From Chiloscyllium plagiosum (Eukaryota): a stretch of DNA of 64,000 nt. The stretch covers positions 30,766,085-30,830,084 of the forward strand of contig NC_057724.1 in the NCBI RefSeq assembly GCF_004010195.1. Direction: 5' to 3'. Below the pieces are notes generated by a model. It did no database searches. It saw only the letters and a list, made by a program, of their open reading frames with translations, and was not told the DNA's origin. Made by a program: the position numbers and the translations under genes. This document shows positions 1-64,000 of the stretch, piece after piece. How positions within the stretch are numbered: position 1 is the stretch's first letter; each line of letters starts with the position of its first letter.

Positions 1-78
1 AAACTGAAAATATGTGCTTCACGTGAGCGATTGGTTAATGTTTTCCTCATTTCTTAGAGCAGATCCAATGCAACATAC

Positions 79-216
79 CAGCCGAAGACTGCTGCAATCG
101 TGAAATTCGACTGCTGGGTATTTGCAAATTAGACTCAAAGTTCCGACTGTTTCTACCCGAATCAGAGCAGCGAATTCCAGACTTGGCCAGATTGGGCATA
201 CTACGACGCATTTCCT
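79..216 (-). CDS. SLAIN-family protein, coding exon 6 (gene continues beyond window)
   Basis: TTTTGTTACAG acceptor; EEMRRSMPNLAKSG...RNSRNFESNLQIPSSRISRLQQ resembles the SLAIN 'LRRSMPNL' block; G|GTATGT donor; 138 nt. This frame is not in the ORF track. Confidence 0.88.
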
Positions 217-595
217 CTGTAACAAAATGAAATGAAGCAAGGCTTAGCTGATCCAGCTTATATACAACTCCAGTCTAACACTGTGGTTGACTTAATGCTC
301 CCAGCAAACAGCACTGGTTAACAAATGCCACTTTGAGAGTCGTCAATATCCCAAGAACAAAAAAACTTTTTTTTACATGTGCAACATTAAGAAAATCCAG
401 AAGATGAGCACTTTGTCCATAAAGAAAGGTGGGTGTGTTTATTATCAACAATTAGATAGAATATTTTAGAATCACAAGTTCAATCATAGCCTATGTCAAA
501 AGAAAGGATTGCACTGAACAAGATTCATGGAAGTTTTCACTTCCTTAAAACAATCTCCAGGAACTTCTTACTCAATTTAACTATAGATTTAGTAC

Positions 596-901
596 CTTGA
601 TTTTTTGTATAATTCATTAGCTCCGATACACGACCCTGCAAACAGTGCCGAGAAGGCCGAACTCTGCCTGCAGTTGCTGCGCCACGAACTGGAGACTGCG
701 ATCGAGGTGAATTTCGTGGAGAAGGTGAATATCTATGCACACTGTGCTGGGGTAATGAGTAATCATATTCATCTTCATCATCCAAACTGTAAGTGTCAAA
801 TTCCTGATCACTATAAGTACCTCTCCGGAGGGAATTTAATGAGGCACTAGAGCTGCGGCGGGATGCAGATGCTGAACTAGAAGCATAGTCCTGACGGAGA
901 C
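596..901 (-). CDS. SLAIN-family protein, coding exon 5
   Basis: SLRQDYASSS...SLRRGTYSDQEFDTYSLDDE...SPSPRNSPRSQSP; TAAAG acceptor, CAAG|GTAC donor; 306 nt, in phase. Confidence 0.93.
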
Positions 902-1099
902 CTTTAGAAAGAAAACAAACAGTCTCATTACTAGAATTTTGTTCTCTTTGCCCATCTCTCAAACTGCAATCTGAAAAGCACATCCAGACAGCCATGGACA
1001 TCACGTAGCAACACGACCTAGCAATGGGGCAAGACCAAACTTGTAAAATCGTATACAGATTTGGTCAGCATATTCAAGGAAGGAGACAATTTTTACACA

Positions 1100-1562
1100 G
1101 TACAGCAGAGATTCACTATATCGATATATGGGATGAGAGGTTTGTCCTCCAGTGAGAAGTTGAGTAAATTGGGCTTATTCTCTCTGGAGTTTTAGAAGAA
1201 TGAGGGATGACCTGATCAAAATATTAAAACGATCACTAAAAAGGATGGCAAGAGGCCTGGGAAATGGAGAACATGTGGGCAATGTCAAGATAATGAGCTG
1301 ATCATTCAAGACCAAATTGAAAATACATTTCTTCAAAGGGTTATGATGTTTTGGAATTCTCAGCCACAAATGGTAGTGGATGGTCCATTGTTATCCATAT
1401 TTGTGACCAAAGGTGCCAATTATGTTTCCTCAGGGAATCTCAAAGGATATGGGGAGCAAGCAGAAGCATCAACTCGAAGCTTAAGATTGGCCATAATTGG
1501 ACAGAATGCCAAAGCATGGCTTGGGAAAACGAAATAGTTGCCTCCTGCTCTCATTCTTTATG
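1100..1562 (+). mobile_element. CR1-clade LINE 3' fragment (family B)
   Basis: Degenerate ORF2 end (LGLFSLEFRRMRDDLI-like) and 3'UTR ending CCTGCTCTCATTCTTTATG. Confidence 0.7.
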
Positions 1563-1581
1563 GCGAAGCTATTCCACATTA

Positions 1582-1926
<345 letters not shown>

Positions 1927-2089
1927 TCAAACAGAGTCGGATGATCAATTTGTCAGTTTCTTTTTGATTCAGATTGACACCATTTCTCTGCAGATTCAAA
2001 TGGATACATAGTTTTCAAATTAGCTTTTAAAATCATTAGTAACTAAACAAACATCACATTACATCAAATTTTTAAAAATATACTTTTTA

Positions 2090-2236
2090 TAGAACAGCCT
2101 CAGTTATACGAACATCAATCATCTGAATTTCAGATTATCCAAACACTATCTCAAGGTCCTGTAAAATCATTATCCGAACAGTTATCTGAACAAAATACTC
2201 TCTGCCCATCTCGTTAGATAATCATGGTTGTCCTGT
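2090..2236. mobile_element. Tigger/pogo-like MITE remnant
   Basis: Repeated TTATCCGAAC-type subterminal motifs and an inverted GATAATC end. Confidence 0.45.
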
Positions 2237-2674
2237 TTTTGTAGATATACAGAACAATCACACACATGTTGGGACATGATTTTCTTAGAATATACAGCAG
2301 TGCACTACAATCAGAACAACCAGTGTATGAAATAAGAAATATACTGAAACATCAGAGATAGTGGTGCAAGAGGATTGTTGTTGCTTTTCATTATTGGAAT
2401 CAAGAGCTCAAATCAAAATCCACAATGATTACATAAATGTTTTCTCCACTTAAGCGACTCCAATGTGACCTGATTGGGAATGGATGAAACATTTAGGCAG
2501 CAGACTGGAGACTAAACTGGTCCAATCTGGACAAGCTCGTGTAAGCAGTCAGAAAAATAAAATTCAAATTGAGGGACTCAACTTTATACAGCTAATAAAT
2601 AAAGTAGGAATTTTATTTTTCACCTAACGTGACGCTATTGAGCAAAAAGTAGTGTAAATTGTTGCTTATACCAA

Positions 2675-2730
2675 GGTTAGGATTCGACGTTTTCACCATC
2701 GCGGCCCAGGTTCGAATCCTGGTCAGGGAA
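2675..2730 (+). pseudogene. 5'-truncated tRNA-Glu(TTC) pseudogene
   Basis: GGTTAGGATTCGACGTTTTCACCATCGCGGCCCAGGTTCGAATCCTGGTCAGGGAA closely follows vertebrate tRNA-Glu from the D-loop to the 3' end; anticodon TTC 2692-2694; 5' acceptor strand missing; no CCA. Confidence 0.85.
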
Positions 2731-2879
2731 CAGGCACTGTTAAATTACATTCGTTAATGCATTATTGCTTACTCTTGATATTTTGAATGCAAACATTTGT
2801 GAATTTAAAATCATGTTTTGGATTCTGAGTAATCTAAGATGAATGACAGGAAAAATTTCTGGCTGTTAACAGCTGCTCC

Positions 2880-5800
2880 TTTTTTTTGAAGTATTTTAGG
2901 TGCTGAAGGTGATTTCCTTGAATTCCAGGAGCAGCTGTTAATATGCTGTTACATTGTTTTGGAACTTTGGAGGAAAAAAAAAGTCAAACCAGCAGTTTTA
3001 AAAGAAAGAAGACAAAGGAAACACATGGTGAGGTCAGTGCAGGAGAGAGAGAGATAAAGAAACTGACACTGCCTTTGCTGTTTGAATTCATGTATCGCTG
3101 GACATCGGAGTGAGAGTGGGAAAATTAACAAACAGTGAAATTCACAACTGATGTTGGAGGAACTGTTGGGTGAAGTTCACAGCACAGAAACAGATGAGTG
3201 TACTGTTGTCTTAAGCGTGACCTACAGAAAGGCTGCAGTAGTGAGTAGAATGGGTCGTTTCTTGATTGTATTTTTGGAGGTGTCTCTTGATGAAACTTAA
3301 AATATAAGTCATAACTATTAATTTAACCTGGGGCAGTGTTTGTAGAGGAATAAGACAATGTTATTTTCTGGGTCTATAAATTGTGAAGATGCAAGTAGAG
3401 TGAAATGTGCTTCTTGTCAAATGTGGGAGTTTAAAAGAGAGTTTAAGGAATACAGCGGATTATATCTGCCATAAATACTGTTTGTTGCGAATCTTATCGG
3501 ATTGAATGGATCAGTTGGAGAGACAGTTAGAAGCAATGAGGAATTTGCAACAACAATAATATGTGATGGATGGCAGTTATTGGAATGGGGGAAGTCTCCG
3601 ATACAGTCACATAGATGGGTTTACGCCAGGAAAGGTAGAGAGGTAGGCACTTAGTGCAGGAGTTTTTTTGGGCTAAACCCATTTCAAACAAGTATGCTGA
3701 CTTGGAAAATGTTGGGGGTTGGGGGGGGGGGGGGGGAACTGAATCTCAGGGGAATGTAGCACAAACAGCCAAGTTTCTGGTATTGCGACTAGCTCTAATG
3801 CAATGAGGAGTACATCGGCTTCCGAGAGTTCAACTGTGTTAGGGGATTCTCGAGATCAAGGTACAGACAGACGATTGTGGCCAGTAGCGAAAAATCAGAA
3901 TGGTGTGTTGCTTCCCTCGTGCCAGGATCAAAGATATCTCAGAGAGGGTGCAGAATGTTCTCACAGGGGAGAGGGGCCAGCAAGAGGTCATTGTCCACAT
4001 CGGAACTAACAACATAGGAAGGAAAAAGGTGGAGAGTCTGAAGGGAGATTACAGAGAATTAGGCAGGAATTTAAAAAGGAGTCATTGAGAGTAGTAATAT
4101 CTGGATTACGCCTGGTGCTGCGAGTTAGTGAGGGCAGGAACAGGAGGATACAGCCTCCTATGCATGGCTGAGGAGCTAGTGTATGGAAGAAGGATTCACA
4201 TTTTTGGAACATTGGAATCTCTCCCGGGGTAGAAGAAGTGACCTGTACAAGGAGGACAGATTGCACCTAAATTGGAAGGGGACTAATGTACTTGCAGGGA
4301 AATTTGCTGGAGATGCTCAGGAGGATTTAAAGTAGCAAGGGTGGGGGGGGGGGGGAACCCAGGGAGATAGTGAGGAAAGAGGTCAATCCAAGACTGACAC
4401 AGTTTAGAACAGAAGGGAGTCAAATAGTCAGGGCAGGCAAGGACACGGTAGGACGAAAATTATAAACTGCATTTATTTCAATGCAAGGGGCCTAACAGGG
4501 AAGGCAGATGAACTCAGGGCATGATTGGGAACATGGGACTGGGATATCATAGCAATTACCGAAACATGGCTCATGGATGGACAGGATTGGCAACTTAATG
4601 TTCCAGGATACAAATGCTACAGGAAAGATAGAAGGGGAGGCAAGAGAGGAAGGTGAGTGGCGTTTTTGATAAGGGATAGCATTACAGCTGTGCTGAGGTA
4701 GGATATTCCTGGAAATACATCCAAGGAGGTTATTTGGGTAGAACTGAGAAATAAGAAAGGGATGATTATTGCAATTGTATTATAGACCCACTAATAGTCA
4801 GAGGGAAATTTGAGAAACAAATTTGTAAGGAGATCTCAGCTACCTTTAAGAATAATAGTGTGATTATAGTAGGGGATTTTAACTTTCCAAACATAAATTG
4901 AAACTGCCATAGTGTTAAGGGTTTAGATGGAGAAGAATTTGTTAAGTGTGTACAAGAAAATTTTCTGATTCAGTATGTGGATGTACCTACTAGAGAAGGT
5001 GCAAAACTTGACCTACTCTTGGGAAATAAGACTGGTCAAGTGACTGAGGTGTCAGTGGGGGAGCACTTTGGGGCCAGCGACCATAATTCAATTAGATTTA
5101 AATTAGTGATGTAAAAGGATAGACCAGATCCAAAAGCTGCTGAAGTTCTAAACTGGAGAAAGGCCAATTTTGATGGTATTAGGCAAGAACTTTCAAAAGC
5201 TGATTGGGAGCAGATGTTCGCAGGAAAAGGCACAGCTGGAAAATTGGAAGCCTTCAGAAATGAGATAACAAGAATCCACAAAGTATATTCCTGTATACTT
5301 ACGAGGGGTATACTTACGAGGGAAATCAGGAGGGCAAAGAAGGGACATGAGATAGCTTTGGCAAACAGAATTAAGGAGAATCCAAAGGGTTTTTACAAAA
5401 ACATTAAGCACAAAAGCGTACCTGGGGAGAAAATAGGGCGCTCAAAGATCATTGAGGAGAAAGTGAGGTCTGCAGATGCTGGAGATCAGAGCTGAAAATG
5501 TGTTGCTGGAAAAGCGCAGCAGGTCAGGCAGCATCCAGGGAACAGGAGAATCGACGGCTTATGCGCTTTTCCTGCAACACATTTTCAGCCCCTCAAAGAT
5601 CAGCAAGGCAGCCTTTGTGTGGAGCCGCAAAAAATGGGGGAGATACTAAACGAGTATTTTGCATCGTATTTAATATGGAAAAGGATATGAAAGATATAGA
5701 TTACAGGGAAATAGATGGTGACATCTTGCAAAATGTTCAAATTACAGAGGAGGAAGTGCTGGATGTCTTGAAATGCATAAAAGGTGGATAAATCCCCAGG

Positions 5801-7310
5801 ACCTGATCAAGTGTACTCTAGAATCTGTGGGAAGCTAGAGAAGTGATTGCTGGGCCTCTTGCTGAGATATTTGTATCATCGATAGTCAAAGGTGAGGTAC
5901 TAGAAGACTGGTGGTTGGTTAACATGGTGCCACTGTTTAAGAAGAGTGGGGAGGACAAGCCAGGGAACTAGAGACCAGTGAGCCTGACGTCAGTGATGGG
6001 CACGTTGTTGGAGGGAATCCTGAGGGACAGGATGTACATGTATTTGGAAAGGCAAGGACTGATTCGGGATAGTCCACATGGCTTTGTGCATGGGAAATCA
6101 TGTCTCACAAACTTGATTGAGTTTTTTGAGGAAGTAACAAAGAGGATTGATGAGGGCAGAGCAGAAGATGTGATCTATATGCATTTTAGTAAGGCATTCA
6201 ACAAGGTTTCCCATGAAATTGATTAGCAAGGTTAGATCTCATGGAATACAGGAAGAACTAGCCATTTGGATACATAACTGGCTCAAAGATAGAAGACAAA
6301 GGATGATGGTGGAGGGTTGTTTTTCAGACTGGAGGTCTGTGACCAGTGGAGTGCCACAAGCATCGGTGCTGGGTCCTCTACGCTTTGTCATTTACATAAT
6401 TGATTTGGATGCGAGCATAAGAGATAGTTAGTAAGTTTGCAAATGATACCAAAATTGGAGGTGTAGTGGAAAGTGAAGAGCGTTACCTCAGATTACAACA
6501 GGATCTTGACCAGATGGGCCAATGGGCAAAGAAGTGGCAGATGGAGTTTAATTCAGATAAATGCGAGGTGCTGCATTTTGGGAAAGCAAATCTTAGCAGG
6601 ACATATACACTTAATGGTAGGGTCCTAGGGAGTGTTGCTGAACAAAGAGACCTTGGAGTGCAGGTTCATAGCTCCTTGAAAAAGTGGAGTCGCAGGTAGG
6701 TAGGATCGTGAAGGTGGTGTTTGGTATGCTTTCCTTTATTGGTCAGAGTATTGAGTACAGGGGTTGGGAGGTCATATTGAGGCTGTACAGGACATTGGTT
6801 AGGCCACTGTTGGAATATTGCATGCAATTCCGGTCTCCTTCCCATCAGAAAGATGTTGTGAAACATGAAAGGGTTCAGAAAAGATTTACAAGGATGTTGC
6901 CAGGGTTGAAGGATTTGAGCTATAGGGAGAGGCTGAACAGGCTGGGACTGTTTTCCTTGGAGCGTCAGAGGCTGGGGGGTGACCTTATGAGAGGCATGGA
7001 TAGGATAAGTAGGCAAAGTCTTTTCCTTGGGGTCGGGGAGTCCAGAACGAGAGGGCATAGGTTTAGGGTGAGAGGGGAAAGATATAAAAGAGACCTACGG
7101 GGCAACATTTTCACACAAAGGGTGGTACATTAATGGATTGAGCTGCCAGAGGAAGTGGGAGGCTGGTACAATTGCAACATTTAAGAGGCGTTTGGAGGGA
7201 TATGGGCCGGGTGCTGGCAGGTGGGAGTAGATTAGGTTGGGATATCTGGTCGGCATGGACGAGTTGGACCGAAGGGTCTGTTTCCAAGCTGTACATCTCT
7301 ATGACTCTAT
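2880..7310 (+). mobile_element. Near full-length, decayed CR1-clade LINE (family A, HER1-like)
   Basis: ORF1 remnants (Cys-rich start ~3400; SGNH esterase VCCFP.ARI...VIVHIGTNNIG 3900-4088), APE endonuclease (CIYFNARGL...IIAITETWL ~4460), RT pieces (SGVPQ.SVLGP, LEYC.QF.SP) and CTCTATGA tail; many stops and frameshifts. Confidence 0.92.
5452..5591. mobile_element. Fold-back Penelope pLTR mini-insertion inside CR1 ORF2
   Basis: 28-bp inverted arms 5491-5518 / 5562-5589 (1 mismatch); TSD CTCAAAGATCA at 5441-5451 and 5592-5602. Confidence 0.8.
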
Positions 7311-8163
7311 AACATGAACAGATTGTGAAATAAATGTGATAGCACACAAAGATGACAATGCAAGCATTACTTTCCAAGATGTTAGCTAAAATTTTGGGTT
7401 TATTTATTCTTCCATAGCATTACTGGTAAGGCCCACTAGACAGATCCCTAACAGTCCTTCAGCAGTCTTAGTAGGTTATTTCAGACAGCAGTTGCAAGTC
7501 AATCACATTCAACTCAGCAATCATATTCAGGGCAAACCAGACAAGGATAGCAGATTTCTCTCTCCTAAAAACTGTGAACTCTGTATTATGATTACAAAAA
7601 AAAGTCACTATTCGACAAGCTTTGGTTTCCAGATGCTATAAAAATCTTAAATTTTAGCATTCATTTCTCAGTCCCCACTACGTTAACCTGGGGTGCTGGC
7701 TTACCAGCCAAGTGACATTACCATGATGTCATCATCTTCTCTAAGCCTACCACAAATACTTCAGCTCCTTTAATACAGCTGATAGGAGTTGTATGGGTTG
7801 GTGGGGTAGGGTGGGGAGGTTGTTCTACCCTAAACCAGAAACTGAACTGCTTTAGCCATATCAACTGCACCTACAAGGCACAAGTCAGATGTATGATGGA
7901 ATACTGCCTACTTGCGTGGACGAATATTTAGGAGGCAGGGTGAGTAATTTTGCAGATAACACCAAAATTGGTGGTCTCGTTAATAGTGAAGGGTATCTAA
8001 GATTAGAAAAGTGATGTAGATCAATTGGGCCAATGGGCTGAAGAGTGGCAAATGGAATTTAATGTGGATAAATGCAAGGTTTTGCATTTTGGTAAAACAA
8101 AGACAGGACCTGTACATCAGGTTGAGGTTTAGGGTGTAGGTTTGCTTGCTGAGCTGAAGGTTT

Positions 8164-8213
8164 GATATCCAGACGTTTCATTACCTGGCTAGGTAACATC
8201 ATCAGTGGCGACC
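8164..8213 (-). ncRNA. Minimal hammerhead ribozyme motif (inverted copy; sense to SLAIN pre-mRNA)
   Basis: Reverse complement has the same core and stems as 10964-11013; predicted cleavage between 8172 and 8171. Confidence 0.8.
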
Positions 8214-10963
8214 TCCAAGTGAAGCGAAGCTGTTGTCTCCTGCTTTCTATTTATATCTTTCTCCAGGATGGGGTTCCTGGGGTTTGTGGTGATGTCATTT
8301 CCTGTTCGTTTTCTATGTGGTTGATAGATGGTATCGAGATCTGTGTGTTTGTTTATGGCATTGCGGTTGGAGTGCCAGGCCTCTGGGAATTCTCTAGCAT
8401 GTCTTTGCTTAGCCTGTCCCAGGATAGGTGTGTTGTCCCAGTCGAAATGGTGGTTTTTTTTAATCCCTCTCTGTGTGTAGGGCGACGAGGGAGAGGGGGT
8501 AGTGTCTTTTTGTGGCTAGCTAGTGTTCGTGTATCCTGGTGGCTAACTTTCTTCCTGTTTATCCTATGTAGTGTTTCTGGCAGTCTTTGCATGGAATTTT
8601 GTAGATGACGTTGGTTTTGTCCATGGGTTGTACTGGGTCTTTTAAGTTTGTTAGTTTTTGTTTGAGTGTTAGTGGGTTTGTATGCTACTAGGATTCCGAT
8701 GGGTCTTAGTAGTCTGGCTGTCATTTCTGAAACTGCTTTGATGTATGGTAAGGTGGTTAAGGTTTCTGGCTGTGTTTGGTCTGCTTATCGTGGTTTGTTC
8801 TTGAGGAATCTGCGCACTTTTTTTTTTGAGTATCCGTTCTTCTTGGTTCTTCTCTGTTTTCCAAAGTTCGTCTGTGCTGCAGTGTGATGTGGTTCATTGG
8901 AAGTGTTCTGATACAGCTTCGTTTGTGTGTGTTGGGATGGTTGCTGGTGTAGTTAAGTATTTGGTCAGTGTTTGTCGGTTTTCTGTATACGCAGGTTTGT
9001 AGTTCTCCATTGTCCGTTCTTTCAACTGTGATGTCCAGGAATGGGAGTTTGCTGTTGGTTTCTTCCTCCTTGGTGAACTAAATTTCAATTACTGAGATGC
9101 TGACAAGGATTTCCTAGCGGCATTAGAAACCACATTGAAGGATAACAAACTCCTGGAAGAAACACAACAAGCGATCACACAGACAGTTGCACCTACTCTG
9201 AGCCGAAAGAGGGAAGGAAACAAACTGAACACACGAGAAAAGAAAGCCCTAGAAAACCTTAAAAAATACAAAAACATCGTTATATTACCTGCAGACAAAG
9301 GTCGGCTCACAGTCATCCTGAACAGAAGGGACTACATAGAGAAAGCCAAGGCACTACTCGCAGACACCAACACTTACCAACAGGTGGCGCTAGACCCGAC
9401 CCCCACAATTAGGAAACAAAATTACATATCTCCTAAGAAAATTACACAATTCCGGACAATTAAACAAGATGGAATTCCAAAAAAAAATGAAACCCGACGG
9501 GACCAACACCCCACGATTCTACGGTCTACCAAAAATCCATAAACCAGGAGCCCCCCTCAGACCCATTGTCTCACTACCCGGAACACCAACTTACAGACTG
9601 GCCAAAGAACTATACGCAAGACTGAAATACCTAGAAGAGTCACAGCACTCCACCCACGAATTCCTAGAAATCATCAAAAACACCAAAACAGAGGAAGACG
9701 AAACAATGATCTCATTGGACGAAACAGCACTGTTCACCTCCATCAACATCGACCTGGGAAAGGAAACACTTGCCACACTTTTAGAAGAGACCATCACACA
9801 CACCCCCAACCACCATCAATCACATTACCAATGAAAACATCATGAAGCTAGTGGACCCACCACCACCCACCCACTTCACCTTCAACAACATAATCTACAA
9901 ACAAACCAACGGCACCAGGAGTTTGTTATCCTTCACCCATGGGATCTCCGCTATCAGGATTCATAGCAGAAACGGTAATGCAAAGACTAGAACAAACAGC
10001 CCTACCAACCATCAAACCAAAAATCTGGGTCCGCTACGTAGATCTCACCTTTGTCATCACAAAACGAAACAAGATAGAAGAGACATTTATCATCATCAAC
10101 AACACCCTCACAGGCATAAAGTTCACCAAGGAGGAAGAAACCAACAACAAACTCGCATTCCTGGACGTCACAGTCAAAAGAACGGACAACGGAGAACTAC
10201 AAACCTGCAAATACAGAAAACTGACAAACACTGACCAAATACTTAACTACATCAGCAACCATCTCAACACACACAAACGAAGCTGTATCAGAACACTATT
10301 CCAATGAGCCACATCACACTGCAGCACAGACGAACTTTGGAAAACAGAGGAGACCCACCTATACAACGTATTCAAGAAGAAAGGATGCTCAAAAAAAAAA
10401 AGAGTGTGCAGATTCCTCAAGAACAAACCACGACAAGCAGACCAAACACAGCCAGAAACCATAACCACCTTACCATACATCAAAGAAGTTTCAGAAATGA
10501 CAGCCAGACGACTAAGACCCCTCGGAATCCTAGTAGCACACAACACTCTCAAACAAAAACTAACAAACTTAAAAGACCCAGTACATCCCATGGACAAAAC
10601 CAACGTCGTCTACAAAATTCCATGCAAGGATTGCCACAAACACTACGTAGGACAAACAGGATGAAAGTTAGCCACCAGGATACACGAATACCAGCTAGCC
10701 ACAAAAAGACACGACCCTCTCTCCCTGGTAGCCCTACACACGGAGGGAAAAAAAACCACCATTTCGACTGGGACAGGCTAAGCAAAGACATGCCAAAGAA
10801 TTCCTAGAGGCCTGGCACTCCAACCACAACGCCATAAACAAACACAGATCTAGATACCATCTATCAACCCCTCAGAAAATGACATCACCACAAACCGCAG
10901 GAACCCCATCCAGGACAAACATATAAATAGAAAGCAGGAGTCAACAGCTTTGCTTCACTTGGA

Positions 10964-11013
10964 GATCGCCACTGATGATGTTACCTAGCCAGGTAATGAA
11001 ACGTCTGGATATC
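10964..11013 (+). ncRNA. Minimal type I hammerhead ribozyme motif in a Penelope pLTR
   Basis: CCA-CTGATGA-T-GTTACCT(AGCC)AGGTAAT-GAAA-CG-TC^TGG: intact core, stem II, palindromic ACGT stem III, GUC triplet, stem I CCA/TGG plus GAT/ATC. Confidence 0.8.
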
Positions 11014-12034
11014 AAACCTACAGCTCAGCAAGCAAACCTACACCCTAGGACTTGTACAGTTAATGGTAGGGCCATGAGTAGTGCTGTCAGAGAGACGTAG
11101 GAGTTCGGGTACATAGCTCTTTGAAAGTTGCATTACAGGTAAACAGGGTGGTCAAGAAAGCACTTAGCTTGCACTGATTGCTCAGATCATTGTATATCCG
11201 AGTCAGGACATCTGTGGAGTTTGTACAGGACGTGGCCGAGGCAGAGGCCACATTTTGGAGTACTATGTACAGTTGTGGTCACCCTGCTATTGAATGATAT
11301 TAAATTGGAGAGGGTTCAGAACAGATTTGCACATGCACCTACTTGTACTTCCATTCATTTGAATGTTATGAACACATGATTTGCGGTGAAGTGTACAGTC
11401 TAGAATGAACTACATCGTTACTCACATTCCTAAAGAAATACTTCACCGATCCTATCCATATTTATTCAATTGCTTTTGTGGATAATGTTTGTACCCCAAA
11501 TCTCTACTTGTGCAAAAGGGCATATGTAATTTTTATAAATCAGCAGGCAAATTATAAAACATTTTCCAAATGACCCACTAATAAAACTCCAAAAGACAAC
11601 ATGGAAATGGAATACAATTACTGAAAAAAAAACGAGAGGACATGCAAAAAGTGTCCACAGAAGTCAAAAATCAAGAATGGTCAAGTTGGCAAAAAGAATT
11701 TGGACAAAATAGCTTTACAAAACAAGAAAGTATTTCTACTTGGCCCTTTCCTAGTTTTTCTTTGTTTGAAACACACTGATCCACATTGACAAATTCGAGA
11801 TTTATTTTTATTTGATAATTTTGTACAAAATCTACACATCCCAATTTATTAGAAACTGCATTCCCTTTACCTTGTACGGTACAACTGATGGAAAAGAGGC
11901 ATTGTAGAATTTAAGTCCACTTAAGACATGAATTTGCAAGTTTAGAGGAGTTTGCAAAGATTGCCTTGAGATGCAATTCAAAATCCTTTCCACTCTGACA
12001 CTAAGACACACAAATGGAAATCGGGACATAACAC

Positions 12035-12122
12035 TCGTGCTTCACCATAGGCTCACCGATGTTACCTAGCATGAAACGGCTGAAAACAAACCTTCCAGCG
12101 CAGTGAGCAAACTTACAACCTG
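12035..12122 (+). mobile_element. Degenerate solo Penelope pLTR
   Basis: Similar to the 10950-11046 terminus (GATGTTACCTAG...GAAACG...GAGCAAACTTAC). Confidence 0.6.
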
Positions 12123-12819
12123 AAATTCAGAACCCTCTGAAACCGGACTTCTGACAGAACTAGGGACTCTATCCAGAGGTTTCCAGATACCAGATACTCG
12201 CCCTTGGAAATTTCAACTTGCCAGCCAAATATCATGTAATCCATGCATCGGGACTTTGAAAAATCCAAATAAAGATCTTCCTGGGTAATGGTCTGGACTT
12301 TCCTGACAGCAAAACATCTGTGCGTTGCTTTCCACTGCATCCAGGTTTTGCGACATTGTTAAAAATCCTCTCTGTCTGTATATATCCCAGATTCTCATTT
12401 TTATTTTGCTTTAGTCATTTACAGGGATCAAATTACAAAACTATTCTCAATTACCAAGCCAAAATTAACTATTGACTCAAGTCTTTCAATAGTTTAAGAA
12501 CATTTCATGTACTGCTTAAAGAGAAAATAATATCAGTAACTTTTCCTGTCAAAATCTTGCCCAGCAAAATCAATATTAACACTGCAGAGAGATTTTCAAT
12601 ATGAAGAATGAAAATGCAAGTTAATTATTAGAGAGTTCCCAGCATCTATGAAATTACTTTATTAAAAGGTCAGTAACTTATGAAGAAAATGGTACACAAA
12701 AATTCAAAGTCATGCATGAAAATATAATACCCACTTCAATTAAGAATCAGAAAAAAAACTGAGGCATAATATTCTTTAGAATATTTGGATAAGCTTGACA
12801 ATAGATTATCGATCATAAG

Positions 12820-12960
12820 ACAGGCTCAGTTGGCTGGATGGCTGATTTGCAACACATGGGTTTATTTTCTGCATTAGCTGAGATTATCGTGAAGGACTCT
12901 CCTGCTCAACCTCTCTCCTCACCTAGCCCTATAGTCTGGTAGGACTATGATGATTTTACT
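12820..12960 (+). mobile_element. Unclassified tRNA-like SINE fragment (related copy 31473-31645)
   Basis: Shared CAACCTCTC...GCCCTAT..TCTGG.A.GACTATG blocks in both copies. Confidence 0.5.
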
Positions 12961-13249
12961 GTTACTTATCATAAAATCTACTTTGGCACTATATACAGCA
13001 TTGCCGCAGTCTCTTGAATTTGGGATTAGAAAAAATAGCTTAAAAGCTTGAAAGATAATCAGCATTTTAAACTAAACACATTACAATTTGCTAAGTGGCT
13101 CGAGCATAAATTGCATCTATAAATCCTGAATTTATGTAGGTGTAGAGAAAAAAATTAAGTGAATTCAGGTGGAACTTCAAACTATAATTTTGTCAGTGAA
13201 AATAAAAATAACTTAAATTTAGAATTAACATACATCTACCTGTATGTTA

Positions 13250-13569
13250 AACTTTATCCGAAATCCAAAAAGCTACAAAATCTGAAGGTTTTTAAAAATC
13301 TCATTAACAAGGTTGTTTGGTGTACAAACAGTTAACCCAAATCCACACCCACTCGATGCATGTCATTCAGATGTGATTGGGGCATGGCCCAGTACTGGCA
13401 GGCCTCAATTCTGTCTCAGGGCCTGTAGTACTCACCATGTCTGCTGTTCACTAAGGTTTTTTTTTAATTTCTCCGTTGAACTGTCACTTATTCTGAAATT
13501 CAAAAGAAATTCTGAATTCCGAAAACCAGCTGGTTCTGAGCATTTCAGATAAAGGATTGTGTACCTGTA
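13250..13569. mobile_element. Tc1/mariner (Tigger-like) MITE remnant
   Basis: TATCCGAAATCC-type repeats; right end TTTCAGATAAAGGATTGTGTACCTG-TA. Confidence 0.5.
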
Positions 13570-13689
13570 ATTATTTTCACTACAAATTCATTCACCCTCA
13601 ACTACAATAGAAACAATAATAGTCATAAACAGAAACCTGTCCAACAGATTAAAGACATTATCTATAACCATCACCAAATCACAAAGCTA

Positions 13690-14190
13690 GCGTACAGGTT
13701 CAGAGGTAATAGGGAAGGCAAATGGAATGCTGGTCTTGATTTCCAAAAAGAATGAAATATGAAAAGAGGGAACTCTTACTAAAATTATATTAGGTTCTCA
13801 TCAGATCACAGCTGGATTATTGTGAACAGTTTTAGACCCCTTTTCTAAAGGGGAGATATGCTGGCACTGGAGGCAGACCAGAAGGTTCAATGGGCTGATT
13901 TCGGATAAGAAGGGACCCTTATGGAGGAGAGGTTAGGCCTGTACTGAGTTTAAAAGAATGAAGCAACCTTATTGAAACATACAAGGTTCATAGCACAAAA
14001 GATGGTTTCCCTGTGTGAGAGTGCCTAGAACCAATGGGTCTAATCTCAGAATAAGGGGTCACCCTATCAAGACACAGATTAGGAATTTCTTCTGAGGATT
14101 GAATGTTTTTAGAATTGTTTAACCACAGAGGGCTGTACAGCTTAAGTTGGTCAGTATAAACAAGACTGAAATACACGTTTTTGAAATAAT
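13690..14190 (+). mobile_element. CR1-clade LINE ORF2 fragment (family B)
   Basis: Degenerate GKANGML..., LDYCEQF..P motifs. Confidence 0.65.
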
Positions 14191-15846
14191 CAAGTAACCG
14201 CAACATAATAGCTTTTTTCACACAAACCAAAAGCTTTTACTTTTCTTGTGCCTTTTTCATGGCAACCCGATCCAACTGGAAAAACTTGGAATCTATAAAT
14301 TGCTAGAAAAAAATTCAGCAGGTCTGGCAGCATCAGTGAAGAGGAAGCAGAGTTAACATTTCAGTTCCAGTGACCCTACTTCAACAAGAGATTCACAAAT
14401 GTTGCTTGTAAACAAAAAGACAGACATTGAATTATTCAAACCGACACAGAATCAATAACCTATTCATTCATTGTTTGTTGCAATGGTTAATTGTTGTAAA
14501 GGTAACGCTAAAGGCACTTAGTTCATTTATTTCCCAGAAAAGATATCATGAAATCCAACTACACCTCTTGGACTAAGATCAGAAGAATACCCTTTATGCT
14601 CCTTTACAAAACTTGATATAGCCTTCGGCAACCATACTGGAACAGATTTTTTTTTTAAAATTGGCTTTTTAAATATAACTCTGCAATTTGCTTTTAATGC
14701 ATAGATAATTGGATTAGAGCAAGCACTCATTTATAATGAAAATCACAAATGACAAACATTGCACTCTAATTTTTAAAATCAATACATGATTTTGATAGAA
14801 TAGATCAATTGTTTTCTTAACTCAGTGCATCATAAATTTCAACACTGAATTATTCAAGTCACAAAGGATCTCCATTCAGTTTGTAACTTGGAAGTTAAAC
14901 GAACTTTGTTATTCTGTTTTGCAACTCACTAAGGGAGCAACAATTTGTGTTAGCATTCTTACATCCAGTGATCCTGCTCACTCTTATTTCATTTTAGAGA
15001 TTATATGCTGATCTATGTTAAAGACATAAGATTCAGAGATAAATGTCTCAAGGTCAAACATTTCTGACATTCATCACCAGGGCTCACACTGAATAAACAG
15101 TAAATTAATAAGGTACAGCAGCAGAGCCACGGAAGCGTATTTTAAAATGAGTTTGTGCCTTCAGTAACAATACGGTCATAAGCTATGTCCTACTTTTAAA
15201 TCTTCAACTGGAAGATCACAAAGCTTAGAATAAACAAAAATGTTTAATCATAATTTCATATGGACAGCAGACAATAATTTTCTCTTGCACATTAATAATT
15301 GCATTTAAGATAGTTTTGGAAGAATAAAGGAAATATTAGTAAATGCAGACAGTAGATTTTGACAATTTTTAATTTAGGAAAACACTCCTTACGGAGGACC
15401 CAACTGCTGAATTGATAACAGTACATTGCTAGTTTGATGCACTGCATTCCATTTAATATACCTTCATGCAATCAAAACAAGTTGAATCCAAGATCAAGAG
15501 GAAAATGTTGTGAAAGCTAACTAATACTGTTACAGTTTTGTACCTTTAGTTTCTAATTTAAGATTCAATTTTGAAAGGAATATAACATGCAAATTTTATA
15601 ACTTTTTCATTTTTGAGGCATAATAATATGCAAATATCTGAGACTAAGATCAGTGAGTTTTCACCAAAGCCATGCAGTGAAACAAAAAGCAACATCCATC
15701 ATGCATTATTTTCAATTTCACACTGATGAAATCTGGAAGCTCTAACAGAACATGCATCAGTCTGTACAAAGTTTTTAAAAAGCATTGTTAACGTTTTAAA
15801 ATACTTTACAGGATCCACACTTCATTAATGGACAGGTGTACCATAC

Positions 15847-15996
15847 CTGAACTGCCATAGGTTAGTACTGGTTTAGTAGATGTTTTGAGGAAACCAGAAG
15901 AGTTTGAGAGATTGCTACACGAAGTGACATCTGTATTGGAGCTATAAGCACAGGTTGAAGCAAACGGAGTGCAATAGATGTTTCTCCATCTGTTGG
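15847..15996 (-). CDS. SLAIN-family protein, coding exon 3
   Basis: Pyrimidine tract + CTAG acceptor, CTAAC branch point at 16027-16031, CAG|GTATGG donor; 150 nt, phase 1-1, open frame ANRWRNIYCTPF...KPVLTYGSS that joins exons 2 and 4 in frame. Confidence 0.8.
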
Positions 15997-17009
15997 CTAG
16001 AGTGGAAAAGCAAAAATGCATGCACAGTTAGATATGAACACAACAGACACAGTCTGTATTGACAGTGCACATTAAAAAGAAATCTAGCTCTACTGTAGAT
16101 GTACTTTTATGTTTGTTGAGGCTAGGTTACTGCCCTCAATGCTGCAACGAGTTAGTTCATAACTGATATGGCAGGCTGTAGTTTGGATGGAAAAGCTAGC
16201 AACTTGCTCCTTACAACTCGAGACGTTGGAGTAAGTGGGTCACCAGAAGTGGGTGGATTAGCTAATTACATACTGATCACAATATGAAGATACTAAAGTA
16301 ACAAAGCAAACTCTACCACATCATACCAAGTAACATTTATTAGAAACAATCTTCCATGAGCTACCAAGGCTGCATTAGTCATTAATACTGCTACAAATTA
16401 TGATTGGCTCAAATGCTGGCATGCTTAAAAGGTTGCAAGTTCAAACCCCACTGAAGGACTTTCATGCATAATCTAAATAGACACTAGTGCAATACAAAGG
16501 ATGCATGTGGAAGATCTCTCCAAGCAATGTTCTATTTCCACATGCCAGTGCACATTCCAAAAGTTTTGGCAAGATTTAAAGAACAGGTAGTCCTTCTGAA
16601 ATCCTGGCCACTCTGCTTCCTTCAAATCAAAGTGAAATTAATTGGTCATATTTTTACTTGCAACTACTTTAAAATTCACCTTTTTCTAGGGTTATGACAT
16701 TATTTTATAGGATAGACCCAATGGTGCAAAAATAATTCAATGTATTTGGGAATGTGTACAACTGCAAAGTTGAGCTCATTTCATTTGTCTTGGTTGGCTG
16801 CCAAAGTTGGTTGCTCAGGATGACCTTTGCGACTTCACCAAGTTCTTTTGCACTTCTAGAAAATTCCACAGAGTCTTCTTGGGTGCAGGAATTCCCCGCG
16901 AACTGTACATGCCCGGGCAGCAAGTCTTTGAAATTCATACCTGGCATAGTGCAAAGCTTGCTCCAAATAGATATTCAATAGGCTGACAGACTCTAAAGCC
17001 TTCAGGATA

Positions 17010-17815
17010 GTTATATAGTGCTAATCAGTGGACTAGTAACCATGGGCCAGGCCAACACTCAAGAGATGGGTACAAGTCTCACCAGGGCAGCTTTCTTAAA
17101 AGAAAATTCCTTCATAGGGCATTGCTGGCTAGTCCAGCATTTATTGCCCCTCACCAATTGCACAGAGGGCAGTTAAGAGTCTACTGTGTTTGCTGTGGGT
17201 CTGGAGTCACATACAAGCCAGAACAAGGAAGGATGACAATTTCCTTTCCTGAAGGACATTAGTGAACCAGATGGGTGTTTCCCCCCGACAATCAGCAACA
17301 GCTGCCTGGTAATCATTAGACTCTCAGGTTTATTTGGAAGTACTAGCTTTCGGAGCACAGCTCCATGTTGTGCGACTTTTAAACTTTGTCCACCCCTGTC
17401 CAAGACCAACACCTCCACATCGTCAATAGACTCCTAATTCAAGATTTTTATTGAATTCAAATTCCCAGTGCTGTGACAGGATTTGAACCCAAGGCCCCCA
17501 GAACATTACCTGGGCCTCTGGGTTAACAGTCAAGCGATAACAACACTAGGCCATAATCTACCCTTAGAGAAATTTAAAATCAGGCATTCAAACTTGGTTT
17601 CACACGTCACTGAGACTCTCAATTTTTGTTTTTAAAAAAAAAGTCAGTCGAGTTCAATGTCCTTTAGAAGGAAGTAAATCTGCCATGCATACCTGATCTA
17701 GCCAATGTGACTCAGACCAACAGGAAGGTGACTGACTTTGAAATGGCCGAAAAGTCATTCAATCTAAGGGCAACTGCTGTTGGACTTGCCAATGATACTG
17801 ATGTCCCACGAAAGG
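17010..17815. mobile_element. Nested Deu-domain-type SINEs (plus copy interrupted by a minus copy 17105-17555, itself interrupted by a PLE fragment 17324-17426)
   Basis: Deu-like core (GTTCACTAATGTCCTT.AGG.AAGGAAAT...TGTGACTCCAGACCCACAGC) on both strands; TAGACTC duplication at 17317 and 17427. Confidence 0.6.
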
Positions 17816-20116
17816 ATTTTAAAAGTGAAATAGGCAACATTGTAGTTTAGAACAGATCGTTTTACAAACACATCAGCAGTACAAAGACAGCAGCTTATTA
17901 ATGACTGCAGCTAGATAAAGCATTTAGGAATTCTGAGCGCAAGGGAATTTGATGCAATAAAACTCAAGGTCCAATCTAGCTAAATAAATACAAAAAAAAA
18001 ACTTAAAAATTAAGCAGGACTAAGTAACAGCGACATGGGCAGAACTCTAGCTACTTAGAAAGCAAGGGGAAAAATAACAGCCACTTCAGTCTGGACTGCC
18101 ACTTGAAGAATCGAAGTGTGGTGCCACTAAGAAGGAAGCAATTGATTGATAAGTCTCCAACTGAAGGGTCCGAAAGAAAGCTCGATGAGATACCAGTTTA
18201 TAAAGCTTATTTCATTCAGAACAACCAACATGTCAAGAGCTATAGAAAAAGATGAAACTGATCACATTTCCTGTCTTCCAAGTTGTATACATGAAATCCA
18301 ACTCTCAGACCCCTTCCAGAATTTAGGGAGCTCAATTCAAAACTCTATTAAATAGGTGCATTCTTGTAGATGTTAATATATAATATCTCCTTATGTATAA
18401 GGAGATCTTAAAACAAATGTTTCAAATAATTTGTTTCATGCAGATGAATTGCACATATAATTGAAGAGTGATGTTTTGTCATAAATATTCTTGTGGAGCA
18501 TGCACTAATTATATAGATCTGCTAAATGATATGAGAGCAAGGTGCATGCAGTAAGAATGAATTAGTTTTGGATGCCTTGAAAAATATCCACATCCAGATT
18601 TAATCTATTATTCTTCCCTTTAGGCATGTGATTTAGGTTATTGGTGATGTTCTCTTTTCCTGACTTTTGTGCAAGTGAAAGGACCATATGCTAACAGCTT
18701 CAGTTTTCCAGTTGTACCTTTTACATTTTGATACCTCCTGAACATTGAGTAAGATCTGAGTGTTGTCTTAAGTTGGGTGTAGGAACTGGCAGTAATAAAT
18801 CCACAGAACTTACACAAACAAGTGCATGTTGAACAGTAACCTAAAAGACCACTTTGCTTTACTAAACTTTTCCTCCACCACAAGTCCATCCCAAAAGGTC
18901 TGAAATATGTTTAACCAGTGAGTGTATGCTTAACACATCTAATCCAACACACACGTGTGCCTCTGTTACTTGCAGGCATTACTGTCGGCACTCACCTGTT
19001 TCTTTCTTTTCAGCAATGTGCCAAAGGGACTATGATTGAATATTGAGGATGGAGCTGCCCCAAGTTCTATTTCATAGGTTGTACAACCCACTTTACAACA
19101 CCTTGTGCAGCGGGCACCTCATTATTACTATTCCTTTGATTTGTTGTCTAGAAGATGACAATCTTGGCATTGGTAATTATTAGATTTGGGTTAGAAGCGG
19201 ATAAAGGTAATTTCAGAAAATGATTGGCATTAGAGGGAGCTAAATATGTTTAATAGGAAAATGGGAGGAGGAGATGAAAGGACATCTGACCAGATTTGCT
19301 TTAAATCTGCAAAACAAAGCTCTTCCAATGTCTTCAGTCTGTAAGACATTACCTGTAGCTGAACTTCAGAAATTTAGAAGGCAGATAATGTTTTTATATA
19401 TAATTAAATATATGTGGGAAATTCTTATGAAGGAGAACAAATAATACTTCTAATAAACTCAGGATTATGCAAATGTTCCTTTAGGTCAAAATCTGACCAC
19501 TTTATGTTTTTAGTAGGATGCATGGCATCAACCGAATAATTGACGAATACAAATAAAATGAGTTGAAGAATGCTTTTCTGATGAATCTGTTTTGATGTGA
19601 TTAATATCAGAATTAAGCACCTAACCGTAAATCTAGATCAGTATTTATTTCACCATAATTTTGCAAGTGACTGATTCCTTCGTTAGCTGGATCAAAAGGT
19701 ATAAAATTGTTGGGAGCTACTGCTTGCTCAGAATTCTGGATATTGAGGGGCTCATTATTTTTGCACTCTTGACATAGTGCAAAGTAAAAATATGGTGTGC
19801 ACATTGAAGTCGAAATAGTTGGCCAGGTAATATTTTTGTGCAGGACATGTTGGGTCATCATTTCTTTAGCTGTCATTTTAATGGACTTCCAATATGACCG
19901 TCACAGCTTCAAGTATGTTATATTTTGACTGAACACGGTGAATGGGCATATTTGGTGGTTGGTCAGTCAAATAATGGTGTAACTAGCTTTTCAGTAAAGT
20001 GTAATGAGTGTTTAATAGTTTTCACATCTTGTACCCTGATTTGTGAAATTACACAAAATGCAGCTCACCTTCAAATTTTCAGATGTTGCACTTCCAAAGG
20101 GAAGGTCATCCATTAT

Positions 20117-20402
20117 GGATGGCATGATGGCTAGCACTGCTGCCTCAGTGTCAGGGATCCGGATTCAATTCCACCCTCAGGTGATTGTGTGGAGTTTGCA
20201 CATTCTGCTAGTATCTGTGTTGGATTCCTCGAAGTGCTCTAGCTTCCTCCCATAATCCAAGGATGTGTGGGTGAGGTGAATTGTCCATGGCAATACAGGA
20301 TTGGGTTGGAGGGGGAGAGGGTTGAAGGAGTGTAGTCTTTGGTGGGTCAGTATGGACTTGATGCCAAATGGCCTGCTCCCATTCTGTAGGGATTCTATGA
20401 TT
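20117..20402 (+). mobile_element. HE1-type V-SINE, diverged
   Basis: tRNA-like head, TGTGTGGAGTTTGCACATTCT V-domain, CR1-like tail. Confidence 0.75.
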
Positions 20403-20559
20403 CGACTTTAGAAAAAAGTGTAAATACATGCAATGTAAAAAAAATCAAGTGTTTTACACGACTCAGATGCCTACTTTAGAGTCACAGGAATGATGGAGAA
20501 AGGGAGAGTAATTTTGTTTTCTAGTCTACAGTTTGAACATAAATTTAGGCACGGCAGGG

Positions 20560-21520
20560 CTATGGCTAAGCTTGACATGGCCTGCAGGCACATGCTCAGG
20601 AAGTGTCACCAGCTGCAGGAAGTAGAACCTGGGATTCAGAAAATACCAGATGACAACACCAAGAACTGTGAAGATGACACTTTTATTTTTCCAGAGGGCA
20701 GGGCAGGAGAAGAATGCTTGCACATGCAGCTATCAAAGAAAGTAGATGCGAGTGCTGGACTCTGTCTTGTCTCACTGGTGACAGGAACAAAGCTATCACT
20801 GAGCTGTTCCAGTATATTTTTCTGCCAGAGGTTGAGATTGTGGTAACAATAAGATAGGTAGAAAGAAGGATACAGCCCAAGAAGCACAGATGAAGAATTT
20901 ACAAAAGAAAGAGTTGTAAGAGGAGATCTTCTAAGGCAGCACCACAAAACGAGAAGAAATAAACACAGAAAATGGATTAGGAGGGAGGGTTTTCAATTTC
21001 TACAGTCTGATTCTGGGGCAGATAGGTCTTGCACAAGGAGAACAGGTCACTTAAGATGTTGGAGAAAGGAAGGTCATTTGGCTCACAGTCTACTTAGCCA
21101 TTCAATGAGATAGTGGCCAATCTGATAACCCTCAAATCCATTTTACTGCTTTATTCCCATAATGATTCCGATTCTTTTTTAAAATAATCCTTCCTCAGTC
21201 CTTGAACACACAACCCAGCCTCCACAGCCTTCTGCAGTCAAGAATTCTGGAGATTGACTTTCCACAAAACATTCCTCTTCATCTATCTTAAGTGGGTAAC
21301 TCCTTACTCAGATTATGCCCTCTGGTCCTCGACTCTCCCACAAAGGAAATCAACCTCTCATCTAGCCAGTCAGGTCACCTAAGAATTTTATATATTACAA
21401 TAAAGTTTCTTCTCACTCATTCTTCAAGTGCAATGATTAGAAGTCTAACATACTCAACCTCTTTGCATTACAAAAGCCCTTCTTGCACATGGATGTCATC
21501 AAGTTGCCTTCTCAACTGTT
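20560..21520. mobile_element. CR1 ORF1 remnant (+, 20560-21045) and CR1 family-B 3' fragment (-, 21052-21520)
   Basis: RKCHQLQE zinc-finger-like and REGFQFL esterase-end motifs; reverse-strand CR1 3' end. Confidence 0.55.
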
Positions 21521-21817
21521 GCATTCTTTGGGATAACTATGATTTTAACCCAGTGACAGTGAAGGAACATTGATATAGCTCCAAATCAGGAAGGAGTGAG
21601 ACTTGGAGGGAAACTTGCAGATGGTGGTGTTTGTGTGCTGCCCTTGTCCATCTAAATGGTAGAGATTACAGTTTGTGAGATGTTGTTGAAGGAGCCTTTG
21701 GCAATTACTGCATTGTAACTTATGGGTGGCACACAGCTTCCAGTGCTGAAGGGAATGAATGTCAAAGTTGTTAGATATGGTGCCAATCATGCAGGCTGCT
21801 TTGTGCCGGTTGGTGTC

Positions 21818-23245
21818 AAAGAGATGTACAGCACGGAAACAGTCCAACTCGTCCATGATGACCAGATATCCTACCCTAATATAGTCCCATTTGCCAGTAC
21901 TTGACCCATATCCCTCTAAACCCTTCCTATTCATATACCCATCCAGATACCTTTTAAAAAAGGTTGTAACTGTACCATCCTCCACCACTGCCTCCAGCAG
22001 CTCATTCCACACATGCACCACCCGCTGTGTGAAAACATTGCCACCTAGGTCCTTTAAATCTTGCCCCTGACATCCCAAAGGTATATCCTCTAGTTCTGGA
22101 CTTACCCACCCAGGGAAGAGACTTTGTCTATTTATCAAATCCATGCCCCTCATGATTTTATAAACCTCTATAAGGATACCCCTCAGCCCCCGACACTTCA
22201 GGGAAAACAGACCTAGCCTGTTCAACTTCTCCCTCAAGCTCAAATCCTCCAACCCTGGCAACATCCTTGTAAATCTTTTCTGAACCCTTTCACAACATCC
22301 TTCCAACCAGAATTGCACGCAATATCCCAAAAGTGGCCTAACCAACCTCCTGTACAGCTGCAACATGGCCACCCAACTCCTACACTCTACTGGTCAGAGC
22401 ATTAAGAAAAGCATACTAAATGCCTTCTTCACTATCCTATCTACCTGCGACCCATTTTCAAGGAGAAATGAACTTGCACTCCAAGGTCTTTGTTCAGCAA
22501 CAATCCCCAGGTCCTTACCATTAAGGTGGATAGGTTCTGCTCTGAATTGCCTTTCCAAAATGCAGCACCTCGCAGTTGATCTAAATTAAACTCCATCTGC
22601 CACTTTTCAGCCTATTGGCCCATCTGATCAAGATCCCATTGTACTCTGAAGTAACCTTCTTCACTGTCCGCTACACCTCCAATTTTGGTGTCATCTGCAA
22701 CATCCAAATCATTTTATATAAATGACAAATGGACCCAGCACAGATCCCAGTGGCATTCCACTGGTCACAGGCCCCCAGTCTGAAAAGCAACCCTCCACCA
22801 TCATTCTCTGTCTACCTTCAAGCCAGTTTTATATCCAAATGATTAGTTATCCCTGTATTCCACAAGATCTAATCTTGCTCACTAGTCTCCCAGGTGGAAC
22901 CTTGCTAAATGCCTTATTGACGTCCATATAGATCATTCTACCACTCCGCCCTCATCAATCCTCTTTATTACTTCTTCAAAAAACTCAATCAAGTTTGCGT
23001 AACATGATTTCCCACGCACAAAGCCATGTTGACTATCCCTAATCAGTCCTTGCCTTTTCAAATACATGCACATCCTGTCCCTCAGGATTTCATCCAACAC
23101 CTTGCCCACAACCAATATCAGACTCACAGGTCTATAGTTCCCTGGCTTTTCCTTACCACCTTTTTTAAACAGTGGCACCATGTTAGCCAACCTCCTGTCC
23201 TCCAGCACCTCATCTGTGACCATCGATGATATAGATATCATAGCA
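21818..23245 (-). mobile_element. CR1 family-A 3' half, inserted into an older LINE (21545-21815 and 23300-23535)
   Basis: ORFs PLFKKGGKEKPGNYRPVSL, LVRPLLGYCVQFW, RVVHVWNEL. Confidence 0.9.
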
Positions 23246-23557
23246 AGGGTCCTTTGTGCAACTTCAAACATCAGGCAAATGGAGAGTAACCTCTGACACT
23301 CCCGACTCATGCACAGCAGATGACAGATGGACAGTGGGGAAGAAAAAGGGCAGGAATTGCTTACTGCAGAATTTCTAATCAAAGACCTGCTCCTGTAGAA
23401 AGTATTTTATGGCTGGCCCAATTCACTTTCTGGTCGATGCTAACCTTGAACGTTGATAGCAGGAGATTCAGCAAATCTAATGCCATTTAACATCAATGCA
23501 AGGGTAGATTCCCTTTACAGGGGTGGGCACTAGCATACCACTAATGGGACAGTGATA

Positions 23558-24230
23558 CAAGACCATAAGACATTGGCCTAATTTCTGCTACCTTCAGCCA
23601 ATCGGGGCTGCTCGCCATTCAATCATGGCTGGCATGTTTCTCAATCCCATTCTCCCCATAACCCTGGACAATCCAGTATGTACATATCTCAGTCTTAAAT
23701 ATACTCAATGACCTGGCCTCCACAGGCTTCTGTGGCAGCGAATTCCATAGATTCACCATACTCTGGTTGAAGGAGTTTCTCCTTCTCTCCATTCTAAAAA
23801 TGTATTCTCTAAACTCTAAGGCTGTGCCTTAAGTCCTGGACTCTCCCTCCAACGGAAACACCTTCCCAACATCCACTCTGTTCAGGCCAATCAGTATTCT
23901 GTAAGTTTCTAAAGATTTCCCCTCATCCTTCTAAACTCCGAATATAGACCAAAAGTCCTCAAATGTTCTTCATGTGAGACGCTTTTCATTACTGGTTCCC
24001 TGGCTTTTCCTTACCACCTTAAAGCTGTGGTACACATTAGCCAACCTGCAGTCTTCCAGCATTCTTGTGAACCTCCTCTGAACCCATTCCAGGGCTAGTA
24101 TATCCTTCCTGAGATATGGACCCAAAACTGCTCACAATACTCTAATTGTGGTCAGACCAGAGCTTTATAGAGCCTCAGAAGTATATCACTGCTTTTATAT
24201 TCAAGTCCTCTCAAAATAAGTACTAAATTG
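23558..24230 (-). mobile_element. CR1 family-B 3' fragment
   Basis: Reverse of ORF2 end / 3'UTR with GACCATAAGACAT tail. Confidence 0.75.
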
Positions 24231-24959
24231 CACATCAGAAACATGCTATCAACCGTACTATACAGATAATGTCAGGTTGCTGTTTGATCAGTCTGACTAA
24301 TTTAAAGCAACCAGTCAGAGGATGGGAACCAGAGGGAACTCTAATGCGAGAAAAACAAAACTAACAATTGTTAAGTATTGCTGTAGTAAACGAAAGTGGA
24401 AGACAGCACAAACAAGTACCAGCGAGTCACATTGTGGAATAGAATAATGTTAAAAGCACATAATTAAAAGGCACTCTGAATGCATGCAGTTTTCATAATA
24501 AAGCAGGTGAATTGACAGGAGAAATAAGCCAGCATGATCTGGTTGTGATGGAGATGGGATTTAAGAGTAGCCACTGGCAGGCACTGAACATTAAAAAAAA
24601 AGACATTTAGGAAAGATAGGCCTCAAAGAAAAGAAGGTGGGTTAATTATGATAAGGGATAAGAACACTGTTAGTAAGGAAAAAGTATGGGGTCAGGAGGG
24701 TGGTGTTGGGGCTGGGGGCGGTGTTGGAGCCGGGGGGGGGGTCGGACGGAATTGGTGATGTCATGGTGGGGGGGGTTGGGGATTCGCATGCTGTGCGCTA
24801 CTGCAGTCTCCTGAATGGGGAGCAGACTTTGAACACACCAAGCCCCAGAGGAAAAAGGCATTTAAAATCGATTAACTGAGTAATCGATTACCTGAATGAA
24901 ATAATGCCCGCACATCATGTTTGGATACTCGAGGTTCCCCTGTATAGTGTTTCATGCAG

Positions 24960-26640
24960 AACCTCCTGGACAAGCAGAACAGACAACAACGGGGAACCTA
25001 TCAACAAGGACTGCTTACTCAAACTACTAGACTTGCGTTTGACGTCACTTCACATTCAACAACCAAATATACAAACAGCTCAGTGGAACACCTATGTGCT
25101 TACCAATTTCTGGGCAAATAGCAGAAGTAGTGATGCAAAGACTGGAATAAACACCTCTCCCACAAATCCAACCCAAACTCTGGATCAGATAAGTGGACGA
25201 CACTTTTGTTATCATTAAGAGAACAGAAATTTCACGCGCACACACACCGGATCATCAATACCATGCTCACAGGGATCACATTTACAAGAGGAAGAAACCA
25301 ACAATCAAATCCCATTCCTGGACGTGATGGTAGAAAGAACATATAATGGTAAATGCATCAAAGTGTACAAGAAAACCATATGCACATGCCGACCAGGCCC
25401 TGAACAACACAGAAACCACAAACACACACAAGAGATGCTGCATTGGGACCCTGTACAAAAGGGCAAAAAACATTGCAACACTCCCGACCTATGAAGGGAA
25501 TAACCCCTCTACAGAGTATCCACCAACAATGTATATCCCCGCAACTTCATCTGCAGATGGCTAACAGACGAACAAGGCGACAAGGAAATGCCACTATCCA
25601 TGCTACCTTACATGAAAAGGTCTCAGAACTGACAGCCGGACTTCTCCGACCATTGGGATTCAAAAGAACCCATAAACCAATAGCCAGGCTCAGACAACTC
25701 AAATTCTGGATTAGTGATGCTGGAAAATCACATCAGTTCAGGCAGTATCCGAGGAGCAGTAAAATCCTGCGGTGGCAGGGGAGGGTGCCAGGACGGGAGG
25801 GTGGGTTGTGGGGGGGGGGCGTGGACCTGACCAGGTAGTCACGGAAAACCTGTGCCCACACCACCTCCCTCACCTCCATCCAAGGCCCTAAAGGAGCCTT
25901 CTACATCCATCAAAGTTTTACCTGCACATCCACCAATATCATTTATTGTATCCGTCGCTCCCGATGCGGTCTCCTCTACATTGGGGAGACTGGATGCCTC
26001 CTAGCAAAGCGCTTTAGGGAACATCTCTGGAACACCCGGACCAATCAACTACACAACCCTGTGGCCGAACATTTCAACTCCCCCTCCCACTCTGCTGAGG
26101 ACATGGAGACTCTGGGCCTCCTTCACCATCGCTCCCTCACCACCTGACGCCTGGAGGAAGAACACCTCATCTTCTGCCTCGGAACACTTCAATCCCAGGG
26201 CATCAATGTGGACTTTAACAGTTTCCTCGTTTCCCCTTTCCCCCACCTCACCCTAGTTCCAAACTTCCAGCTCAGCACTGTCCCCATGACTTGTCCTACC
26301 TGCCTATCTTCTTTTCCACCCTCCTCCCTGACCTATCACCTTCACCCCCTTCCCCACTCACCTATTGTATTCTATGCTACTTTCTCCCTACCCCCACCCT
26401 CCTCTCATTTATCTCTCCATCCTTCAGGCACTCTGCCTGTATTCCTGAAGGGCTTTTGCCCGAAACGTCGATTTTACTGCTCCTCGGATGCTGCCTGAGC
26501 TGCTGTGGTTTTCCAGCACCACTAATCCAGAATCTGGTTTCCAGCATCTGCAGTCATTGAGCTATCTGAGGTAAAAACAAAGCAGAAGACCCTATACCCA
26601 TCACTTGCAAGACAAACGCAATTTACAAGATATCCTGAAC
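24960..26640 (+). mobile_element. Decayed Penelope element containing a nested second-family fold-back Penelope (25703-26560)
   Basis: Host RT motifs (WIR.VDDTFVI, IPFLDVMV, NTHKRCCIGTL); insert has GIY-YIG (IIYCIR.SRCGLLYIGET...VAEHFN), inverted arms 25703-25766 / 26470-26533 and a damaged hammerhead at ~26445-26470. Confidence 0.85.
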
Positions 26641-26692
26641 AAAAGACTGCATGAAACCTGAGTATTTTATTCAGTTAGCACATTCAACTTAC

Positions 26693-26838
26693 CTTGATCA
26701 AGTCTGCACATGAGACTGCGGCAAGCAGCTTCAGTCTCTCGGCTAGGATGATCAAGCACCTGCCTGCACCATTTGAGAGGACTTTGTGCCTTCTGGTTTG
26801 CATCTGTTGTTGCTGTCTTCTTTGGTGAAACATATAAC
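26693..26838 (-). CDS. SLAIN-family protein, coding exon 2
   Basis: AAAG|G acceptor completes TGG(W); LYVSPKK...[30 protein letters not shown] matches the SLAIN conserved block; G|GTAAGT donor; 146 nt, phases consistent. Confidence 0.93.
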
Positions 26839-26999
26839 CTTTTAAACAAAAAAAACAGAAAACAGTTCCTTCTGCAGATATGCAACTTCAGACTAATATG
26901 CAGTAAGAGTGACAACAAGGAACTATATGGATAAAGATAATTTGGGCTTAAACCCTCATTATCCAAATGTCTATAGCAACATAGCTCTCCTTCTATTAA

Positions 27000-27530
27000 T
27001 AGAGTCGTAAAGTCAGGGGTCTACGGCACAAAAACAGGTCTTTCGACCTAATTTGCCCAAATGGCTAGTTTTCACAATTTAAACTAGTTCCATTTGCCTA
27101 CATTTGGTCTATGCGCTTCCACACACCTCTCTAAATGGTTCTTAAGACCATAAGACATAGGAGTGGAAGTAAGGCCATTCGGCCCATCGAGTCCACTCCG
27201 CCATTCAATCATGGCTGATGCGCATTTCAGCTCCACTTACCAGCGTTCTCCCCGTAGCCCTTAATTCCTCGAGACAACAAGAATCTATCAATCTCGGCCT
27301 TGAAGACATTTAGCATCCCGGCTCCCATGGCAATGAATTCCACAGGCCCTCCACTCTCTGGCTGAAGAAATGTCTCCGCATTTCTGTTCTGAAATGACCC
27401 CCTCTAATTCTAAGGCTGTGTCCACGGGGTCCTAGTCATGAAATCATGAATCATGAAATTGTACTCACTTCCACAACTATCTCTGGCAGTTCATTCCAGT
27501 CACACACCACCTTCTGATAAAATTACCCCT
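27000..27530 (-). mobile_element. CR1 3' fragment with nested younger family-B 3' end (27146-27438)
   Basis: Two different CR1 tails; the host resumes after 27460. Confidence 0.7.
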
Positions 27531-29989
27531 TAGTGATCCATCGTAACCTTATTAGACTGCAGTTAATAATTTAAGTATCCGGTGACTAATGGATTAACTA
27601 AAGCTTTTTTCCACCCAAACTTTAAGAACTTTCCAAATGTGTGGTTGTGTTCTAATCTTTTAAAATTTGCCACAAAGTTAATGTGGCAAGAGTCCTTTAA
27701 TAAATGCTGAGGCTACATTCGAGACTTATGCTGAATTCTTACAAAAATTGTGTTTCAAGGAAAGAGGATTTATGGAGCCTGAAGTTTACATTAGGGTAAG
27801 AATAGAGAGGTGTCTCAATAGTCACGTTGTTAAATTATACGAAAGTTGGTTAATTTGCGCTTTTTTTAAAAAGCAAAAAAGGTAGTTAAGTCATTATGAA
27901 CATTATGAAGCTAAACTGCTTCAGGGTCAGAAGGTGTTGTTGCAATTTCTTTTACTACCGAAATTCAACAAAAAGAAAATCTTGCCTGGTTGGAACTGTG
28001 ATCAACAGAAGTAGGCTCAGCTAACTGCCTTGACTATGTGCGAAAAAAAGTACATGGGGCCATCAACACTCTCCAGTTAATACAGTATTGTCCAATTCTA
28101 TGTTTTGCTTATATGCATGGAGTTAAGCACAACAACCTCCAAGTTTCCATCCAAATTACCCTTTGCCTCCACAGAACAGGTAATTATAGTGATTTATCAA
28201 TGAATTCTACAAAGAAATTAATGCAAATTCAAAGTTATGGCAAAGCTGCATTCATTTTTAGTAGCATGATCAGCCAATCTGGTTCTGACAAATGGTCTTG
28301 AGTCTTATTTTGGAAAAATCTACAAAATTTGTTACTTTATCCGTCTCTTTTCCATTTATATTGATCTCTGTATCAGATGCAATCTAATTTGTATTTGTTG
28401 TTTTCTACTTCCTGGTTTGGATCCTGCCTCTTCATGGGCATTCTGCAACTTTGTTGGTTTAAGATCGTAAGAACATAAAATACAGGAACAGAACTCGGCC
28501 ATTTCACCCATTGATTCTGCACTGTGATTAAGAGCACAGTTGTCACAATTGTGGCAGTCAACAGAAGCAAACCAGGATGCTCCTGTCATTGATCTGAAAA
28601 TTCAAGCTATGATAGCAAAGTATCGGACCAGAAAAGAAAATTATACAACATATTTCACACCAACCAGAGAGAAAAAAAAAATCAAAGACCTTCACAGTAA
28701 AAGATCTTCTGATGTAAAAATACAATAATTCTTAAAACAAAAACAGTGTGACCAACCCAAACAAATAATAAACAACTCAAAGCTAAGCAATGGCATAATC
28801 TGCTTTGTAGGTCCTGGTTGAAGGACAAAATGTTAAAAGATAGTGGGTGAGATCGCTGGTCTCCAAAATAAATTCCAAACTTCTGAATCCACGTGAAGTT
28901 CAATTTAACATCACAGCATAAAGAAACATTCACATATTGGCCCACATCAACTGCAGAGCAAGTGTGCACACAGCTGACCTTGTTTAAAGCAGCATGCTTA
29001 TCTTTTTACACTGGAGGCTTGGGGCTTCCACCTCCACCTCATTCCCTCTCAGAAGGTCTGGGAGACTATTTCAAAGATTCCATGCTGAGATTTGGGATTG
29101 TCGACTGAACCTCCAACATTCTACTGAGAAAGAAGCAAAATCTCTGAAGTGTCGAGGGTGTTAGTATTTAGCATTATAGTAATTAAACTTTACAGCAGCT
29201 TACTTTTGACTAACAAGAATGGATCTCTTCCGGTAGTAGTTTCAGCTGGAAAGCATTTTCAAATTGAATTAGTGTTCCTGTCTTTACATCCTCCTCCTCC
29301 TATAATGACTAGATTTTTAAACAAGAAACCTATAACTTTGTACAGTTATCAGTGAACTATGATATCTGAACAACAGATCATCTAACTGAATGACAACCTT
29401 ATTTAAAAGGCTTTTCTTTAGCAAGAAAAGCAGTCTGGCCATACTGTTCAATATTTCTCACCTTTCACCAACACTGCCCTCTACAAATACTAGTCTCAAC
29501 TTCGCCATCCCACTCACACCACTTCTACCCAGCAAGGCTGTAGGTCAATTTAACCAAACTGCATACTCACCAGCACTTTCAACTACCAGCTCACCAATAA
29601 TCATCTCTCTCTACTCTTCTCTGTAGAATATCACTCAGTTGCAACAAGACCTATCTGGCTCCTCAGGTTATTTTAAAGAATATTGGATTTCACCCTGGTG
29701 TTTTTGATATTGATACAAAAAAAAAAGGTTCAGTTGCCTACCATAATTACGAACTTGCACACAAACAGATTGTCATGGTTCCCTTCAAATGGTGACCATA
29801 CTTTCAACAATTTACAAAAAAAGTTAAACAAACCTCCAAGATCTGCATTCCTTTAGCCCTCTATTTGTGACAGCCTTTAATTGTTTAGGTTCCAAGTTAT
29901 TGGAAATTCAGCTTCTAAACACTTGTTTGTCTTTCTTCCTAGAAGATGATTCCTTCTATCAAGTTTTGGTCTCTTGTTTTAGAACAGAG

Positions 29990-30230
29990 CCATAGAATGC
30001 CTGAAGTGTGGAAACCAGCCATTTGGCCCATTGCTGACCCTCTGAACAGCATTCCAACCAGCCCCACCTCCCAGCATATCCCCATAACCTTGCACTTCCC
30101 ATGGCAAATCCACTTAAATCCACATCTTTGGAGCTTGGGAGGAAACTAGCATACCCACAGAGGAAGTCCACAGACACAGGGATGGGCAAACTCCACACAG
30201 CAATCAGAGGTGGAACTGAACTTGGTCCCA
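29990..30230 (-). mobile_element. HE1-type V-SINE, diverged
   Basis: CACATCTTTGGA...GGGAGGAAAC...CAAACTCCACACAG. Confidence 0.7.
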
Positions 30231-30399
30231 TGCCTCGCCAATGGCGCAGTGGTTAGTATCTGCTCATCTGTCTAGATACCAATTTATCCCACGAGGTGCC
30301 TCGTGATGTTACTATGTTAAAAATGTTATGTAAAAAGTAAATTTACATAGTTGTATCCAACAGCTATGCAATGTCAGTTAGGCTGGTTAGCGTCATTGA

Positions 30400-31460
30400 A
30401 TTCACCCGAGCCATCTTCCATTTCATTTGGAGGTCAGGGACATGTACAAAACTCTGGATAAAGTGAGGAAGAACGTTGCCAACACAACCCTCATCCGGAT
30501 AGCCACCCATGTGTAGCTGCAGCAAGCTCTGTGCAGATCCTCGGTACACAAACACCAAGTGTCACTTGTACTGAGGTTCTATCTGGCACCGGTGTTACAA
30601 AGGATGGTCTGGCCTGGCCTAGTTTGGCTTCAAGTCATTGGACCACTCCATATTTGTTTTTTCCCTTGCAAATGTCTTCATTAAGGACATCTTCAATCAC
30701 AAGTCCATCACGAAATGGTAAGCACAAAGCATCCTTGAGACCCTGTGGGACATAGAGTGGACCCTGTCGGGTTGTTTCTTGATCAGACTATCATAGTCTT
30801 TTGCATAATGCCTCATCACCAGAACTTTTGAAACGCACCCATACATTACTTGGCTGGTGGTGAGGAGGACAATAACTGGGAGATCCTTCATGTATGCCTG
30901 GAGTCTGTGGTACCACTGCTGGGTGGGGTGATGGAGACTGTAATACACCTACTGGAATGTGCCCTTGCAAGGGAAGCCTGGAGAGAGATCCAGTGGTTTT
31001 TGTCAATGTTCGTCTGGGGGACACACTGAGGCAAAGATTGATTGTGCATGGAGGACCATTGACTCAGTGAAATATGCAGTTTAGTCTGTCCAAAACCTGT
31101 TGGTATTCCAGAGCAAGAAGTGGGTCCTGAATGAGTTTTGCAGACTGGCGCATTCCAAATCTAGGACTACGTGCTGAGGTGTGTATTAAAGTTTGCGGCA
31201 GCTGCTGCCAAGGCACAACAGGAAAAGACAACTGTTTAACGTCGTTCTGCCAGAATTAAATGGGATTCATTCAGTTATCAAACATTTTCCACCCCCAACA
31301 GTGGCTCCAGTATATGTAAATACTGTCTTTCACAAGTAAGGAATGCTTTCAGTTTGTTGGATACAAACAAATGCCAGTGTTTGTTTTTTTTCCATATGCT
31401 ATTGTACAGAGCCAAACTGCTTTAGTGACAATGTATATATTTTTTATGAACAAAGTATGT
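30400..31460 (+). mobile_element. Tx1/L1-clade LINE 3' part, decayed
   Basis: NASSPEL..., ITWLVVRR, GDGETV.HLLEC..A.EAW zinc-knuckle-like remnants; AT-rich 3' end. Confidence 0.6.
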
Positions 31461-32259
31461 TTTTGAAATTAAGGCTGGCTTGTGATGCAGACTAATACCA
31501 ACAGCATGGATTCAATTCCCACACAGTTACCATAAAGTACCTAGCAACCTCTCCCCTAGCCTGAGGCATGGTGACCCTCAGGTTAAACTGCTACCAGTCT
31601 GATGAGAGAGCAGCCCTATGATCTGGCAAGACTATGGCGAGTTTAGACTATATTAAAAAGTTAGTCTGGTTTAATTTCAATTTCAGCTCTAAATCAAAAT
31701 TACCAGATACTACTTTATTTAAGCAAGATAGGCTGCATCCAAAGTTTTAAAATGGAGACAAGAGAGGAAACTTGTTCATGAAAAGAAGCCATTTCAAGTA
31801 ATTAGTTGGTTGGTTTTAGAGTATTGGGAGATCAAGTTTTCCAACAATTTTTTTTAATGATACACCTAAGCATACAGCTTAGTTTAAACTTAGCAACTCT
31901 ATATATTTAACATCAACAGGTAAAAGCTTTGCAGCCAATACCTCTGATTTAAAATGGTTCACCTTATTTAAGTGTTATGTATATTGACTAAAACATGAAA
32001 AAAAATGTATAAACATGAGAACAAGCAGCGAACGAATCACCCTCAATGGGAAAATAAAGTAGGTAGCTTAAAAATGATCCAAATACTTGGTCGATAAAAT
32101 TCTGCTGCCAAAGGAATGCGTTGTCGACAGCTAATGTCCTAAAACTGACCTGGGAGAACACTACACGACTAGATCGACAACTTCTCGGAATAGGATATCA
32201 CGGATTTCATGAGACAGTTCAAAATGTCGGGATAGGTGCACTGTAATCAGACTGGGGAG

Positions 32260-32920
32260 GATAACCATGCGGTTCTGTTTGGCAGCACTTACCAGCTGTC
32301 TTCTTCCACAGTCCCGAAGTCCGGTTCCAGCTCTAGGATATCCTCCTCCAGATAAACCGGCGGCGGCTGCTCTTCACCCCCCTCCGAGCAGCACCTGGCG
32401 ACCCCGGGGAGGACGGTACTCAACAATGCCTCGCAGTCGGCCAGAAGCGGGTCACCGGGACTCAGCTCCACGTCCAGGACATCAGGGGCGGACCCGATCA
32501 GATCGCCGTTAGCCGGAGGGGGCGGCCTGTCCCCGCCGCCAGTGAGCGCCTTCCCCCCGCGGCCGCTCCGACACCGGAGCTGCTCATTCTGCAACTCCAG
32601 CTTTTTGACCAAATCCTGCAGCTTTTTGACCTCCTTGTCTGCGTCGAGCAGCGGTGTGACGATGGCAGCCGCGCATCCCGAGCCGTTTGGTGCCCCCGGA
32701 TCAACTCCCGCCTCGGGCTCGCTTGAACTCGGTCCCACCATTTGTTGGCCAGTGGCATTCACAGACCGACCGCTCGCATCACCATCAGCTTCACCACCAT
32801 CGCCGCCACCATCTTAGATAAAGACGACCTCTGACACTCACTTTGGGCATGCGCAGACCCCTGGTGTGACCGGGGGCGCATGCGCGGTCACCGCGAGCCG
32901 AGATTGGCGCCAAATTGGAG
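32260..32920 (-). promoter_or_regulatory. CpG island / SLAIN promoter with NRF1, E2F-like, CCAAT and YY1-like motifs
   Basis: CpG-dense in a CpG-poor background; NRF1 palindrome GCGCATGCGC at 32876-32885 plus a partial GCATGCGCA ~32848; TTGGCGCCAA ~32904-32913; ATTGG at 32903 and 32914; AAGATGGTGGCGG (YY1-like) ~32803-32815 on the minus strand. Confidence 0.8.
32293..32741 (-). CDS. SLAIN-family protein (SLAIN2/SLAIN-like), coding exon 1
   Basis: First in-frame ATG at 32741 (CAAATGG; in-frame stop upstream at 32814-32816). Encodes the SLAIN N-terminal coiled coil DADKEVKKLQDLVKKLELQNEQLR; ends EEDS-TG|GTAAGT donor; lies in a CpG island. Confidence 0.9.
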
Positions 32921-33062
32921 CATGGTTTCAGAAATGAATGATTGAAATGTGTCAGCGACAACTAATCTGGAAACACGAGGTGAGACATCTCCCATTTACT
33001 GCACGCGAGAAGCCAGACGCTACATTTGAGGAAAACAAAAAACAACATTGGAAAGTGTACTG

Positions 33063-33290
33063 TACAGAGAATGCTGGAGAAACTCAGGAGGGTTGGCTGC
33101 ATCTATGGAGAGATGATGAAGGAGCAGCTAGTGCTTCCAATGAAACCTGTTGGACTATAACCTGGTGTTGTGTGATTTTTAACTTTATCTGTGGAAAGCG
33201 ATACAATTCAGGTCTATCTAGACCGGCTGAAATTTTCCAATATTTTGTGTTTAAGATTTGCAGCATCCACAGTATCTTGCTTTTATTTTA
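33063..33290. mobile_element. Composite Penelope pLTR-type fragments upstream of the SLAIN promoter
   Basis: GAATGCTGGAGAAACTCAG... arm; internal TGATGAAGGAGC...AACCTGTTGGACTATAACCTGGTGTTGTGTGATTTTTAACTTT piece (same family as 55841-55939). Confidence 0.6.
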
Positions 33291-33449
33291 ATGGTGAAAA
33301 GATACAGCGGATCAGCTGTGCAGCAAAGTGAATTTCGTAGCTTTTTCCCCAGAATCACCCTCTGCGTGAAAAGGTTATCCCTTAGTTCTCTTTAATATCT
33401 TCCCCTCTCACCCTAAACCTAGGACCTTCTAGATGTTTTTAATCAACCT

Positions 33450-34004
33450 GTCATTAGTTAGGCCACTGTTGGAATATTGCATGCAATTCTGGTCTCCTTC
33501 CTATCGGAAAGACGTTGTGAAACTTGAAAGGGTTCAGAAAAGATTTACAAGGATATTGCCAGGGTTGGAGGATCTGAGCTACAGGGAGAGGCTAAACAGT
33601 CTGTGGCTGTTTGCCCTGGAGTGTCGGAGGCTGACGGGTGACCTTATAGAGGTTTATAAAATTATGAGGAGCATAGATAGGATAAATACACAAAGTCTTT
33701 TCCCTAGGGTTGGGCAGTCCAGAACTAGAGGGCATAGTTTTAGGGTGAGAGGGGAAGATATAAAAGAGACCTAAGGGTCAACTTTTTCCACGCAGAGGGT
33801 GGTACATATATGGAATGAACTGCCAGAGGATGTGGTGGAGGCTGGTACAATTGCAACATTTAAGAGGCATTTGGATGGGTATATGAATAGGAAAGGTTTG
33901 GAGGGATATTGGCCAGGTGCTGGCAGGTGGGACTAAATTGGGTTGGGATATGTGGACGGGTTGGACCGAAAGGTCTGTTTCCATGCTGTACATCTCTATG
34001 ACAC
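33450..34004 (+). mobile_element. CR1 family-A 3' fragment (young), inserted in a short SINE
   Basis: LVRPLLEYCMQFWSPSYRKDVVKLERVQKRFTR ORF and tail; host AATCAACCTGT at ~33440 resumes ~34005. Confidence 0.9.
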
Positions 34005-34857
34005 TAAGATATGTTGACGCACCTTTGGAGCAGATAGGAGTTAAATCCAGGCATTCCCAGAGTTTGGGACACCATCACTGTACCGCAAGAGCCTCCTAAA
34101 CTTCTTTTTAATCAATCTATTCAGATATACCTCTAGAATACGTGAGACTTGAACCAGGAGGGTCTGCTAGCCCCAAACCATCCTTTTTATTCTTTTAAAG
34201 GCTAAATTAATAAATGGTTAGACAGTTCTGGCTATGTTGTGGCTATTACGGAGACATGGGTAGAACAGGGACAGGATTGGCTGTTGCAGGTTCCAGGGTT
34301 TAAATGTTTTAGTAGGGTCAGAGGTGGATGCAGTCCACATAATAAACACTCAAAATCTATTCTAGCTTTGGGGATGTTTAATTGGCTGCAGGAACTATCT
34401 GCACCAAATGTGGTGCCGCTTCCGCACAACATTAACACTTTTATTTCTGTTTCTGTCAGTCTATTTTCAATCTTCAATTAAGCGTTGGCATATTGCTATC
34501 AATGACATGTTTGATGAGGTTCAGTGTGTGTTCCTCTTCGGCCATTGACTCAGAGAACCTCAGACCAAACCTTGCAGAAACAGAGCAGGTCTGGCAACAT
34601 CGGTGGAAAGAAAAATAGAGATCACGTTTCATCTCGATCCAACATCATAATCTTAGACTGTGACGCCTCGCACCCCGCTCCGCCATGCCAGGTTTTGAAC
34701 TCTATCGTCCATTGGCAACGTCCTTCCTGCTTTATGTTTCCTCATGTGTCCTCTTTTGAGAACCTCCGCCTGGACAGCAATTTTGGAAAGAGGAACATGG
34801 CTAACAGTTTGAGGTCGGTATGACTTAACTAATCACAAGTATTCTGGCCCTGAATGC

Positions 34858-35865
34858 TGTGACAATGTTGCCCTTTAACAAGGTTATGTTGTCCTTAGTT
34901 TCTTTTACAAAGAAGTAAGAAAAGATGCAGACTGCAAAACGTCTATGTTGAAGAGTTTTCGGGACAATTTGATTTTAGCTAACAGATACTGCCTGAGGCA
35001 AAAAGGCTTTTAAGTTTAAATGAACACAACACTTGTACAAAGAAAAGTGAGTGGCCAGTTCTCTTAGTTCAGCATTTCTCTAGTTTTGTTCTGTTTTAGC
35101 ACAGTAGAGTTGAAACAGCTGATGGACTCTAAACAAGAAGGTGCTCTGTCTCTGGCCTAACTCATGTTAGACCCTACGTTTCATTTTGATTTTCGCAGTG
35201 CTAAGCGTTGTTTATGGGGATTTTTGCAAGTATTTGGAACACCATCATTAATTTGGGACATTCTGCTGAGTTTTCGTATAGGTTCCGTTATTCTGTATTC
35301 TGTTCTCAATTGTTTGTGTTTCGATTGGTAATTTTGTAAATAAATTCCGCTTTGTTTTAAACGAAATAGCTGGTCCAACTGCATCTCTCCTGGAATATCC
35401 TCGTTACACCTGCATGATGCATAGAGTCTGGGCTACATTTTTGAAATGTTTTCAGCGTTTCTGGCTTGGCCTATAATAGGTTGGGATATCTTCGATAATT
35501 CCAATTTCGGATTAGGTTTGTCAGACTGTAATGCTGCGAATGTTAGGTTCTGTTCCTGGTATTCAGTTTATTTGCTTTAAATGGTCTTTGGGATAAAAAT
35601 GCCTCTTTTCATCAACAAGAGGTTTCTGTGTGTGGAAAAAATGGCTTTGGGGGTTTTGCAAAAAGTGGTTAAGGCCAAGCTGCTGGAATTAGCAGGCAAT
35701 TTGGAGTTGAAGCTGACCTCTTCCCTGAGGAAAGGTGAGTTAATTATAGCAATAATCCAGCAATTACATTTGCTGGAAGCGTCACCAGAATTTTTAGAGA
35801 CGGCCAAAATTCAACTAAAAATAAAGCAACTTGAAAAAGAGGAAAACAGTAATGAATTACCCTAA
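34858..35865 (+). mobile_element. Gypsy-type LTR with truncated gag start
   Basis: TGTGAC start, degenerate TATAATA end ~35478, then ORF LQKVVKAKLLELAGNLELKL...KIQLKIKQLE resembling vertebrate Gypsy gag N-termini. Confidence 0.5.
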
Positions 35866-35879
35866 AATGAAAAGTTCAG

Positions 35880-36785
35880 AAATGGACTGAGGAGATTTGG
35901 GAGGGGAAACGAAAAAAACTTGGGGGGAAGGGTTATGGAAAACCCAAAGGCGTTCTAAGCATACATGGGGAATAACAGAATGACCAGACAGAGGGTAGGG
36001 TTGAACAAGGATAGTGGAGAGAACTTGCGCCTGGAGATTGAAAAGTTAGGGCAGGTGTTAAATGAGGTTTTTGTTTTGCTTCAGTATTCACTCGACAGAG
36101 TGAGACCACCATGGACCAGTTTAATAGGCTTGAACAGGTTAATGTTAATTAACTCGATATGTTGGATTTTTTTGGAAGCAACAAGGCAGATAAGTCCCCA
36201 GGACAGGACCAAAGGTACTAAGGAAAGCAAATAATGAGAATGTTGCACTTCTGGCGATGATCTTTGTATCCTCACTCTCCACGGGCGTAGTACTAGATGA
36301 CCGAGGGAAGGCGGATGTTATTTTTCTGTCCAAGAAAGCGAATACGAAAGTCCCCGGTAATTACAGACCAGTCAGTCGCACTTCTGCGATAAGCAATGTA
36401 AAGGAAAGGGTCCTGAGGGATGGAATTTATGACTATTGGGAAAAAGATAGTTTTATTAAAGATAGTAAGCATGGCTTTGCGAGGGGTAGTTCATGCCTCA
36501 CAAGCCTTATTGAGTTCTTACAAGGGGGCATAGCTTTAAATTAAGGGGGGGGGGGTAGGTATAGGACAGATGGTACGGGTATGTTCTTTACTCAGCGAGT
36601 CGTGAGTTCATGGACTGCCCTGCCAGTAGCAGTGGTGGACTCTCCCTCATTATGGGCATTTAAGTGGGCATTGAATAGGCATATGGAGGATAGTGGGCTA
36701 GTGTAGGTTAGGTGGGCTTGGATCGGCGCAACATCGAGAGCCGAAGGGCCTGTACTGCGCTGTATTCTTCTATGTTCTATGTTCT
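35880..36785 (+). mobile_element. CR1 ORF2 fragment with internal deletion and 3' tail
   Basis: PGNYRPVS.TS, HGFARGSSCLTSLIEF, then 3'UTR with (TTCTATG)n. Confidence 0.8.
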
Positions 36786-36901
36786 CATGGGGCAGAGTAA
36801 AAAAAGCAAATGGTTGATGGAACTTCATAAAAAGGAAGGGAAACGTATTATACCAAAGTTATATTTTCCAATGTGATGACTCAACTCCTGCAGTGCCCAA
36901 G

Positions 36902-37180
36902 TTTAGATTACATTACAGCATGGAAACAGGTCCTTCGGCCCAATAAATCCACACCGACCCACCGAAGCACAACCCACCCATGCCCCTACTTTTACCCCTT
37001 ACCTAACACTACGGGCAATTTAGCATGGCCAATTCACCTGATCTGCACATCTTTAGACTGTGGGAGGAAACCGGAGACCCGGAGGAAACCAACGTAGACA
37101 CAGGGAGAACGTGCAAACTCCACACAGTCAGTCGCCTGAGGCGGGAATTGAACCCGGGTCTCAGGCACTGTGAGGCAGCA
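36902..37180 (-). mobile_element. HE1-type V-SINE (young, 5' end clipped)
   Basis: Very similar to 40129-40440. Confidence 0.9.
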
Positions 37181-37189
37181 AAAAGTCTC

Positions 37190-37420
37190 AAAAAGCCTCC
37201 GTCACACAAATGGACATTGGATGCCCACTGAGAGGGAGTGTGCAAACAGGGTCAAAAACATAACAGATAACCTAAAACAAAAGTGACTCTTCTCCACACC
37301 CTGCTGCAAGTACCTATTAATGGCTATTTTGGCTAAGCCTAGGAGCAGAGTCATGAGAAGCGTCCTCTGACATGCCCATCCTTCCTCACGCAGGGTGGCC
37401 GTAGATTGGAAGCATGGGGT
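37190..37420 (-). mobile_element. Tx1-like LINE 3' fragment
   Basis: LLLGLAKIAINR motif in the minus ORF. Confidence 0.45.
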
Positions 37421-37736
37421 TGAAGTGCAACCAAACATTTAAAAGCAGCCTTTTAAAGAACTAAAGATGGGCTGCAAATGAAAACACAACATAAATATGG
37501 AATACCACTTCTTCAGGCCACAAAATCTAAATGTGGCTGGCACTATGAAATCTGTCCAACATTATTATCTTGAGGTATTTCATCAGTGCTGCTCATCACT
37601 GATCACAGAGGGAGTGGCCTTTTCGGAACACTGATAGTGGAGGGGAGGGAAATATATCCTTGGTGGTGGGGTCCGTTTGGAGGTGGCGGAAATGACAACA
37701 GATGAAACGATGTATATGGAGGTTGGTGGGGTGGTA

Positions 37737-37886
37737 NNNNNNNNNNNNNNNNNNNNNNNNNNNNNNNNNNNNNNNNNNNNNNNNNNNNNNNNNNNNNNNN
37801 NNNNNNNNNNNNNNNNNNNNNNNNNNNNNNNNNNNNNNNNNNNNNNNNNNNNNNNNNNNNNNNNNNNNNNNNNNNNNNNNNNNNNN
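37737..37886. other. Assembly gap (150 N)
   Basis: Run of N. Confidence 1.
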
Positions 37887-38077
37887 TCTCAGTCAAATCC
37901 CTCGAACTCAGCACCACCTTCCTAACCTGCAATCTTCTTCCTGACCTCTCCGCTCCCACCCCCACTCCAGCCTATCACCCTCATCTTGACCTCCTTCCAC
38001 CTACCACATTTCCAACGCCCGTCCCCCAAGTCCCTCCTCCCTACCTTTTATCTTAGCCTGCTGGACACACTTTCCTC

Positions 38078-38113
38078 ATTCCTGAAGAAGGGCTCATGCC
38101 CGAAACGTTGATT
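38078..38113 (+). ncRNA. Minimal hammerhead-like motif in a Penelope pLTR (third family)
   Basis: CTGAAGA-A-GGGC(TCAT)GCCC-GAAA-CG-TT^GA; core intact, stem I weak. Confidence 0.6.
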
Positions 38114-38379
38114 CTCCTGTTCCTTGGATGCTGCCTGACCTGCTGTGCTTTTCCAGCAACACATTTTCAGCTTGTTGGACTACAGTACTGCCGCCATTAT
38201 TCCTTTTAAAATCAACTTGTTATGACACATGGTCAGCAGGGCTTTATATTTTGAATTCTTATATTTTGTAGTAATTTAACATTTATTTTAGCTTTCAACT
38301 AGTTTAATAATTTTAGATGTTTTAAATATTTTAGTAAATAAAGTTGTAATTTTAATCACAAATAGGATGGATGGTAGAT

Positions 38380-39405
38380 AGTGGTGGATGGTGTTTACAT
38401 GGACCTTCGTAAAGTTTTTGATATCATCCCTCAGGGTGGACTGGCCAGAAGGTTAGATCACATGGTAAGATCGTAAATTGGATATAATATTGACTTGGTC
38501 ATAGGAGACAGAGGGCAATTATGGAGAAGTGTTTTTCTGACTGGAGATCTGTGTTCCGCAAGGATCAGTGCTCGGACCTCTATTGTTTGTAATATATACA
38601 TATTAACTTAGATAAAATTGTAGACGGTCTGTATAATTAGTTTGCAAAGGTCAAAACTTTGGTGGAGGATACAACTGAACTATAGCAATTAGAAAGTTGG
38701 GCAGAGAAATAGCAAATGTAACTTAATCTAGACAAGTGTGAGGTGATGCATTTTGGAAGGTCAAATGCAACAAGAAGGTATACAGTTAGTAGCAAGACCT
38801 TTACGAGTATTGATATACACAGGAATCTTTGGATCCAAGTCCATAGTTCCCTGAAAGTGGTAAGTGAATAAAGTGGTAAAGAAGGCATACAATATGCTTG
38901 CTTCATTGGTCAGGGCATCAAATCTCAAAGTTAGAAATCATGTTCCAGCTGTATAGAATTTTAGTTAGGCCACATTTGGAGTATTGTGTACAGTTCTAGT
39001 CCCCGCACTACAGGAAGGATGTGCAAGCTCTGTAGAGGGTGTAAAAGAGGTTTACCAGGATGTTGTCTGGATTGGAGCGCATTAGCAATAAGGAGAGATT
39101 GACAAACTGGGATTGTTTTAGCTGGTGTTGGAGGCTGAGGTGCAGCCAGATTGAAGTGTGAGAGGTGTGGAGAGGGTGTATAGTTAGAGTTTTTTTAATA
39201 TTCAGGGTGGAAAGGTCAAATACCAGAGAATATAGTATAAAGTGAGAGGAGAAGCAGAGTAATTAGCAAAATTTAAGAGGCATTTAAACAAACATGTGAA
39301 AAGATAGAGAGTATAGACTAATTGCAGGCAGATGGGTTGGTTTAGAATGGCTGACACATACACGATAGGGCAAAAGACCTATTTCTCTGCTGTACTGTTC
39401 TACGT
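38380..39405 (+). mobile_element. CR1 3' ~1-kb fragment, diverged
   Basis: VPQGSVLGPLLFVIY, DKCEVMHFG, LVRPHLEYCVQF motifs. Confidence 0.85.
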
Positions 39406-39499
39406 TTGAGGGAAATAGTACTTTTCTCTGGAGTTCTGGCGCAGAGTTAGGTAAACTTTCACTATCTCAAAAGCCTTTAGTTTTTTTTTTTAATTTTTA

Positions 39500-39702
39500 C
39501 TAATGAACCTGTTCAGAGATGTTATTACACACTTCTGGTTGAACCCAGACTGTTGGCTCAGAGGTTACCACAAGTGCCCTAAATCTATGATATTTTCTAA
39601 TCTGTTCTGATATGGCATTACATTACATTACATACTTCTGAGGCAGGGAGGATTGAACCTGGCTCAGATGTATGGACACTACCACTGCACCATAAAAGCC
39701 TT
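39500..39702 (-). mobile_element. Two tandem copies of a short tRNA-derived SINE (others ~34005-34170, 44495-44600, 62565-62625)
   Basis: AACCTGTTCAGAGATGTTATTACAC...TTGAACC...GACACTACCACTGCACCA; reverse strand has A/B-box-like GGTGCAGTGG / GGTTCAA. Confidence 0.6.
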
Positions 39703-40128
39703 TAATCCTCCTTTATTTGCTGAGTCTTAGGGCTTAACTAATTTGTTCTATTCACTTAACAGTATGGGTTATTTATGATAGGACACACCAGTGGTCTACT
39801 TTCTAACAAAAGAGACATCTGAGCGCAGTTTGAGGTTTGCTATAAGTCATATAGATAATCTACAATTGTGGTGGAAGGTTAGATTTTGAGAATTCTTGAG
39901 TACAGTTACCTCATATAGGCAATCAAACATATATAAGAAAATTTCAGATAACGTATGAAGTTTAGAAACATCCGTTTAGATAGATTAGTTAACTAGACCA
40001 CAAAAAAATACAATCCACATTGAGAGAATGGTTTGCTGATACCAGAAGATGAACAAGTAGTAGGTATGGAGGATGTCAAGCTCATTATAATGTGAGGGCT
40101 ACATTGCGCTGTCTAGCGGAGATGTTAG

Positions 40129-40440
40129 ATTAGATTAGATTAGATTACTTACAGTGTGGAAACAGGCCCTTCGGCCCAACAAGTCCACACCGACCCGCCG
40201 AAGCGCAACCCACCCATACATCTACCCCTTACCTAACACTACTGGCAATTTAGCATGGCCAATTCACCTGACCTGCACATCTTTGGACTGTGGGAGGAAA
40301 CCGGAGTACCCGGAGGAAACCCACGCAGACACGGGGAGAATGTGCAAACTCCACACAGTCAGTCGCCTGAGGCGGGAAATGAACCCGGGTTTCTGGCGCT
40401 GTGAGGCAGCAGTGCTAACCACTGTGCCACCGTGCCGCCC
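40129..40440 (-). mobile_element. Full-length young HE1-type V-SINE
   Basis: GGGCGGCACGGTGGCACAGTGGTTAGCA head, V-domain, CR1-like tail, (TCTAA)n; TSD AGATGTTAG at 40120-40128 / 40441-40449. Confidence 0.95.
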
Positions 40441-41536
40441 AGATGTTAGGGAACTCTTCCCTGTATCTTCCCTTAATCTCTGCTGGATCATCTTCCATCT
40501 GAAAAAAGCAACCCTTTATCAAGGGATCTCCCTACGAGATGTATCAGTGACCTTGAACACATGTTGTTATGCCCTAATTCTATGGGTCAATTGTTTGTGC
40601 CAATTACCAAATTGAATGTTCTAGCCAACACACACACAGCTCAGCTATTCCTGACATTCGTTCCCACTTGCTCACTCTCATCTGGGAGAGAACTTTCATT
40701 CCTCAAGGGGGGAAAAAAAAATTATAAATGCAGTATTTAGGAAAATAAGGTACATACAGTGTCATATAGTTGTTTGGCATTAGCTTATGCAACACTATAG
40801 TCTTGGTGATCTTTGTCACCTTTTGTCTAGCTGATTAGAAATAGTTTAGATCCAAATCGCTTGCTACACAGTAAATACTAGACAAATTCAATTTTAAAAA
40901 GGAACCCTAATTTCCAACTGGAAGAGAGCAGATATACAGTAAGGAGGGGCTTTTGGGACACAGTGGCTCCAAAATGACACATCAAGTACTAAATGTCCAG
41001 AATTGATCCAATCTTCTGTGGTGCACTTAGGACATCTAAATGGCTCATCAGAATAAAATTTCTGCTAACCTACTCCTCAATCAAAGAAAAGAATGGATTG
41101 ATGCATTCAAACCCAAATTACAATAAATAAAAAAGGACAATTTTTTCATTATCTCTCAAAAATGTTTTCAATGAAGATTACTAAAAGATGCAAGTCAGAA
41201 ATAATAGTGTAGTTTTATTCAGTGTAATACACTAAAAGAAATTAACATCTATAATATGATCACGGTTAGTAATCCATCCATGCTGTTTAAAAGTTCACAA
41301 AAGGTGCTTTCTATTTTGTTTTCAGAGCACCAATATTTTAACAAAGCTTGCTGGGTTTTAGTTCTAGACTGAGAGGTCAGGGAGCTTGCATGAACTTCAC
41401 ATATACAATGCTTTTTCATCAACATGCAAATATTCTCCAAGATATAAAATGTGACCATATTCAGTGTTTATAAGCTATTGATATTACATATTTGTGAACT
41501 CCAAACCTTTATGTTGTTACTAGGCAATACATAAGC

Positions 41537-42041
41537 ATGCTTTTCCATCTCAAGTCAAATCAGAAAAGAGACAGCTGGAGACGTTTTCTGTAGCAGCAAT
41601 ATAAGTGGCATGTTTGATCAGTTGAAATACAGCATCAGAAGACAGTTCACAAAAGGGTTAAACAAATAAGTTCGATGAGATCTCACATTTCACCACCAAC
41701 CTTGGGATAAACAAATACTAAAAAAAGATTGTAATGACAGTGTTCAACCTCAGCAGGGGTACTTTTATGATTTACACTAGTGTATTCATAAGGAACCATA
41801 TCTCTGGATCAAAGGAACAGGAGTAGGCCATACAGCCCCTCAAGCCTATAAACTTACCAAGAGAGCAAATCCAAACTTACAATTCATAGGAATGCTTTTA
41901 CATTTCAAGTCAATTCAGAAAAGGAGACAGCTGGAGACTTTTTCTGTAACAGCAGTATAAGTGGCATGAAATACAGCATCAGAAGACAGTACACAAAAGG
42001 GTTAAATAGATAAGTAAGATGAGATCTCATATTTTACCACC
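41537..42041. repeat. Local direct duplication of a ~155-bp unit (41537-41697 and 41892-42041)
   Basis: Both copies share GAGACAGCTGGAGAC, TATAAGTGGCATG, TGAAATACAGCATCAGAAGACAG, CACAAAAGGGTTAAA, GATGAGATCTCA. Confidence 0.9.
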
Positions 42042-42256
42042 TGACATTGGTGGTGGGCAAGTTGTTAGAGGGAATCTTGAATGACAGGATTGACATGTAT
42101 TTGGAAAGGCAAGGACTGATTAGGAATAGTCAACATGGCCTTGTGCATGGGAAATCAAGTCCCACTAACTTGATGGAGTTTTTTGAAAAAGTGACAAAGA
42201 GAACTGATGAGGGCAGAGCAGTAGATGTGATCTATATGGATTTCAGGAAGGTATTT
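42042..42256 (+). mobile_element. Internal CR1 RT fragment
   Basis: VVGKLLEGIL.DRI.MYLERQGLIRNSQHG. Confidence 0.85.
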
Positions 42257-42621
42257 TAATGGAATAGGTGACATTTGAAACCCTGATATTTTAACTGTTA
42301 AGGATATTCATGTATTTTTGAAATATTTAATACAGACCTAACTTAAACAATGTTGAGATTTAAATCAGAGCATTATTCCCACCCTGAAAAAAAAGTAGTC
42401 AGAGACACATTAAAGAGAACTACAAGAAACTGTTGAAATTTAGTCACAGAAATACAGAAAAGGTGCATTATCATCTTTGAAGAAAATAAGTTTACTAATG
42501 AAGAATGGTGTCATTGTAGTTAAGGACAGGAAAAACTAAAAGTCTCAGGACAATATCACATTCAGTTTAGTACAAACTATTTGGATATTATTAAGCATAT
42601 TACTAAAGGAGAAAAAAGGAT

Positions 42622-42627
42622 TTTATT
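42622..42627 (-). terminator. Candidate NSDHL polyadenylation signal AATAAA
   Basis: First minus-strand AATAAA I found downstream of the stop (~740 nt); a second candidate lies at 41214-41219. Confidence 0.4.
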
Positions 42628-43363
42628 TTTGCTTATTTATATACCAAAAATCTGAAATTATACTTGCAAATGTTAAAAGCAAAATTCAGCTTAATGATTT
42701 AGATAATTTAAATGAAATAATCAAAATTTAAGTTTTCCTGAAAACAAACTTACCACTTGAAACAAAAATTGCACAGAGTGCAATACAAGAGGCTGAACAT
42801 TTGTATCCTTGAAAAACAACGCTGTATAAAGCTACAGAGTTGCAACCTTGGGATCATTTTCAACATTTTAAAAAAAACTTAAACGCCAAGCAAATACAAA
42901 CATTTTACATCCACGAACTTAGAAATTATGTCTGAAACTTGACAGACATGAAAACATATGTCTTTCAAGCTCAAGTTGAATTATTTGTTAATTTGCATTA
43001 AACAGCTTGAATGATCCCCAAAAGTTATCAAAATACATAATGCACACATTTTTTTTCACTGAAGGCTTTCTGGTTACCAGTATTGTCTATCTAGAGTATT
43101 CACAGGGAAAGGAGATTTATATTTGTTTATCTAATAGAGGATAGAAAACAATACCAATGAATAAGATAGACATCCCTTTCTGGGATGTCAAAAATCAGCA
43201 TTTAGGTTTTGCATGGGAACATGATTTGCAATCCAGTGAAGATTGAGTAAACATTTCAATCTTAAAAGAATTAAGAGTAGTAATCAATCTTGGTATTCAA
43301 ATCCATGTGCTATCAGATTGAAAAACACAAGTACAATAAATAATGGTTTAATTCAAACTGTTG

Positions 43364-43696
43364 CTATTTTGATCTAGTGAGGTACGTGAAACTTTGAACT
43401 GTATACTTGATGCCTTCAGTCAGAGAAACAACAGGTTTATATCCTAGATCTTTCTTTGCTCTTTCACAACTGTAGTAGTGGAATGTTCCAGCTAATGCTA
43501 CTCGCATGGGAGTGAATGTAGGTTTAATGGTCACAATTGGCTTTAATAGCAACACCAAAATTGAGAGGAAAAAGGCCAAATAATAAGCCAGCAGATATGG
43601 AATGTGATACTTTGGAGGATCATAATTTAGTCCAACTAAAATTTCAGACAAGAATGTCCAAAAGGGAATTGGTTCATCATTTGTGATATGGTAGGC
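43364..43696 (-). CDS. NSDHL: NSDHL last coding exon (sterol-4-alpha-carboxylate 3-dehydrogenase, decarboxylating)
   Basis: [33 protein letters not shown]...[29 protein letters not shown]...LTRSK-TAG; the seven exons sum to 1035 nt = 344 aa + stop, with an intact frame. Confidence 0.97.
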
Positions 43697-44329
43697 CTAG
43701 TGGAATTAAAAAGAAAGAAAAAGTTAATGAAGTACTGCTCATATTTCAAAACAACAGTTCTTTAAAACTAACTTCACACAATATAAAACTTAGTTCAATA
43801 ACAACATGGATGATGTTAGTACTTTCCTAAGTGTACCCTTTGTAACTATCGAGGATGGAATTGGTTGTGTGGAGACGGAAGAAAATAAAATAGGCAACAA
43901 AAGAGGTCTATAAAAGGTTAATTTTAGGAATACATGAACATGCATTATTTAAATCAGTGGCAGCAATTTTGATTAAGCTTGAAGGTGGCACAAAGCCCTC
44001 AACAGACTACAACATATGATTTGGATTGATACCAAGGGAGCATTCCATGATCAAAGACATCACCTTTTAAAGTGAAATATTAAAGAGCTGTCCTGTCTGG
44101 TCTGGTGGGTGGATGTAAAAGCTCCCATTACACAATTTTGCCAAAGTATAGCCCTTATTTATGCATCTATCTCCTTTATAATGTCATGAATTGCTAACAA
44201 TTATCGGAGGTATTGGATTATAATACATGTATTAATATTGACAAGTATGCCAGAGTGAAATTATTAACAAGTAATCATTTGGTGGTCTCCAGGGATGGCT
44301 TGAGCTGGTATGTGAATGCAGCTGTGCTA

Positions 44330-46290
44330 CAGCTTTCTACAGGATTAATTCCAAATTTGGAAAGATATGAAGGCATTTGACAGGATCCAGAAAAGATTCA
44401 CAAAAATGGTTCCAAGCATGAAGAAGAGGAACCTCAGTCACAAGGACAGATTGATAAAGCTGGGTCTATGCTCCTTCAAGTTGAGGTATTTTCTAATCAA
44501 CCTGTTCAGACATGTTATGACACACCTCTACAGCAGGTGGTCTTTGAGCCAGGAGACCTCTGTTCGAAGTGGGGACACAACCACTGCACCATAGGAGCCC
44601 CTACCTCCTTGGAGTAGGGAAGAATAGAGTGGTCCGGACAGACTATACAGGGAGAAAGACTGTTCCGACTGACAGGATCAAAAACCAGAAGATACGGATT
44701 CTCAGGAGAATCATTAGCAACATGAAGTACGACCCCTTTTTTTTAAATAAAGTGAGTGATGAGTTAACATTTGGAATTACCCAAGAATATGATGGAAGAT
44801 GATTTAATTGAGAATATCAAAAAGAGAATTTGATAATTATCTGAGAAAAAAAGAAATTATGCAGGGCTTTAGAGGAAAGGAGGTTTAAGAAAGATTCAGG
44901 GAGTTGTTCTTGCAGAGAGCCAGCATGGATAGGAGATCAAGTATTTTTTCTTACATTGTTTATTCAGTGGATGTGGGTTTCGCCTTTCAAAGTGTGATGG
45001 TGAGCTGCCTTCTTGAATTGGTGCAGCATAATTGATGCAGATAAAGGTAGTTTAAAAAGGCAAACAAGATGATACTTGCTACTTGTCAGCCCAAATTTAG
45101 ATACTACCCACACCCTTGGTGCATTTGGTATGGACTGCTTCAGTATTAGAGTTGCAAATTGTGCAATTAGCAAAAATCCCCTTCTGACATTATGATGGAG
45201 ATGGATATTAATGAAGCACTGAAGATGGCTGGGCCTAGGACACTCCCTGAAGAAAATTATTCAGGGATATACTGGAGCTGAGATGACTGACCTCACAACC
45301 ATCTTCCTTTGGTAATGAGTCAGACCATGAAGTTGCACATTGTGGTCAAATACATATCAGCTGCTGATGAAGACTCGCAATGTCTCATGGATACCCAGTG
45401 TGGAGTTGCTAGGTCTATTCAAAAGCTATTCCATTTAGCAGCATGATAGTACCAGACAATGGGATATACAGATGGAGGTTATCCTGAACGAAGCTGGAAC
45501 ATGATCTCCACAAGGAAAACATGGTGGTCACCCCTATTGATACTGCTTTAGATGCATACATCTGCTACTAGTAGCTTGATGAGGATTTGGTCAAGTATGT
45601 TTTTTTTCCCCACACTTATTTGTTGCTTCACCACCTGGTACAGACTAGGTCGAGCAGCCATGACCATTTAGACACAACCAATTCAACCAGTAGTGGTGTT
45701 GCCTAGCCACTGTTGGTAATGGCCTCAAGTCCCTGACCCAGGGTACACACTGTACCTTTGCCACCATTTCTTCCTCCAAGTGACTCTCAACATGGAGGAG
45801 TATGGATTTATCAGCAGGCGGGGGGGGCACATGGCAATCAACAGGAGGTTCTCTCTCTTGTTTCACCTGATGCCATGAAACTTCAAATGCTCCACAGTTA
45901 ATGTTGACTACTTCCAAACTTCCAAGGCAACTCCTTCTTGTATCCTATTGGTGCTCCTGCTGGTGAGATAGAACAGATCCAGGGAGGGAGATGGTTTTGT
46001 CTGGTATGTAGTCAAACTTGTTGAATCATACCTTAGAGAGAAAGTCAGGCTATTGCATGAAGCAGCTGTCCCAATTCTGGTTGCAGATGATCTGTCATGT
46101 TTAATTCATTTTTTTGGAGACTTGTTAGCAGTTTGACCCAACTGATTGCTTTTTGAAGTGGCTTAGCAAGCCAATTGAGTCAACCACATTGCTGCAAGTC
46201 TGGATTCACCTCAAATCCGATAAGGAACAGATGGCAGATTTTTAAATAACTATTGATAATGACTTCATGGTCATCATTAAGCTTTTAGTT
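44330..46290. mobile_element. Old LINE/SINE remnants in the last NSDHL intron (CR1-B 44330-44930 +; L2/CR1-clade family C ~44965-46290 -)
   Basis: IQKRFTKMVP motif; family-C sequence also at 21545-21815, 52010-52440 and 61620-62850. Confidence 0.55.
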
Positions 46291-46734
46291 TCAGATTTTA
46301 AAAAAAATCCAACAATTCCTCTATGTGTTCGCCTTTCAATGATCTCCTTTTCTGCTACAACTATATTATGATCTTACCCACTAACAAGGTTATTTCTACT
46401 AACAATTTGTCAGAGAAAATAAAGAATTTTTCAACTGGTTGCATTGATAATTTGTCTTGATTATAAATCTCCCTTGGGGTCTTGTGATAAACTGATTCCC
46501 CCATTCATCTGTAAAAGTTAACAATAAAGTTCATGGCTAAATAGGCTATTGAAATTTTTCAAATTGACGTCATATTGAGAAAAACACAAATTTCAGTTGC
46601 CTACTCTTTTTAAAGATACCACTGCCAATGGAGCAGTTCAAGATCAATGGGAAACAATTATTGCAATTTGAATAATCATGATCAATCAAGACAACAAAAG
46701 TTGTGAGATTATATATGTCTGGGCAGATCACTAT

Positions 46735-47119
46735 GGGGTGACCTTATAGAGAGATACATAAAATCATGAGGGGCATGAATCAAGTGAATAGCCAAGGTCT
46801 TTTTCCCAGGATCGGGGAGTCCAAAACTAAAGGGCATAGGTTTAAGGCGAGAGGGGAAAGATTTAATAGGAACCGGAGGAACCAACTTTTTCTACACAGA
46901 GGGTGATGTGTGTATGGAACGAGCTGCCAGAGGAAGTTGTAGAGTTGGGTACAATTACAACTTTTAAAAGGCATCTGGGTGGGTACATGAATAGGAAGGG
47001 TTCAGGAGCAATATCGGCCAAATGCTGATAAATGGGACCACGTCAGCTTCGAATATCTGATCAACATGGACGAGTTGGACAAAAGGGTCTGTTTTCATGC
47101 TATATAACTCTATGACTCT
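46735..47119 (+). mobile_element. CR1 family-A 3' fragment abutting the NSDHL exon 6 donor
   Basis: GGGGTGACCTTATAGAG...GAGTTGGAC...ACTCTATGACTCT tail. Confidence 0.9.
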
Positions 47120-47124
47120 CATAC

Positions 47125-47227
47125 CTTTCCACAGATATGGGACTTTGGGTGAAGACTTTCTGCTGCTAGGATCAACCCATGCACAACATTATCAACATAT
47201 GTAAAGTCCACCAGGTTCTTGCCATTT
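47125..47227 (-). CDS. NSDHL: NSDHL coding exon 6
   Basis: (G)[34 protein letters not shown]; CACAG acceptor, AAG|GTATGA donor; 103 nt. Confidence 0.96.
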
Positions 47228-47770
47228 CTGTGAAAACATGGTTAACATCATTGCCTGATAAAACAAACAATTGAAACTGCAGCCACACCCACAGATTCCA
47301 AGGAATCAAGAAGTGGTGAATAACAGTTAAGCTGTAGCACTTTAAACTACAGTATGTGCAGAATTTATTAATTAAAAATCATAGTGTTTTCTCCCATCCC
47401 TTAATATCAGAGATAATACACATCTATCTACTCACACATGAAAATATGCAACTCCCCATTTTTACAACTGATGGTGTGCCAACCTCTTTAGGGCCTGATG
47501 ATTCCACACGATGAGAATGGTTTTGAATACTATTTATCAGTAACAAAAGCACAGATGCAGGAGAATTGGAAAGAATCATATTGCAAAGAGGATTGTATTT
47601 TCATATAGCTTCTCACTCAAATAATCTCTCACCAATAAAGGGACAAGTCACATAGCACATAGTAGCTTTGTAATTGACAATCAGCTTCTAACTGTTCGTT
47701 GTTGCTTCCCACAAAGTTCAGATTTAGTAGAAATATTCAAAATGCAAGGATATATCTAAACAGTACAAAC

Positions 47771-47913
47771 CCAATTATAAACTTCATCTTGCCACACTTG
47801 GCAGCCTGTACAAGGACAGGTACTAAATGTGGGTCTTGAGGTCCAAAAATGCCATGAGGGCGGATTGCAATTGTCATGAAGTTCTGTTCTGGATTATTAG
47901 CACCAAGAACTTC
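47771..47913 (-). CDS. NSDHL: NSDHL coding exon 5
   Basis: [49 protein letters not shown]|GTTTGT; 143 nt. Confidence 0.96.
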
Positions 47914-48672
47914 CTGTCATTTTAAAGAAAATGAAGTTAGTTGCGAACAAGTAGGGAAGCAGCTACAGGATTCACTTTGATTAATGCAATGTGCAATTCT
48001 CTCATATTTTGTAAACACCAATGCAATTCCTGAATCTTAATACTTAGAACTAAATTTTACAATAATTAGACAGTCATATCATAGAATAGTCAGAGTGCTT
48101 GAAAGAACAAACACACATGTAAAAGAGAGAGAGCATATGCACAGAAGAGGGGTGCATGTACTCTCTCCAAAAATAATTACAAGTCTACATGAATAGGTTA
48201 GGAGAGTAGCAACAGAAAATTACTTTCACAAGTTCACTTTTAAATTGCATCTGGATTGCACACTGAATGGATGTACTGATCAGTAAGTCTCTCTTGTGTA
48301 GTTTTGACATTCAACATTCAGTGGGCTTTGATCTAGCATTAGACTAGATAAAAAGCAGCACAAATTGGTAATGTCCGAAATCATAATCATGCCTGGTGTG
48401 GTGAACATAAATACAATGTACATCTCCCACATTGGGCTGTATGCATATTGTTGTAGCAGAGGAATAGGAATGGAATAGAGTCATCGTATATAAGAGATTT
48501 TTGTTAAGCAGCAAGGTGATTGTTTAAAAACAGTCATGTTACTAGAAAGTATTGCAAAGCAAAAACTTTAGCTTAAATATTCAGTAACATTTATAATCAC
48601 AAACTAAGACTATCACAAATATAGAACTACAATTTGATCTTGAAGTTTAAAATGTCAGACTTTTAAACTTAC

Positions 48673-48801
48673 AATTTCCTGCAAGATCTTAGTTTGTGAA
48701 TAGTAGTCAATGGGCTTCTTAGCATATGGCAGGTCTTCTGAACCATTTTTTAGGTCTGATCCTTCAAATACGACACTAGCACTACTAGTCAGCACCAGTT
48801 T
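48673..48801 (-). CDS. NSDHL: NSDHL coding exon 4 (catalytic YxxxK)
   Basis: [43 protein letters not shown]; 129 nt; preceded by a 92-nt intron. Confidence 0.97.
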
Positions 48802-48893
48802 CTGTGTACAAGAAAAGAAAACGCTGAACTTGAAAGATTGGTAGAATGGCAGGAAGACAAATGGCTATAAAGCTGCAATGTATAATTTCTTAC

Positions 48894-49040
48894 CTGAACA
48901 CCTGCTTCTTTACATGCTTCAATGATTGTTTTAGTCCCCATGTAATTAACTTTATAGAAGAGTTCTCTGTTGTCACTAGAAGGTGCTGGAGAAGCACAGT
49001 GAAACACGATGCTCACACCCTCAACTGCTGGTAGTATATC
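48894..49040 (-). CDS. NSDHL: NSDHL coding exon 3
   Basis: [49 protein letters not shown]; TTTAG acceptor, CAG|GTAAGA donor; 147 nt. Confidence 0.97.
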
Positions 49041-50168
49041 CTAAACAAACAGTCAAATTATTAATTCACAATTTCATGGTTTGCAATTTTACTTTCAATG
49101 TAGAAAGACACTAAAAACCAAAAGATTTGCTGGTTAACAATCAGTTCTACGTCGCAAATAAATTGAATTTTTGAGATTTTGGGCAAGGAGTTGGGCGATA
49201 TTAAAACTAAATTAATCTGTGGCATAATTTTCTCCAAGCTGCCTTTAAGAAAACATATGTCAGATCCATCATGATGGCTACAAAAGTACTTATAAAAATA
49301 GCAGACAGCAAATAATATCACTATCAAATTACATTAACATTTTGATAGAAATATTTGGTTCTGGTAGGTGGCTCCAACTGAAATATATTCCATCGGCATA
49401 CAGCTGAGAAAGCAAAGAAGATCCATCATCATACATATACGCCTCCTGTGTTGTGGCATATTTGGGATAGAGTATTGATACAACAATGAGAACACTCTAA
49501 AAAACAAGTCGGCTAAAACTTCACTGATCAACATCTCAAAAGGGCAGCCTGGGAAAGCAGTTAGGTTTGTTGAATACCATTCCTACCACATACTTTGTGC
49601 AATCAAAAAAATATAATCACACTAAAAGATGTACGGGTTTACAATTACATTTCCCCTCAAACTGAGCATAATTTCAGGACATCAGATATGTCTAGATCAG
49701 CACAGAAATCCTCAAGTTACAGGCTGTCACACAGGGTTCCAAATTAGGAACTCACTTCTCAATAAATCACTTGTGACTCAACTTTTGTGTAATTCGTGAC
49801 CCTCTATCAAATCTTACGTTGAATTGGAGAAACTTTACGCTCACTCAATCCTGGATATCAGAAAATGTGTCAGTCAGTATGATAACAGTGAATTTGAGGG
49901 AGACAATGCTGAGGTACAGCTGTGTGTCATCAGTTTATCATGAAAAAGGAACGAAGTCAAAGTGTTATCGGCCCTAGATAGTTTTTTTAAAAATGGATGG
50001 CTAGTATTAATTTTAATTAAATTATATTAAAACAAAAAATAGAACGTGACATCACTTGCAATTCAAATATTACAAAGCCAAGCTGTTTCTCTTTTTGCAT
50101 GCAGGTGGCATCAAATCGTGAAAATATTGAATTCAATATTATACTGTTAAAATGTAACTTATACCAAC

Positions 50169-50330
50169 CTCTTTGCAGCACAGATCTGCACTGAAGAACT
50201 GAATTCCTTCATTCTCAAATGGTTTTCGAACATCCAATATATTAACTGTGTAGCCTTTTTCCAGAAGCTTCTTCACCAAATGTTGACCCAAAAACCCTGA
50301 GCCCCCGATAACTGTACATTTCTTATTGTG
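50169..50330 (-). CDS. NSDHL: NSDHL coding exon 2 (Rossmann NAD(P)-binding motif)
   Basis: [54 protein letters not shown]; TTATAG acceptor, GAG|GTTGGT donor; 162 nt. Confidence 0.96.
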
Positions 50331-50904
50331 CTATAAAACGAAATAAAAAGTTAGAGAAAAGTAAAGCAATTCACATCTTTGGCACCTACATGCTGAGCAG
50401 GCCTGCCAACATCTGCGAGAGAGCGCATGAGAGTGTTAATGTTTCAAGTTAATAACCTTTCATCAAAACTTGGAAAAGTCAGAGATATAATAGATTTTAA
50501 GCATGTAGAGGTAGAAAAAAAGCATCAGAGAAGATCTGTGACAGGATAAAGTGAAGGATGGATTAAATATCAGAAGGATCCATGCTTCAAAATTACAGCA
50601 ATCAATAATGGGGCAAGTAAAGGAAGAAAAGATGTGTCTAGGGACATGAAAAAACTGCTAACCCAAAGGAAAAAAGGGGAAAAAAGGAAACAAACAAACA
50701 AAAAAATTTTTTCCAACATCTTTGTTGAAATGCCAAAGAAATCAAAGGCAGATGTTGCAATCTAAAAATGTTGATCTTAAATGTCATGATGAGATTATGG
50801 TAACCAGAAACTGAATTGGCCTGCGATGTATGAATACAGTGGCTATCAGAATAGGTCAGAGGCTGGCAAGTAAATCACTTTCTGCTTCCCCAGTTCCCAT
50901 CCAC

Positions 50905-52008
50905 CAAACTAGCTATTTAGATACAGAACTGGCTCAAAGGTCGAAGACAGAGTGGTGGTGGAGGGTTGTTTTCAGACTGGAGACCTGTGACCAGTGGAGT
51001 ACCACAAGGATTGGTACTGGGTCCACTACTTTTCAACATTTATACAAATGATCTGGATGTGAACATAAGACGTACAGTTAGTAAGTGTACAGATGACACC
51101 AAAATTGGAGGTGTAGTGGACAGCGAAGAGGGTTACCTCAGATTACAACGGGATCTTGATCAGATGAGCCAATGAATGAGGAGTTGCAGATGGAGTTTAA
51201 TTTAGATAAGTGTGAGGTGCTGCATTTTGGGAAAGTAAATCTTAGCAGAACTCATACACTTAATGGTAAGGTCCAAGGGAGTGTTGCTGAACAAAGAGAC
51301 CTTGGAGTGCAGGTTCCTGGCTCCTTGAAAGTAGTCGCAGGTAGATAGGATAGAGAAGGTGGCGTTTGGTATGCTTTCCTTTATTGGTCAGAGTATTGAG
51401 TACAGGTGTTGGGAGGTGGTCATGTTGTGGCTGTACAAAACAATAGTTAGGCCACTGTTGGAATATTGTGTGCAATTCTGGTCTCCTTCCTATCAGAAGG
51501 ATGTTATGAAACATGAAAAGGTTCAGAAAAGATTTACAAGGATGTTGTCAGGGTTGGAGGATTTGAGCTATAGGGAGAGGTTGAATAGGCTAGGGCTATT
51601 TTCCCTGGAGCATTGGAGGCTGAGGGGTGATGTTACAGAGATTTATTAAATCATGAAGGGCATGGACAACATAAATAAACAAAGTCTCTTCCCTGGGGTT
51701 GGGGGGGGGGGGCGCAGAGCAAAAGGGCACAGGTTTAGGGTGAGAGGGGAAAGATATAAAAGAGACCCAAGGGTCAACGTTTTCATGCAGAGGGTGGCAA
51801 GTGTATGGAATGAGCTGCCAGAGGAAGTGGTGGATGCTAGTATGATTGCAACATTTAAAAGGCATCTGGAGGGGTATATAAACAGGAAGAGTTTGGTGGG
51901 ATATCAGCTGGGTACTGGCAGCTTGGACTAGATTGGGTCGGAATATCTGGTCGGCATGAACGAGTTGGACCGAGGGGTCTGTTTCCATGCTGTACATCTC
52001 TATGATTC
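50905..52008 (+). mobile_element. CR1 family-A 3' fragment nested in a family-C LINE
   Basis: [34 protein letters not shown] ORFs; tail CTCTATGATTC. Confidence 0.9.
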
Positions 52009-53112
52009 GGTCTACAAAGTATAAGTTAGGAGTGTGATGAAATACTTCCCACTTGATTGGCACCCCATCCATCACCTTCATCAACAACACTCAGTGGTAA
52101 GAGTGTGTACAATTAACAAGCTGCACTACAGTAGTTCACCAATGGTGCTGTCACAGCATCTTCCCAACCTGGAAACTCGACATCTTAGAGGACAAGTGCA
52201 ACAGGTGCATGGGAACACCAGCCATTGCAACCTCTCCTCCAAGCCACTCCTCATCCTGCCTTGGATCTATATCACTGTTCTTTCACAGTTGCGGGCTCAG
52301 AATTCTGGAATTACTTCCCTAACAACCCTACATGTCTACCAACACCCCACAAACTGCGGTGGTTCAAGAAGACAGCACAGCACCCACTTTCTCAGGGTAT
52401 TCAAGCTAACTTAACCAGCAACAGCGACACCCAAAGAACTTTTCGGATGCAAGTTCATTTTCCATAACTAAGGTCTCTCTCTACCTCAGTGATTGAAATG
52501 GTCCTCAACCTTGTTCATTCCTTTAAATGCACTCCAGCTGTCAACTCCTCCTTTCCGTCCCAGAACCATTATAGTGTTCCACTTATCCTCTTCATTCTAC
52601 ACCACCAGACTTTGCAGACAATTGATCATCCTCTGCCATTTCTGCCAGGTCCAGTGTGATGCCAAACACATTGTCCTTCACATTTAGCATTCCAAAAGAA
52701 CCATCCCCTTTGCATGGTGTTGGTCCACTCCTCAGACATCCCATTGTGCAACCATAAATAAAAATGGATTGTTTTAACAGCAAGGAAAACAGCACCTTTC
52801 TCCATAAACACCATTCATCAGACTACAGGTGGTGTAAATCACAGAAAAAACAAAAGTGTTATAGTACAGAAGGCAGCCATGCGGCCGATTGTGTCTGCAC
52901 AGCAGTTTTAATAAGCATAATTACCCGCTATCAATGTTTTGCTTTTTCATTATGTCTGTGCATATTATAAGACCATATTAGACAGTGCTTCCTTTGGCCT
53001 TGCAACATTAATCCTTTTGACAGGTAACCTCTCCTAATATATACTCTATCAGAGAGCTACCTTTTTTATTTTTCTTCTTTGCCTTCATCTTTCCACTTTC
53101 TTAAAAAAAAAA

Positions 53113-53645
53113 GTCATGTAGCAACTGTACAGGACATTGATTTGGCCACTATTGTAATACAGTATGCAATTCTGGTCTCCCTAATATAGAAAGAATGTTG
53201 TGAAATTTGAAAGTGTTTGGAAAAGATTTCCAATGATGTTGGAATATTTGAGCCATATGGAGAGGCTGAATAGACTGGAGCTGTTTTCCCTGGAGCAGAG
53301 GCTGAGGGGTGACCTTCCAGGGTTTATCAAATCATGAGGCGCATGGATTGGGTAAATACACTCGCGTTTTTTACTGCAGGGTGGGGGAATCCAAAACTAG
53401 AGGGCATAGGTGTAAGGCGAGAGGGGAAAGATTTAAAAGGAACCCGAGGGACAACTTTTTCATGCTGCGTGTATGGAATGAGCTGCCAAAGGAAGTGATG
53501 GAGGATAGTACAATGACAACATTTAAAAGACATTTGAATTGATACATGACTAGGAAGGGCCAAATGCTGGGACTAGATTAGTTTAGGATATTTGGTCATT
53601 GGACAAGTTGGACCGAAGAGTCCATTTCCATGCTGTATATCTGTA
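53113..53645 (+). mobile_element. CR1 family-A 3' fragment
   Basis: ESKTRGHR..., RVWNELPKEV..., 3'UTR. Confidence 0.85.
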
Positions 53646-54704
53646 TGAGTAAACAAACAGGAGGCTGGAAGAACACAGCAAGCCAGGCAGCATGAGCAAG
53701 TGGAGAAGTAGATGTTTTGGCTGTAACTCTTCTTTAGGAAGAGGGGTGGGAGTATGAGGAGCTGCAGATGAAGGAGGAGTGGGTGGGGGATGTGGAGAGG
53801 GGTTATGGATGGAAGAGTGGCGTAGTGGTGAAATACAACCTGGTTGGTCGATAGGAGGAATAATCAGATTGGTAGCTAGAGGGGGTCTGTTGGAGACGGA
53901 CCTGGAAAGGAAGTTGGGAGATGGGTGGGAAGGTGATTTGAAATTGGAGAACTCAATGTTGAGTCCTCTGGGCTGGTTGACTGCCCAGACAGAAGATGAG
54001 GTGTTGTTCCTCCAATTTGCAGTCTGATTCATTGGAGCAATGGAGGAGACAGAGGATGGACATGCGGAGAAAGCCCCAAACAGTCCTTCAGGTGAGACAG
54101 AGGTTCACCTGCCTCTCCTCCAACCTAGTTTATTGTATCCGGTGCTCCCAATGTGGTCTTCTCTACATCAATGAGACCAAATGTAAACTTAGGACATGTT
54201 GCGCCGAGCGCCTCAGCAGTGCCCACAAGGGCCAGCCTGACCTCCCTATCATCATCCATTTCAATATCCATTCCGACATGGACTCATCCATTGGCACAAT
54301 GAATCAGATTGCACATTAGAGGAACAACATATCATCTACCTGGGCAGCCAACATTGAGTTCTCCAATTTCAAATAACCTTCCCACCCATTCCCTGACATG
54401 CTTTCGAGCCCCACCTCCTCTCCTCCAACCATTTCCTTCTGCTACCAACCCGATTCATTCCTCCTATCGACCCACCAGATCATACCAACCACCTGTATCC
54501 CTACTTCACCACTTTGTCCCCTCCCCACCCATAACCCTTCATGTCCCCTTTATCTGCAGGTCCACCTACCCCCACCCCCATTCCTGAAGAACGGTTATAT
54601 CCGAAAGTCAACTTCTCTATCTCCTGATGTTGCCTGGCTTGCTGTGTTCTTCCAGCCTTCTGCTGGTTTACTTTGGACTTGGGCATCTGTAGTTTTTTTG
54701 GTCA
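53646..54704. mobile_element. Fold-back Penelope element in NSDHL intron 1
   Basis: Inverted arms (~53650-54060 vs ~54300-54670), GIY-YIG FTCLSSNLVYCIRCSQCGLLYINET, degenerate hammerhead 54584-54609, TSD GTATATCTGTA at 53635-53645 / 54705-54715. Confidence 0.85.
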
Positions 54705-54764
54705 GTATATCTGTAACTTTCTCCAAATTTGGTGGAAGCTTGTGGACCTGAAGGATTAAATGCT

Positions 54765-54791
<27 letters not shown>
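54765..54791. repeat. (CT)n microsatellite
   Basis: Perfect dinucleotide run. Confidence 0.95.
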
Positions 54792-54795
<4 letters not shown>

Positions 54796-54983
54796 TCCTG
54801 AACATTTCCAGCATTTTGTGTTTTTTTTTTAAGTGAAGACACCTACCTGGTAGGTGATTACCATTACAACGTAGTGTGCACAACTACATCGATACCTCCC
54901 CATTCTTTGCGTATCCAAATAAAACCTCCATCCCTCGCGATATGACATTGCGTTATCTGAAACGCAGCCCGCTAAATGCTCAC

Positions 54984-55001
54984 CCTCAAACGAGTGGCCA
55001 T
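54984..55001 (-). CDS. NSDHL: NSDHL coding exon 1 (MATRLR)
   Basis: GAGATGG Kozak context, AGG|GTGAGC donor, phase 0 matches the next exon; a short MATR.R start is typical of non-mammalian NSDHL. Confidence 0.85.
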
Positions 55002-55300
55002 CTCCCAGTAGCAGTATCTCCTCGGAGATTTCACAGAGTAAAAGACACAGAGACACAACCGACGATTCCAAAGCTCCACCTCTTCAACATCATTGACAAA
55101 AGTAATCCTGTCTCTAATTGGTCGACATATCACTACGCGACATAACGTTACCTGGGTGACACATTCACCCTCCAATCAGATTATCGTATGACCATGGGCC
55201 GGTGATGGCACGTGAAGCAGTGGCCAATCAGAATGGGGTTTCGTATCAAATACGGGATATCCATTTTCCAGGTCAATCTGATCCGTGGGCCGGGAAAAAA
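55002..55300 (-). promoter_or_regulatory. NSDHL proximal promoter / 5'UTR (CCAAT x3, E-box, SRE-like sites, X-box)
   Basis: Locally CpG-rich; ATTGG 55117, CCAAT 55172 and 55224; CACGTG 55209-55214; GTTACCTGGGTGAC 55147-55160; TCAC half-sites. Confidence 0.7.
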
Positions 55301-55336
55301 TAAACAAAAAAACTGTGGATGCTAACAATCAGCCAC

Positions 55337-55507
55337 AAAAACAGGAATTGCTGGGAAAGCTCAGCAGTCTGGCAGCATCTGTGCAGAGAAAGCTGCGTTA
55401 ACGTTTCACTTCTGAAAAAGGGTCAAGGGACCCAAATCGTTAACTCTTTTCTTTCCACAGATGTTGCCAGGTCTGCTGAGTTTTACCATCATTTTCTGCT
55501 TTTGTTG
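55337..55507. mobile_element. Palindromic pLTR-derived mini element next to the NSDHL promoter
   Basis: CTCAGCAG.CTGGCAGCATCTGTG...GTTAACG inverted as CGTTAAC...CACAGATGTTGCCAGGTCTGCTGAG; related pieces at 14297-14383 and 63185-63277. Confidence 0.65.
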
Positions 55508-55840
55508 TTGATGAATGGTCAGGTCCCGCATTGCTGCGAATAAAAGCAAGACATCACTAAAACCAACGATATGAAATAAAAACAGAACGTTCTGGAGAAA
55601 ATGAACAGGTCAGACAGCATCCAGAAAAATGCACTCAAAACATTAACTTTGTTTCACTCCTCACAGCTGAGTTTCTTCACATTTCTAAGCATCAGTTCAG
55701 AAAAGTATATTTGAGATAAAACTCAAGTTATTCAGATTTTGCACTATTTTGTATTGGCTATTGATGGTCTTATTAGACATGAGCTGCAAATATGTGGGAC
55801 TTGAGCCTAACAAATGACAAAACAAATACAGCAGGACATT

Positions 55841-55939
55841 CAAAGTTAAAAATCACACAACACCAGGTCATAGTCCAACAGGTTTAATTGGAAGCACACT
55901 AGCTTTCGAAGCGTCGCTCCTTCATCAGGTGGTTGTGAT
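55841..55939 (-). mobile_element. ~100-bp pLTR-like element carrying an intact hammerhead
   Basis: Family also at ~33110-33186 and ~17324-17426; TSD CAGGAC(A/G)TT at 55832-55840 / 55940-55948. Confidence 0.75.
55897..55931 (-). ncRNA. Minimal hammerhead ribozyme motif, different family
   Basis: CAC-CTGATGA-A-GGAGC(GAC)GCTTC-GAAA-GC-TA^GTG: intact core, stem I CAC/GTG, palindromic AGCT stem III, CUA triplet. Confidence 0.78.
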
Positions 55940-57169
55940 CAGGACGTTTTGCCTTTTAATTAGCAAAAGAAAAGGAAGGGGGACAAAGGATAGGATGCAT
56001 ATTTTCATAGGTCAATTCCCTTCACACTATTTTCTGCAATTTGTCTTAAATTGTTCTATCAAAGAATATCTCCACACATATGAGATTTGAACCCAGATCT
56101 TCTGAATTAGAGATAGGCATAGAAGACGTTATATGTTACATTATATCGCGAAAAAAGCAAGCCACTAATAACTTTAAACATCTATGCCTTTTGGTGGACC
56201 TTTTGGATGTAATATTTGAACGTGTGCAAAATGAATTACCTCTGACCAACATCACTGTCAGAATTGAAATGTTATCGGTGACTGGCATATTTTGAGTATG
56301 AACTGGGTGTATTTAATCTTTGGTGATTACACCAACTCGAACACTTTCAGCAGTAGGGTGTTTTATTTTGTAAAAAGCTAAAAAAGAACATTTAGTATAT
56401 CACCATTTTAAAAAAGCTCTCATCTCACTTGCTGGACCAATACATATTATCAATCACACAGATACAGATGAGGGAGCCTCTGCACACATGTACAAACAAA
56501 AACAAATTGGTGTTATGGGTGAAGAGAAAAATACTGGGAAACCACAGTTCAATACCACCAGTGGGTAGCCTTTGAAATTGTGCTCCTTTTGCCAAGATCT
56601 TCAGTTCTTTGATCCCCTTTTTCCACATTATGTCACTTTGCAGAAGCCACAAAACAGTTTTTACACTAGTTACTGGTGAAAGGCAACAATAAAGCAACTC
56701 GTGGGAGAAAATAACTGGTTTACGTCAGGTACTTTTGTTACAGTGGGGAATACTTGATACAGAATCTGTGTCAGCAGTCACGCGGCTTAACCCCCAATTG
56801 ATAGTGTTGATGTTTGGTTTAAGTTATTTCATAGACTGAAGCATACTCCTTACCAAGATTATTGCAGAATAAGCAGCAGACAGTATGGTTTCTCATGGCC
56901 CCACAATTCGTGAACCTAATCCAGCGTTTTCCTTCTTCGCGTGGGATCATTTCATGCAGAGTTTGGACAGTGGGGGCGGCAGGGAGGGAAACTCTTGCTA
57001 ACACTGACATGGATGGAGGAAGACTTTATGGGTCATTCCACGATTTACTGGTAAGGACTTAATCTAGGATGGACGGTAGCTGAAATACTCAACAGGTCAG
57101 AATGGAATGATGAGGGGAAACTCGCACAAACCCTCTTCATCCAACTTCCCCTATACCTCCTCCTCACTG

Positions 57170-57485
57170 TCACAAGTCGAAGCCGTCAACGGTAATGACA
57201 CATACGTCACTGACATGGCCAATCAGAACGAGCAGGCTGGAGACACTAGCTAATCGGCGTTGTCCAGGCGAGGGACTCGATGTTCTATTGGTGAATATTC
57301 AGGTAGGGCCCGCCCACCGGCACTGGTGACTGACGGGTAGCCGCGGCCGATGGGAAGGCCGCTTTTGGAGTGTGATTGGTTGACCGGTTGCTATGGTGCT
57401 TGGTTAGGGTAGCCGGAGCGTCTGGAAATGCGATAGCCGAGGGATTGCAAACCTGTTCTCAACATATTGTCCAGAGTGAGTGGAA
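57170..57485 (+). promoter_or_regulatory. CpG-rich promoter of a divergent plus-strand gene
   Basis: CCAAT/ATTGG at ~57219, ~57287, ~57375; GC box CCCGCCC ~57309; CRE half-sites CGTCA/TGACG; X-box core GTTGCTATGG 57387-57396. Confidence 0.75.
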
Positions 57486-57497
57486 ATGGCTGCCAAG
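57486..57497 (+). CDS. Probable first coding exon (MAAK) of the divergent gene; CETN2 is a candidate by synteny only
   Basis: GAAATGG Kozak context followed by a consensus AAG|GTGAGT donor just downstream of the promoter; no further exon recognised before 64000. Confidence 0.45.
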
Positions 57498-58891
57498 GTG
57501 AGTGGAAGATATTCTGACCGGTACGTCAAAACATTCCCGGGAAAACCGCTTTCAAATGACAGGTGAATAGTGAGAGAATTATAAGGGGCTGCGAATTTTG
57601 CCGGTGTGGGTGTGTATTTCGGAGTGACAGTTAGGAATCGGGTAAAATGGGAGGGAGTCGGATCGTAAAGACCTAATTTGGGGCTTGGGCACCCTAAAGC
57701 AAAGGCAGAAGGTAGGGCGATAAATGAATGCACTATCGACTGTATTTAACATAGCACTTAAAGGGGCTTGGGTGCGGTTCGATTTCTACACCACTGTCGC
57801 GCGCACACAGATTGAGCAAGAATAGACAGGATTTTAACCCTGAACCTCGTTTCTAACACATGGCAGATAATTTACTTTCTTTGGAATCATCTCAACGTAA
57901 ACTAATGAAGGTTAAAATCACAGTTCTGCTGTTGGTCTCGCTGTGTATAAGATGACAGGAACAGAAGTGAATGCTTAATTAGCTAATTAACTGACACTTT
58001 TTAAAGAGTATGATGACTTGGGTGCTGAATGCTCTAATAATTATGAGTTAATAGATCATCATGAACACATACACATTTGATGATCGAGCAAAACACTAAA
58101 TATTCACGATTGAATTTTGGACCAAGCACATACGTTTAATTGTTTAAATTGTAACCTGGCACTACTGATCTTAGGTGATTTTAGTGTGCAAAGATCTGCT
58201 AAGTTCTAGACTGCTGGTGATGATCTCAATCTGCATTGGGTTGGTTAAATTTTGTCTGAAGATGTTGCTGTAAAGTGGCCTAAAATATACGATGCCATTT
58301 AGATGCCATTTTCCACAACCATAAAGGAAATATCAATTGTGTTTTCATTGTAAAATCAACATAAGATTGTTGCAGACACAACTGAGGAACTGATTAGGTG
58401 ATCGAATTGGAAGAGTCCATAGATTGTACTTGTTTTTGAGCTGACAAACCTAAAACCCTTATTTACTGTCTCATTTAATCTAATTCTGCCACATTCTGAC
58501 AGGTTTCTTATGATAACTTGGTCTTTGTAAGACTTGAGGTATTATTTACAATTAGGGTGCTAATTTTACGGTTGAATTACAGGTCCAGTGGCTCAAAATT
58601 GGATATCTCCAGACCAAGATCCTTCTAAATTTTGTCTTTGGGATGGCCCAGGCATGGAGAGTGTTGAGGGAATGTTTTCTGAAATAAAGTTTGCAAAGGG
58701 GCAATTATGAAAGAAATAGAGATAATGCTGCAGGATAAACTGGGAAATTCTTTGGAGTTACTACTGTTAATGGTGTTTTTGTGGAAGTGTGGCAGAAGTT
58801 CTGTTTATGCATGTAAACGGGGTACCTGTTGCAGTTCAATAAATTTTTGGTGGTAGAGTGGGAGTAGCTGCAAGAAATTTCCCAGATATCC

Positions 58892-59390
58892 AGTTAAATG
58901 AAAGGGTTCAGAAAAGATTTACAAGGATGTTGCCAAGGTTGGATGATCTGAGCTACAGGGAGAGACTGAACAGGCTGGGGCTGTTTTCCCTGGAGCGTCG
59001 GAGGCTGAGGGGAGACCTTATAGAGGTTTACAAAATTATGAGGAGCATTAATAGGATAAATAGACAAAGTCTTTTCCCTGGCGTTGGGGAGTCCAGAACT
59101 AGAGGGCATAGGTTTAGGGTGAGATGGGAAAGATATAAAAGAGACCTAAGGGGCAACTTTTTCACACAGAGGGTGGTACGTGTATGGAATGAGCTGCCAG
59201 AGGATGTGGTGGAGGCTGGTACAATTGCAACATTTAAGAGGCATTTGGATGGGTAAATGAATAGGAAGGGTTTGGAGGGATATGGGCCGGGTGCTGGCAG
59301 GTGGGACTAGATTGGGTTGGGATATCTGGTCGGCATGGACAGGTTGGACCGAAGGGTCTGTTACCATGCTGTACATCTCTATGACTCTAT
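58892..59390 (+). mobile_element. CR1 family-A 3' fragment (young)
   Basis: Uninterrupted ERVQKRFTRMLP...RVVRVWNELPEDVVEAGTIATFKRHLDG frame and tail. Confidence 0.92.
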
Positions 59391-60461
59391 ATTGATAAGG
59401 AAAGAAAGTCAGGTGATGACAGCAATAAAAAGTCCTGTTTACGAATATTGCAGTTTCTGTACAGACGGATGTGAAGCATTTTCTGTACAGTTGTCATAGG
59501 GCATATGACAGAGAAATTGTTTAAGGATGTCTTTGCTAAATTTGTTGTCATGGCTGAAATAGAGTTTCAGTTTAAATGTGTATTGATTTCTGATGGTTGC
59601 ACAGCATTTAGGAGTCATATTTTTCATTCATGAATGTGGTCAATATGTATTGCCTACCCATAACTGCGCTAGAGAAGAGGGTGAGTGGCTTTTTTGAACT
59701 GCTAGCAGTCCTCAGCACACCGGCAGTGCTCTGAGGAAGGCGGTTCCAGGATTTTAACCGTGGGACAATGAAGGAATAGCAAGTGACTTCATTAGGATTG
59801 CAGTTGTCTGCAGGTTGATGACAGGTGGTCTGTACAGTTTCATTCCTTTTCTTGAGCATTGTAGCAACTTGATACAAGTAGGTCTGAGTCAAAGGTCAGC
59901 CAGATGAGGTAAAGGCACTTCTCTTCCTTCCTGAGAGGGTGTTAGTTACATGGGGATTTGTTTTACACAATAATCAACAATGGTTTAATTAGACTATTAA
60001 TACGAGCTTTATTCATTAAATTCAAACTTCACCAGTTGCCATCATGGAATTTGAATCCATGTCTCTTGATCATTAGCCTAGGCCTCTGGATTACTAGTCC
60101 AGTGTATTTCTCCTATGCCACCATCTTCCCTAATTTTGAAAGGTTTGCAGCATCAGTTCAGTTTTCATCTCTTCAATTCCTTTTCAAATGTGGTCTTTGC
60201 AATATTGAACTTGTTCTAAGCACAACAACTCACCTACTTGTATATATCCAGCTAAAAATGGGAAAGAAATGCCTGATGGGTAGACTTGGAGAGTTTCTGA
60301 GAAAATACTAAATGTTTAACAAATATTAAATTGACAAATTGGACAAACAATCAAGGTAGTGCTATCACATGCCACAATTTTAAAACAAATGTGTGAGAAA
60401 GGAGGATACAGAGATAGTCAGCAGCTCCTAAAAGAATGAGGAGGAACCTGTGCTTTGGAAC

Positions 60462-60773
60462 TCATAGAATCCCCATAGTATGGAAGCAGGCCATTCGGCC
60501 CAACAAATCCACACCAACTCTCTGGACCTAAACCATAACCCTGCATTTCCAATAGCTAACGCACTTAATCTACACATCCCTGAAAACTATAGGTAATTTA
60601 ACATGGCCAATCCACCTAACTTGCACATCTTTGGACTGGGGAAGGAAACCAGAGCCAGTGGCAGAAACCTATGTAGACATAGGGAGAACATGTAAACTCC
60701 ACACAAACAGTAAACCACAGCTGGAAATGGATCCATGGTGCTGTAAGGCAGCAATGTTGACCACTGTGCCACC
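60462..60773 (-). mobile_element. HE1-type V-SINE, diverged
   Basis: CATGGCCAATCCACCTAAC.TGCACATCTTTGGACTG...CCACTGTGCCACC. Confidence 0.8.
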
Positions 60774-60903
60774 CAAATAGCACAAGAGTGTGGAGAAGCA
60801 GCTTCGTAAAGATAGAGTGGGTTCAGAATCTTCTCTTACAATGTACGAAAGTGGGACCAACAGCTTGATAACGAGTGATCAATTGTTCCAAAAATATACT
60901 TCA

Positions 60904-61326
60904 CTTAGCGGGTTTTGAGAAGATTTGTAGCTCAGGTTGAGGTTCTGGATGTAGGTTTGCTTGCTGAGCTGGAAGGTTTGTTTTCAGACGTTTCGTTACC
61001 ATACTAGGTAACATTGTTAGTGAGCCTCTGAATGAAGCACTGGTGGTGTAGCCCGCTTTCTATTTGTATGTTTGAATTTCCTTTGGATGGTGACATCATT
61101 TCCTATGGTGATGTAATTTCTTGTTCCTTTTCTCGGGGGGTGGGGGGTGGTAAATGGGATCCAAGTCAATGTGTTTGTTGACAAAGCTCCAGTTGAGAAT
61201 TCCTAGAAGCGTGGCATTCCATGGCACCACCAGTGCTTCATTCGGAGACTCGTTGAAGATGTTACCTAGTACAGAGACAAAACATCTGAAAATGAACCTT
61301 CCAGCTCAGCGAGAAAACCTGCATCC
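60904..61326. mobile_element. Fold-back Penelope pLTR element
   Basis: Arms ~60945-61050 / ~61225-61326 with two decayed hammerheads; TSD ATATACTTCA at 60894-60903 / 61327-61336. Confidence 0.85.
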
Positions 61327-62859
61327 ATATACTTCAGTATGAATGCAAAATGTGCTACTGGTACTTAACTAACGGAAAACAAGTATTGAATACTGTGCAA
61401 TAATTATATCTACAGTATAAACTCCATCAACTTATCAGAATTTTATGTCATTCTACGATAAACAGAGCAGTTGTACAAACTAAGAATATGAAAACTTGTC
61501 ACAAAAGTCACAGTGCATTGCATGGTGTTAACGAGCCATGTGTCCAGAGTTTGTTGCGAATTGGCCGATTTTAGCGAAGCGTTAGTGGGCTTGACTGCTA
61601 TTTATTCCTTCATCATATGTGGGAATTGCTGTTAAAGATCAGCATTTAGCTCTCTTCCTAGAAGCACTACAGCCTGTGCAGTGAAGTTACAGACACAGTT
61701 ATAAGAAAGGGAGTTCCTGGACTTCTCTTTTTTTAAACAGTAATTCAAGAACATCGATGTATTTCAAAATCAGGTTATTGTTTAATTTTGAGGGCAACTT
61801 GTTGGTGTTTCCGTGCTCCTGCTGATGGTATTTTTCTAGGTGAGATGCTGTCAAATAAGTCTTGATATTGAAAAAAAAATCAAATAGCTGAGGAAACTGT
61901 GAGAGTTTGATGTGGCTAATAATCCATTCCAGGAGAAGTAATGAGTTGCTTCAATGCATGTTGCACGTAACAGTTATTGCAACTACAGTGCACTGGTGGT
62001 GGAGAGAGTGAATAATGTGGATGAGGTATCAGTCACTCGGGTGATTTTGTTCTGGATGATGCTGAGTTTCTTAAGGTATTGATAGAAATGTACTCATCCA
62101 GGGAAGTGAAGAGTATTCCCTAACATTTCTGACTAGTGCTTTACAGTATAGAAAATAGGAGCAGGAGTAGGGGAGGAGAGTGGAGTCAGAACCTTCTCCT
62201 ACAAGCTCTGCTACTCAATGTTATCATGACTGATCTCTGTCAACATCGTACTCTCTCCCCACACCCTGTTTGACATTTCTATCCCTCAGATCAGAATAGA
62301 TAGATAGGCTTTGGGGAGCATGAGGTGAGCTACTCAGCATAGAATATTCTATGACCAATTCCTGTAGAAAAATGGCTTGTATGATGGGTCCAGTTAAGTT
62401 TCTCGTCAATTGTACCCTCAGTATGTTGATGGTGGGCGATTTGGTACTGGCAATGCTATTGAATGTAAAGGGGTAATGGCTACATTCCCTTGTTGTAAAT
62501 AGTCGTTGCCTGACATATGTATGATGTGAATTTTACTTGCCACTTTTATTAACCTATTTGTCCAATCAACCTATTCAGAGGTGTTACAAATCTCTGGAGC
62601 AGGTGGGACTTGAACCTGGATCACTCGGTAACTGTTTGCCACTTATTAGCCCAAGCCTGTTAGCCAGGACTTGTATGTGGGGAAAAGAACACTTGGTGTC
62701 ATTAATTTCACTGTTACTATGGCTTATTGATACCATACTTGGTTAAATGCTGCCTTGATGAGGAGGGCAGTCACTCTCGTCTCACCCTAGAATTCAGCAC
62801 CTTTGATTATTTTTAGGCCAAGACTATATTGAGGATTGAAGCTAGAAGTTCAAATAGGA

Positions 62860-64000
62860 GGCTACAAAAATATAAAGCTAAGTTTAGTGAGAGGGCAAAG
62901 ATCTGGCAAATTGAATGGAATGTGGGAAAATGTGGAATTGTTTATTTAGGTCGGAAGAATAAAAAAATGAAGCATATTGTCTAATTGGTGAAAGGATGCA
63001 GAACAACTGCCAATCCTAGTGCATGATGCAGAAAAAATAGTGTGCAGGTACAGCAAGTCATTAGGAAAGCTAATAGAATTTTATCATTTGTTGCAAAGGG
63101 AACAGAATACAAATAAGGCAGATATGCCTCAGTTATACGGGGCATTAGTGAGACCAGATCTGGACTACTGTTGGTCTCAAACACAAATTGAAATTGCTGG
63201 AAAAGCTCAGCAGGTCTGGCAGAATCTATGAAGAGAAATCGGAGTCAACATTTCGGATCCAGTGACTCTTCCTCAGTACATGTCAGTTTTTAAATGCATT
63301 GGAAACAGTTCAGAAAAGATTTACTGGACTAATACCTAAAATGAGAGAAAGTGAGGAGTGCAGATGTTGGAGACTCAGTGTCGAAAAGTGTGGCGCTGGA
63401 AACGCACACAGGCCAAGCAGCAACCGAGGAGCAGGAGAGTCAACGTTTTGGGCATAAGATTTTCATCAGGAATGTTGGGGGTGTGGGGGGGAGCTGAGAA
63501 ATAAATAGGAGGTTAGGGGTGGGGCTGGGGGAAAGTTAGCTGGGAAGGCGATAGGTGGATGCAGGTGAGGGGTGATCGTGGTAGGTTGGTGGGGAGGATG
63601 GAGTGGACAGGTGGGAAGGAAGATGGACAGGTGGGACAGTCAAGAGGGCAGTGCCAAGTTGGAGGGTTGGATCTGGGATGAGTTTGGGGGAAGGCGAAAT
63701 TTGGAAACTTATGAAGTCGACGTTGATGTCATGTGGTTGAAGGGTCCTAAGGCAAAATATGAGGCGTTCTTCCTCCAGGCATAGGCCTGGATTTGGCAGT
63801 GGAGGAGGCCCAGGACTTGCATGTCCATTGTGGAGTGGGAGGGGGAGTTGAAGTGGTCAGCCACATGGCAGTGGGGTTGTTGGGTGCGTGTGTCTCAGAG
63901 ATATTCCCTGAAGCACTCCGCGAGTTGGCTTTCCGTATCCCAGTGTAGAGCAGACTACATCGAAAGCCAGGACACAGTAGATAAGGTTGGTGGATGTGCA
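62860..64000. mobile_element. CR1-B fragment (+, 62860-63340) interrupted by pLTR pieces, then a Penelope 3' end (-, 63341-64000)
   Basis: LYGALVRPDLDYC motif; GAGAAAGTGAGG..TGCAGATG pLTR start and reverse GIY-YIG region. Confidence 0.75.

What the first reader, a model, noticed from the sequence alone, without database searches (positions are those of the whole stretch)
8117..11046. Fold-back Penelope insertion puts a hammerhead ribozyme and its own antisense copy in one SLAIN intron
Seen: ~0.95-kb inverted arms (roughly 90% identical by eye) around a ~1-kb spacer, a 12-bp TSD, and the same intact hammerhead core at each outer end (8164-8213 minus, 10964-11013 plus). Known: Penelope pLTRs carry minimal type I hammerheads that generally cleave well only as dimers, and inverted 5' copies occur in PLEs. 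Inference: SLAIN pre-mRNA (minus strand) carries one sense ribozyme, preceded ~2.8 kb earlier by its complement. The long hairpin could sequester the ribozyme, making such insertions tolerable in introns in either orientation, and would also be an ADAR / endo-siRNA substrate.
Basis: partly seen in the sequence, partly recalled or inferred. Interest (0 to 1): 0.72.

Follow-up and report, generated by a model that had tools for sequence, protein, structure and literature searches.

The report
Ordinary fold-back Penelope insertion in intron
This 2.9-kb mirror-image stretch in an intron of a shark SLAIN-like gene is a broken copy of a Penelope-type jumping gene in a shape that is common in this genome, and its lone ribozyme is predicted to be inactive with or without the hairpin, so the hairpin is likely a by-product of how the element inserts, not a safety catch.

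Summary
The anatomy is confirmed: two 3' ends of a Penelope/Poseidon retroelement joined head to head (arms 94% identical), a 12-bp target duplication in a CR1 LINE, an intact minimal hammerhead core in each arm, inside a 14-kb intron of a minus-strand SLAIN-like gene. The 'spacer' is the element's own decayed RT region. The shape is published for Penelope-like elements and common here: 55 of the first 100 exact ribozyme-core matches lie in such fold-backs. The sequestration idea is not supported: the motif has no loop 3 and needs a second sense copy, which no transcript of a fold-back offers; related monomers do not cleave in vitro; after insertion the core decays like its flanks (3.8% vs 4.5-5.2%, not significant). 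ADAR editing is plausible but untested: no usable reads. The informative by-product is mechanistic: 68 of 69 fold-backs carry the tail on exactly one arm, and either arm can be the longer, which fits two separate primings from the two cut strands. The scan has noted this architecture and this reading many times before, in this genome and others. This copy stands out only for its long arms.

The parts
8105..8116 (+). Left copy of the 12-bp target-site duplication, inside a CR1-like LINE fragment
   Evidence: CR1-like flanks in register with the copy at 6427-6890
8117..8130 (-). Shortened 'tail' (14 nt; about 25-44 nt in most other copies), present only on this arm
8130..9079 (-). Inverted 5'-truncated copy: end of RT/thumb, GIY-YIG region and pLTR; reads sense in the host pre-mRNA
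   Evidence: alignment; frames
8172..8205 (-). Minimal type I hammerhead core, sense in the host pre-mRNA; predicted cut 8172/8171
9077..9080 (.). Head-to-head junction with a 3-nt microhomology (ACT)
   Evidence: comparison with L001, L042, L059, L027
9080..11046 (+). Longer 5'-truncated copy, no tail: DKG motif, RT, thumb, GIY-YIG, pLTR; broken by frameshifts and stops
9915..9935 (-). Private 19-nt insertion that is an inverted copy of 9136-9156
   Evidence: (I10)
10972..11005 (+). Second hammerhead core, antisense in the host pre-mRNA
11047..11058 (+). Right copy of the target-site duplication (one mismatch)
1798..15844 (-). Host intron of the SLAIN-like gene (14,047 nt)

Best explanation
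This is a broken, head-to-head insertion of a Penelope/Poseidon-type retroelement in an intron of a SLAIN-like gene, likely made when both strands of a 12-bp staggered cut primed reverse transcription on the element's RNA, and its single sense ribozyme is predicted to be inactive in the host transcript. Shown: anatomy, TSD, one-sided tail, microhomology junction, abundance, neutral-looking decay. Inferred: one nicked strand primes at the distal start site (giving the tail), the other at the proximal site; both cDNAs stop early and are joined at their ends by microhomology; the arms then drift apart. Predicted: if the intron is transcribed, the arms pair into a long duplex that ADAR would edit, as a passive consequence. 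The duplex would bury the ribozyme, but this likely changes little, because the motif needs a second sense copy, and perhaps the element's protein, to cleave.
For: Published anatomy: inverted 5'-truncated copy and one-ended tail are typical (PMC8557442; PMC3846280). Poseidon protein nicks and extends both strands and starts RT at two sites that bound the tail (PMC11167929). Here: 69 fold-backs (window included) and 62 unpaired ends among 128 loci plus the window; one tailed and one untailed arm in 68 of 69, none tailed twice, while unpaired ends are 30 tailed, 32 untailed; tailed arm reaches further in 25, untailed in 22, both hold private sequence in 10, equal in 11 of 68; TSD of 10 bp or more in 59 of 69 against a mean of 1.7 in 15 shuffles; arms of one insertion share minority alleles at 103 of 14,887 non-CpG sites (0.69%) against 0.29% (max 0.42%) in 300 shuffles, yet differ at 4.5%. 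Ribozyme core differs between arms at 26 of 690 sites against 247 of 4,726 elsewhere (p 0.11) and 75 of 1,667 in near flanks (p 0.50) in 22 fold-backs not chosen by the core.
Against: The tail threshold was moved from 20 to 25 after seeing the scores; at 20 the count was 63 one-tailed, 4 double-tailed, 1 untailed, 1 cut by N; the four re-called ends score 20-23 and real tails 30 or more. Measured against the column majority the core looks conserved (38 of 1,902 vs 563 of 14,669, p 2e-5), which I attribute to variation among source elements. Frangieh et al. saw no difference in start site between strands in vitro, so the strict pairing is not yet reproduced. Shared alleles cannot separate one RNA molecule from one source locus or some gene conversion. 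This copy's tail is atypically short. Ribozyme inactivity is extrapolated from other species.
Confidence: 0.72

Rival explanations
1. One reading: the ribozyme would cut the host pre-mRNA, and the upstream antisense arm sequesters it, so fold-back copies are tolerated in introns where sense solo copies are not.
For: Geometry and duplex strength are as claimed. Both cores are intact here, as in 7 of 22 fold-backs. Intact cores in 23 of 44 fold-back arms vs 6 of 16 unpaired ends, not significant. Tandem hammerhead retrozymes are under-represented in Xenopus introns (10.64898/2026.07.22.740005, passages), so active multimers may be selected against.
Against: No loop 3, so no monomeric fold; only one sense copy in the window's minus strand; monomers of this type did not cleave and the Anolis ribozyme needed protein, with no reads ending at its site; core decays like flanks; arms are not kept complementary (5.2% non-CpG differences here vs 4.5% average).
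Confidence: 0.08
2. The inverted arm arises by self-priming or snap-back: one cDNA, or an antisense template, folds back and is copied (self-priming on an antisense template is proposed in PMC3846280).
For: Arms share alleles more than chance, including 8 private ones against a null mean of 0.42. Published proposal.
Against: A copied arm must lie within its template. The untailed arm extends beyond the tailed arm in 22 of 68 cases (1,040 nt here), and the tailed arm holds a tail the other lacks. Junctions differ from locus to locus.
Confidence: 0.13
3. Two independent insertions at one site, or a later inversion or recombination between neighbours.
For: Arms differ by 52 substitutions and 13 gaps.
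Against: One TSD bounds the unit; 8 divergent pairs and no convergent pair among the first 100 listed core matches; strict one-tail rule; divergence typical of the family's age.
Confidence: 0.04
4. The inversion is an assembly artefact.
For: No listed contig piece spans the unit; pieces across the inner junction (X1, 9002-9106) and right end (X4, 11019-11327) reach only 27 and 28 letters on one side, under the tool's 31. No long reads were available.
Against: Arms have distinct substitutions and indels, no N in the unit, a TSD, continuous CR1-like host, and the same architecture at 68 other loci.
Confidence: 0.03

Closest known systems
Endonuclease-positive Penelope-like element insertion with inverted 5'-truncated copy, one-ended tail and TSD (PMC8557442 Fig. 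2 legend; Adineta vaga Pen2/Pen2a in PMC3846280; passages read)
   Same: Head-to-head inverted ends, tail at one end only, short TSD, RT then GIY-YIG, hammerhead in the pLTR.
   Different: Arms are long (950 nt, the longest shorter arm of 69 sampled); tail shortened to 14 nt; TSD 12 bp against 8-10 bp in the rotifer examples; no tandem pLTR at the 5' side.
Poseidon of Anolis carolinensis, PAc (PMC11167929; parts 1-2 of 4 read)
   Same: Same clade by domain order; two RT start sites bounding a tail; both strands nicked and extended; ribozyme not needed for insertion.
   Different: The paper does not link the two start sites to inverted insertions and saw no strand difference in start site; here the two sites are paired one per end.
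Minimal type I hammerheads of metazoan PLEs (PMC4209133; passages read)
   Same: Conserved core, extra base before helix II, palindromic positions 15.2-16.2, no loop 3.
   Different: Activity of this shark-type variant is untested.
Hyper-edited inverted repeats; Penelope is heavily edited in lizard and Xenopus tropicalis (PMC5625713, PMC10636886; passages read)
   Same: Long near-perfect intramolecular duplex within one intron.
   Different: Editing at this locus not shown; the passages seen do not trace Penelope editing to the built-in fold-back.
L1 twin priming (recalled, no paper read)
   Same: Second target strand primes a second cDNA; microhomology junction; TSD.
   Different: In L1 the inverted piece is an upstream, non-overlapping part; here both pieces copy the same 3' end.

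Membership tests
EN+ Penelope-like element (Penelope/Poseidon) | PLE-type RT with upstream DKG motif | tested here: met
   DKG and RT motifs in frames of 9080-10300; RVT_1 weak, E 0.008, under cut-off; 20 relatives at E<=1e-30, most with PF00078
EN+ Penelope-like element (Penelope/Poseidon) | C-terminal GIY-YIG endonuclease | tested here: met
   VVYKIPCxxC...YVGQTG seen directly; PF01541 E 0.012, under cut-off, read with X at the stop
EN+ Penelope-like element (Penelope/Poseidon) | Hammerhead motif in the pLTR, optional tail, TSD, inverted 5'-truncated copy | tested here: met
EN+ Penelope-like element (Penelope/Poseidon) | Placement in Poseidon rather than Neptune clade by RT phylogeny | not tested
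   No tree built; no extra cysteine cluster between RT and EN by eye, which fits Poseidon (PMC8557442)
EN+ Penelope-like element (Penelope/Poseidon) | Intact single ORF (autonomous copy) | tested here: not met
   5'-truncated, several frameshifts and stops
Minimal type I hammerhead | CUGANGA and GAAA boxes, NUH site, stems I and II | tested here: met
   stem I 3 bp plus 3 bp after a 2x2 loop; stem II in the predicted fold; Rfam gives no match
Minimal type I hammerhead | Helix III able to close within one molecule | tested here: not met
   A-C-G-U, no loop; dimer-type by PMC4209133
Minimal type I hammerhead | Self-cleavage | not testable with these tools
   needs an in vitro assay or end mapping
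Non-LTR retrozyme | Tandem same-strand hammerhead repeats without coding sequence | tested here: not met
   one core per strand, RT and EN remnants between
ADAR-edited inverted repeat | A-to-I changes in locus-specific RNA reads | tested here: inconclusive
   X21: zero depth in unique intron bins, 98% of 1,016 laid reads run on into other loci; X22: none laid

The most novel reading that the evidence does not exclude
Two-ended Penelope insertions come with their own antisense arm, which shields the ribozyme from the trans partner or element protein that would activate it; fold-backs therefore escape selection in introns that removes sense solo copies, and become the main self-pairing source of edited dsRNA from Penelope elements in sharks, lizards and frogs.
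Probability: 0.08. Interest if true: 0.6.

Novelty: new member of a known kind. Interest (0 to 1): 0.24.

Why it matters
As a locus it matters little: an old, broken insertion 4.8 and 6.3 kb from the nearest exons. As a family sample it bears on an open question that the PLE literature names, how inverted ends and the one-sided tail form: the one-tail-per-insertion rule makes a sharp prediction for the existing Poseidon in vitro system. It also offers a simple reason why Penelope ranks among the most edited repeats in lizard and frog: a large share of insertions (about 40% here by my estimate) would pair with themselves.

Tried and rejected
Rfam scan of the window: 0 matches. Protein search of the RT fragment in phages: no match, irrelevant. 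Run search listed no RNA holder on record. RNA lay: X21 had no depth in unique intron bins and X22 laid nothing, so editing and ribozyme ends are untested; differences over the arms come from other copies and also stand in X7. DNA lay: joints skipping the unit (8103-11047) appear in several runs but can come from other CR1 copies, so no empty site is claimed; presence in organisms B and C is undecided. Apparent conservation of the core against the majority vanished in arm-against-arm counts. Template editing as a source of shared alleles: 1 of 15 rare shared changes is A>G, so not seen in this family. Idea that this exact fold-back spreads as a unit (similar span at L042): rejected, junctions differ. 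Intronic orientation bias: no annotation. Exon-tethering literature: only a reference-list entry seen, not used. The dimer-cleavage paper of Lunse et al. 2017 was not read (search 45 listed only citing papers). Arm extents use the window's plus copy as query, whose private indels break BLAST hits, so extensions under about 30 nt are not counted.

Full report
Observation. The left arm (8130-9079, minus) aligns to the right arm (10120-11047, plus) at 854 of 906 bases with 13 gap openings. A 12-bp duplication with one mismatch bounds the unit at 8105-8116 and 11047-11058, and the flanks continue one CR1-like fragment in register with a neighbour (family name recalled). The 34-nt hammerhead core is identical in both arms, with the predicted cut at 8172/8171 on the minus strand. 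The stretch between the arms is not foreign: 9080-11046 is one 5'-truncated plus-strand copy with DKG, RT, thumb and GIY-YIG remnants, broken by frameshifts and stops. The two copies meet at their 5' ends over a 3-nt microhomology. The left end has 14 nt of the family's tail; the right has none.

Host. The first exon (32289-32810, minus) is 95% identical to proteins named SLAIN motif-containing protein-like from bamboo and epaulette sharks. Two of them place exons at 32741, 26837, 16015 (present in one isoform), about 1800, 899 and 217 on the minus strand. The element lies 4.8 kb and 6.3 kb from the flanking exons. Contigs of 2 of 4 runs join 15845 to 1797 with canonical ends, on short sides of 26 and 30 letters.

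How common. An exact 37-nt core pattern has 1,695 matches in the genome, 0 for the reversed control. I fetched 128 loci: 39 of the 41 rows of a similarity search with the last 347 nt (the self hit and a 33-nt partial hit left out) and the places of the first 100 of 1,695 pattern matches, all on contigs C1 and C2. With the window they hold 69 fold-backs and 62 unpaired 3' ends. Of the 100 pattern matches, 55 lie in 47 fold-backs, 8 with both cores exact. Correcting for two chances of being sampled gives, by my arithmetic, about 38% of insertions and roughly 1,600 fold-backs of this family; this is a rough estimate. This copy is second of 69 in span and first in length of the shorter arm, though assembly gaps probably hide other long ones. 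Both cores are catalytically intact in 7 of 22 and exact in 4 of 22 fold-backs not chosen by the core, so two intact cores are unremarkable.

How it likely forms. One arm is tailed and the other not in 68 of 69 fold-backs at a score threshold of 25, chosen after seeing a gap between 23 and 30; at the first threshold of 20 the count was 63, with 4 double, 1 none, 1 cut by N. Unpaired ends split 30 to 32. A TSD of 10 bp or more is found in 59 of 69, against 1.7 in shuffles. The tailed arm reaches further in 25, the untailed in 22, both hold private sequence in 10, and 11 are equal. Where the untailed arm is longer, as here by 1,040 nt, neither arm can be a copy of the other, which disfavours snap-back. 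Arms of one insertion share minority alleles 2.4 times more than shuffled pairs (103 of 14,887 sites; 8 private against 0.42) but still differ at 4.5%: a common template, then drift. Frangieh et al. (PMC11167929, parts 1-2 of 4 read) showed that Poseidon protein nicks and extends both strands and starts at two sites bounding the tail. The inference is that each cut strand uses one of the two sites. They saw no strand difference in start site, and one RNA against two RNAs of one locus cannot be told here.

The ribozyme. Helix III is A-C-G-U with no loop. Cervera and de la Pena (PMC4209133, passages) describe such motifs as dimer-dependent, with no cleavage of a single motif and low cleavage of dimers. 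The Anolis ribozyme did not cleave without protein and left no read ends in RNA-seq. A transcript through a fold-back carries one sense copy, and a relaxed scan found no second one of this family on the minus strand of the window. So there is likely little to sequester. After insertion the core changes at 26 of 690 sites between arms, against 247 of 4,726 elsewhere and 75 of 1,667 nearby (p 0.11, 0.50). Against my reading: measured against the majority the core looks conserved (p 2e-5), intact cores are 23 of 44 in fold-backs and 6 of 16 in unpaired ends (p 0.39), and tandem retrozymes are depleted in Xenopus introns (bioRxiv 10.64898/2026.07.22.740005, passages; supplements not available).

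The duplex. The outer 200 nt pair at -337 kcal/mol and the arms hold 14 perfect runs of 21 bp or more. Penelope is heavily edited in lizard (PMC5625713) and Xenopus tropicalis (PMC10636886; passages), and elephant shark shows abundant hyper-editing. Editing here is therefore plausible, but the RNA runs gave no locus-specific reads.

Artefact check. No piece spans the unit; two contigs cross the inner junction and the right end by 27 and 28 letters, under the tool's bar of 31. The TSD, the distinct arms and the recurrence make an artefact unlikely.

What is known. The inverted 5'-truncated copy and the one-ended tail are described as typical (PMC8557442; PMC3846280; passages). I found no paper giving the strict pairing or paired priming in three searches, but the library lacks older subscription papers. 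This scan has noted the architecture in 366 findings across at least 38 genomes, and several unchecked notes, in this genome too, reach the same two-ended priming reading. I had stated that reading before the first look-up; their agreement is not independent evidence.

Verdict. Real, of a known kind, and probably inert. Interest 0.24.

Noticed in passing
window 9915-9935: 19-nt insertion in the RT region that is an inverted copy of 9136-9156, near the junction; absent from the 11 other copies shown. Looks like a templated repair patch.
   Followed up: partly
window 60947-61326: Older, short fold-back of a related Penelope family with decayed ribozyme cores and a tail on the left arm.
   Followed up: partly
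window 25839-26560 (+): GIY-YIG-like frame (YCIRRSRCGLLYIGETG) of another, probably Neptune-type, element in a SLAIN-like intron, antisense to the gene; a Poseidon-like fragment lies at 25118-25340.
   Followed up: no
window 38082-38109 (+), 54584-54609 (+): Two further hammerhead-like motifs of another repeat family.
   Followed up: no
window 43364-43696 (-): Frame resembling the last exon of NSDHL (name recalled; Pfam gave no hit), upstream of the SLAIN-like gene.
   Followed up: no
window 15845-16015 (-): Exon present in one isoform of the relatives (P0002) and absent from another (P0001): alternative exon just upstream of the intron with the insertion.
   Followed up: partly
L008, L024, L066, L077, L082, L109, L124: Inverted pieces that lack the element's 3' end, scored as unpaired; either later deletions or internal priming as in L1.
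   Followed up: no
L013, L025, L027, L030, L037: Fold-backs with extra internal fragments or deletions at the seam, suggesting template jumps.
   Followed up: no
L058:6611: The one fold-back scored with no tail has an end that looks like a tail with its middle deleted between two short repeats.
   Followed up: partly
run X7 on window 1797/15845: A run of unrecorded kind carries both intronic contigs and the spliced joint; it may be total or nuclear RNA.
   Followed up: no
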